Assembly (NCBI GenBank): GCA_031370005.1 | Contig: JANMPT010000061.1 | Span: 1 to 30,779 of the forward strand | Direction of reading: 5' to 3' | Source of the DNA: Bdellovibrionales bacterium | GTDB taxonomy: Bacteria; Bdellovibrionota; Bdellovibrionia; Bdellovibrionales; Bdellovibrionaceae | Length of the DNA: 30,779 nucleotides | Shown: piece after piece, positions 1 to 30,779 of the stretch | How the letters are laid out: each line of letters starts with the position of its first letter | Numbering within the stretch: position 1 is the stretch's first letter | Notes under the pieces: generated by a model | Databases searched by the model: none | Told to the model about the DNA's origin: nothing | What the model saw: only the letters and a program-made list of their open reading frames with translations | Made by a program: the position numbers and the translations under genes

Positions 1-2511
1 GTACAAGTAAAGATCGCTTAGCCTATTAACGACTAAGTCGAAATTGTAGTAATAATCAAGAATTGTCGTCGTGAGCCCATGACCCTTCACCGCACGCCTT
101 GAAGGCAAATCCACAAAATCCGAAGAAAAAATCCAATCCACTTCTCCAAATACATATTCATCAGTACTTCTTCTTTGTTGATCGGTGGCAATTCGATCGC
201 CCGCATATCCTAAAAGGTCTTTGATGCTGTAAGGGCCTCCGATAACATTAATTTTGCTTGAGTTTGCAAGATAAGCGAAACTGTAAGACCCAAGCGGACT
301 GGCAATCGACGTTAAAAGTCCACTTGTTGCATTGTACGTATAGGTTGCGGTCTGACCGTCTGGTCGAACAATTGAAGTTAGCTGTTTGTCGAGGTTGTAA
401 TCATAGGTCGTGTCTTTTGGTGTAAAAGAAAGGTTTGGAGGTGCGTACTTGGATAAGCCCTCAAATAAGTTATATTCAAACATATGTTTTGGACGGCTTG
501 GCGGGGTCACTCCTTTTATGTTTCCATTTTTATCGTATTCAACTGTTGTAACAGTCAAATCTGGTTTCATGACAGTTGTCACTCTTCCAGAAGCGTCATA
601 TCCGTAAGTGGTTTCTTGATTTAATACGTCTTTGGTTTTTTGAATCGTGCCGTCAGTATTGTATGTATATTCTGTGCGGTAACGAGTTCCTTGTTGCGTG
701 TAGCTAATCCGTCCGTTTAAATCGTAGGCGTAATCCCACGCCGTATCTGTTCCTACCTGGGTTTGAACAGTTTTTCCATAGTTATCAATTACTTCTTTCG
801 AAAGCCCACCCTCAGTGGTCGAGGTTGTAAACGTCTTTGTGCTGGCGTCATAGGCTTTCGTAATAACTGAATATCCAGAGTTGTAATTTCCTCTGGTGGT
901 GGTTTCTGTTCGCGTTGCCACTGAAAAAGGATCAGAGCCCGACAGCGTAGCCTGCTTATTTATAGTAATCGCCTCAGTGCTGGTTCCTAAGTATACACTC
1001 ATCCAGCTCATATAATTGCCGGCAGTTGACCAAATGGGATCTGGAGAAAACACACCATTAAAGCTCGTATATGGTGAGCGCGACTCTTGTGAGGCTGAGC
1101 TTGAGTTTGCTATTTTGACTTCCCCTGTTGGAAGAGTTTCAATTCGGGAGCTATTAGATATTTCAGTATCAAATGAGGTTGCGTAGGTTGTTGTTCTACC
1201 CATTTGAGACGTCTTAATAATTGGTTTTGAGGCTTGATTCACATCTCGCAAAAACTGCCAGAAGTTGCCAAAAGCGCCCTGTTCTTTTGTTAGATTCCCG
1301 TCCGTATCATATGTAAATGTCGTGGTTTGGCCCTCTGGCTTTTGAAAAGTCGCTAAAAGACCTGTTGGGCCGTAGGTCATGTTATAGGTTTCGTTGGCAG
1401 GATTTGTGACCGCTGAAATATATCCATTTATATCTAAAGAAACACTCGTGACTTTTCCATAGGGGCTAGTTAGCCCCGTGATCGCTCCACTGCTGCGATT
1501 TATAGTTGTTTCGTTACCATAGGCATCGGCAATTTTTGTTAAGCACTGATTTGCATCATACGTCATCGTATAGAGGTCTGCCCCCACAATGGCCGACTTG
1601 GTTTTTAGGTGCCTTCCGTCGGCGGCAAAGACATAAGCTTCCCGTCCATCAGCACTTAAAACTGCAAGCTCGCCGCTTGTCAGCGTTTTAAAATCAGTAT
1701 TTTTAAATGTTCCATCCCCATACCAAAGCCTTTTTGCTGCAACATCAAGAAAATGAACTGGTGTGATATTCCACCCTGCCATGCAAATGCGGGACGGCAA
1801 AAATGTTCCAATAGCTAAGGATCTTCTGTCTAGAAGCTTAAAAGGCGTTCCGTTTTCGAAAGTCGCCGAATAATTAATCGCCGTTGAGTTTTGAATAAAA
1901 TTCGCACTGTTATCTAAGTGGTCCCAATCATAATTAAAATTTAGATTGTCAGAGGGTGTGATGCTAAAATTTTCAGTGCGGCCAGCAAATGTAAGCTCAA
2001 TATTAATGGAAGATAAATTTGAAGGCGGCGCAGTGCCAGTTAGAGGAATCGTAATTCTGGTGCCCTGCTTATACCCCAGTGTTCTTTGTGAGTCATAAGT
2101 TAAACTCCAATTTGTACCCGCAATCGGAATGGCCTCCGTGAAGGTCTGAGCATCAATGTTAATAACCGAGCCGCTGTCGGTTGCCGGGCATTGGTTTTTA
2201 TTCCCCGCATTTTCTAAGCTCTTTGTACGCCCCGTTCCAGCGCTCGCGTCTGCGGTGATCACACAATTACGATAACTAAGATATCTTTCGCTGCAGCCGT
2301 CACCGTACAAGGCATGATAGGTATCTGAACAAAGAAAGCCCATCGTGATCGTTTGCGCCCCGACTGGGCAGTTGGCAAAAAAAGCCTCTCTCTCGATAAT
2401 ATCCTGCGGCGATCCGCACTCCAGATACCCACTTCCCCCTGGGCAAGTAATGCTTGCTTTGGAGGCCAAAGCCCCGAAAATAATAAAGATTAAAGATAGA
2501 ATTGATTTCAT
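1..2511 (-). CDS. Secreted YD/RHS-repeat, teneurin-like protein (N-terminal 837 codons; 3' end lies outside the window)
   Basis: Manual translation from ATG at 2511 is open to base 1; the ORF track missed it because there is no stop in the window. Signal-peptide-like start MKSILSLIFIIFGALASKAS, a Cys-rich segment, teneurin-like motifs (GSVINIDAQTFTEAIPIAGTNWSLTYDSQRTLGY; LTFAGR; NLNFNYDWD; AGWNITPVHFLD; LWYGDG; SADGREAYVFAADGRH), then many YD repeats (TTTFTYDTDGNLT, YAYDLNGRIS, TTYGYDASGRVTTV, TTYDYNLDKQLTSIVRPDG). Confidence 0.9.
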   Translation of the reverse strand, partial: MKSILSLIFIIFGALASKASITCPGGSGYLECGSPQDIIEREAFFANCPVGAQTITMGFLCSDTYHALYGDGCSERYLSYRNCVITADASAGTGRTKSLENAGNKNQCPATDSGSVINIDAQTFTEAIPIAGTNWSLTYDSQRTLGYKQGTRITIPLTGTAPPSNLSSINIELTFAGRTENFSITPSDNLNFNYDWDHLDNSANFIQNSTAINYSATFENGTPFKLLDRRSLAIGTFLPSRICMAGWNITPVHFLDVAAKRLWYGDGTFKNTDFKTLTSGELAVLSADGREAYVFAADGRHLKTKSAIVGADLYTMTYDANQCLTKIADAYGNETTINRSSGAITGLTSPYGKVTSVSLDINGYISAVTNPANETYNMTYGPTGLLATFQKPEGQTTTFTYDTDGNLTKEQGAFGNFWQFLRDVNQASKPIIKTSQMGRTTTYATSFDTEISNSSRIETLPTGEVKIANSSSASQESRSPYTSFNGVFSPDPIWSTAGNYMSWMSVYLGTSTEAITINKQATLSGSDPFSVATRTETTTRGNYNSGYSVITKAYDASTKTFTTSTTEGGLSKEVIDNYGKTVQTQVGTDTAWDYAYDLNGRISYTQQGTRYRTEYTYNTDGTIQKTKDVLNQETTYGYDASGRVTTVMKPDLTVTTVEYDKNGNIKGVTPPSRPKHMFEYNLFEGLSKYAPPNLSFTPKDTTYDYNLDKQLTSIVRPDGQTATYTYNATSGLLTSIASPLGSYSFAYLANSSKINVIGGPYSIKDLLGYAGDRIATDQQRRSTDEYVFGEVDWIFSSDFVDLPSRRAVKGHGLTTTILDYYYNFDLVVNRLSDLYLY

Positions 2512-2703
2512 CCCCACCACCGCCAGTAATATATTGTTTATAGTCAATGTTTGTTTAATTTTAGGAGGGTTGTCAACGGGGTTTTTAAGTATATCTGGCT
2601 TAACCATGACGCCAATCAAATTTCGCATTGCGTACCTGGTATTGCCCCGAATACCGCTTGCTCGAAAGCGCCGACCCGTGATACCCAAGATGGCAACTAT
2701 AAC

Positions 2704-2807
2704 TCACTTTTCGATAAACACTGGTCCCGCAAAATGGGAATTACTTGTTTCTCCTCCGAGGAACAGGCTCTGTCGAAAGGGTGGCTAACCAGATAAAAGG
2801 AGAGACC
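2704..2807 (+). promoter_or_regulatory. Putative S2 (t44-like) autoregulatory leader RNA of rpsB
   Basis: Outer helix CACTTTTCGATA (2705-2716) with TGTCGAAAGGGTG (2771-2783), two inner hairpins, and pseudoknot-type pairing CTGGT (2721-2725) with ACCAG (2788-2792) just before the AAGGAG RBS. Position and topology match known rpsB leaders. Confidence 0.6.
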
Positions 2808-3758
2808 ATGGCTCAAGTAACCATGAAAGAAATGCTCGACGCAGGCGTTCACTTTGGACACCAAACCCAGCGTTGGAACCCAAAAATGAAAAATTACGTA
2901 TATACGGCTCGCGGAGGCATTCATATTATTGATCTCCAGAAGACCGTCGTGCGCGCACAAAAAGCTGCCGAATTCGTAAAGGAGATCGCGGCTAGTGGCG
3001 GTCGGTTGATCTTCGTGGGCACAAAAAAACAAGCCATTGAACCCATCCAAGAAGCCGCTCAAAGATGCGGTCAATACTATGTTACTAAGCGCTGGTTGGG
3101 CGGAATGCTCACGAACTTCGAAACCATCAAGTCTTCTATTGCACGTCTTCGAAAAATCGACCAAATGAAGGAAAAGGGCGAATTCAATTATCTCACTAAA
3201 AAAGAACGCGCTGGTCTTGAAAAAGAATACACTCGCTTGTCTGATTTCTTGAACGGTATTCGCGATATGAAAGAAATGCCTTCTGCAATGTTCGTCGTCG
3301 ACTTGCCAAAAGAACATATTGCCGTTGCTGAAGCAACTCGCTTGGGCATCCCCGTCATTGGTATCGCGGACTCAAACTCTGACCCCGAAATTATACAATT
3401 TCCTATTCCAGGAAATGACGATGCCATTCGCTCCATCAAGCTTTTCACTAACATGGTGGCTGACTCTTACATCGAAGGAGCAAAAGTTTGGGAGCAAAAA
3501 CTTCGTGCTAATACTGACAAACAATCTGACGTTGCTGCTGAAGAAAAAAGCGAAGCTCGAGAGGAAGCGCCAAAAAAACGCGCACCTCGTCCTGGGACTA
3601 CGCCCAAGCCGACAGCTACTGCTAAACCAGCAGGGCCGTCTATTGTTAAGGCGGCTAAAGCTCGCAAGCTAGTTGCAGCAGGTACTGCAGAAGACTTGGA
3701 GATCCAAGCTGAGCTCGAGAGTCCAACAACTGAGAGCACCGACGAAACGGCTGAGTAA
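2808..3758 (+). CDS. rpsB: 30S ribosomal protein S2 with extended C-terminal tail
   Basis: MLDAGVHFGHQTQRWNPKM, RWLGGMLTNF and IPGNDDAIRSI signatures. Start moved to ATG 2808, after AAGGAG. Confidence 0.99.
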   Translation: MAQVTMKEMLDAGVHFGHQTQRWNPKMKNYVYTARGGIHIIDLQKTVVRAQKAAEFVKEIAASGGRLIFVGTKKQAIEPIQEAAQRCGQYYVTKRWLGGMLTNFETIKSSIARLRKIDQMKEKGEFNYLTKKERAGLEKEYTRLSDFLNGIRDMKEMPSAMFVVDLPKEHIAVAEATRLGIPVIGIADSNSDPEIIQFPIPGNDDAIRSIKLFTNMVADSYIEGAKVWEQKLRANTDKQSDVAAEEKSEAREEAPKKRAPRPGTTPKPTATAKPAGPSIVKAAKARKLVAAGTAEDLEIQAELESPTTESTDETAE

Positions 3759-3774
3759 TTCTTAAAGAACTACC

Positions 3775-3813
3775 AAAACAGCCGCGCCCCTATACAGGGG
3801 TGCTGTTGTTTTT
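3775..3813 (+). terminator. Stem-loop with U-rich 3' arm between rpsB and tsf (terminator/attenuator-like)
   Basis: AAAACAGC-c-GCGCCCCT-ATAC-AGGGGTGC-t-GTTGTTTTT forms a stem of about 16 bp ending in a T run. Confidence 0.55.
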
Positions 3814-3879
3814 CCGTGGAATCCAATTTCTCTGCATAAGTTATGTAATTATAATAATACACCTGAAGGAGATTTCCTT

Positions 3880-5524
<1,645 letters not shown>

Positions 5525-5537
5525 AGAGGAAATAGTC

Positions 5538-6095
5538 ATGCTTGCAGATTTAAAGAAAAACACTCAAGAAAAAATGGAGAAGGCAACTAAAGCATTAGTC
5601 GAGGATCTTAAAAAAATCCGTACGGGCAAAGCCCAGGTATCTATGCTTGATGGAGTCAAAGTAATTTACTACGGAAGCCTTACGCCACTATCTCAGGTTG
5701 CCTCAGTTTCTTGCCCTGATGCTAAGTCTTTCCTTATTTCGCCCTGGGAATCTTCGATTCTAAAAGACATCGAGAGTGCTCTTGTAAAAAGTGATCTTGG
5801 GATGGCGCCAATGAATGATGGCAAAGTGATTCGAATGAAAGTACCTGATCTCACAGAAGAGCGTCGTAAAGACCTTGCGAAGCAAGTTAAAAAAGTTGCT
5901 GAGGACTCTCGTGTTGCCATTCGCCTTATTCGCCGTGATGCCAACGAAGTCGTAAAAAAAGCTTTAAAAGATAAGCTTGCCAGCGAAGATGAGGCTAAAA
6001 AATCTGAAACAGAAATTCAAAAAATAACTGATGACCATATTAAAAAAGTCGATCAGATCACGGAAGAAAAAGAAAAGAGTATCATGACCATATAA
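5538..6095 (+). CDS. frr: Ribosome recycling factor
   Basis: IRTGKA, PDLTEERRKDLAK, RVAIRLIRRDAN; start moved to ATG 5538 after AGAGGA. Confidence 0.98.
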   Translation: MLADLKKNTQEKMEKATKALVEDLKKIRTGKAQVSMLDGVKVIYYGSLTPLSQVASVSCPDAKSFLISPWESSILKDIESALVKSDLGMAPMNDGKVIRMKVPDLTEERRKDLAKQVKKVAEDSRVAIRLIRRDANEVVKKALKDKLASEDEAKKSETEIQKITDDHIKKVDQITEEKEKSIMTI

Positions 6096-6129
6096 GCTTC
6101 GCCCTCGAGCTTATATTCCGGGAGACCTA

Positions 6130-6855
6130 ATGGCTTTACCAAATCACATTGCAATTATTATGGACGGAAATGGACGTTGGGCCCATATTCGCAATAAGCC
6201 ACGTGTTTTCGGTCATATCAAAGGTACACGTATTGCCAAAAAAATGATCACATCCTGTTCCCGCAAAGGAATCAAAAATCTTACGCTTTATGCTTTCAGC
6301 ACGGAAAACTGGCTGCGCCCGCAGGCCGAAGTCGTCTTTTTGATGAACTTGCTCCGGCGCTACCTAAAAAAAGAGCGTGAAAACTTGGTAAAAGAAAATA
6401 TCCGCTTTTCTGTCATCGGTGATATCTCAAAAGTACCAGATGACGTTCGAGCCGCCATCACGAGCGCGATGCTAGCAACTGCAAAGTGCACAGGCCTGAA
6501 TCTCATATTTGCAATTAGCTACGGCTCTCGTCAGGAAATAGCGAATGCAGTCCGTACCATCCTTGCAAAAGTTGCCGCTGGTGAACTTGAGCCCTCGAGT
6601 GTTGATGAGTCTGTCATCAATGCGGCGCTAAGCACTTACCCGACGCCTGATCCAGATTTAATCATTCGCACAAGCGGCGAGCTTCGTCTTTCTAACTTTT
6701 TAATGTGGCAAGCCGCCTATAGCGAATTTTACTTTACCTCTACGCTATGGCCAGATTTTACGGAAGCGGACCTTGACAAGGCACTTCAGGATTATCAAAG
6801 CAGACAAAGAAGATTCGGAGCTATTGAAATCAATGACGAAAACATTTCTCATTAG
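6130..6855 (+). CDS. uppS: Undecaprenyl diphosphate synthase (isoprenyl transferase)
   Basis: HIAIIMDGNGRWA, YAFSTENWLRP, DLIIRTSGELRLSNFLMWQAAYSE. Confidence 0.98.
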   Translation: MALPNHIAIIMDGNGRWAHIRNKPRVFGHIKGTRIAKKMITSCSRKGIKNLTLYAFSTENWLRPQAEVVFLMNLLRRYLKKERENLVKENIRFSVIGDISKVPDDVRAAITSAMLATAKCTGLNLIFAISYGSRQEIANAVRTILAKVAAGELEPSSVDESVINAALSTYPTPDPDLIIRTSGELRLSNFLMWQAAYSEFYFTSTLWPDFTEADLDKALQDYQSRQRRFGAIEINDENISH

Positions 6856-7654
6856 AACATTCTCTGCAGTCATTGCTTTGGCAATCCTTGTTGCAATTTA
6901 TTATTTTTTGCAAATCCCTGGCCTTAGGCTTGTTTGTTATTTAGCAGTTTTTGTCGGCGGCTATGAGCTAACCCGAATCCTGCTGCCAAAGGAAAGTGGA
7001 AAGTTCCATAAAATTCTTTTCTATTTGGTGCTTCTGCTTATTTTTCACTTGGCTGCTAATTATGCCGCTTTTGCTGTGGTGGCCTTTTCATTACTGACAG
7101 TTGTTTTCTTAATTCTCAGTATTTTGGCACATGGGGCTTTTAATGACCTAGGTAATTTAGTTCGCTATCAAGCAACCTCCGTATTAGGCTTTGTTTATGT
7201 TGGTCTACTTCCTTCATATGCATATCGTCTTCTGGATCTAAATCATGGTTTGTTTTGGTTTTTTACTCTTTTAGCCGTGGTTTTTGGTGGTGATATTGGC
7301 GCATATCTTGTTGGCGTTTTGGTAGGAAAGCACAAAATCAACCCTCGTATTTCACCAAAAAAAACCTGGGAGGGGTCTATTGGTGGCCTTATTGGCTCAC
7401 TGATTGCTGGTTATGCGTGTTCACTGTTTCTTCCACAAATTCAACTCAAGACTCTTTTAGTAACAGCACTTTGCGCGGGTTTTGCCGCTCAATTCGGTGA
7501 TTTTTTTGAGTCTCTCATTAAGCGGGTTGTTGACGTTAAAGACTCCGGTAATTTAATGCCGGGACATGGCGGTGTTTTAGATCGACTCGACGGAGTGTTG
7601 TTTGCCAGTCCCATTATAATGATTGTGGCATCTCTTTTTGAGTCGCAGATTTAA
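6833..7654 (+). CDS. cdsA: Phosphatidate cytidylyltransferase
   Basis: Polytopic membrane protein with ISPKKTWEG and ESLIKR..VKDSGNLMPGHGGVLDRLD; start moved to ATG 6833. Confidence 0.97.
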   Translation: MTKTFLIRTFSAVIALAILVAIYYFLQIPGLRLVCYLAVFVGGYELTRILLPKESGKFHKILFYLVLLLIFHLAANYAAFAVVAFSLLTVVFLILSILAHGAFNDLGNLVRYQATSVLGFVYVGLLPSYAYRLLDLNHGLFWFFTLLAVVFGGDIGAYLVGVLVGKHKINPRISPKKTWEGSIGGLIGSLIAGYACSLFLPQIQLKTLLVTALCAGFAAQFGDFFESLIKRVVDVKDSGNLMPGHGGVLDRLDGVLFASPIIMIVASLFESQI

Positions 7655-7696
7655 ACACACAGGTCTGACGTCTAGGACCACGCCTAATTCGCCATA

Positions 7697-7723
7697 TCAA
7701 CGAGTAAATTTCCTGGCCGATAC
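7697..7723 (+). promoter_or_regulatory. Putative sigma-28 (FliA)-type promoter upstream of rseP
   Basis: TCAA-N15-GCCGATAC matches the FliA consensus (TAAA/TCAA-N15-GCCGATAA) with exact spacing. Confidence 0.5.
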
Positions 7724-7750
7724 GGCGTCTCCTAAGTAAAATAAATCTAT

Positions 7751-9415
7751 ATGGAAATTATACTCTTATTTTTTCACAAAGCCTTTTCTTCGTTCGTTCC
7801 TTTTGTCATCCTATTGGGCATTTTGATTTTTATTCATGAATTTGGGCATTTTATTATTGCCCGCCTCTGTGGAGTGCGCGTAGAAGTTTTCAGCCTTGGG
7901 TTTGGAAAAAAGATTTTCCAATACAAAAAAGGCGATACAAACTATTGCGTGTCGATTATCCCCCTAGGCGGCTATGTTAAAATGTTTGGTGACCAGCCGG
8001 GTGCTGAAATCGCGGAAGAAGATAAAAAGCACTCCTTCACCCACAAAAATGTATGGCAAAGAATTTCCATTGTTCTTGCCGGCCCACTGATGAATTTCTT
8101 CTTTGCAATTTTTATTTTCTTCGTTGTTGCTTTTATCGGTGAGGACTATCGCGCAGCACGTGTCGGCGATGTTATGACCGACTCAAAAGCTTATGCTGCG
8201 GGCTTTAGAGCCGGAGATAAAATTACTTCTGTCAATGGCGCCCCAGTTAAAACATGGGATGAGTTCGAAACTAAGCTTGTAGATATGCATAATACCCAAG
8301 CGATGATTGATATCGAAAGAGGCACAAAATCAAGCACACTAAAAGTGGATATCGTTAGCAAACCAAATCCAAATGTTTTAAGCATGGCTCCAACTGTAGG
8401 AGAAATTGACGGCCTTTCCCCTCTGTCAAAGGCGGCATTGATTGGTGTTAAGAAAGACTCCCCCCTAGCGACTTTGGGTCTTAAAACTGGCGATAGGGTG
8501 ACCGCGATTAATGGTGAAAAAGTTCTCTTCTGGAGAGATCTTGAGCCAACATTGGAGAAACAAAGCCCCAAACAGGCTCTTCAAATTGATGTTGAAAGAG
8601 GGCCCTCTGCAGAGGCTCCAACTGCGGAAACCATGAGCATAACTTTAGCTCCCATTGGGCTTCCTAAATACAGCTTCAATACTTTGAAACTAGAAAGTGC
8701 GGATTTATATTTAGGAACAATTCTTGACGGCGCCCCCGCAAAAGCCGCTGGCCTTATGTCTGGGGATCGCATCATTCAAATTAATGACACTAAAATCGAA
8801 AAGTGGGACGACGTTATTTCTTCTGTCAAATCTTATGACGGCAAAGATGGTGTTAAAGTACAGGTCCTTCGTGGGACTGAGCTCTTAAAAATGACGATCA
8901 TCCCGCAGATGATTTCGCAAATGACATCCGGCGGAACAGAGGATAAGCGCTATACTATTGGCGTAGCACCTTTTATCAATTATGCGATGCCTGAGATTGT
9001 AAAGCTTAGCACCAACAACCCGGCTGTGGCCCTTAAAATTGGTGCACAAAGAACATGGGATGTCTCTGTAATGACTGTGATGAGCTTTGTTCGCCTTTTC
9101 CAAGGAAAAGTTTCTCCGAAAAATATTGGCGGAATCATTTCAATTGGTCAGGCCGCAAGTGAAACCTTCAAAATTGGCATGAGCCCTTTCTTAAGAATGA
9201 TGGGCTTAATTTCGGTTAATCTGTTCATCTTGAATCTTTTGCCAATTCCAGTTCTTGATGGTGGTCATCTTCTGTTCTACACCATTGAAGCCTTAAAGGG
9301 CGCGCCAATCAGTATGAAGAAAATGGAGATTGCACAGCAGGTTGGTCTTGTTCTTCTAATGAGTTTAATGGTCTTTGCTCTTTTCAATGACTTCTCTCGT
9401 TTATTTGGAATGTAG
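7751..9415 (+). CDS. rseP: Site-2 intramembrane zinc metalloprotease RseP with three PDZ domains
   Basis: HEFGH, IPLGGYVKM, LAGPLMN, NLLPIPVLDGGH; three GD(K/R)(I/V)xx(V/I)N PDZ signatures. Confidence 0.97.
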   Translation: MEIILLFFHKAFSSFVPFVILLGILIFIHEFGHFIIARLCGVRVEVFSLGFGKKIFQYKKGDTNYCVSIIPLGGYVKMFGDQPGAEIAEEDKKHSFTHKNVWQRISIVLAGPLMNFFFAIFIFFVVAFIGEDYRAARVGDVMTDSKAYAAGFRAGDKITSVNGAPVKTWDEFETKLVDMHNTQAMIDIERGTKSSTLKVDIVSKPNPNVLSMAPTVGEIDGLSPLSKAALIGVKKDSPLATLGLKTGDRVTAINGEKVLFWRDLEPTLEKQSPKQALQIDVERGPSAEAPTAETMSITLAPIGLPKYSFNTLKLESADLYLGTILDGAPAKAAGLMSGDRIIQINDTKIEKWDDVISSVKSYDGKDGVKVQVLRGTELLKMTIIPQMISQMTSGGTEDKRYTIGVAPFINYAMPEIVKLSTNNPAVALKIGAQRTWDVSVMTVMSFVRLFQGKVSPKNIGGIISIGQAASETFKIGMSPFLRMMGLISVNLFILNLLPIPVLDGGHLLFYTIEALKGAPISMKKMEIAQQVGLVLLMSLMVFALFNDFSRLFGM

Positions 9416-9422
9416 TTAATTT

Positions 9423-10127
9423 ATGATCATACTCGCAATGGAAACCAGCACCCAACTCGGCGGAGTGGCGCTGATTAAGAATGGGCAAGTTATTGCTGCG
9501 GAGTGCTCTTTACGGCAGAAGTCTCATAGCGAAGTTCTAAACAAATTTGTTCAAAATTGTTTAGAAAAAACTAATCTCAAGCTTACAGATATAGACGCCT
9601 TTGCCGTTGGGCAGGGCCCTGGAAGTTTTACCGGAATTCGCGTTGCAGCAAGCGCAGGCAAAAGCTTTTCTTATGTCTATAATAAACCCTTGGTCGCAAT
9701 CGACTCTTTGGTTTTACTTGCGGCTTCTGTAGAGTCCAAACTTCCCGTACTGTCTATTATCAATGCGTATAAAAACATGGTTTACTTTGGGCTCTTCGAT
9801 CTTACAAAAGGCTCAGAGCCCGTATACCTCCAGGGGCCGATCGCCGTGCCCGTTCAAAAACTAGAGGCACTCATCACCCAGGACGTTTTAGTGGTCGGTG
9901 ATGGCTTTGAAACTTACCACGAGTATCTTTCAGATAATTTGAAGAGATATCTTCACCGCGATGATCAATTTTCTAACTATCCGCAAGCAGAAGCCCTCGG
10001 GCTTCTTGCAGAAAAACGTATTCAGGAAAACAAGACCATCGAATGGAATTCTTTCGTGCCCCTTTATATCCGCGCCTCCGAAGCCGAAGAGAACAGAAGA
10101 GGAATAATAATTTCCCCTCTAAAATAA
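9423..10127 (+). CDS. tsaB: tRNA threonylcarbamoyladenosine biosynthesis protein TsaB
   Basis: ILAMETST, GPGSFTGIRV, PLYIR motifs. Confidence 0.96.
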   Translation: MIILAMETSTQLGGVALIKNGQVIAAECSLRQKSHSEVLNKFVQNCLEKTNLKLTDIDAFAVGQGPGSFTGIRVAASAGKSFSYVYNKPLVAIDSLVLLAASVESKLPVLSIINAYKNMVYFGLFDLTKGSEPVYLQGPIAVPVQKLEALITQDVLVVGDGFETYHEYLSDNLKRYLHRDDQFSNYPQAEALGLLAEKRIQENKTIEWNSFVPLYIRASEAEENRRGIIISPLK

Positions 10128-10142
10128 TTTTGGAGTTAGTCC

Positions 10143-11111
10143 ATGGAACATAAGTCACAGGATGTGATTGCAATAAAGCACCCTACCCAAGAAAAGCATA
10201 ATCAAATTTGGGTTGTTGCCTCAGGAAAGGGCGGTGTCGGAAAAACTTTCGTAACCTCGAGCCTTGCTATCTGCCTCAGTAAAATGGGTCACTCCGTGAC
10301 TATCGTCGATTTGGATTTAAGCGGAGCAAACATCCATACCACTTTTGGAATTTCCCCCTCCACAAATAGCATCCGGCATTTTTTCGAAGGTTCAAAAAAA
10401 CTTTCTGAGATCGTTGCGCCCACTGAAGTCCCTCGTATTTCTTATATTCAGGGATTCTGGGACACGTGGGCCATTACTGATATTTCTATTGGGCAAATTC
10501 GTCAGCTCGTTCCTGAGCTGAGAAAACTGAATTCAGACTTTGTCCTTGTTGATCTTGGAGCCGGGGCCCTTGAAAGTCATCTCGAGCTTATGAACGCGGC
10601 CGATGAAAAAATTCTTCTTACTACTCCGGAACCAACAAGCATCGAAAAAACCTACCGCTTTATTGAATCCTTCGTGTGCCATTCATTGAAAGAGCATAGT
10701 ATTCCGGAAGCCTACGATCGCATGATACGCACCTTGCAACAAAATCGAAATAGCTTGGGGGAAAATAAATTTTCTTTCCGAAAATATTTAAAGCAAAGCT
10801 CTGGAATTGAGCCCGACTATTTTGAAACCTTAATGGCCAAACCTCTCCACCTGATTGTAAACTCCTGTCGAAGCCCGGCAAACTCTGAACTCGGTCATTC
10901 AATGAAAAGTGTTTGCTATAAATACTATGATATAAAAGTCGATTTCTTAGGTGCCATTGATTACGATAACGCCGTGTGGCAGTCGGTTCGTAATCGTGAA
11001 CCCGTTTTAATTGCTCAACCATTCACGCCTCTTGCTGGTCAATTTTTAGCCGCCTGCAAACAACTTATTGATCCGAAGGAGCTTCGAGCCGTAGTATCTT
11101 ATTACGGATGA
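10143..11111 (+). CDS. MinD/FlhG(FleN)-like SIMIBI P-loop ATPase
   Basis: Deviant Walker A SGKGGVGKT, VDLDLSGANIH, LVDLGAG, TTPEPTSI, LIVN, plus an internal insertion of roughly 60 aa. Confidence 0.85.
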   Translation: MEHKSQDVIAIKHPTQEKHNQIWVVASGKGGVGKTFVTSSLAICLSKMGHSVTIVDLDLSGANIHTTFGISPSTNSIRHFFEGSKKLSEIVAPTEVPRISYIQGFWDTWAITDISIGQIRQLVPELRKLNSDFVLVDLGAGALESHLELMNAADEKILLTTPEPTSIEKTYRFIESFVCHSLKEHSIPEAYDRMIRTLQQNRNSLGENKFSFRKYLKQSSGIEPDYFETLMAKPLHLIVNSCRSPANSELGHSMKSVCYKYYDIKVDFLGAIDYDNAVWQSVRNREPVLIAQPFTPLAGQFLAACKQLIDPKELRAVVSYYG

Positions 11112-11737
11112 GCATTGAGTCGAAAAATAATTATTATGATGTTTTAGAACTAAGCACGAGCGCAACTCAACAGGAGCTGACGACGGCTTACGAGCGCATC
11201 AAGACTACATATTCCGGCGATAACCCTGCAATATACACTATTTTTTCAGAGCAAGAAGCCCGCGCACTCTTAGTTCTCATTGAGGAAGCCTACTCTGTAT
11301 TAGGAAACAAAACTCTACGAAATATTTATGATCAAAGATTATTAAGCGGCAGTGTTCAAACAGCAGACTTATCCTATGAAGCAATTCTTAATGCAAGCAA
11401 GCAGGCTTTCCCAACACCGCATCTAGAACAAAAAAAACTAGAGTTCAAAAAGGACCCCGATTTCGAAATGAAAATCGCTTCCTGCGGAAAATGGACTGGA
11501 GATTTTCTCAAACAAGTACGCGACTATAAAAATGTCACTGTCCGTAAGATGTGCGATACCACAAAAATTAATATCCACTACGTTAATGCAATCGAAAAAA
11601 TGGATCTACCGAACTTGCCGGCTCCGGTTTTTATTCGCGGCTATGTTATTCAAATGGCTAAGCTACTGGGGCTTGATGAAAAGAAAGTTGCGGATTCCTA
11701 TATGAGCGTACTGAAAGAAAACCCTAATCAAAAATGA
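11108..11737 (+). CDS. J-like domain (no HPD) plus C-terminal RodZ/XRE-type helix-turn-helix protein
   Basis: N-terminus NYYDVLEL...ELTTAY...IEEAYSVLGNKTLRNIYD is DnaJ-like, with SGD at the HPD position. C-terminus GDFLKQVRDYK...TKINIHYVNAIEK...LPAPVFIRGYVIQMAKLLGLD is HTH_25-like. ATGA overlap with the ATPase gene. Confidence 0.85.
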   Translation: MSIESKNNYYDVLELSTSATQQELTTAYERIKTTYSGDNPAIYTIFSEQEARALLVLIEEAYSVLGNKTLRNIYDQRLLSGSVQTADLSYEAILNASKQAFPTPHLEQKKLEFKKDPDFEMKIASCGKWTGDFLKQVRDYKNVTVRKMCDTTKINIHYVNAIEKMDLPNLPAPVFIRGYVIQMAKLLGLDEKKVADSYMSVLKENPNQK

Positions 11738-12723
11738 TTCTCTCCTTTGATTGCACCGAAGAAATGCTGGGACAAAGACTTGATAAAGCGCTCGCTCTCC
11801 GACCCGAGATCGGGACTCGTTCGCGCGCCTCCCATTTGATCGAAAAGGGTCTGGTCACAGTAAACAGCCAAAATATGAAATCCTCTGCAGTTTTAAAGCT
11901 AGGAGATCATATTGAAATTCGACTTCCCGAGCCGGGGTCCGCAGATCTCGTGGCTTACGAATTTCCATTAGATATTCTTTATGAAGATAAACACCTAATA
12001 GTGCTCAATAAACCTTCCGGCCTGGTGGTTCACCCAGCCGCTGGGCATGCTCAGGACACGCTTGTGAATGCACTTATTTATCACACCAAAGATCTTTCCA
12101 TGAAGTTTGGCGAACAACGACCGGGAATTGTTCATCGATTAGACAAAGAAACAAGTGGCATCTTAGTGGTGGCTAAGAATGATAGTGCTCATGAAAACCT
12201 CGCTCAACAGTTTAAAGACCGAAGCATTCATCGTATATACTATGCTGTTACCATAGGGCTGCCAAAGCCCGCGAAGGGGCAAAGCAAATCATATCTTGCA
12301 AGACACCCTTCTGATCGCAAAAGATACGCCTCGGTTCTTGGGTTAAATAAAAAAATTCAAGTGGACCAAGAGCCCGTGCCCACGATTGGAAAATGGGCAG
12401 TGACTCACTATGAGGTTCTTAAAAGCTCTTCAGGTCTAAGCCTCTGTAAATTGAAACTTGAAACCGGCCGAACTCATCAAATCCGCGTTCATCTTGCCGA
12501 AAAGGGAACTCCCATTGCCGGCGACGACCTTTATGGGGCTCATAAAAAGATCAAAACCATTGCTGCTAAAAAGCTGCAAGCGGACCTCACGAACCTAAAC
12601 CGCTTCCTTTTACACGCCGCCGAACTCGGCTTTGCTCATCCAGTCACAAATGAAAATCTCTTTTTTTCTCAAGACTGGCCTGCAGACATTAAACTGCTTC
12701 TAGAACAGTGGGGTTTAGAATGA
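11734..12723 (+). CDS. rluD: 23S rRNA pseudouridine synthase, RluA/RluD family
   Basis: S4 domain, NKPSGLVVHP, GIVHRLDKETSG, LETGRTHQIRVH; adjacent to pgeF. Confidence 0.93.
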   Translation: MILSFDCTEEMLGQRLDKALALRPEIGTRSRASHLIEKGLVTVNSQNMKSSAVLKLGDHIEIRLPEPGSADLVAYEFPLDILYEDKHLIVLNKPSGLVVHPAAGHAQDTLVNALIYHTKDLSMKFGEQRPGIVHRLDKETSGILVVAKNDSAHENLAQQFKDRSIHRIYYAVTIGLPKPAKGQSKSYLARHPSDRKRYASVLGLNKKIQVDQEPVPTIGKWAVTHYEVLKSSSGLSLCKLKLETGRTHQIRVHLAEKGTPIAGDDLYGAHKKIKTIAAKKLQADLTNLNRFLLHAAELGFAHPVTNENLFFSQDWPADIKLLLEQWGLE

Positions 12724-13415
12724 AAATTACCGAGACCAATTTAGGATTTCTACTTGAGACTGCCAAGTTTACAGCACTTTTAGGTGGCGAAAAATCTCAA
12801 ATTCTTAATCTTAAAAATTCATTTTTAGACCTTACATTTATTCGTTTAAAACAGACACACGGAGACACAGTCGTTCACTCAATAAATCCAGCCCTAGATT
12901 ACCAAGTAGAGGCCGACGCACACTTTTCAGAGCTGCCAAAAACGGCCCTCTGTATTTCTACTGCGGATTGCATTCCCCTTCTTCTTTATGATCCAAAAAA
13001 TGAATACGTAGTTGCCATCCACGCCGGTTGGCGCGGGCTTGCGAATAAAATTGTTCCAAAAACATTTGCGCAGTTAAAAGCTCTAGGCACAGACGTGAAA
13101 ACTGTTCAGGTGATCATCGGGCCCCACATTCAAATGGCAAGTTTCGAAGTCGAAAATGTCGTTCGCGATGAAATACTTTCCAGTGTTGATTTTGGTGCTC
13201 ATGACGCCGAAAGCATCTACCATTGTAATATTAGCTCTGAAAAAGCGCTTGTCGACTTGAATCAAGTGTTGAGAACACAACTTCAAAACTGTGATGTGAC
13301 ATATGATAGTCTTCACAATCTACACATAGATACATTTGTTGACCGGCGATTTCACTCTTATCGACGTGATAAAGAAAAATCGGGGCGCCAACTTAGTTTT
13401 ATCAGCAAAAACTAG
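12720..13415 (+). CDS. pgeF: Peptidoglycan editing factor PgeF/YfiH (purine nucleoside phosphorylase/laccase-like)
   Basis: LKQTHG, TADCIPLLL, AIHAGWRG, IGPHI, FHSYRR; ATG 12720 forms an ATGA overlap with rluD. Confidence 0.93.
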   Translation: MKITETNLGFLLETAKFTALLGGEKSQILNLKNSFLDLTFIRLKQTHGDTVVHSINPALDYQVEADAHFSELPKTALCISTADCIPLLLYDPKNEYVVAIHAGWRGLANKIVPKTFAQLKALGTDVKTVQVIIGPHIQMASFEVENVVRDEILSSVDFGAHDAESIYHCNISSEKALVDLNQVLRTQLQNCDVTYDSLHNLHIDTFVDRRFHSYRRDKEKSGRQLSFISKN

Positions 13416-13473
13416 ACTTCGAAATCGGGAATTTGTCTTTTTGCAGGACGGCCTTCAACTCTAGAATAGAATC

Positions 13474-14247
13474 ATGAAGAGTTCTTTCGCTATATTGTTT
13501 TTTTGTCTTTTTTTGGGGACAAATATATTCGCCGAATCATTACTCCCTACTTGCTCTATGCAGCTGCTTTGCAATCAGCTTAAGGTTGAGGATAATCTTT
13601 TCTTAATTTCTAGACATGAAAATTCAAAGGGCACCAATATACAGCAAATTTTCACAGAAAACCAAGCCTCTGTTTTAAAGCTTCTAGCTCAAAAGAAGCG
13701 TTCAATACCGGCCGCAGAATTTGCAAAGATGGTCAAGGCAATCACCTCAGTTACTCTTGGAAGCTTTGATGAGCCTGCAATCAAAAAAATATTCCCCGCA
13801 GCCTGCGATAGACCTAACGCAATTTACATTCCTGCTATGCATCGCGTGTTTGTTTGTCCATCAATAGTGAACTTTCCGGATCTGACCTTGCAGCAGATTC
13901 TGGCCCACGAACTTGGTCATGTTATTCAAAAAATGCAGAACTATGTGCCTTGTTTCGACAAGTATCCGCAGACACAACTCAATGAGGTTTTTGCAGACTG
14001 GGTGGCTTCAAAAGTTTTGGCGAATAAACTTACCTCTGAGAAAAATCCGGAAGTTGCGGAAAAACAAGCTTTTGAATCCCAGCTGCTTTTTTTGAGCATT
14101 GCTTGCGGCAATACTCAAAAAATAAAACATGATTGGGCACACACTCATCCAAACTTGCAAAATAGAATAGAAAATATTTTTCTTTCTCAACCAGCCTTTC
14201 AAAAAGCTTTACGCTGCCAGTCCAAGAGTACTCCCTCTTGTGGGTAA
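13474..14247 (+). CDS. Secreted Cys-rich zinc metallopeptidase, M48-like
   Basis: Signal peptide; PNAIY, ILAHELGH, NEVFAD (third-ligand ExxAD) and THPxxxxRI, in M48 gluzincin order. Confidence 0.7.
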   Translation: MKSSFAILFFCLFLGTNIFAESLLPTCSMQLLCNQLKVEDNLFLISRHENSKGTNIQQIFTENQASVLKLLAQKKRSIPAAEFAKMVKAITSVTLGSFDEPAIKKIFPAACDRPNAIYIPAMHRVFVCPSIVNFPDLTLQQILAHELGHVIQKMQNYVPCFDKYPQTQLNEVFADWVASKVLANKLTSEKNPEVAEKQAFESQLLFLSIACGNTQKIKHDWAHTHPNLQNRIENIFLSQPAFQKALRCQSKSTPSCG

Positions 14248-14334
14248 TGAATTCTTCACAACCTCTTCCAAATTTCAGCAAAAATAAAAGGCCTCTCCTG
14301 TGCTAGCCTAATTGCTCAACCTTTGGAGGTTCCT

Positions 14335-15771
14335 GTGAAACACTTGTTATTAGGTTTTACATTTGTTTTAATTCTTCCAAGTTTTGTCCTTTCAGCTTCG
14401 GCTCCGCAAACCGTACCTGCCCTAGATGTGAAAAAGATCGTAAGAACTGAGGAGATCGCTAAGGAGGCCTATCTCTGGGGTTATCCACTTGTGCGCTTTG
14501 AGAGAACAAGAAAACTGATGACCACAACGCCAGGCTTTGGCCATGCTCCTTTGAATAAATTCTTTCACGCAAGCCGTCTGCCAACCTTTAAGGAAACTGG
14601 ACTGTCAAACCCTCTGCCAGATATTCTCTATTCCTCTGCTTTCTTAGATTTGCGCAGTCAACCGATGGTGCTGCAAACGCCGAAAATAAAAGACCGTTTT
14701 TACAGTCTACAGTTTATAGACGCATTTACGAACAATATTGCTATCATTTCCTCTCGTACTCGTGGCGAAGCCGCCGGTAAATTTTTTATCACAGGCCCAC
14801 ACTATATCGGCACCACTCCCGCTGGCTTTGAGCATATCCGCTCGTCCACGAATTTTGTTTGGGTCGTCGGCTATATTTCTGCCGACTCTGCTTCACAAGC
14901 TAAGCGGGCTTATAGTTTAATCCGTAAATATGCGCTGCGCCCCTACAATGTTTACTTGGGTAGAGAGCGCATGCAAAAAACACCCCGTTTAACCGCAAAA
15001 ATAAGTCCTGGCTACGATCCACGAAAAATAGCAAATGCGGGAGTTCGTTTTTATGATGAGCTCGGCGTCGCACTTCGCGAAAATGAACCCTCGAATTTAA
15101 AATCTGCACTGATGAGACGATTCCGGGCTGTCGATATCGGTCAAGGACTTCACACCTCTAGCGCGGCCGATACCCGGGAAATTCGCGAGGCTTATGAACG
15201 TGCTGTCGCTTCCGGTGAAATTGAAATGAATCGAATAATAAAAAATGATCTTATTAAGACTCGCAATAGTTGGAGTTATGTCATTGGCAGCACACCCAAT
15301 GACAATGCCGACGCTTCGCGAGCTGCCCTTTCTAAGATTTACTTTGGTGAAAACATTGCGGATGAGTCAATTCACCCGGTTGCTTATGTGGATGGCAACA
15401 ATGTGCGCCTCAAAGGCAACTCTACCTATCTGCTTCGCTTCGCTAAAGATAAAATGCCGCCGGTTGGAGCATTCTGGTCTGTGGTTGCCTACAGTGCGAA
15501 CGGAAGAACTCTGATGAAAAATGGTCTGAAACGTTATGCCCTCGGCAGTTACTCAAAAAATCTTGCATTGAACCCCGATGGCTCTATTGATATTTATATT
15601 TCCGCCAACGAGCCAATCGGACACACCCGAAATTGGCTGCCTGTTGCTCGAGAAAACTTTTATGTAATGATGAATTTGTATAACCCAACCAATGACGTGC
15701 TTAGCGGTAAATATATTTTGCCCAGACTACAAAAACAGAGCCTCTCGCCAATGATTTCATTCAATCAATGA
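14335..15771 (+). CDS. Secreted DUF1254/DUF1214 domain protein
   Basis: Signal peptide; AYLWGYPLV, PDILYSSAFLDL, RFYSLQFIDAFTNN, PPVGAFWSVVAY, NWLP; GTG start after GGAGG. Confidence 0.85.
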   Translation: MKHLLLGFTFVLILPSFVLSASAPQTVPALDVKKIVRTEEIAKEAYLWGYPLVRFERTRKLMTTTPGFGHAPLNKFFHASRLPTFKETGLSNPLPDILYSSAFLDLRSQPMVLQTPKIKDRFYSLQFIDAFTNNIAIISSRTRGEAAGKFFITGPHYIGTTPAGFEHIRSSTNFVWVVGYISADSASQAKRAYSLIRKYALRPYNVYLGRERMQKTPRLTAKISPGYDPRKIANAGVRFYDELGVALRENEPSNLKSALMRRFRAVDIGQGLHTSSAADTREIREAYERAVASGEIEMNRIIKNDLIKTRNSWSYVIGSTPNDNADASRAALSKIYFGENIADESIHPVAYVDGNNVRLKGNSTYLLRFAKDKMPPVGAFWSVVAYSANGRTLMKNGLKRYALGSYSKNLALNPDGSIDIYISANEPIGHTRNWLPVARENFYVMMNLYNPTNDVLSGKYILPRLQKQSLSPMISFNQ

Positions 15772-15815
15772 GTAACAGACCTTAATCCAGAATCTCTCTG
15801 GTTAAACGAAAGCCA

Positions 15816-15842
15816 TTAAGTCTCGCTTCAGTGTTCCGATCT
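15816..15842 (+). promoter_or_regulatory. Putative sigma-28 (FliA)-type promoter upstream of the phospholipase C gene
   Basis: TTAA-N15-TCCGATCT, 27 nt upstream of the GTG start. Confidence 0.4.
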
Positions 15843-15869
15843 AGATAGGGCAACACTTGGAGACTTCTT

Positions 15870-17078
15870 GTGCTCAAGCAACTTAGTATTTCCCTGATGG
15901 TATTCCTATCCGCTTCTATAACTTGGTCGCGGGTCGAGACTAAGTGGTCTGAAGGTGAACACCTAGAGCTGGGAATTGAAGGCTCTCTGCTTGCTTGCGC
16001 ATCTTTAGGAATAAGTGCAGAAAAATGCCCAAATAAACGAATTATTCGCGCCGATAAAAAATTCTCATTTCAATATGGCGAAATTTTAACCTCCGCAGAT
16101 TATTATAATAATCCTAGTGAGTTTTTTGCTGACAATAAATCTCGTATCGTCAGAGTTATTAGATGCGCTTACATGCAAAAAAGCCACCATGCCTTACAGC
16201 GAAAAGTGGAAACAGAATATCCGAGTTGCAACGCCACAGGAGTCTTCGGCGTACCAGGCTATCTCGAGGTTGTCTCACAAAACTACAGCCATTTTGGTTG
16301 GAATAATATGGTCGCCTATGTCGAATTTCATGGCCAAGCCTTGCAAATGGCAAAGAACTCTTATGATGTAAAAACATCAAACCCTATTCTTAGTCACCAA
16401 TTACTTAACAAGGCGCTGATATACAATGGCTACGCGGATCACTATTTAACAGATGCCTTTGCTTCTGGCCATATCCGCGTTCCACGCATTCAAATTAAAG
16501 ACTGGTCAAAAAGAGAACTCCCTGGAGCATTAAAATCCTCACGCGGCGATTTGCTGGCAATGTTTTTACATAACTTTGAAAGCCTCAATCTTCGCACTCG
16601 AAAAGAGGACGGCTTGCGAGTACAAAACTCACGCGGCGACGTTTGGCTTACGCGTGCTGATGGCAACTTAAATCTTCTTGCTACAAAAAATGATCCGACT
16701 GTTCTGTTGCCTAGACATGCCGTAGCTGAATCTTTTAAGGATATTTTGATTGCCGCGGAATATGGAGATCTGCCCCAGGGTGTCTATCAGGCAGCTCAGT
16801 TCGTTCCTTTTCAAAGCGATCTGCCATTGGTCGACAAGCTTTCGCCAAATCATCAAAATGTAAAACGCCAAAACGATGTTACTCGACTTGTTTTTTCAAG
16901 TGCTCCGATGTCTGAAAAGTTTTTTTTCTTCAAATCAGATTTTACAAGAATGTTAGACAGTCTCTCGGGCATCTTCATTAAATTTCGGCAAGATGTTGCC
17001 CGCGAGCAGTTTGAAAATTCGGAACTACGACAACGCTTACCCGAAAAATACTTACAGGCCTATCTGGATGTAGAGTAA
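15870..17078 (+). CDS. Secreted Zn-dependent phospholipase C-like protein (Legionella PlcA/PlcB and Pseudomonas fluorescens PlcC type)
   Basis: Signal peptide; WSEGEH, YGEILTSADYY, NYSHF, ADHYLTDAFASGHIRVPR, LHNFE, GLRVQNSRGDVW motifs recognised from this family. Confidence 0.72.
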   Translation: MLKQLSISLMVFLSASITWSRVETKWSEGEHLELGIEGSLLACASLGISAEKCPNKRIIRADKKFSFQYGEILTSADYYNNPSEFFADNKSRIVRVIRCAYMQKSHHALQRKVETEYPSCNATGVFGVPGYLEVVSQNYSHFGWNNMVAYVEFHGQALQMAKNSYDVKTSNPILSHQLLNKALIYNGYADHYLTDAFASGHIRVPRIQIKDWSKRELPGALKSSRGDLLAMFLHNFESLNLRTRKEDGLRVQNSRGDVWLTRADGNLNLLATKNDPTVLLPRHAVAESFKDILIAAEYGDLPQGVYQAAQFVPFQSDLPLVDKLSPNHQNVKRQNDVTRLVFSSAPMSEKFFFFKSDFTRMLDSLSGIFIKFRQDVAREQFENSELRQRLPEKYLQAYLDVE

Positions 17079-17175
17079 AAAGTAACCAATACATAAATCA
17101 GCAATGATATCATTAAAGCACTGCAGCTTGATTAATTTTCTTTACAGTTTAAGCCTGTCTTTGGAGGTAATTTCA

Positions 17176-17694
17176 ATGAAAAAACCAATAATAAACATCG
17201 AAGACGTGACACTGTACCCGCGACCACCTGCTTTTGCCGCTAAAGGCGCAGCTGCCGAAATTTTTGACGGAAAAATGGGGCCTATTGGCAGCATTCTAGG
17301 TGCGCAGAAGCTAGGCTACAATATTACAGAGGTGCCTCCCGGAAAAAGAGCTTTCCCTTTTCATAACCATCGTGTGAACGAAGAAATGTTCTTTATCCTT
17401 CAAGGACATGCCGAGGTTCGCATTGGAACAGAGACCTTTTCCATTCGAAAAGGTGATATTATAGCGTGCCCACCCGGCAGCGCGGCGTCAGCACATCAAA
17501 TAATAAATACCGGGAGTGAGGCGCTCAGGTACCTTGCTGTTAGTACAAAAATTTCGCCAGAAATTGCGGAATATCCTGATTCTGGAAAGTTTGGTATACT
17601 TGGCGAATTCCAAAGTTCCGACGGGCAATCCGAATCATATATGTATGTCGGTAAAAAATCAGAAAGCATGGATTACTGGGAAGGTCAGAAATAG
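17176..17694 (+). CDS. Cupin domain protein
   Basis: VPPGKRAFPFHNHRVNEEMFFILQG and AHQIINTG cupin motifs, EIAEYPDSGK; ATG 17176 after GGAGG. Confidence 0.88.
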   Translation: MKKPIINIEDVTLYPRPPAFAAKGAAAEIFDGKMGPIGSILGAQKLGYNITEVPPGKRAFPFHNHRVNEEMFFILQGHAEVRIGTETFSIRKGDIIACPPGSAASAHQIINTGSEALRYLAVSTKISPEIAEYPDSGKFGILGEFQSSDGQSESYMYVGKKSESMDYWEGQK

Positions 17695-17760
17695 CGTTTT
17701 TTTAGATAAATGGTGGGCACTACAACAATCTACAAGAGCTGCGACGGCTGACTTTAAATC

Positions 17761-18045
17761 TTAGGTGCCTTTTCCAATGGATATAATAAGCACATTTTGC
17801 GGATTTTGAAGATCATCAATTTCATAAATAATTGTGTATCCAAGTTTTGAGGCTACCTTGCGCAGGAAAACATTTGAACTCTGTGTTGCCGAACCTGACG
17901 ATGGGAAAAGCTCTAAGCGCTTTCGAACATCATCAATGTCTTTGAGATAGGACAACGTAGATTGGTGTCCTAGTGTTGTGTATATATTTGTAGCCCAAGC
18001 GATATGATTATCTTCGGCCGACTTTCGCCACCTGACGGTTGCCAT
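17761..18045 (-). CDS. Type II toxin, RelE/ParE superfamily
   Basis: 94 aa: MATVRWRKSAEDN...LELFPSSG...LRKVASKLGYTIIYEI...VLIISI; downstream of and overlapping the antitoxin gene. Confidence 0.75.
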   Translation of the reverse strand: MATVRWRKSAEDNHIAWATNIYTTLGHQSTLSYLKDIDDVRKRLELFPSSGSATQSSNVFLRKVASKLGYTIIYEIDDLQNPQNVLIISIGKGT

Positions 18046-18316
18046 CGATGAGTTCCTTTTCATGCTCGAATTCTTTTACACGAGATAAAACCATCTCAGC
18101 AAGCTGATCGACTGACTTGGACTCAACGACAGGACCTTCTTTTCTTTCATATAAAGAAAGACGTGATAAAAGGTTTAGGTAATGCTCTTGAGTCATCAAG
18201 ACTTTCACTTCGCCGCCCCGATGAAGAATCTGAATCACAGAATCGCCGGTTACCAGATCGAAGAAGTGGGCCATCTTTTCCCTCAGTTTCGAGGCTACGA
18301 CAGTTTCTCTGAACAT
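18008..18316 (-). CDS. Type II antitoxin, Phd/YefM family
   Basis: VVASKLREKMAHFFDLV...VIQILHRGGEVKVLMTQEHYLNL matches the Phd/YefM N-domain pattern; GGAGGTGA RBS before ATG 18316. Confidence 0.78.
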   Translation of the reverse strand: MFRETVVASKLREKMAHFFDLVTGDSVIQILHRGGEVKVLMTQEHYLNLLSRLSLYERKEGPVVESKSVDQLAEMVLSRVKEFEHEKELIDGNRQVAKVGRR

Positions 18317-18333
18317 AATATCACCTCCAGTGA

Positions 18334-18367
18334 AGTTGTACAACTAATAGTACAATTATTCGTACAA
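18334..18367. promoter_or_regulatory. Putative YefM-type TA operator: three GTAC-core sites at 12-bp spacing
   Basis: Perfect palindrome AGTTGTACAACT (18334-18345); GTACAA at 18338, 18350 and 18362, directly upstream of the antitoxin RBS. Confidence 0.72.
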
Positions 18368-18529
18368 ATCAACTGATAAATCAAGTCTAGATCAATTATT
18401 TCTTCATTTGATATAAAATTTGCGTCACCAGATCGTATTTAATAGATTTGGCTGTTTTTGACGTGCTCGCTAGGGGTCTACATCAATAACGGGGGCAGTC
18501 CTATGCGTCCGGTTTGGACCATTGACAAA

Positions 18530-18605
18530 TGGTGGCTCGGGACGGAATTGAACCGCCGACACAAGGATTTTCAATCCTCTGCTCTACCGACTGAGCTACC
18601 GAGCC
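18530..18605 (-). tRNA. tRNA-Phe (GAA)
   Basis: Reverse complement GGCTCGGTAGCTCAGTCGGTAGAGCAGAGGATTGAAAATCCTTGTGTCGGCGGTTCAATTCCGTCCCGAGCCACCA: 76-nt cloverleaf, GAA anticodon, encoded CCA. Confidence 0.98.
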
Positions 18606-18652
18606 ACTGACCTCAGGAAGGCCCATTAGTTACCTTCCCAGAGGGCTTAGTG

Positions 18653-19822
18653 TCAACCGTTCACCTTATCAAAAGCTGACTTTAAATCGCCCAAAAGATC
18701 TTCGAGATCTTCGACTCCAACGGAAAGACGTATTAAAGAATCATCGATGCCCAATGCTTTGCGACTCTCAATTGGAACGGACGCATGCGTCATAATTGCC
18801 GGATGCTCAACCAGGGATTCAACTCCCCCTAAGCTCTCCGCTAATGCGAAAATTTGAACACTTTCAAGAAAAGTCCGCGCAGCGCCAAGTCCGCCCTTCA
18901 TATAAAAAGTAATCATGCCTCCCATTCCCGTCATCTGTTCTTTCGCCAAACCATGCTGTGGATGAGATTTCAAACCTGGATATATTACCTTTTCTACTTT
19001 TGAATGAGATTCCAAAAAATCAGCAATTGCAATTGCATTGGCCTCATGTGCTTTCATACGAAGAGGCAGCGTCTTTAAACTTCTTAGACACATGAAGGAG
19101 TCCATTGCCCCTTGAATTCCCCCCATTGAATTACTCAAGAAGGCCAGCTTCTCAGCGAGATCATCACGATGAGTTACAGCAACACCGCCAACCACGTCAC
19201 TATGTCCACCAATATATTTTGTGGCTGAGTGAACTACGATGTCCGCACCCAGCAATAGCGGTTTTTGAAAGTACGGGCTCATAAAAGTATTATCGACAAC
19301 GGTGATGATTCCTTTTTCGCCTGCCGCCTTCGCTATCTTTTTAATATCAATAAGCTTCAACGTTGGGTTGGTCGGCGTCTCCAGCCAAACTAGTTTTGTA
19401 TTTGGCCTCAAGGCTTTAGTGAAGTTCTGTGGGTTCGTAAGGTCCACATAACTGAAATCAATGCCATTGTTTTTCAAAACTTTATTAAAAAGACGGAAGG
19501 TCCCCCCGTACATATCATCGCCTGCAATGACGTGATCGCCATTTTGAAGCATATGCATGATTGTCGTTGTAGCAGCGCATCCTGAAGCAAAGGCAAAGCC
19601 GTACTTTCCCCCTTCAAGATTTGCTAAGCAATCTTCATAGGCTTTTCGCGTGGGGTTATGGGTTCGGCTATACTCCCAGCCTTTATGCACTCCTGGCGAC
19701 TCTTGCACATAAGTTGACGTCATATAAATAGGCGTCATAATTGCGCCGGTCGTTGGGTCTGGCTGTTGTCCGGCATGAATTGCTCGTGTAGCAAAGCCAA
19801 GATGCTTCATATCTTTTTTCAT
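18653..19822 (-). CDS. Cystathionine gamma-lyase/gamma-synthase (PLP, Cys/Met metabolism family)
   Basis: FATRAIHAGQ, EYSRTHNPTR, VWLETPTNP, HSATKYIGGHSD, LAESLGGVESL; adjacent to cystathionine beta-synthase. Confidence 0.93.
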   Translation of the reverse strand: MKKDMKHLGFATRAIHAGQQPDPTTGAIMTPIYMTSTYVQESPGVHKGWEYSRTHNPTRKAYEDCLANLEGGKYGFAFASGCAATTTIMHMLQNGDHVIAGDDMYGGTFRLFNKVLKNNGIDFSYVDLTNPQNFTKALRPNTKLVWLETPTNPTLKLIDIKKIAKAAGEKGIITVVDNTFMSPYFQKPLLLGADIVVHSATKYIGGHSDVVGGVAVTHRDDLAEKLAFLSNSMGGIQGAMDSFMCLRSLKTLPLRMKAHEANAIAIADFLESHSKVEKVIYPGLKSHPQHGLAKEQMTGMGGMITFYMKGGLGAARTFLESVQIFALAESLGGVESLVEHPAIMTHASVPIESRKALGIDDSLIRLSVGVEDLEDLLGDLKSAFDKVNG

Positions 19823-19833
19823 AAATGACGTCC

Positions 19834-20886
19834 TTATTTTTTCTGAAGCTCCTGGAGAGCTTGTTCTGCTAGAATCACGCGATTAAACGTGTTTTTCGTG
19901 TCTTCTTCCTTAAGCAAACCGTTATCAACCATCCATTGATCGTTGAAAGCCTTGCTAAGATACGCTCTGCCGCTGTCTGGAAAAATCACAACTATATTAG
20001 ATGGTTTTTCCAAGTTCTCCGCCATTTTCCAAGCGCCAACAAGAGCCAATCCACTTGAGGGGCCTACCAAAAGGCCTTCCTTAGCTACCAACTCGCGAGT
20101 CAGATCAAAAGCCTCTTGGTCAGAAACTTTAACAAAACCATCGTATATATTCAAATGCACGTTGTCGGGGAGCATGTCTTCTCCGACCCCCTCTACGGAA
20201 TATGAGCCCGGCGGGTCCACGACCTTCTTATAGTAGTAGAGATCATAGAGAATACTGCCAATCGGATCTGCGCAAATAACTTTGATCTGAGAATTTTTTT
20301 CTTTTAAAAACTTCGCGCAACCAGAAAGAGTGCCGCCAGTTCCAGCGCCGCCAACTAAAACATCTACTTTTCCACCCATTTGTTCCCAAATTTCAGGACC
20401 TGTTGTCTCATAATGACGTTTTGGATTGTCCGGATTGTGAAACTGGTTAACCAAGAAAGCCCCGGGGGTCATTTCTGCAATCTTTTTAGCAACGGAATAG
20501 TGACTCATTGGATGATCGGGCCCCACTCCTGCTGGTGTGATCACCACGCGCGCGCCATAAGCACGCAATATAGCTCTTTTTTCTTCGCTCATTTTTTCTG
20601 GCATTATAAATATACACTTATAACCCTTAACGGCGCCAACGAGAGCCAATCCAACGCCGGTATTTCCTGAGGTGGCCTCCACGATTGTGCCTCCAGGCTT
20701 CAAATCACCCCGTTTTTCAGCATCTTCGATCATGGCTACCGCAACACGATCTTTAATGCTGCCGCCAGGATTGAAATATTCCACTTTTGCGAAAAAATTA
20801 TGTTTCGAGTGTGGAAATGTATTTTTAAGTTCAACAATGGGCGTGTGCCCAATGGTTTCGAGGATGTTCTTATAATATTTAGACAT
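19834..20886 (-). CDS. Cystathionine beta-synthase / cysteine synthase family (fold-type II PLP)
   Basis: KVEYFNPGGSIKDR, EATSGNTG, GAGTGGT, YSVEGVG, FPDSGRAYLSK; no C-terminal CBS-domain pair. Confidence 0.92.
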   Translation of the reverse strand: MSKYYKNILETIGHTPIVELKNTFPHSKHNFFAKVEYFNPGGSIKDRVAVAMIEDAEKRGDLKPGGTIVEATSGNTGVGLALVGAVKGYKCIFIMPEKMSEEKRAILRAYGARVVITPAGVGPDHPMSHYSVAKKIAEMTPGAFLVNQFHNPDNPKRHYETTGPEIWEQMGGKVDVLVGGAGTGGTLSGCAKFLKEKNSQIKVICADPIGSILYDLYYYKKVVDPPGSYSVEGVGEDMLPDNVHLNIYDGFVKVSDQEAFDLTRELVAKEGLLVGPSSGLALVGAWKMAENLEKPSNIVVIFPDSGRAYLSKAFNDQWMVDNGLLKEEDTKNTFNRVILAEQALQELQKK

Positions 20887-21104
20887 TAGGGTACTTGGCT
20901 TTCTAAGTTTTTTCTTCTTTGTTCAGTAAGATAAACATTATTCATGGACTGTAAAACAGTATTCATTAGAATCAATGGATCTGCTGAATAAGAGATTCCG
21001 AGTTTCAAAGAAAGTTTTTTGACCATTTGCTCGTTTGGCTGAGCCCTCAATAACTCCTCGACCAGTTTCTCTAAATTTTCTTGCTTAGTGCTAACACTTG
21101 CCAT
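20886..21104 (-). CDS. Small hypothetical protein (72 aa)
   Basis: GGAGGA RBS; stop overlaps the cbs start (TAATG). Confidence 0.7.
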   Translation of the reverse strand: MASVSTKQENLEKLVEELLRAQPNEQMVKKLSLKLGISYSADPLILMNTVLQSMNNVYLTEQRRKNLESQVP

Positions 21105-21128
21105 CCGATCCTCCAGCAGCTCACTGTA

Positions 21129-21566
21129 TCACCCGCCCCCCAAAGAGTGAAAAAAATTTTGCAGAAGAGGGCCAAAAAGAAGCAGCAAAAATGCTGGAAA
21201 CTGCATCAGAAGCAGGGGGCCTAGCAGGAAAAACGGCAGCTTTGACAACTTGCGACTGATTTCGTCATGGCATGCTTCGATGGTTTCTTGTTCCAGCTGG
21301 CAAAGAAAAACATAAATACTCTCACCCCTCAAGCCACGCTCCAGTAGGTCTAAAAGACTGCGACGGTACTGAGATCTTTGTTTTTGGAGAATTTCTGTTG
21401 CTTCTAGGCCCTGATCAAACAATGTGATCCATTTTGTGACATCCCTAGCAAAGCGAGACCGGTCCTCTCGAACAAATGAGCGAATCCCACTTCTTACAGA
21501 ACTGCCGACCTCAATGCTTCGCTTTACATATGAGATGAGTTGCAAAGAGGGCGCTATGTATTCCAT
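21129..21566 (-). CDS. Short TadC-like (GspF/PilC family) membrane protein
   Basis: Helical segment followed by LSKLPFFLLGPLLLMQFPAFLLLLFGPLL, resembling the TadC C-terminal TM; overlaps the TadB-like gene. Confidence 0.55.
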   Translation of the reverse strand: MEYIAPSLQLISYVKRSIEVGSSVRSGIRSFVREDRSRFARDVTKWITLFDQGLEATEILQKQRSQYRRSLLDLLERGLRGESIYVFLCQLEQETIEACHDEISRKLSKLPFFLLGPLLLMQFPAFLLLLFGPLLQNFFHSLGGG

Positions 21567-22291
21567 TGAAACCTTTTGCCGATGACAAAAACTGTCACCA
21601 TGCCGCTGAAAAACAAAGCCCCAGAGCTTATAATCAGCCCCTTATGTTGATAAAATCCAAATTGAGTGATCATAAAAAACAACAATCCGACATAAAGAGC
21701 CGCCGAAATGACTGCTTGCAGACGAATTTGCAGACTCACCTGTCCCGACCTACGTCGAAAGTCTTCCATGATTTTGAGATTTTTTCGCAAGGACCTCAGC
21801 TGATCTGCGCATTTTGATTGTGATTTCTCAATCCGGCTCAATTCGTCAAAAAGATTTCTAAGCGACGCTGATTTCAGGCTCGCAGAAGAGTTCTCAAATA
21901 CAATTGCGTGAACTAGATTTTCCAATGAAACCCTTAGTAGGCTTGATTCTTGGTGCGACAATGTCACCAAAGACGATCGCAGAGTTTGCCCTGATTGAAC
22001 GCCGAGAATGAGATGGTCTAACATCCTCAATGTTTGTGATTGAATCAGTTTTTCTTGATATACATAAAAAAAATGCGGCAAAAACTTCAATAAAATAAAC
22101 ATCGAGCCAAAAAAAAGCCACAAAAGCATCGGGTGAAGGCTCCACATGATAAAGAAAAAGATCATAAGACATGCCAAAATGAGAAAAATCCGCGCATGAA
22201 GATTCGTAAGGCCAACATTTTGCAAAGAAGAGGCAAGAATCCGATGTGCGAAGATGAATCCGAGGCTCGTAATCAGGATCGAAACATTCAT
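21554..22291 (-). CDS. TadB-like (type II secretion system F family) membrane protein
   Basis: N-terminal TMs, LDHLILGVQSGQTLRSSL, and RRRSGQVSLQIRLQAVISAAL before two C-terminal TMs; ATG 22291 is 8 nt after GGAGG. Confidence 0.68.
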   Translation of the reverse strand: MNVSILITSLGFIFAHRILASSLQNVGLTNLHARIFLILACLMIFFFIMWSLHPMLLWLFFGSMFILLKFLPHFFYVYQEKLIQSQTLRMLDHLILGVQSGQTLRSSLVTLSHQESSLLRVSLENLVHAIVFENSSASLKSASLRNLFDELSRIEKSQSKCADQLRSLRKNLKIMEDFRRRSGQVSLQIRLQAVISAALYVGLLFFMITQFGFYQHKGLIISSGALFFSGMVTVFVIGKRFQWNT

Positions 22292-22347
22292 GAACATGAC
22301 CTCCTCACCATTAGTCCTCGCAAAAAGAGTGCCCTTGAATTTTTTTA

Positions 22348-22376
22348 TTGACGGCGTAAGTCGAATTGTGAAGACT
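22348..22376 (+). promoter_or_regulatory. Putative sigma-70 promoter for the 30-aa basic peptide
   Basis: TTGACG-N17-AAGACT preceded by a T-rich, UP-element-like tract. Confidence 0.4.
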
Positions 22377-22436
22377 TAGATTAAGAAGTAAATTGAAGCG
22401 TTAACAACAACAACGATTGCATCCTAGGAGGAGCAA

Positions 22437-22529
22437 ATGGCAAAAAAGAAAGCTACTAAAAAAGCAGCTAAAAAAACTACAAAGAAAGCTACTAAGAAGA
22501 AAGCTACTAAAAAAGCTTCTAAGAAATAG
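22437..22529 (+). CDS. 30-aa Lys/Ala/Thr-rich histone-H1-tail-like micro-protein MAKKKATKKAAKKTTKKATKKKATKKASKK
   Basis: Perfect AGGAGG RBS (22426-22431) 5 nt before ATG; 16 of 30 residues are Lys, none acidic; followed by a strong terminator. Below the ORF-track size cutoff. Confidence 0.85.
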   Translation: MAKKKATKKAAKKTTKKATKKKATKKASKK

Positions 22530-22555
22530 TTTCCTTGGTACTGACTCAGTACTTT

Positions 22556-22586
22556 AAAACCCGCATTGTAAAATGCGGGTTTTTTT
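22556..22586. terminator. Bidirectional intrinsic terminator
   Basis: AAAACCCGCATT-GTAA-AATGCGGGTTTTTTT perfect inverted repeat between the convergent micro-protein gene and MCE operon. Confidence 0.9.
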
Positions 22587-22599
22587 ATTCTTTAATGAC

Positions 22600-23196
22600 T
22601 TAGAAATAGTAAGCCGCGCCTACGGAGCCCGTAGGAACCACCATTCCGCGATGAACCTCGTCCAACAAGACGATTTCTGCAAAAAAAGATGTGCCGGCAA
22701 GATTGCCTGTTAATTCGGTATATTGAAGACCGATGGATCCAGATATAAAGTCTGTCGCAAATTGACCAGAGGACTTTTGATCCGCGTTTAAAACCTGTTC
22801 TAAAACGTCGGCTTTTTGGTAATTTCCTATACCACTTGAATTATACCAACGCGCATAACCCAGGGTTGTGTATGGTGCGATCCTATCGCCCAAAAAACTA
22901 TGCTTCCACAAAATATTTACGGAACTATAGCCAGGGCCTCCACCAACTCCTGCTAGTGCCCCATCCATGTCTTCGAAATTAATTTCAAAGTTAAGACCAT
23001 AAGAGCCTAAAGAGCCCCCGAGGGCCAGGCCCAGACCCACTTTGCGAGCTTCCCGGAGGGCAAGATTGTCTTGATAGTTGTTGTTTTCATCAACTTTAAA
23101 GACATTCGTGACGGTTGTGCTGAAATCATCAGCATAAGATGCCAGTGGCAACATAAAAACAGCCAAAATAAAAAGACGTTGTGCTAATTTATGCAT
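22600..23196 (-). CDS. Putative small outer-membrane beta-barrel protein (about 8 strands)
   Basis: Signal peptide ending ASYA; alternating amphipathic strands (VGLGLALGG, YGLNFEINF, IAPYTTLGYARW, SGSIGLQY); C-terminal GAAYYF beta-signal. Last gene of the MCE operon. Confidence 0.7.
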   Translation of the reverse strand: MHKLAQRLFILAVFMLPLASYADDFSTTVTNVFKVDENNNYQDNLALREARKVGLGLALGGSLGSYGLNFEINFEDMDGALAGVGGGPGYSSVNILWKHSFLGDRIAPYTTLGYARWYNSSGIGNYQKADVLEQVLNADQKSSGQFATDFISGSIGLQYTELTGNLAGTSFFAEIVLLDEVHRGMVVPTGSVGAAYYF

Positions 23197-23205
23197 AAAT
23201 CCTCC

Positions 23206-23982
23206 CTATAAAACGCGGGCCCTCAGACCCTCTTCTTGAAAGAACTTCCTTAGAGCCGGACCATCCACCGGCTCTAAACGGAATAACAGCTTGTGAATCA
23301 AATCAAAAGTATCCAATGACTTTTTGGTTCGCAACTCACCTGTTAAGTAGGCCATGTCATCGCTTATCTTGATGGCATTATCAAGTAGTCTTGCCATGTC
23401 TTTGTTTTTCGACGTTTTGTCTAGGAGCGACAAGGTTTTATTAAAATTCGTAATCAAACGGTCTATTTGGGTGATCACACTTGTAACAGAGCCCTCATTT
23501 TTTTCAACCAGCTCTATGATTTTCCCTGCAAGGCCATAGCTTTGAGAAATTAATTGATCAATTCGTGGAGGGTCCTCGCCACGGATGTAGTCTCCGGAGC
23601 TAAGATTACCAGAGTCGGTGCTTCCAGGGGAAATCTCGAGAAACTTCTCTCCGATGACTCCTGCTAAATTAATAAAAAACTTAGAGTCTTTACGAAGAGT
23701 CGGCCATGCCTTTTTATCCACTGTAATTTGAATACGCAATTTAACCTCTTCACCATTGGGACTTTTATATCCCGGCTCAAAGTTAATTTTTTTGACCTTT
23801 CCGACTTTGATACCCATTACACGAACCGGAGAGCCCTCTTCAATACCTCCTGCGTAGTTGTACATAACGTTAAGATCATAGGTATTTGAAAATGGCGCGA
23901 CTAGACCCATCATATACGCAAAGGTGACGATCAAAATAATCGCAGCAAGCGCAAGCAGACCCACCTTGGTTTCAATCTTCAT
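23206..23982 (-). CDS. mlaD: MCE (MlaD-family) protein with C-terminal helical extension
   Basis: ETKVG N-terminal TM anchor, AGGIEEGSPVRVMGIKVGKV, GVIGEKFLEISPG, followed by about 120 helical residues. Confidence 0.9.
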   Translation of the reverse strand: MKIETKVGLLALAAIILIVTFAYMMGLVAPFSNTYDLNVMYNYAGGIEEGSPVRVMGIKVGKVKKINFEPGYKSPNGEEVKLRIQITVDKKAWPTLRKDSKFFINLAGVIGEKFLEISPGSTDSGNLSSGDYIRGEDPPRIDQLISQSYGLAGKIIELVEKNEGSVTSVITQIDRLITNFNKTLSLLDKTSKNKDMARLLDNAIKISDDMAYLTGELRTKKSLDTFDLIHKLLFRLEPVDGPALRKFFQEEGLRARVL

Positions 23983-24024
23983 AAAACACTCCGTAATAAT
24001 TTAAGAATTCGTCTTAAATCTTTC

Positions 24025-24717
24025 TTAGTATAGATAACTGAACGCATAAGACAAAAGAAAATCAATTATAATAACTGCCATCGATCCTGCGACAACACTG
24101 TTTGTCGTTGCTCGCCCCACACCCTCTGCTCCTTCTTCACAACGAAATCCGAAATAGCAGCTAATCAATGGAATTACTGCTCCAAAGCATGCTGCCTTAA
24201 TGATCGCGAAAATTAGATCTTTAAACTGAACAAAGCGTTTCATTCCAGTAATAAACATCGCCGGTGTATAGCCGAGGTAAGAACTGCTCACAGCCATCGC
24301 GCTGAAAATACAAGTCATATTCGCAATAACCGTTAGAAACACTGCGCCCAAAATACACGCGACTAGACGAGGCATCAGCAAATAATTAACCGGATATATG
24401 CCCAGCATTTTAAGTGCATCAATTTGCTCTGTGATCTTCATGGTTCCTACTTCCGCAGCGATCCCCGCTCCGACTCTCGAGGTCAGCAGAAGGGCCGTAA
24501 CAACGGCCGCAAGTTCTCGTAAGATTAACATGGCTGCAAAACCGGGAACCATCGAATCATTTTGAATGACGATCTTCATATGAAATGAAGACTCAAGAAT
24601 CGTTACCATGGCAGCAAAGCTCACGCAGAAAACAATGATTACAAGACTGCCGTTTCCTACAAAATACAGCTGTTCGAAAGTTTCCTTCCAACGAAACCGT
24701 CTTGCTCGTTCCTTCAT
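24025..24717 (-). CDS. mlaE: MlaE/YrbE-family ABC permease B
   Basis: RELAAVVTALLLTSRVGAGIAAEVGTMKITEQIDALKMLG, GAEGVGRATTNSVV. Confidence 0.92.
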   Translation of the reverse strand: MKERARRFRWKETFEQLYFVGNGSLVIIVFCVSFAAMVTILESSFHMKIVIQNDSMVPGFAAMLILRELAAVVTALLLTSRVGAGIAAEVGTMKITEQIDALKMLGIYPVNYLLMPRLVACILGAVFLTVIANMTCIFSAMAVSSSYLGYTPAMFITGMKRFVQFKDLIFAIIKAACFGAVIPLISCYFGFRCEEGAEGVGRATTNSVVAGSMAVIIIDFLLSYAFSYLY

Positions 24718-25503
24718 CTAAAACCCTCTGACTATATGAAGAATAATTTCACCAATAAAGCTTGTCAGCCAATCTGTCACCACAATCGCAATCATCGTGA
24801 CAACAGAAGTTAAAACCACAGCACGTCCGACACCCTTTGCTCCTCCCGTCGCAAAATAGCCTTTTTGAGTGCAAATCGTGGCAAGAACTAAGCCGAAAAC
24901 AAAACATTTTACAAGGCTCCCGACAATTGAAGGAATCGTAATAATTGTGGGAACATGGCGCATATATTCTTCAGGATTCACTCCTGCGAAAAAAAAGCCC
25001 AGGAACATCCCGCCTATAATAGACATAAAAAGGCCTAAAAATAATAGAAAAAAACTCGATATAACAATCCCTAAAAAACGCGGTACGATGATTTCCTGAA
25101 TTGGATTTGCCCCTAGGCAGCGAATTGCATCTATCTGCTCAGTCACACGCATTGTTCCCAGCTCTGCAGAGGTAAAGGCCCCGATTTTTCCACTGAGCAT
25201 AAAGGCAATCAGCAAGGGTCCTACTTCGCGAAAGGTTGCACTCGTTGCTAATCCTCCCAAAAAACCTAAAGCGCCAAACTCTTTCATTTGGAGCGTAAAT
25301 TGAACGGTCATGATGGCACCAACAAAAAAGCCAGCCACCGCCGTGATGACAAGACTTTCAGTGGTCACATACCAAACCTGCTTTAAAATCAATTGCAACC
25401 GCGTTGGTCTAGAGATCATCGTCACCATGATCTCGGTGAAAAAAATAAGGCTTTTTCCAACTTCATCTGCAACTTCAATCAAACCCCGAACCATCACTAT
25501 CAT
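24718..25503 (-). CDS. mlaE: MlaE/YrbE-family ABC permease A
   Basis: REVGPLLIAFMLSGKIGAFTSAELGTMRVTEQIDAIRCLG, GGAKGVGRAV; ATGA overlap with the ATPase gene. Confidence 0.92.
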   Translation of the reverse strand: MIVMVRGLIEVADEVGKSLIFFTEIMVTMISRPTRLQLILKQVWYVTTESLVITAVAGFFVGAIMTVQFTLQMKEFGALGFLGGLATSATFREVGPLLIAFMLSGKIGAFTSAELGTMRVTEQIDAIRCLGANPIQEIIVPRFLGIVISSFFLLFLGLFMSIIGGMFLGFFFAGVNPEEYMRHVPTIITIPSIVGSLVKCFVFGLVLATICTQKGYFATGGAKGVGRAVVLTSVVTMIAIVVTDWLTSFIGEIILHIVRGF

Positions 25504-26228
25504 AACAAAGCCTCAGCCAAAAAGTCCCTCACCAGAGGAACCTGAGACTTTTTCAGCTCCTCAGGTGTGCCAATCGTGACAATTTCACCTTTATCCAACA
25601 CCACAATACGGTCAGCAATGCTCAATGCACAGTGCATGTCGTGACTAACGACAAGAGAAGTGGTTTTAAGACTGCGTGAAAGATCAAAAATAAGCTGATT
25701 TACAGCATTGGTGGTAATGGGATCTAAGCCCGTCGTGGGCTCATCAAAAAGCAAAATCTTTGGCTCTAGCGCTACTGTTCTTGCAAGACTGACGCGTTTT
25801 TGCATCCCATAAGAAATTTTCGCCGGCATCTTATCTTCAATACCGCTCAAATGAACGAGATTCAGGGCTTTTTTTACTTTCTCAGCAATTACACCCTCCT
25901 CTAGTTGATAATGACGGCGCAGTCCAAAAGCCACATTCTCATAAACTGTTAGAGAATCAAAAAGCGCTGGGTGCTGAAAAACCATTCCGCATTTTTTACG
26001 AATTGGCAGGTACTTCTCTTCACTGAGTTTGCTAACTTCTTCGCCGTCAATCCAAATCTCGCCCTCATCAGGACGTAAAAGTCCCACGATGTTTTTCAAA
26101 AGCACTGATTTGCCTGTTCCAGACATGCCCAAAATAAATAGAATCTCGCCCTCTCGGATATCAAGATTTAAGCCATTTAGAACAGCTCGGCCTCCGAACC
26201 GTTTAATAAGATTCTTAAATTGGATCAT
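25500..26228 (-). CDS. mlaF: MlaF-family ABC ATPase 2 (canonical Walker B and H-loop, degenerate signature ISYGM)
   Basis: GMSGTGKS, MVFQHPALFDSL, ISYGMQKR, LLFDEPTTGLDP, VSHD. The start could instead be GTG 26285. Confidence 0.9.
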   Translation of the reverse strand: MIQFKNLIKRFGGRAVLNGLNLDIREGEILFILGMSGTGKSVLLKNIVGLLRPDEGEIWIDGEEVSKLSEEKYLPIRKKCGMVFQHPALFDSLTVYENVAFGLRRHYQLEEGVIAEKVKKALNLVHLSGIEDKMPAKISYGMQKRVSLARTVALEPKILLFDEPTTGLDPITTNAVNQLIFDLSRSLKTTSLVVSHDMHCALSIADRIVVLDKGEIVTIGTPEELKKSQVPLVRDFLAEALL

Positions 26229-26284
26229 TGCAACATCATAGTTAGAACTTCTCTTTATTTGCAAGCGTGGATCTGCAGCAAGCA

Positions 26285-27034
26285 CTAGGCTTCTGTTAGC
26301 GGCCCAGTAAGAGAGCCTCGTATAAACTGTTGAACACTCGGATTGGAATGATTTTTTGTTTCTGCTGGCGTTCCTGTAATGATCAGTTCCTGATCCATCA
26401 CTAGAGCTATGCGATTTGCAAGCTGATAAGCGCGATTTACATCATTCGTAATTGCAACAACTGTCGAATTATTTTTTTTCTGCAAATCTAAAATTAGCTC
26501 GATAATCTTTCGTGAGGTAATGGGGTCCAAGCCCGCAGTGGGATCATCATAAAAAATAATCTCGGGATTAAGAGCTAATGCTCTAGCTATCCCGAGACGT
26601 TTTTGCATACCGCCACTAATTTCGTCAGGATAAAGAAATTTTGCATGAGCAATTCCCACGGCCTCAAGAAAAACATCGACCTTCGTTTGGATTTCATCGG
26701 AGGCAAGATCTGTCGCCTCTCTTAGAGGAAATCCAATATTTTCGCCGCAGGTGAGTGAGTCAAACAGTGCATTTTTTTGAAAAAGCATTCCAAGTTTTTT
26801 AAGGGTCTTAAGACGCTCGTTGCCGCCAAGCGTTGACCAATCTTGCTGATTGATAAAAACCTTACCTTTTCGAGGAGTTATCAATCCGGCCATGGTTTTC
26901 AAAAGTGTCGTTTTTCCTTGGCCACTTGGGCCCATTAAGACGAAAACTTCACCTGCTGGAATTTCTATTGATATGTTTTTTAATACGACCTGCGAATCGA
27001 AGCCGACTTCAATCCCTTGTAGTTTCAAAGACAT
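26285..27034 (-). CDS. mlaF: MlaF-family ABC ATPase 1 (canonical signature, degenerate Walker B DD, H-loop Asn)
   Basis: GPSGQGKT, MLFQKNALFDSL, ISGGMQKR, IIFYDDPTAGLDP, AITND. Confidence 0.9.
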   Translation of the reverse strand: MSLKLQGIEVGFDSQVVLKNISIEIPAGEVFVLMGPSGQGKTTLLKTMAGLITPRKGKVFINQQDWSTLGGNERLKTLKKLGMLFQKNALFDSLTCGENIGFPLREATDLASDEIQTKVDVFLEAVGIAHAKFLYPDEISGGMQKRLGIARALALNPEIIFYDDPTAGLDPITSRKIIELILDLQKKNNSTVVAITNDVNRAYQLANRIALVMDQELIITGTPAETKNHSNPSVQQFIRGSLTGPLTEA

Positions 27035-27151
27035 AAATGCGATGACTCACCTCACTCGGACTTGTCTGAATACTCGATTTAAGATTGAATAAACCTCTGA
27101 AAGCAATCTAATTTTTAATCAGACACTCATTCTTAAATCTAAGGAGACATC

Positions 27152-28096
27152 ATGGCTCATAAAAGAAATAAAATCGCTGTTATTGGCGCTGGATTTGTAG
27201 GCTCAACAACGGCTCATTGGGCTGCGCAAAAGGAATTGGGCGATATTGTTATTCTCGATATCAACGAGGGGACGGCTATTGGTAAAGCACTAGACTTGAG
27301 CCAATCTGCCTCTATGGAGCTCTTTGATTCTCGCGTCACTGGAACCAGCAAATATGAAGATATCGCTGATGCTGATGTTGTCATCATCACGGCTGGTATG
27401 CCTCGCAAACCCGGAATGAGTCGCGATGAGCTTGTTGGCATCAACGCGAAAATCGTTAAAGACGTATGTGTCGGAGTTAAAAAATATGCTCCAAATTCAT
27501 TTGTAATTGTCGTTTGTAATCCAATGGATGTCATGGCGGTTTACGCAAAACAAATGCTCGGTTTCCCTCGTGAGCGCATCGTGGGCATGGGCGGATGCTT
27601 AGACTCCGCACGTTTTCGCGCTTTCATCGCCGAAGAACTTCATGTTTCTATAAAAGACGTGACCGCTATTGTTCTGGGCAATCACGGAGACGCGATGGTT
27701 CCAATGGTTAGGCTAGCCTCTGTTAGTGGAGTTCCGCTAATGGACTTGATGCCTGCTGACAAAATCGCAGCGATTGTTGCCCGAACCAAAACTGCTGGCG
27801 CTGAAATTGGTGGCCACTTAAAAACAGGCTCTGCATTCTATGCTCCGTCTCGTGGTGCAGTTGAAATGGCAGAGGCTGTCTTGAAAGATCAAAAACGCGT
27901 TCTTCCTGTGGCCGTTGAGCTCAATGGCGAGTTTGGCGTTTCTGACAAATTAATGGTCGGCGTTCTGGCTCGTCTTGGTGGCAAGGGAATGGAAGGCATC
28001 GTCGATATTAAAATGAATGCGGATGAAAAAACAGAGTTTGATAAATCTGTCGAAGCCGTTCGCACTCTTGTCTCCGCGCTCAAAAACATACAATAA
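27152..28096 (+). CDS. mdh: Malate dehydrogenase (LDH-like)
   Basis: IGAGFVG, TAGMPRKPGMSRDEL, LDSARFR, GNHGD; upstream of sucCD. Confidence 0.96.
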   Translation: MAHKRNKIAVIGAGFVGSTTAHWAAQKELGDIVILDINEGTAIGKALDLSQSASMELFDSRVTGTSKYEDIADADVVIITAGMPRKPGMSRDELVGINAKIVKDVCVGVKKYAPNSFVIVVCNPMDVMAVYAKQMLGFPRERIVGMGGCLDSARFRAFIAEELHVSIKDVTAIVLGNHGDAMVPMVRLASVSGVPLMDLMPADKIAAIVARTKTAGAEIGGHLKTGSAFYAPSRGAVEMAEAVLKDQKRVLPVAVELNGEFGVSDKLMVGVLARLGGKGMEGIVDIKMNADEKTEFDKSVEAVRTLVSALKNIQ

Positions 28097-28129
28097 ACTG
28101 TCGCGTAATTAATTGAAAGGCACTCGTAA

Positions 28130-29293
28130 ATGAATATCCATGAGTATCAAGCCAAAGAAATTTTGAGAAAATTCGGCGTCGCAACCTTAAAAGGCAGAGT
28201 TGCTCACTCTCCTGAGGAGGCGATCGCAGCAGCCAAAGAGATGGATGGGGCTCTGTGGGTTGTAAAAGCTCAAATCCACGCTGGCGGCCGCGGCAAAGGC
28301 GGCGGCGTTAAGCTTGCAAAAAGCCTAGATGAAGTTGGTGCCCTTACGAAAAAAATGATCGGCATGACCTTGATAACCCATCAGACCGGCCCCGAAGGTA
28401 AGGTTGTGCAAAAGGTTTTCATCGAACAAGGCTGTAATATCGTCAAAGAATACTATGTCGCTTGCTTAATTGACCGGGCTACGGGAAGAGCCGCGATGAT
28501 GGCCTCATCAGAGGGCGGTATGGATATCGAAGAGGTCGCTGAACACAATCCCACTGCGATTAAAAAAGTCGACATTGACCCAACGATTGGTTTGGCTCCT
28601 TTCCAAGCTAGGGAATTGGCCTTCCAAATCGGCATGCCACCAGAATACGTCAATAAAGCCGTAAAATTCTTTCTTGGTCTATACAATGCCTTTGTAACTA
28701 CTGACTGCTCTATTGCCGAAATCAACCCACTTGTAATCACCAAGGAAGGCGACGTTCTGTGTTTAGATGCAAAGATGAATTTCGATTCAAATGCCTTGTA
28801 CAGACACGAAGATATCGTCGAGATGCGCGATTTAAATGAAGAAGAGCCTTCTGAAATCGAAGCCTCCAAGTATGATCTGGCTTTCATCAAACTCAATGGC
28901 AACATTGGCTGCTTAGTAAACGGCGCAGGTCTGGCGATGGCAACTTTAGATATCATTAAGCTTCATGGGGCAGAGCCTGCAAACTTCTTGGATGTTGGCG
29001 GTGGAGCCAACAAAGAGAAAGTAACAGCGGCTTTTAAAATCATTCTTAAAGATCCAAATGTAAAAGGCATCTTAGTCAATATTTTCGGCGGCATCATGAA
29101 ATGTGACATCATTGCCGACGGTGTGATCTCGGCCTCGAAAGAGTTAGGCCTAAAGGTTCCCCTCGTTGTCCGCCTTGAGGGAACAAATGTAGAGCTCGGC
29201 AAAAAAATGTTGCGCGAAAGTGGCTTGAATATTACTCCTGCAGATAATCTAACCGATGCGGCAAAAAAAATAGTTGCTGCTGTAAAAGGATAA
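28130..29293 (+). CDS. sucC: Succinyl-CoA synthetase beta subunit
   Basis: [43 protein letters not shown]. Confidence 0.99.
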
Positions 29294-29298
29294 TCGAC

Positions 29299-30168
29299 AT
29301 GGCAATTTTAATTGATAAAAACACAAAAGTTATTTGCCAAGGTTTCACTGGGACACAAGGGACTTTTCACTCTGAACAAGCTGTGGCCTATGGAACAAAA
29401 ATGGTCGGAGGAGTAACTCCAGGTAAGGGCGGAACAACCCACATTGGGCTTCCTGTATTCAACACCGTAAAAGAGGCCAAGGCGGCCACCGGATGCAATG
29501 CATCCGTTATTTTTGTTCCGCCGCCATTTGCTGCGGACTCAATCATGGAAGCTGTAGACGCAGATTTGGATCTTGTAATCTGTATTACTGAGGGCATTCC
29601 CGTCCTTGACATGGTTAAAGTAAAAAAATTCATGCAGGGCAAGCGCACTCGCCTAATTGGTCCAAATTGTCCGGGTGTTATTACTCCTGGCGCGTGCAAA
29701 ATCGGCATCATGCCTGGTTCTATCCACAAACCCGGTCGCATCGGCGTTCTTTCTCGCTCCGGAACTTTGACCTACGAAGCCGTTGGGCAATTGACGGCCT
29801 TGGGCCTTGGCCAGTCTACGGCTGTCGGTATTGGCGGCGATCCCGTGAATGGAACAAATTTCATCGACGTCTTGAAATTATTCAATGAAGATCCAGACAC
29901 AGATGCCGTGATCATGATCGGTGAGATCGGCGGAACCGCCGAAGAAGAAGCCGCAGAATACATCAAAAAATATTTCAAAAAACCAGTAACGGCCTTTATT
30001 GCCGGAGCCGCCGCGCCTGCAGGAAAACGCATGGGTCATGCTGGCGCAATCATCAGCGGCGGCAAAGGAACCGCAGAGGCCAAGTTCGCCGCCCTAGAGG
30101 CTGCTGGCTGTAAAATCTCAAGAAGCCCGGCTGATATGGGCACAACTTTGAAGTCGATGCTGAAATAG
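29299..30168 (+). CDS. sucD: Succinyl-CoA synthetase alpha subunit
   Basis: [33 protein letters not shown]. Confidence 0.99.
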
Positions 30169-30197
30169 GGCGTTTCATTTTGTGAAAGAGAGCTCCC

Positions 30198-30428
30198 TTG
30201 AAAATATATTCTTACTTCCAAATGTCCATTGGGTGCGTTATCCTCGGACTTTCCGGATATCTCTTTGTCCACAATTCTAATGAAATTACTCAATCCCCTC
30301 CTGTTGTTGCGGTATGGGCTGTGATCTTTACCTCGTTGTTAGCCTTCATTTTTATCGCCAGTGGCATACTTTTACGATTTCATCTGCGCCTAAAAGCAGT
30401 AGAGTGCTCTAAGGAGGGAATGTCTTAG
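30198..30428 (+). CDS. Small hypothetical membrane protein (2 TM)
   Basis: TTG-start ORF with two hydrophobic segments; no recognised family. Confidence 0.4.
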   Translation: MKIYSYFQMSIGCVILGLSGYLFVHNSNEITQSPPVVAVWAVIFTSLLAFIFIASGILLRFHLRLKAVECSKEGMS

Positions 30429-30712
30429 ATCTTTGAGACCTTTCTAGAATAAGTCGGTTTTGTAACAGCCTTACCCCTCTCGCTACACTCCCAAAATAGC
30501 CGACAAGCCTTATATTGAGCCCTCAGCGCGCCAGAGGTCTACGCGCTGTAACTTAAAAATCTCAAAAAAACGCCTCGTTAAGCTCTAAACCCTGTTTAAA
30601 TTAAATATCCCGCTCAGCCTGCGAAGTCTGCGCGAATACCCAATAAAATTCATTATTTATAACAGAAACTAATTGTCATGTTTTAGCTCTTAAACTATAC
30701 TGCCCCAAATTT

Positions 30713-30779
30713 ATGACCAAACAAGCCAGCTTTTTTGACTACCACAAGATGAAAGAAACCAAAGCCAAATACGGCAGGA
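30713..30779 (+). CDS. Possible 5' fragment of a CDS running off the right edge (MTKQASFFDYHKMKETKAKYGR...)
   Basis: ATG at 30713 is open to the window end; TATACT -10-like hexamer at 30696-30701. Too short to assign. Confidence 0.3.
   Translation, partial: MTKQASFFDYHKMKETKAKYGR

Follow-up and report, generated by a model that had tools for sequence, protein, structure and literature searches.

Propeller-less relatives of teneurin-like proteins in Bdellovibrionota: a probable family of exported polymorphic toxins

Results

A toxin-like gene split between two contigs

The window is the whole stretch of DNA that was analysed, 30,779 nt forming contig C32 (JANMPT010000061.1) of a Bdellovibrionales genome (G000). 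It opens inside a gene: a stop-free frame on the minus strand runs from 2511 to 1, encodes 837 residues and is open at the start of the contig. The gene continues on contig C81 (L001:1–1494, plus strand), and the two contigs have in common an exact 141-nt end that is found on no other contig of the genome. The C81 part comprises 497 codons, 47 of them overlapping the window part, so that the full protein has about 1287 residues. The full-length orthologue P0003 aligns with the window part over residues 1–837 and with the C81 part over residues 791–1185, the latter at 73% identity. An assembly artefact or broken gene is excluded by the unique 141-nt end and by the alignment of both parts, which overlap at 791–837, to one orthologue.

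The C81 part contains an RHS core with the autoprotease residues R347, D360 and D384 (C81 numbering), whose spacing of 13 and 24 is identical to that of R2103, D2116 and D2140 in the bacterial teneurin-like protein (TLP) BiTLP (PMC13018210, cited throughout for the portion of its text that was accessible). The core is followed by a 109-residue C-terminal domain (CTD; L001:1165–1491, plus strand) and, starting 1 nt into the stop codon, by a 162-residue hydrophobic open reading frame (L001:1494–1982) with at least three hydrophobic segments, which is a candidate immunity gene. An RHS core, a toxin-like CTD and an immunity candidate are thus all present on C81, where a preliminary description of the window had looked for them beyond its edge. 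Further downstream lie an orphan core and CTD (L001:1983–2378), the core being a 91% identical repeat, and a hydrophobic 177-residue frame after the orphan CTD (L001:2372–2905).

Beyond this orphan cassette, L001 carries a 54-nt core remnant and then an AbiEi/AbiEii type IV toxin–antitoxin pair directly behind the orphan cassettes (L001:3137–5144), with a lower GC content of 39%; its toxin has a weak C-terminal WYL match. The GC content of the locus is similar to that of the genome. The upstream neighbour of the gene is a divergent rpsB–tsf operon, and the region from 2808 to 30168 of the window is housekeeping-like (rpsB, tsf, uppS, cdsA, rseP, tsaB, cysteine metabolism, Mla, mdh and sucCD), with 7 of 27 scanned frames giving no NCBIfam match at E ≤ 1e-8.

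Domain structure and the absent propeller

The window part of the protein is composed of a short variable N-terminus, a plug and the first part of a YD shell, all encoded on the minus strand. Residues 1 to about 19 (2455..2511) form a predicted Sec signal peptide, assigned by a hydropathy heuristic: the N-terminal hydrophobic 10-mer has a mean hydropathy of 3.0, and a 10-mer of at least 2.0 occurs in 76 of 85 family members. It is followed by a Cys-rich hypervariable domain and linker (residues 20–114, seven cysteines; 2170..2454), the predicted N-fragment, which is modelled with low confidence and has no Atlas match. Only about 95 residues separate the signal peptide from the plug. The plug consists of an N-terminal part (residues 115–147; 2071..2169), a fibronectin-III-like (FNIII-like) core (residues 148–236; 1804..2070), delimited by structure and gap statistics, and a C-terminal extension with a GW..G.G motif (residues 237–270; 1702..1803). 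A junction of about 11 residues (1669..1701), at the site of the NHL propeller in canonical TLPs and teneurins, leads into the YD/RHS shell (residues 282–837; 1..1668), which was assigned by Pfam and continues across the contig join on C81.

The best match of the query among PDB sequences (phmmer) is BiTLP (9IFO, E 1e-55). Query residues 111–218 correspond to BiTLP 720–827, residues 233–275 to 881–923 (on its own a weak segment, 0.9 bits) and residues 278–751 to 1262–1729, and in this alignment 2 query residues at the plug–shell junction stand against 338 in BiTLP. The FN-plug, NHL propeller and shell of BiTLP span residues 673–928, 929–1255 and 1256–2139 (PMC13018210); the NHL propeller is therefore cleanly absent from the query. 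A Pfam scan gives no NHL, TTR, PAAR or DUF6531 match at E ≤ 1. The FN-plug family PF24329 also has no match in the query, and the plug was assigned from phmmer and structure instead. The plug resembles DUF6531 by eye, but the hhalign probability for the pairing is 0.9% and does not exceed that of a reversed control.

An AF2 model of the 837-residue part (pLDDT 81, mostly below 50 across residues 1–114) agrees with this assignment. Its top Foldseek match is again 9IFO (TM 0.79), and a VIA superposition on 9IFO aligns 717 residues with a Z-score of 32.9 and an rmsd of 2.1 Å. Metazoan teneurins score lower (Z 19–28), and type VI secretion system (T6SS) Rhs effectors lie at the bottom of the range (Z 13–24). 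Residues from about 92/95 to 236 have FNIII-like structural matches (Z ~7), covering much of the region (about 110–270) in which the preliminary description had placed an FN-plug fold. That description had proposed a signal-peptide-exported FN-plug and YD shell with neither an NHL propeller nor a PAAR/VgrG N-terminus, and each part of this architecture is recovered here, the signal peptide as a prediction from hydropathy. The motifs on which it was based all occur in the 837-residue frame in the order given, including the 18 residues between LWYGDG (residues 262–267) and SADGREAY (from residue 286).

We found no PAAR, VgrG or DUF6531 match in the query or 11 relatives at E ≤ 1, and searches of the host genome (99.79% complete) with Hcp PF05638 and with PF05954 returned none while detecting positive controls.

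A widespread family with two forms

The query belongs to a widespread family, which has a smaller second form; neither had been foreseen in the preliminary description. Type A members have the plug and FN core and lack NHL; type B members also lack NHL, and their FN core is reduced to 7–16 residues. In a sample of 446 sequences, skewed towards the query's type, 176 remained unclassified after profile mapping (fragments or other Rhs proteins), and duplicate removal gave 109 type A sequences, 23 type B sequences, 133 canonical TLPs and 1 ambiguous case. The junction measures 11–28 residues in all 109 type A and 23 type B proteins versus 247–1031 in the 133 canonical TLPs, which also excludes an assembly artefact at the junction of the query. 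Shell length is alike in the three groups (mostly 860–950 residues).

Judged by a single continuous match across the junction, at least 46 of the 401 genomes surveyed in the phylum encode propeller-less forms: at least 33 of the 53 from the family of the host, at least 12 from other families, and G000 itself. These tallies are lower bounds because at most five candidates were scored per genome. Some genomes carry 3–4 copies. The nearest named homologue is from Bdellovibrionales (70% identical), other members come from records named Bdellovibrio, Bacteriovorax and Bdellovibrionales, and a single-protein locus scan returned 2 loci.

Both ends of the propeller-less proteins are polymorphic. The 86 N-termini compared divide into 58 clusters. 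In type A the N-region has a median length of 119 residues and mostly 5–8 cysteines; in type B the median is 180 residues, and the region often looks β-sandwich-like by eye. The CTDs of both types (56–167 residues, save two 21-residue stubs) form 65 clusters among 84. An adjacent frame follows the gene in 43 of 44 loci by a lenient criterion.

Some members depart from this plan. The type A protein at L082 (G399:C88; 1701 residues) lacks NHL and has an RCC1-like β-propeller within its YD shell (residues ~1065–1342), a different propeller type at a different site. Three matches (L044 and L092, both in G099, and G160:C1:1464198–1465206) are broken by or precede an IS-like frame, or are split by a stop codon.

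A predicted cleavage site and odd cysteine parity

Cleavage of BiTLP occurs at G723|S724 and again following its DPxG motif, and C719 is disulfide-bonded to a cysteine of the CTD (PMC13018210); the accessible text reports such a plug–CTD bond for BiTLP only. Alignment places the predicted N-terminal autocleavage site of the query at Gly114|Ser115 (2167..2172, minus strand), and the conserved upstream Cys108 (2188..2190, minus strand) is the counterpart of C719. Ser115 is invariant in 18 of 18 aligned sequences. A wider count gives serine in 105/107 type A and 23/23 type B proteins, figures inflated by a site finder that accepts S or C within ±2 positions. Most proteins have a cysteine among the 8 residues that precede the site: 99 of 107 of type A, 20 of 23 of type B and 115 of 128 of the canonical TLPs. 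Cysteine replaces serine at the predicted cleavage position in 17 of 128 canonical TLPs.

The shells are almost free of cysteine (0.05%), and the number of cysteines in the CTD is nearly always odd: 66/68 in type A and 18/18 in type B, or 84 of 86 propeller-less members. Canonical TLPs behave similarly (75/79), versus 34/54 for other Rhs proteins after 7 TLP-like rows were dropped from that comparison set. Counts of Trp, His, Met, Tyr and Phe in the same CTDs, used as controls, split evenly (36–45 of 86 odd). By CTD cluster, 63 of 65 are all-odd, and 68 of 76 mature N-fragments likewise have an odd number. The odd parity of the CTDs points to the plug-to-CTD disulfide of BiTLP as a family rule. 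We infer, as the simplest reading of these sequences, that one unpaired cysteine per fragment would form a tether, so that the toxin in its cocoon would consist of two chains. The close relative P0118, which has a papain-like CTD, has neither the G|S site nor the upstream cysteine and may be a natural tether-less variant.

A probable His–Cys enzyme and its partner gene

Six CTD homologues share the invariant residues C4, H25, C62, Y88, N94 and C95 (6/6). The order, with histidine before cysteine and a Y..NC..F motif, is that of a permuted NlpC/P60 pattern. Matches to LRAT, PPPDE and TseH are weak (the lowest E-value for any of the six is 7.7e-5), with those of the query's own domain below the cut-offs. 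The Atlas match for the CTD is TseH (0.90), a profile search against the PDB gave no match, a homologue search returned one relative, and the single-sequence model has a pLDDT of 32. The CTD of this copy is likely a permuted NlpC/P60 (LRAT/TseH-like) His–Cys enzyme acting on the envelope lipids of a rival. It has in common with Tox-Act1 and TseH the His-before-Cys order, the NC motif and a membrane immunity candidate, and differs from them in its sub-cut-off matches, smaller size (109 residues), extra invariant C4 and C62, and an activity that is a prediction. Tox-Act1, a permuted NlpC/P60 protein, acts in the periplasm as a phospholipase, and its immunity is of a membrane type, which the hydrophobic segments of our immunity candidate resemble (PMC12994826, in the part accessible).

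The CTD and its downstream partner move between loci jointly, as a candidate toxin–immunity pair. The same CTD (65–87% identical) occurs on a distantly related type A gene (genome G220) and in an orphan cassette (G072), and the downstream genes at both are homologous to that of the query (31–57%). At three more distant CTD homologues, the downstream genes have no significant similarity.

If C4 and C62 of the CTD pair internally, the sole free cysteine is the predicted catalytic one, so either there is no tether or the active-site cysteine is the tether. Four other TLP CTDs have as their sole cysteine a residue that we take to be catalytic, and keep the upstream cysteine; either they have no tether or the active-site cysteine serves as one. 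A cysteine-peptidase CDI toxin under redox control provides a precedent (10.64898/2026.05.07.723447), although the accessible part of that study gives its catalytic-disulfide test as not confirmed.

Placement of propeller-less forms among TLPs

Shell trees were rooted on other YD/Rhs proteins, mostly DUF6531-bearing, an outgroup that aligned at only 15–38% across most of the shell, and were built with FastTree (186 rows), IQ-TREE (49 rows) and a C20 mixture model (35 rows); BiTLP and teneurins were outside the sets. The rooted trees place the main A/B group among the canonical TLPs of Bdellovibrionota, within the wider canonical set, with supports of 85–97 on the path to the group in the mixture tree. 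All four best rooted trees, including the free tree, nest propeller-less forms within canonical TLPs. Separate propeller losses exist elsewhere: in the unrooted tree, P0017, P0209 and P0231 sit amid other canonical TLPs (P0231 shifts once the outgroup is added), and the shell of P0017 shares 54% identity with a canonical TLP versus 44% with any propeller-less form. Type B arises 3–4 times, and the query's own clade lies among type B shells, which together imply repeated loss of the FN core or recombination. A tree of the plug and FN regions alone is mostly unresolved. Secondary loss of the propeller from canonical TLPs is favoured by these trees, though not proven.

The preliminary description had suggested an intermediate between Rhs toxins and teneurins. 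In an AU test on 49 rows (the strays P0017, P0209 and P0231 excluded; constrained searches short and fast, one 'AB clade' search ending 25 logL under the free tree), a stepwise ladder was rejected (p = 0.0009), as was a basal position of type B (p = 2e-6). What survives of that suggestion is a position as sister to the canonical TLPs, whose monophyly was not rejected (ΔlogL 21, p = 0.34). In this form the propeller-less proteins would be the surviving sister of all NHL-bearing TLPs and teneurins, representing a stage before insertion of the propeller. The Rhs-like layout of type B, with plug and shell, and the occurrence of NHL as an insert in the YD protein of Tc toxins (PMC5851990, legend to its Figure 4) would suit such a history. 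We nevertheless regard it as unlikely, given the nesting beside Bdellovibrionota TLPs, the rejected topologies, fast as those searches were, and the separate losses. The type B plug, moreover, has no significant profile match to DUF6531, and Rhs and teneurin-type plugs have been called non-homologous (PMC8765631, in the portion accessible).

Discussion

The query behaves as a TLP by architecture, yet falls outside the strict definition of the class. With BiTLP (9IFO/9PT5; Raoelijaona et al. 2026, PMC13018210) it shares, as far as the accessible text describes it, the FN-plug, a YD shell of ~885 residues with the R/D/D autoprotease, a signal peptide, a G|S site with an upstream cysteine, and a variable CTD of ~100–150 residues (~15 kDa) with a downstream immunity gene, the last judged here by genomic pairing. 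Unlike BiTLP-type TLPs, it has no NHL propeller and no TTR, TIP or adhesin array before the plug, and is ~1290 rather than ~2000–2900 residues long; a Cys-rich variable N-domain of ~95 residues stands in their place, and type B lacks the FN core as well. Metazoan teneurins (6FB3, 8R50, 9G41) share the FN-plug and shell fold, whereas the query has no TM, EGF, TTR or NHL segment, has a variable CTD and keeps the autoprotease motif that they have lost. T6SS Rhs effectors (RhsA, Tse5, RhsP, Tse15) resemble the query in the size of their YD cocoon, in a pair of predicted autocleavages, in CTD–immunity pairs and in orphan cassettes; the query differs from them in its Sec-type N-terminus and in lacking PAAR, VgrG and DUF6531.

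The propeller-less family is new relative to the literature searched, and is kin to the known TLP polymorphic toxins. Our searches, whose coverage excludes most subscription journals, gave no account of NHL-less TLPs. The survey of TLPs admitted to its search only proteins with all three domains and treats the FN-plug/NHL/YD superfold as invariant; its accessible text does not list Bdellovibrionota, and the searchable files of its supplements do not mention Bdellovibrio, Bacteriovorax or Oligoflex (PMC13018210). Bdellovibrio RHS genes appear merely as a list in the accessible part of PMC3818213. A common natural form of ~140 kDa without the propeller, together with a form without the FN core, defines a minimal sealed cocoon in which the targeting role has likely moved to the tiny variable N-domain. 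These forms bear on the invariance of the superfold and on delivery and release, which the same survey left open. The cysteine parity, found also in canonical TLPs, extends one 'surprising' disulfide to a candidate release mechanism that can be tested directly across the family. The family also brings to light a large repertoire of probable toxins in predatory bacteria, hitherto hidden under the annotation 'RHS repeat protein'.

We consider the propeller-less TLP probably a Sec-exported polymorphic toxin that arose by module loss. The signal peptide would export the protein, the FN-plug alone would seal the YD barrel, and the chain would undergo self-cleavage at Gly114|Ser115 and behind the DPxG motif of the RHS core. 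The small variable N-domain would stay disulfide-linked to the encapsulated C-terminal toxin, which the product of the next gene likely neutralises. Carried beyond the periplasm, the CTD of this copy may attack the envelope lipids of a rival cell. The ancestor of the family would have been a canonical TLP of Bdellovibrionota that shed its adhesin, TTR, TIP and NHL modules.

A wider picture, which we put forward tentatively, is that Bdellovibrio-type predators widely possess toxins of two chains, polymorphic at both ends and packed in a cocoon that is discarded. The disulfide-rich N-domain of ~10 kDa would select the target and one disulfide would tether it to the cargo. In cargoes that are cysteine enzymes, such as this one, the tether would be the catalytic cysteine, which would keep the toxin inactive until thiol exchange in the target; both NHL and the FN core would be dispensable additions to the teneurin scaffold.

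A role in predation, with the barrel delivering prey-modifying effectors or serving as an adhesin rather than acting in competition between predators, would fit the enrichment in the host's family (at least 33 of 53 genomes) and the regulation of pili by another Bdellovibrio RHS protein, Bd0109 (PMC3818213). CTDs that turn over to an extreme degree, cognate genes downstream and orphan cassettes are instead hallmarks of conflict with competitors or kin, and the gene adjoins rpsB–tsf, not pilus genes; we find this role quite improbable. That the gene is a decayed remnant of a canonical TLP, shortened by deletion and without function, as two canonical TLPs in the same genome and a few broken relatives (e.g. 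L044 and the G160 match) might suggest, is very hard to reconcile with more than 130 distinct homologues that have the same short junction and kept cleavage motifs.

The two canonical TLPs of the host genome (L002:8192–13234 on C61 and L003:1–4419 on C49) both reach contig ends and carry PKD, TTR, FN-plug and NHL domains, a contrast to the query within one genome. Their N-terminal ~340 residues (signal and PKD) are near-identical and their cores divergent, which suggests recombination. A fourth, more distant YD protein (L004:2–6682 on C56) contains NHL and has a Gly-rich hydrophobic CTD; a lipoprotein-like downstream frame and orphan fragments are its neighbours.

Follow-up and report, generated by a model that had tools for sequence, protein, structure and literature searches.

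Organization of the micro-gene locus

The window, i.e., the whole 30,779-nucleotide stretch of Bdellovibrionales DNA that was analysed, carries a microprotein gene (22437-22529, plus strand) that encodes 30 amino acids and is the likely ortholog of Bd3800 of Bdellovibrio bacteriovorus. It is flanked by a divergent tadB-like gene (21554-22297, minus strand; T2SSF below the Pfam cut-off), which occupies the Bd3799 position and is its most constant neighbour, and by a convergent gene (22600-23196, minus strand), the last of an mla operon, which occupies the Bd3802 position and served as a synteny anchor. The convergent gene, present in 32 of 41 genomes, encodes a 198-aa protein with no Pfam or NCBIfam match; by eye, its glycine pattern and YYF end look like those of an outer-membrane beta-barrel, and its HD100 counterpart, Bd3802, has been reported to rise at 4-5 h of predation (PMC12546842). 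The gene order equals that of B. bacteriovorus HD100 Bd3795-Bd3807 (rows of Table S1 in PMC3627812), in agreement with the Bdellovibrio-like host supposed in the initial annotation. Elsewhere in the window, an mla-type operon with tandem pairs of permease genes and ATPase genes spans 24025-27034, and two overlapping small genes (111 and 100 aa) at 17761-18343 on the minus strand appear, by eye, antitoxin-toxin-like.

A sigma-70-type promoter is predicted at 22348-22376 (plus strand), with a T-tract on its 5' side, the -35 box TTGACG (22348-22353), a 17-nt spacer and the -10 box AAGACT (22371-22376). These boxes, already proposed in the initial annotation, are present in the sequence with 8 of 12 consensus matches and were not listed by the sigma-70 consensus scan, which had a cut-off of 9; their support comes from conservation. 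Of 51 distinct orthologous units, 50 have TTGAC at a distance of 70-134 nt upstream. A conserved GTC(G/A)A in the spacer (22360-22364, plus strand), whose G, T and C are kept in 46, 49 and 45 of 50 units, respectively, forms with the -35 box an imperfect palindrome, TTGAC-N7-GTCRA, which is a possible operator. A genome-wide regulon search for TTGAC-N7-GTC revealed no excess, with 19 intergenic sites against 10-20 for spacers of 5, 6, 8 and 9.

The leader contains a CA-rich unstructured element, AACAACAACAAC (22403-22414, plus strand), which is likely a translation enhancer or an RNA-binding-protein site; its AACAACA motif was found in 63 of 92 ortholog leaders (60 nt; near-duplicates counted) and in 6 of 466 strong Shine-Dalgarno starts of the same genome (45 nt). 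The Shine-Dalgarno sequence itself, AGGAGGAG (22426-22433, plus strand), lies within a small predicted hairpin (22416-22436, plus strand; -6.4 kcal/mol) that places AGG/GGA at the loop and resembles a CsrA site. Of 49 distinct leaders, 24 contained the pattern CC-N0-2-RGGA, compared with 43 of the 466 starts of the same genome, and csrA is present in the window's genome, within a flagellar operon (locus L179). Translational control through this hairpin is possible.

Between the stop codon and the terminator lies a second predicted stem-loop (22538-22552, plus strand), which orthologs retain with arms of different sequence; compared with dinucleotide shuffles, 20 of 38 distinct 3' segments had z below -1.5 (mean z -1.75). 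The intrinsic terminator (22556-22588, plus strand) comprises a 12-pair stem with five G-C pairs (22556-22583) followed by a T-run, and similar hairpins are also found behind orthologs. Since an A-tract lies on one side and a T-tract on the other, it is likely shared with the convergent gene. In the folded predicted mRNA, the two ends did not pair. Short metatranscriptome contigs of related organisms (7 runs) span the micro-gene (one stops at the terminator, another takes in the -35 box); because these runs were selected by the window stretch and may contain DNA, they were not counted toward transcription.

The microprotein and its conservation

The peptide consists of 16 K, 7 A, 5 T, 1 S and 1 M, with no acidic or aromatic residue, for a net charge of about +15.5, a pI of 11.2 and a mass of 3.3 kDa. 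When all ATG-started ORFs of 15-150 aa in the 3.21-Mb genome were ranked (45,997 ORFs), its lysine fraction of 53% was the maximum, tied with one 15-aa ORF, and its K/A/T/S/P fraction was the highest among the 19 K-rich ORFs listed; such a rank indicates that the ORF did not arise by chance. The open reading frame, its composition, the Shine-Dalgarno sequence and the terminator are exactly as first described.

A syntenic ortholog of 23-120 aa was found in 38 of 41 genomes of the order, so that the synteny expected between the tadB-like and mla genes of relatives was indeed observed. Anchoring on the convergent gene gave 30 loci in the 41 genomes, of which 27 carried a K/A/T micro-ORF with Shine-Dalgarno sequence and terminator; the tadB anchor (12 genomes, 10 loci) added nine loci, the three earlier misses among them, with one locus leaving the contig, and pattern searches supplied two more genomes. 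Counts from degenerate patterns are lower bounds, since the patterns missed genes that the tadB anchor later recovered. Among the three genomes in which the micro-gene was not seen, two (89% and 72% complete) lack the locus or end inside it, and the third (98% complete) lacks both anchors and yielded only a different 36-aa basic ORF. Within the genus Bdellovibrio, the micro-gene was present in 29 of 30 loci and, in an overlapping set, in 10 of 11 named loci, both misses being cut contigs.

Over 32 distinct orthologous peptides the composition was K 52, A 24, T 15, V 4, R 4 and S 1%, with no acidic or aromatic residue and only 0.1% proline, threonine standing in its place. Some long orthologs are R-rich, and the window peptide has no R. 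Changes in repeat number give lengths of 23-120 aa, while K+R stays at 47-64%; such constancy of composition at variable length is what a polyelectrolyte would show, and it suits a ligand of a fixed pocket less well. Synonymous and nonsynonymous changes among same-length orthologs numbered 9 and 3 (30 aa), 14 and 5 (36 aa), and 8 and 3 (39 aa), compared with a synonymous share of about 21-22% of sites (binomial p 1e-4, 2e-6 and 5e-4, respectively, in a test that ignores phylogeny and mutation bias). The selection on the peptide that codon variation among its repeat units had suggested is also seen among orthologs. The strong Shine-Dalgarno sequence and the open frame were retained across every length change, and the 30-codon ORF is a real, selected, stand-alone gene.

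These observations also bear on the idea that the functional product is an RNA, such as a CsrA/Hfq-type sponge acting through the AAC/AAR repeats, or that the ORF is an attenuator leader. The conserved CA-rich leader, Shine-Dalgarno hairpin and 3' stem-loop, the csrA gene of the window's genome and a weak Rfam match to Thr_leader would suit such an idea, which we nevertheless regard as quite improbable given the synonymous excess in three ortholog groups and a frame and ribosome-binding site that outlast all changes of length. As for attenuation, the Thr_leader match reached 31.5 bits vs a gathering threshold of 55, and the gene beyond the terminator is convergent in syntenic loci, leaving nothing to attenuate; with no co-directional operon behind the terminator, membership among attenuator leaders was rejected.

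Pfam and NCBIfam yielded no family for the window peptide or for orthologs of 95 and 120 aa, and a homology search with a 43-aa ortholog gave nine weak matches (E 0.04-7) among 7,888 candidates, which are uninformative given the low-complexity query. The prediction that gene callers would skip such a gene was borne out for the most part: 16 of 16 orthologs looked up were not present in a collection of 15 billion proteins, whereas Bd3800 is annotated in HD100 and the window peptide sequence is present in the ESM Atlas. There, the nearest named cluster has HC2 in 17% of its members (score 0.88; a lead only).

Expression of the likely ortholog Bd3800

Gene order, start coordinate, length and GC content make Bd3800 the likely ortholog of the window micro-gene, a call drawn from tables that give neither strand nor sequence. 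The micro-gene ATG of strain s4 (locus L032), mapped through the end of Bd3798, falls on HD100 position 3,670,617, the start of Bd3800, which at 132 nt and GC 0.303 corresponds to the 43-aa form found in 4 of 30 Bdellovibrio-genus loci. Bd3800 (NP_970506.1, 'hypothetical protein') has the same neighbours as the window gene (Bd3799 in the tadB position, Bd3802 and the mla genes) and differs in encoding 43 aa instead of 30. A literature search on 'Bd3800' returned no work on the gene, the term is not found in the main text of a 2025 preprint (10.1101/2025.09.24.678257; whole-text term search), and an open-access-weighted search for small lysine-rich or H1-like proteins of Bdellovibrio or bacteria found no description of this family.

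According to the RNA-seq tables, Bd3800 reached 6,803 RPKM (887 reads) at 3 h inside prey vs 270 RPKM in attack phase, and its flanking genes had 8 and 24 reads (10 and 133 RPKM), while none of the eight attack-phase-specific sRNAs listed lies at the locus (PMC3627812). Hence the transcription supposed for the micro-gene is found for its likely ortholog, which is high at 3 h of growth in prey. The histone Bd0055 rose from 10.8 RPKM in attack phase to 5,041 at 3 h, the 98th percentile in growth phase; provided that both values come from one data set, Bd3800 would rank within roughly the top 2%. HU went from 14 to 768 RPKM. Ribosomal genes are likewise high at 3 h, so that late genes cannot be told apart by this time point alone.

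One alternative is a small unrecognised ribosomal protein plugging an rRNA cavity. Very small basic ribosomal proteins exist (bTHX, bS22, eL41), and the microprotein is tiny, basic and, through Bd3800, highly expressed in growth. However, no ribosomal gene lies near the micro-gene, and a length of 23-120 aa set by repeat number is hard to fit into a fixed rRNA pocket. Furthermore, in the published arrays, Bd3800 was not induced at 30 min (1.0-1.5x, p 0.45) and stood at 0.78-0.80x in host-independent growth (p 0.05), whereas among the ribosomal-protein rows listed 21 of 23 were up at least 2x at 30 min and 23 of 23 were up in host-independent growth (1.5-73x), and Bd0055 and HU were up 4-5x in the latter; the flat Bd3800 signal could come from poor probes on the A-rich repeat, and recovery of short transcripts and probe quality may differ between studies (PMC2797640). 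A sorted RPKM sheet, which appears to represent host-independent growth, places Bd3800 in row 1,996 and Bd0055 in row 2,891 (PMC10627809). Regulation via this inferred ortholog, in which Bd3800 did not follow ribosomal proteins, thus speaks against a ribosomal-type gene; together with the absence of a fixed length it led us to reject membership among small ribosomal proteins, and we consider the ribosomal alternative improbable.

A cationic membrane-active peptide, directed against prey or serving exit, would agree with the high positive charge, the predator context and the envelope genes nearby (tad-like, mla). No export signal or signal peptide was seen on inspection of the 30-aa peptide, which has a GRAVY of -1.74, a hydrophobic moment of 0.11 at 100 degrees and no hydrophobic face; its likely ortholog is not induced at prey entry, and the envelope genes are encoded on the opposite strand, with different neighbours in their place in other lineages. 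On these grounds, this role seems very improbable.

Bd3800 was found neither in an attack-phase proteome sheet nor, by term search, in the searchable part of the supplement of a proteome time course (PMC12546842). Its absence is expected, since the longest tryptic fragment measures 3 aa in the window peptide and 3-5 aa across 32 orthologs, and it accords with the earlier suggestion that trypsin-based proteomics would not see such a product.

Relation to known basic proteins

Chlamydial Hc2 (hctB, PF07382) is similar to the microprotein in its basic pairs spaced by A/T/V and in a repeat number that varies while the frame is kept, and its hosts, like the predator, have a condensed non-replicating form; as reported, expression of Hc1 and Hc2 comes late, and both cause compaction of the nucleoid in E. 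coli (PMC2848022). In contrast, Hc2 has 165-237 aa, pentamers with two basic residues and a conserved non-repeat C-terminus (PMC2848022) and Hc1 has a dimerisation domain, whereas the microprotein has 30 aa (orthologs 23-120), is all repeat in KKxx/KKKxx units and is about 50-60% basic. The PF07382 profile matched neither the peptides nor any protein in the window's genome, and since length and repeat plan also differ, membership in the Hc2 family was rejected.

The C-terminal domains of AlgP/PhaF and of histone H1 are K/A-rich, acid-free and of low complexity, as is the microprotein, in which, however, the tail makes up the entire product, hardly any proline is present and no folded targeting domain occurs. 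Linker histone H1 shares the Lys/Ala-rich acid-free composition (K 52%, A 24%, no D/E in the microprotein), but its globular winged-helix domain is absent from this 30-aa repeat, which has no Pfam match, and membership was likewise rejected. Protamines are arginine-dominated small proteins; with no R in the window peptide and 4% over 32 orthologs, this family was discarded too. By the features tested, the microprotein is outside the Hc2, H1 and protamine families. Its likeness to Coxiella ScvA and Hq1 lies in small size and basicity, by analogy and not by sequence comparison, and ScvA is presumably not a K/A/T repeat. Both Coxiella proteins are reported to bind DNA and to be enriched in the condensed-chromatin form (PMC4766238).

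Distribution of similar micro-genes and fused tails

A start-pattern search matched 86 of 201 genomes of the phylum, and 90 matched places were examined; the pattern selects for such starts, and look-alikes are grouped by it, not by common descent. Outside the order, 18 stand-alone loci of 12 families (15-129 aa) were found in other neighbourhoods, mostly with a terminator. In metagenomes, at least 104 of 122 ORFs from at least 120 stretches (DNA GC 27-69%) were stand-alone, of which at least 16 show a window-type neighbour, a lower bound because 40 loci have little flank; at least 14 loci share another setting, adjoining a D-Ala-D-Ala ligase and/or a HEAT-cyclophilin gene. The presence of stand-alone look-alikes in many non-syntenic contigs indicates that the gene type is not tied to the predatory life cycle, which weakens a predator-specific reading.

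The same N-terminal repeat is fused to folded domains. Among 13 scanned proteins it precedes SWIB in two (PF02201, E 1.5e-30 and 6e-29), HU in one (PF00216, E 1.9e-9) and fumarase in one (PF05681), and it stands before a histone fold at locus L072 (PDB 9qt0, E 2.5e-10; 8cmp/8fvx, E 0.004); by eye, tails also occur on CTP-synthase-like and GroES-like proteins. The tails of the phylum start with MAKKK(A/T), as do the micro-gene products. In the genome that contains the window, the histone lacks a tail and a SWIB-like protein carries one. Histone-fold proteins with MAKKK-type tails were also noted in metagenomes and in further families of the phylum (L072, L077, L136, L140, L171, L221), the comparison with solved structures covering L072 only. 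Bacterial histones with positively charged tails have been described (PMC11390915).

Proposed role as a free histone-tail-like polycation

By analogy with these tails, the microprotein may act like an H1-type lysine tail, and we estimate a probability of about 0.5 that it is a free polycation of this kind that helps condense the nucleoid. The micro-gene would be translated at a high level into a small polycation for which no structure is predicted. Its likely target is the backbone of DNA of any sequence, where it would do unattached what the lysine/alanine tails do as parts of SWIB, HU and histone-fold proteins. Strong transcription of Bd3800 at about 3 h in prey would coincide with division of the filament and re-compaction of chromosomes; division at about 3 h (PMC3627812) and re-compaction before division (PMC8445325) have been reported, as has DNA binding in vitro by KPAA-repeat peptides (PMC9239181). 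Alongside small cations and Bd0055, a histone without a tail, the peptide may partially neutralise charge and bridge neighbouring duplexes, and it may be carried over into attack-phase cells. A role in chromatin is favoured by the occurrence of the tail on three nucleoid folds and by transcript levels that peak close to division and re-compaction.

The peptide would be a helper and not the sole compactor. By our estimate, neutralising 10-30% of the genome takes 4 × 10^4 to 1.2 × 10^5 copies, and 90% of phosphates about 3.6 × 10^5 copies, or 10-15% of cell protein at an assumed cell size and protein density. Since so many copies per cell would be needed, a helper role is expected, and the reading of a protamine-like sole compactor loses ground.

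A polycation of this kind would bind RNA, ribosomes or polyphosphate as readily as DNA, and it may instead be a general polyanion buffer that mainly coats RNA, idle ribosomes or polyphosphate and not chromatin in particular, so as to form condensates or dampen translation while the attack-phase cell is quiet. The peptide has no feature that selects DNA over other polyanions, tails are found on metabolic enzymes too, and micro-genes are widely distributed outside the window-type locus; moreover, Hc2 is reported to bind RNA better and to repress translation (PMC2848022), and the lysine repeats of AlgP to organise polyphosphate granules (PMC9239181). Against this stand the repeated fusion to three nucleoid folds and an expression peak that fits re-compaction. 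We consider such a buffer rather unlikely as the main role, and both roles could operate together.

In its stronger form, the chromatin reading would make Bd3800 and its orthologs the missing condensing factor of the attack-phase nucleoid, a 'histone tail in trans' made late in prey and working with Bd0055, and missed so far because trypsin destroys the product; we offer this form tentatively, as possible but doubtful. If true, oligolysine microproteins would form a widespread class in bacteria that annotation has missed, and Bd3800 would be the member of it that is open to genetics. In any case, the micro-gene is one conserved, highly transcribed candidate invisible to standard proteomics, and it makes an open question of nucleoid condensation testable in a model organism, as deletion, tagging and Hi-C are routine in Bdellovibrio and the peptide is cheap to synthesise. 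A result on function there would give a first function to a micro-gene class common in metagenomes.

Additional observations

Alongside the micro-genes, a family of proteins of 90-115 aa was noticed, which are K/A-rich at the N-terminus, turn Gly/Ala/Ser-rich in the middle and end in EE (L102, L104-L112, L115, L126, L132, L160, L161); for the two members scanned, Pfam gave nothing above cut-off. Among 15 pattern matches in viral contigs, one was a stand-alone peptide. Finally, at L232 and L273 two such micro-genes follow each other in tandem on a single contig, encoding 70 and 49 aa and 45 and 40 aa, respectively.

Follow-up and report, generated by a model that had tools for sequence, protein, structure and literature searches.

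The window, the whole stretch of DNA that was analysed (30,779 nucleotides of a Bdellovibrionales genome), was found from its open reading frames and profile matches to carry the genes mlaF1, mlaF2, mlaE1, mlaE2 and mlaD and a further gene, X, as one operon on the minus strand. Its parts are as follows.

26285..27034, minus strand: mlaF1, ABC ATPase of 249 aa; Walker A, Q-loop and signature intact, Asp164 at Walker B and Asn197 at the switch
25500..26285, minus strand: mlaF2, ABC ATPase of 261 aa; Walker A/B, Q-loop and His canonical, signature ISYGM
24718..25503, minus strand: mlaE1, permease (PF02405), its start overlapping the mlaF2 stop
24025..24717, minus strand: mlaE2, permease (PF02405), beginning immediately after the mlaE1 stop
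23206..23982, minus strand: mlaD, 258 aa; MCE domain at residues 34-120, followed by about 130 more residues
22600..23196, minus strand: gene X, 198 aa; signal-peptide-like start, C-terminal YYF, predicted 8-stranded OmpA/OprF-like barrel
22556..22583, no strand assigned: hairpin, 17 bases beyond the X stop, called terminator-like on the plus strand

The start and stop codons of the first four genes (F1, F2, E1, E2) overlap or abut. The mlaF2 reading frame opens with a GTG overlapping the F1 stop, and an alternative start, the ATG at 26226-26228, is likely because the orthologues begin MI.F. The two ATPases share 39 % identity and the two permeases 27 %. The N-terminal interfacial helix of mlaE2 is unusually short in the host lineage. 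MlaD, with a putative N-terminal membrane anchor, is tightly kept in length among its orthologues (251-327 aa, mostly 257-259). The structure model of gene X is an 8-stranded barrel (pLDDT 90) resembling OprF/OmpA, and, using a profile built from such genes, X was detected behind mlaD in 35 of the 88 operons examined and not found in the other 53. Judging by its A4/T4 ends, the hairpin may also be used on the operon strand. In one relative (L414), RNA-library contigs from three runs in three studies start within F1 or shortly before it and end a little beyond X, one of the three covering this span in two pieces, and a fourth extends about 350 bases further; gaps in such cover are uninformative, and the contigs are a weak hint that the operon is one transcription unit. 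A promoter scan gave 9 matches against 12.0 in shuffled sequence, no better than the shuffles.

The best NCBIfam model for both F1 and F2 was MlaF, at 188 and 210 bits, under the equivalog cut-off of 441, and both were placed among MlaFs in trees. Likewise, mlaE1 and mlaE2 scored 142 and 164 bits against an MlaE equivalog cut-off of 315 but lie far over the Pfam cut-off (PF02405), with PDB matches solely to MlaE and YrbE, and mlaD is recognizable as the membrane-anchored MCE protein (PF02470). With an MlaE-family permease, an MCE protein and MlaF-like ATPases all present, the operon is, by sequence family, an Mla/MCE (type VIII) ABC transporter, and ATP-driven lipid transport is its presumed function. 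It departs from the proteobacterial MlaFEDB-CA type in its sub-cut-off scores, its two genes each for MlaF and MlaE, and the lack of matches to MlaA (PF04333) and MlaC (PF05494) in a genome that is 99.79 % complete; the controls of this search gave matches in 2 of 14 genomes. No mlaB gene was seen in the operon. It also departs from the actinobacterial Mce type, having one MCE gene, permeases that fall apart from YrbEA/B and ATPases (249 and 261 aa) without the long MceG tail. The genome also carries two canonical MlaF paralogues (C85 and C117), which are formally possible partners of F1 or F2.

F1 keeps the Walker A motif GPSGQGKT, Q86, the signature ISGGM and the D-loop LDP, and F2 keeps GMSGTGKS, Q104, DEP, LDP and VSHD. 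An earlier note on this DNA had reported three substitutions, and each was located at exactly the codon it gave.

26543..26545, minus strand: F1 Asp164, replacing the catalytic Glu (FYDDP)
26444..26446, minus strand: F1 Asn197, replacing the switch His (ITND)
25809..25811, minus strand: F2 Tyr159, replacing the first signature Gly (ISYGM)

Each ABC site is described, in the accessible part of PMC12038006, as shared between two nucleotide-binding domains (NBDs), one giving its Walker A/B, Q-loop and switch and the other its signature. In an F1-F2 pair, the consensus site would be formed by F2 K59, Q104, D181, E182 and H215 with F1 S140-G141-G142, and the degenerate site by F1 K41, Q86, D163, D164 and N197 with F2 S158-Y159-G160. 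The pair has the pattern of a degenerate-site ABC protein, with Walker B and switch changed on one NBD, the signature changed on the other and the opposite site canonical. It follows from the motifs that an F1 homodimer would be without the His, and an F2 homodimer without a canonical signature, at both sites.

To determine how far this arrangement is conserved, 401 Bdellovibrionota genomes were searched with F1 and 110 loci were picked according to their F1 score, namely the 30 best and 80 of the 120 rows listed after them. These comprised 90 complete F1/F2 pairs from 19 families, among which kin are not independent, and 20 loci without a counted pair: seven in which F2 was truncated or lay beyond the flank, eight with an orphan F1-like gene, four single mlaE-mlaF operons and one under the identity cut. 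The F1 switch was non-His in 89 of the 90 pairs (Asn 77, Ser 9, Thr 3), the sole His keeper (L063) combining it with Asp at the catalytic position. The F2 signature was aromatic in all 90 (Tyr 81, Phe 9; as motifs SYG 81, SFG 8, SFS 1), while the F1 signature was SGG and the F2 DE and His were kept in 90/90. The Walker A Lys, Q-loop Gln, Walker B Asp and D-loop of F1 were invariant. The claim that all three changes fall on one composite site and leave the other canonical is supported by the orthologues, in which the loss of the F1 His and the aromatic F2 signature affect that one site and the opposite site is invariant.

The catalytic position of F1 was less uniform (Asp 61, Glu 28, Asn 1), with Asp in 55 of the 56 pairs of the operon's own class against 6 of 34 outside it, where 28 have Glu. 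This residue has changed at least five times on the tree in F1 and never in F2. The expectation that the Asp, the Asn and SYG would co-occur was thus borne out for Asn/Ser/Thr with an aromatic signature but not for the Asp, since Glu is kept in 28/90. As read from these alignments, the core pattern is the loss of the F1 His together with an aromatic F2 signature, and the Glu-to-Asp change appears secondary and lineage-dependent. Among the matches listed in a search for F1 homologues, Asp and Asn were kept in 120/120, and the named ones were nearly all Bdellovibrio or Pseudobdellovibrionaceae. When the F2 signature was written as a degenerate DNA pattern, 147 of the 401 phylum genomes matched, the reversed-pattern control giving 0. 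Within the operon's own family the pattern was present in 38 of 53 genomes, the same 38 having an F1 match at E <= 8e-86 and the other 15 having neither. For comparison, 34 of 36 control loci from one alphaproteobacterial order, where the MlaF gene lies next to just one mlaE, had canonical SGG, DE and H.

The earlier note had named decay of a spare paralogue as one outcome that would overturn its reading. The mean column identity of F1 is somewhat lower than that of F2 (53 % vs 58 %), as decay would predict, but dN/dS was about 0.01-0.08 and equal for F1 and F2 in 10 pairwise comparisons, which argues that the changes are not decay. F1 also has 25 invariant columns and is kept in two phyla with the identical site affected. 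Decay of F1, for which the chance is taken to be negligible, is already refuted by the conservation of the pattern across the 90 pairs, the dN/dS values and the recurrence in the second phylum.

The second phylum emerged from a GTDB-wide scan with the F2-signature pattern, which gave at least 120 stretches, of which 80 were examined with flanks. Among these 80, 67 were F2-type, 64 of them with F1 in the locus, several genomes being shared with the 90-pair set; the other 13 were nine actinobacterial LivG/LivF-type pairs, three Cloacimonadota and one Rhodospirillaceae. One F2-type match (L156) belongs to a separate small phylum of 13 genomes. F1 adjoins F2, followed by E1, in 13/13 of these genomes, and 10 of these short loci also show E2. 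The F1 switch was Asn in 11 and Thr in 2, the Walker B residue Asp in 10, Glu in 2 and Ala in 1, and the F2 signature SFG in 11 and SYG in 2. A further record (L161), labelled as gammaproteobacterial, was not counted as another phylum, its GC content being 44.6 % and its genes nesting among Bdellovibrionota. F1, F2, E1 and E2 each formed one clade over both phyla (SH-aLRT 93, 95, 100 and 99). In quick trees F1 and F2 fell apart, but the AU test does not reject a single F1+F2 clade (p 0.78); in this test the constrained, single-clade tree had the higher likelihood and one long unrelated row was dropped. F1 and F2 may accordingly stem either from a tandem duplication or from recruitment.

These observations can be combined with what is described for heterodimeric exporters. 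According to the accessible text of the sources, the degenerate site of TM287/288, which has an Asp and a deviant signature, makes no measurable contribution to turnover (PMC5216877), that of MsRv1273c/72c has Asp and a non-His switch (PMC12038006), and such exporters transport with just one canonical site, Glu and His both being described as necessary for effective hydrolysis (PMC7610611). From the complementarity of the motifs and these precedents we infer an F1-F2-E1-E2-D6 complex, probably with one full-rate hydrolytic site and one ATP-binding latch. F1 and F2 would assemble as a heterodimer, for which the arguments are genomic, and the ATPase pair would lie beneath a pair of permeases, E1 and E2, and a ring of MlaD. 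F1 would contribute its signature to the consensus site and its Walker side to the degenerate one. The degenerate site would still bind Mg-ATP, as suggested by the invariant Walker A Lys, Q-loop Gln and Walker B Asp of F1, and would hold the NBDs in register, and hydrolysis at the consensus site would reset the permease, as in TM287/288.

Other parts of the model are put forward more tentatively. The cargo may be an envelope lipid, most likely a glycerophospholipid, moved inward through the elongated MlaD without MlaA or MlaC, and the barrel X may be an optional outer-membrane partner. F1 may sit beneath E2 and F2 beneath E1. Mutual information over the 90 paired rows (Neff 54) gave a hint of F1-E2 and F2-E1 coupling that is phylogeny-dominated, noisy and not reliable. 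A complex prediction of F2, E1 and E2 with F1 as partner scored 0.67 against 0.48 for one control and carries no weight either way.

Not all MlaFs with such changes stand in pairs. Among the matches listed, an SFG signature was found in MlaFs without an F1 beside them, in the three Cloacimonadota loci and the one Rhodospirillaceae mlaE-mlaF operon, which suggests that an aromatic signature residue may be tolerated. His-less MlaF-like orphans were found in 14 alphaproteobacterial genomes, and the eight F1-derived orphans in Bdellovibrionales lie away from any mlaE. Orphan His-less and lone SFG proteins can thus persist without a complementary partner. The alphaproteobacterial orphans were considered as unlinked partners of a signature-degenerate MlaF, which was ruled out by a canonical operon MlaF in 12 of the 14 genomes. 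These results leave the paired pattern unbroken but keep alive two other readings, a slowed site and a regulator.

Under the first, F1 and F2 form a heterodimer in which both sites hydrolyse at unequal rates and the changes tune the second site. The Glu kept in 28 of the 34 F1 outside the own class and the His of the L063 F1 allow for a degenerate site that is slowed instead of dead, and the invariant Walker A, Q-loop, Walker B Asp and D-loop of F1, like the SFG signatures without an F1 neighbour among the matches listed, are consistent with this. However, the F1 His is gone in 89/90, and the accessible text of PMC7610611 has Glu and His both needed for effective hydrolysis. The Glu/Asp residue flips at least five times in F1 and never in F2, as expected if it is irrelevant in F1, and the partially available source PMC5216877 ascribes no measurable added turnover to the Asp site of TM287/288. 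Two hydrolysing sites are accordingly regarded as improbable, although the fused proteins described below, which among the matches listed mostly change the signature only, speak for them.

In the second reading, F2 would pair with itself or with one of the canonical MlaF paralogues, and F1 would be an exchangeable pseudo-ATPase with a regulatory or inhibitory effect on the transporter. It draws on the orphans in both groups, on the lone SFG MlaFs among the matches listed and on the operon having no mlaB gene. Against it, the F1 signature is perfect in 90/90 and that of F2 never is, F1 stands first in the unit and matches F2 in presence and absence in 53/53 own-family genomes, and the permeases, being two different proteins, give the ATPases two different docking sites. 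This role for F1 is considered very improbable, less likely still than two working sites, and the heterodimer with one hydrolytic site and one latch remains the preferred reading.

A comparable asymmetry was found in single proteins. A search of longer proteins with F2 as query gave at least 120, all with two MlaF-like NBDs, and MlaF was the first or second NCBIfam model in all three tested. Among the matches listed, the named ones belong to Bradymonadia, Haliangiales and other Myxococcota, and the first signature was SGG in 119/120 and the second non-SGG in 118/120. In 7 of these 118, the first NBD also has Asp for Glu, which falls on the same composite site. The fused halves group with each other (95) and not with F1 or F2, which suggests a separate, second origin of the asymmetry. 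In a metagenome scan for their gene context, none of 80 loci had a fused protein or mlaE. A broader scenario is conceivable but rather unlikely: among predatory deltaproteobacterial lineages, a one-active-site MCE motor would have arisen two or more times, once with F1 and F2 split (Bdellovibrionota and the second phylum) and once as the fused double MlaF (Myxococcota/Bradymonadia). The F1-F2-E1-E2-D6 machine would be a fully asymmetric, barrel-capped trans-envelope lipid conveyor whose non-hydrolysing site, as a latch or ATP sensor, sets the direction or timing of lipid flow during predatory growth.

Among known systems, MlaFEDB of E. coli, A. baumannii and P. aeruginosa (PDB 6XBD, 7D06, 7CH8) gave the best PDB matches of F2, E1 and E2 and shares the MlaF, MlaE and MlaD families with the operon. 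E. coli MlaFEDB is described in the available part of PMC7790496 as MlaF2E2D6B2, with one MlaF and one MlaE gene; in contrast, the operon carries each of them twice, with motif losses that complement one another, lacks mlaB and has a longer MlaD, and neither MlaA nor MlaC was found in the genome. Mce1 (YrbE1A/B, MceG; PDB 8FED) likewise has a two-gene permease, which is a heterodimer there and would be one in E1-E2, but it has six MCE genes where the operon has one, and PMC9882608, in its accessible text, pairs the YrbE1A/B heterodimer with an MceG homodimer. The assertion that characterised MCE transporters use a homodimeric ATPase thus agrees with both of these partially available sources. 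E1 scores higher against YrbE1A and E2 against YrbE1B, and 5/5 plasmid-borne actinobacterial pairs match the E1/E2 profiles likewise. Despite this hint, E1 and E2 are sisters in the tree (90), apart from the actinobacterial YrbEA/B, so the permease duplication appears independent.

Minimal MlaEFD systems (Veillonella parvula; Brucella MpcEFDA) also do without MlaA and MlaC, and their elongated MlaD has been proposed as an envelope bridge (PMC10665443, PMC12436622; both in their accessible parts). They have single permease and ATPase genes, those of Brucella being modelled as homodimers in the same portion of PMC12436622. In Veillonella-type systems the barrel is fused to MlaD, going by the accessible text of PMC10665443, whereas in the operon it is a separate, optional gene.

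Outside the MCE class, TM287/288, MsRv1273c/72c, TAP and ABCC proteins have, as far as the available text of PMC12038006 and PMC5216877 describes them, one site with Asp, a non-His switch and a deviant signature, like F1/F2. Those exporters are type IV, with the NBD fused to the transmembrane domain, and have Gln at the switch, whereas F1 and F2 are free NBDs serving a type VIII permease, with Asn, Ser or Thr there. The genome itself carries exporter pairs in which Asp goes with LSVGE or LSLGE (families assigned from motifs). The LivG/LivF pair of the HAAT importer provides free heterodimeric NBDs, one with an xYG signature and intact DE and H and the partner with an unaltered signature and Gln at the His position, but it has another permease fold and cargo and only 21-36 % identity to F1/F2. 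This asymmetry was present at nine actinobacterial loci among the matches listed, two of them typed as LivG/LivF, and contig C123 of the genome carries a LivG/LivF-type pair, LPYGE/DEP/EHD with LSGGE/DEP/EQN (family assigned from motifs). No paper on it was found in a full-text literature search, most subscription journals being outside its coverage. The asymmetry is therefore commoner than the earlier note had implied. Degenerate-site asymmetry itself is widespread, and since exporters and LivG/LivF pairs already have it, it will be less surprising to an ABC specialist than the earlier note supposed.

Novelty is confined to the Mla/MCE class. The suggestion that a two-ATPase MCE motor is undescribed is in line with the same literature search, which found no report of a heterodimeric MlaF within that coverage. 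Neither the available text of the neighbourhood survey 10.1101/159053 nor that of section 9 of PMC10665443 mentions a two-ATPase MCE operon. The F1/F2 system is a real, conserved and, as far as that coverage goes, undescribed variant of type VIII ABC transporters and extends degenerate-site asymmetry to them, with signs of repeated origin. Its conservation suggests that one canonical site is probably enough for MCE transport. With a homodimeric ATPase, as in the characterised MCE transporters, the two ATP sites are not separately mutable; the natural F1/F2 system makes each of them so, and thereby bears on whether one or two hydrolysis events are spent per lipid through MlaE. Culturable strains of Bdellovibrio bacteriovorus carry the system (records L120 and L143).

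Within the family of the source genome, the F2 pattern (Tyr or Phe in the signature, SYG/SFG) was detected in none of the 14 genomes of genus g2, compared to all 26 of genus g4. In family f20, the pattern was detected in none of 100 genomes. The two ATPase genes were separated by unrelated genes in several genomes, by up to several kb (L033, L040 and L043; also L009, L010, L020, L025 and L026), with ankyrin and DUF4423 genes intervening at L040. The mlaF1-mlaF2 junction is possibly an insertion hot spot. The permease MlaE2 (24025-24717, minus strand) has only 8 residues ahead of its first conserved Arg, compared to approximately 15-60 in most orthologues, and has therefore lost most of its interfacial helix.

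Single chains carrying two MlaF-like nucleotide-binding domains were found to form a protein family (506-895 aa; P0241-P0360 and P0157), known here from protein sequences alone, with named members including Lujinxingia, Persicimonas, Haliangiales and Myxococcota. The first signature was SGG in 119/120 of the fused proteins and the second was non-SGG in 118/120, with SEG, SNG, SSG and SAG among the variants. The two halves were recovered as sisters (support 95), separate from F1 and F2.

Orphan ATPases derived from F1 were observed at eight Bdellovibrionales loci (L057, L060, L061, L062, L066, L067, L076 and L084). All had DD at Walker B, the switch residue being His in six, Asn in one and Ser in one; no mlaE was present within 5 kb and the neighbouring genes were unrelated. 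The host genus of one of these orphans lacks the mlaF1-mlaF2 operon. MlaF-like orphans lacking the switch His were also observed in one alphaproteobacterial order, in which 14 genomes carried them (L243:5711-6484, L265-L267, L270, L280, L299-L301, L304, L306, L307, L310 and L312). These were placed as sister to the canonical operon MlaF and are possible pseudo-ATPase regulators.

The source genome contains a third mlaE-mlaF-mlaD operon:

G000:C105:17761-20308, third mlaE-mlaF-mlaD operon

Its ATPase is heavily degenerate (GIEGQGKS / IPGRV / MDDP / MSSY). The mlaE permease of this operon clustered in the tree with related permeases from Cloacimonadota (L253, L257 and L259), where the adjoining ATPase is without a Walker A motif. 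At three other Cloacimonadota loci (L134, L145 and L151), mlaF with the signature SFG was observed with mlaD, and neither mlaE nor F1 adjoined it; at L134 the next gene after mlaF and mlaD encodes a 986-aa peptidase-MA/propeller/Omp85 protein.

Elsewhere in the window, the first 2.3 kb before rpsB (1-2345) had no ORF of at least 80 aa and no Rfam match. Further features were:

15870-17078, 402-aa ORF with no Pfam match
18533-18605, minus strand, tRNA
21129-22297, minus strand, two membrane-protein ORFs of 247 and 145 aa

The two membrane-protein ORFs had no Pfam match over the cut-off and presumably resemble TadB/TadC pilus platform proteins.
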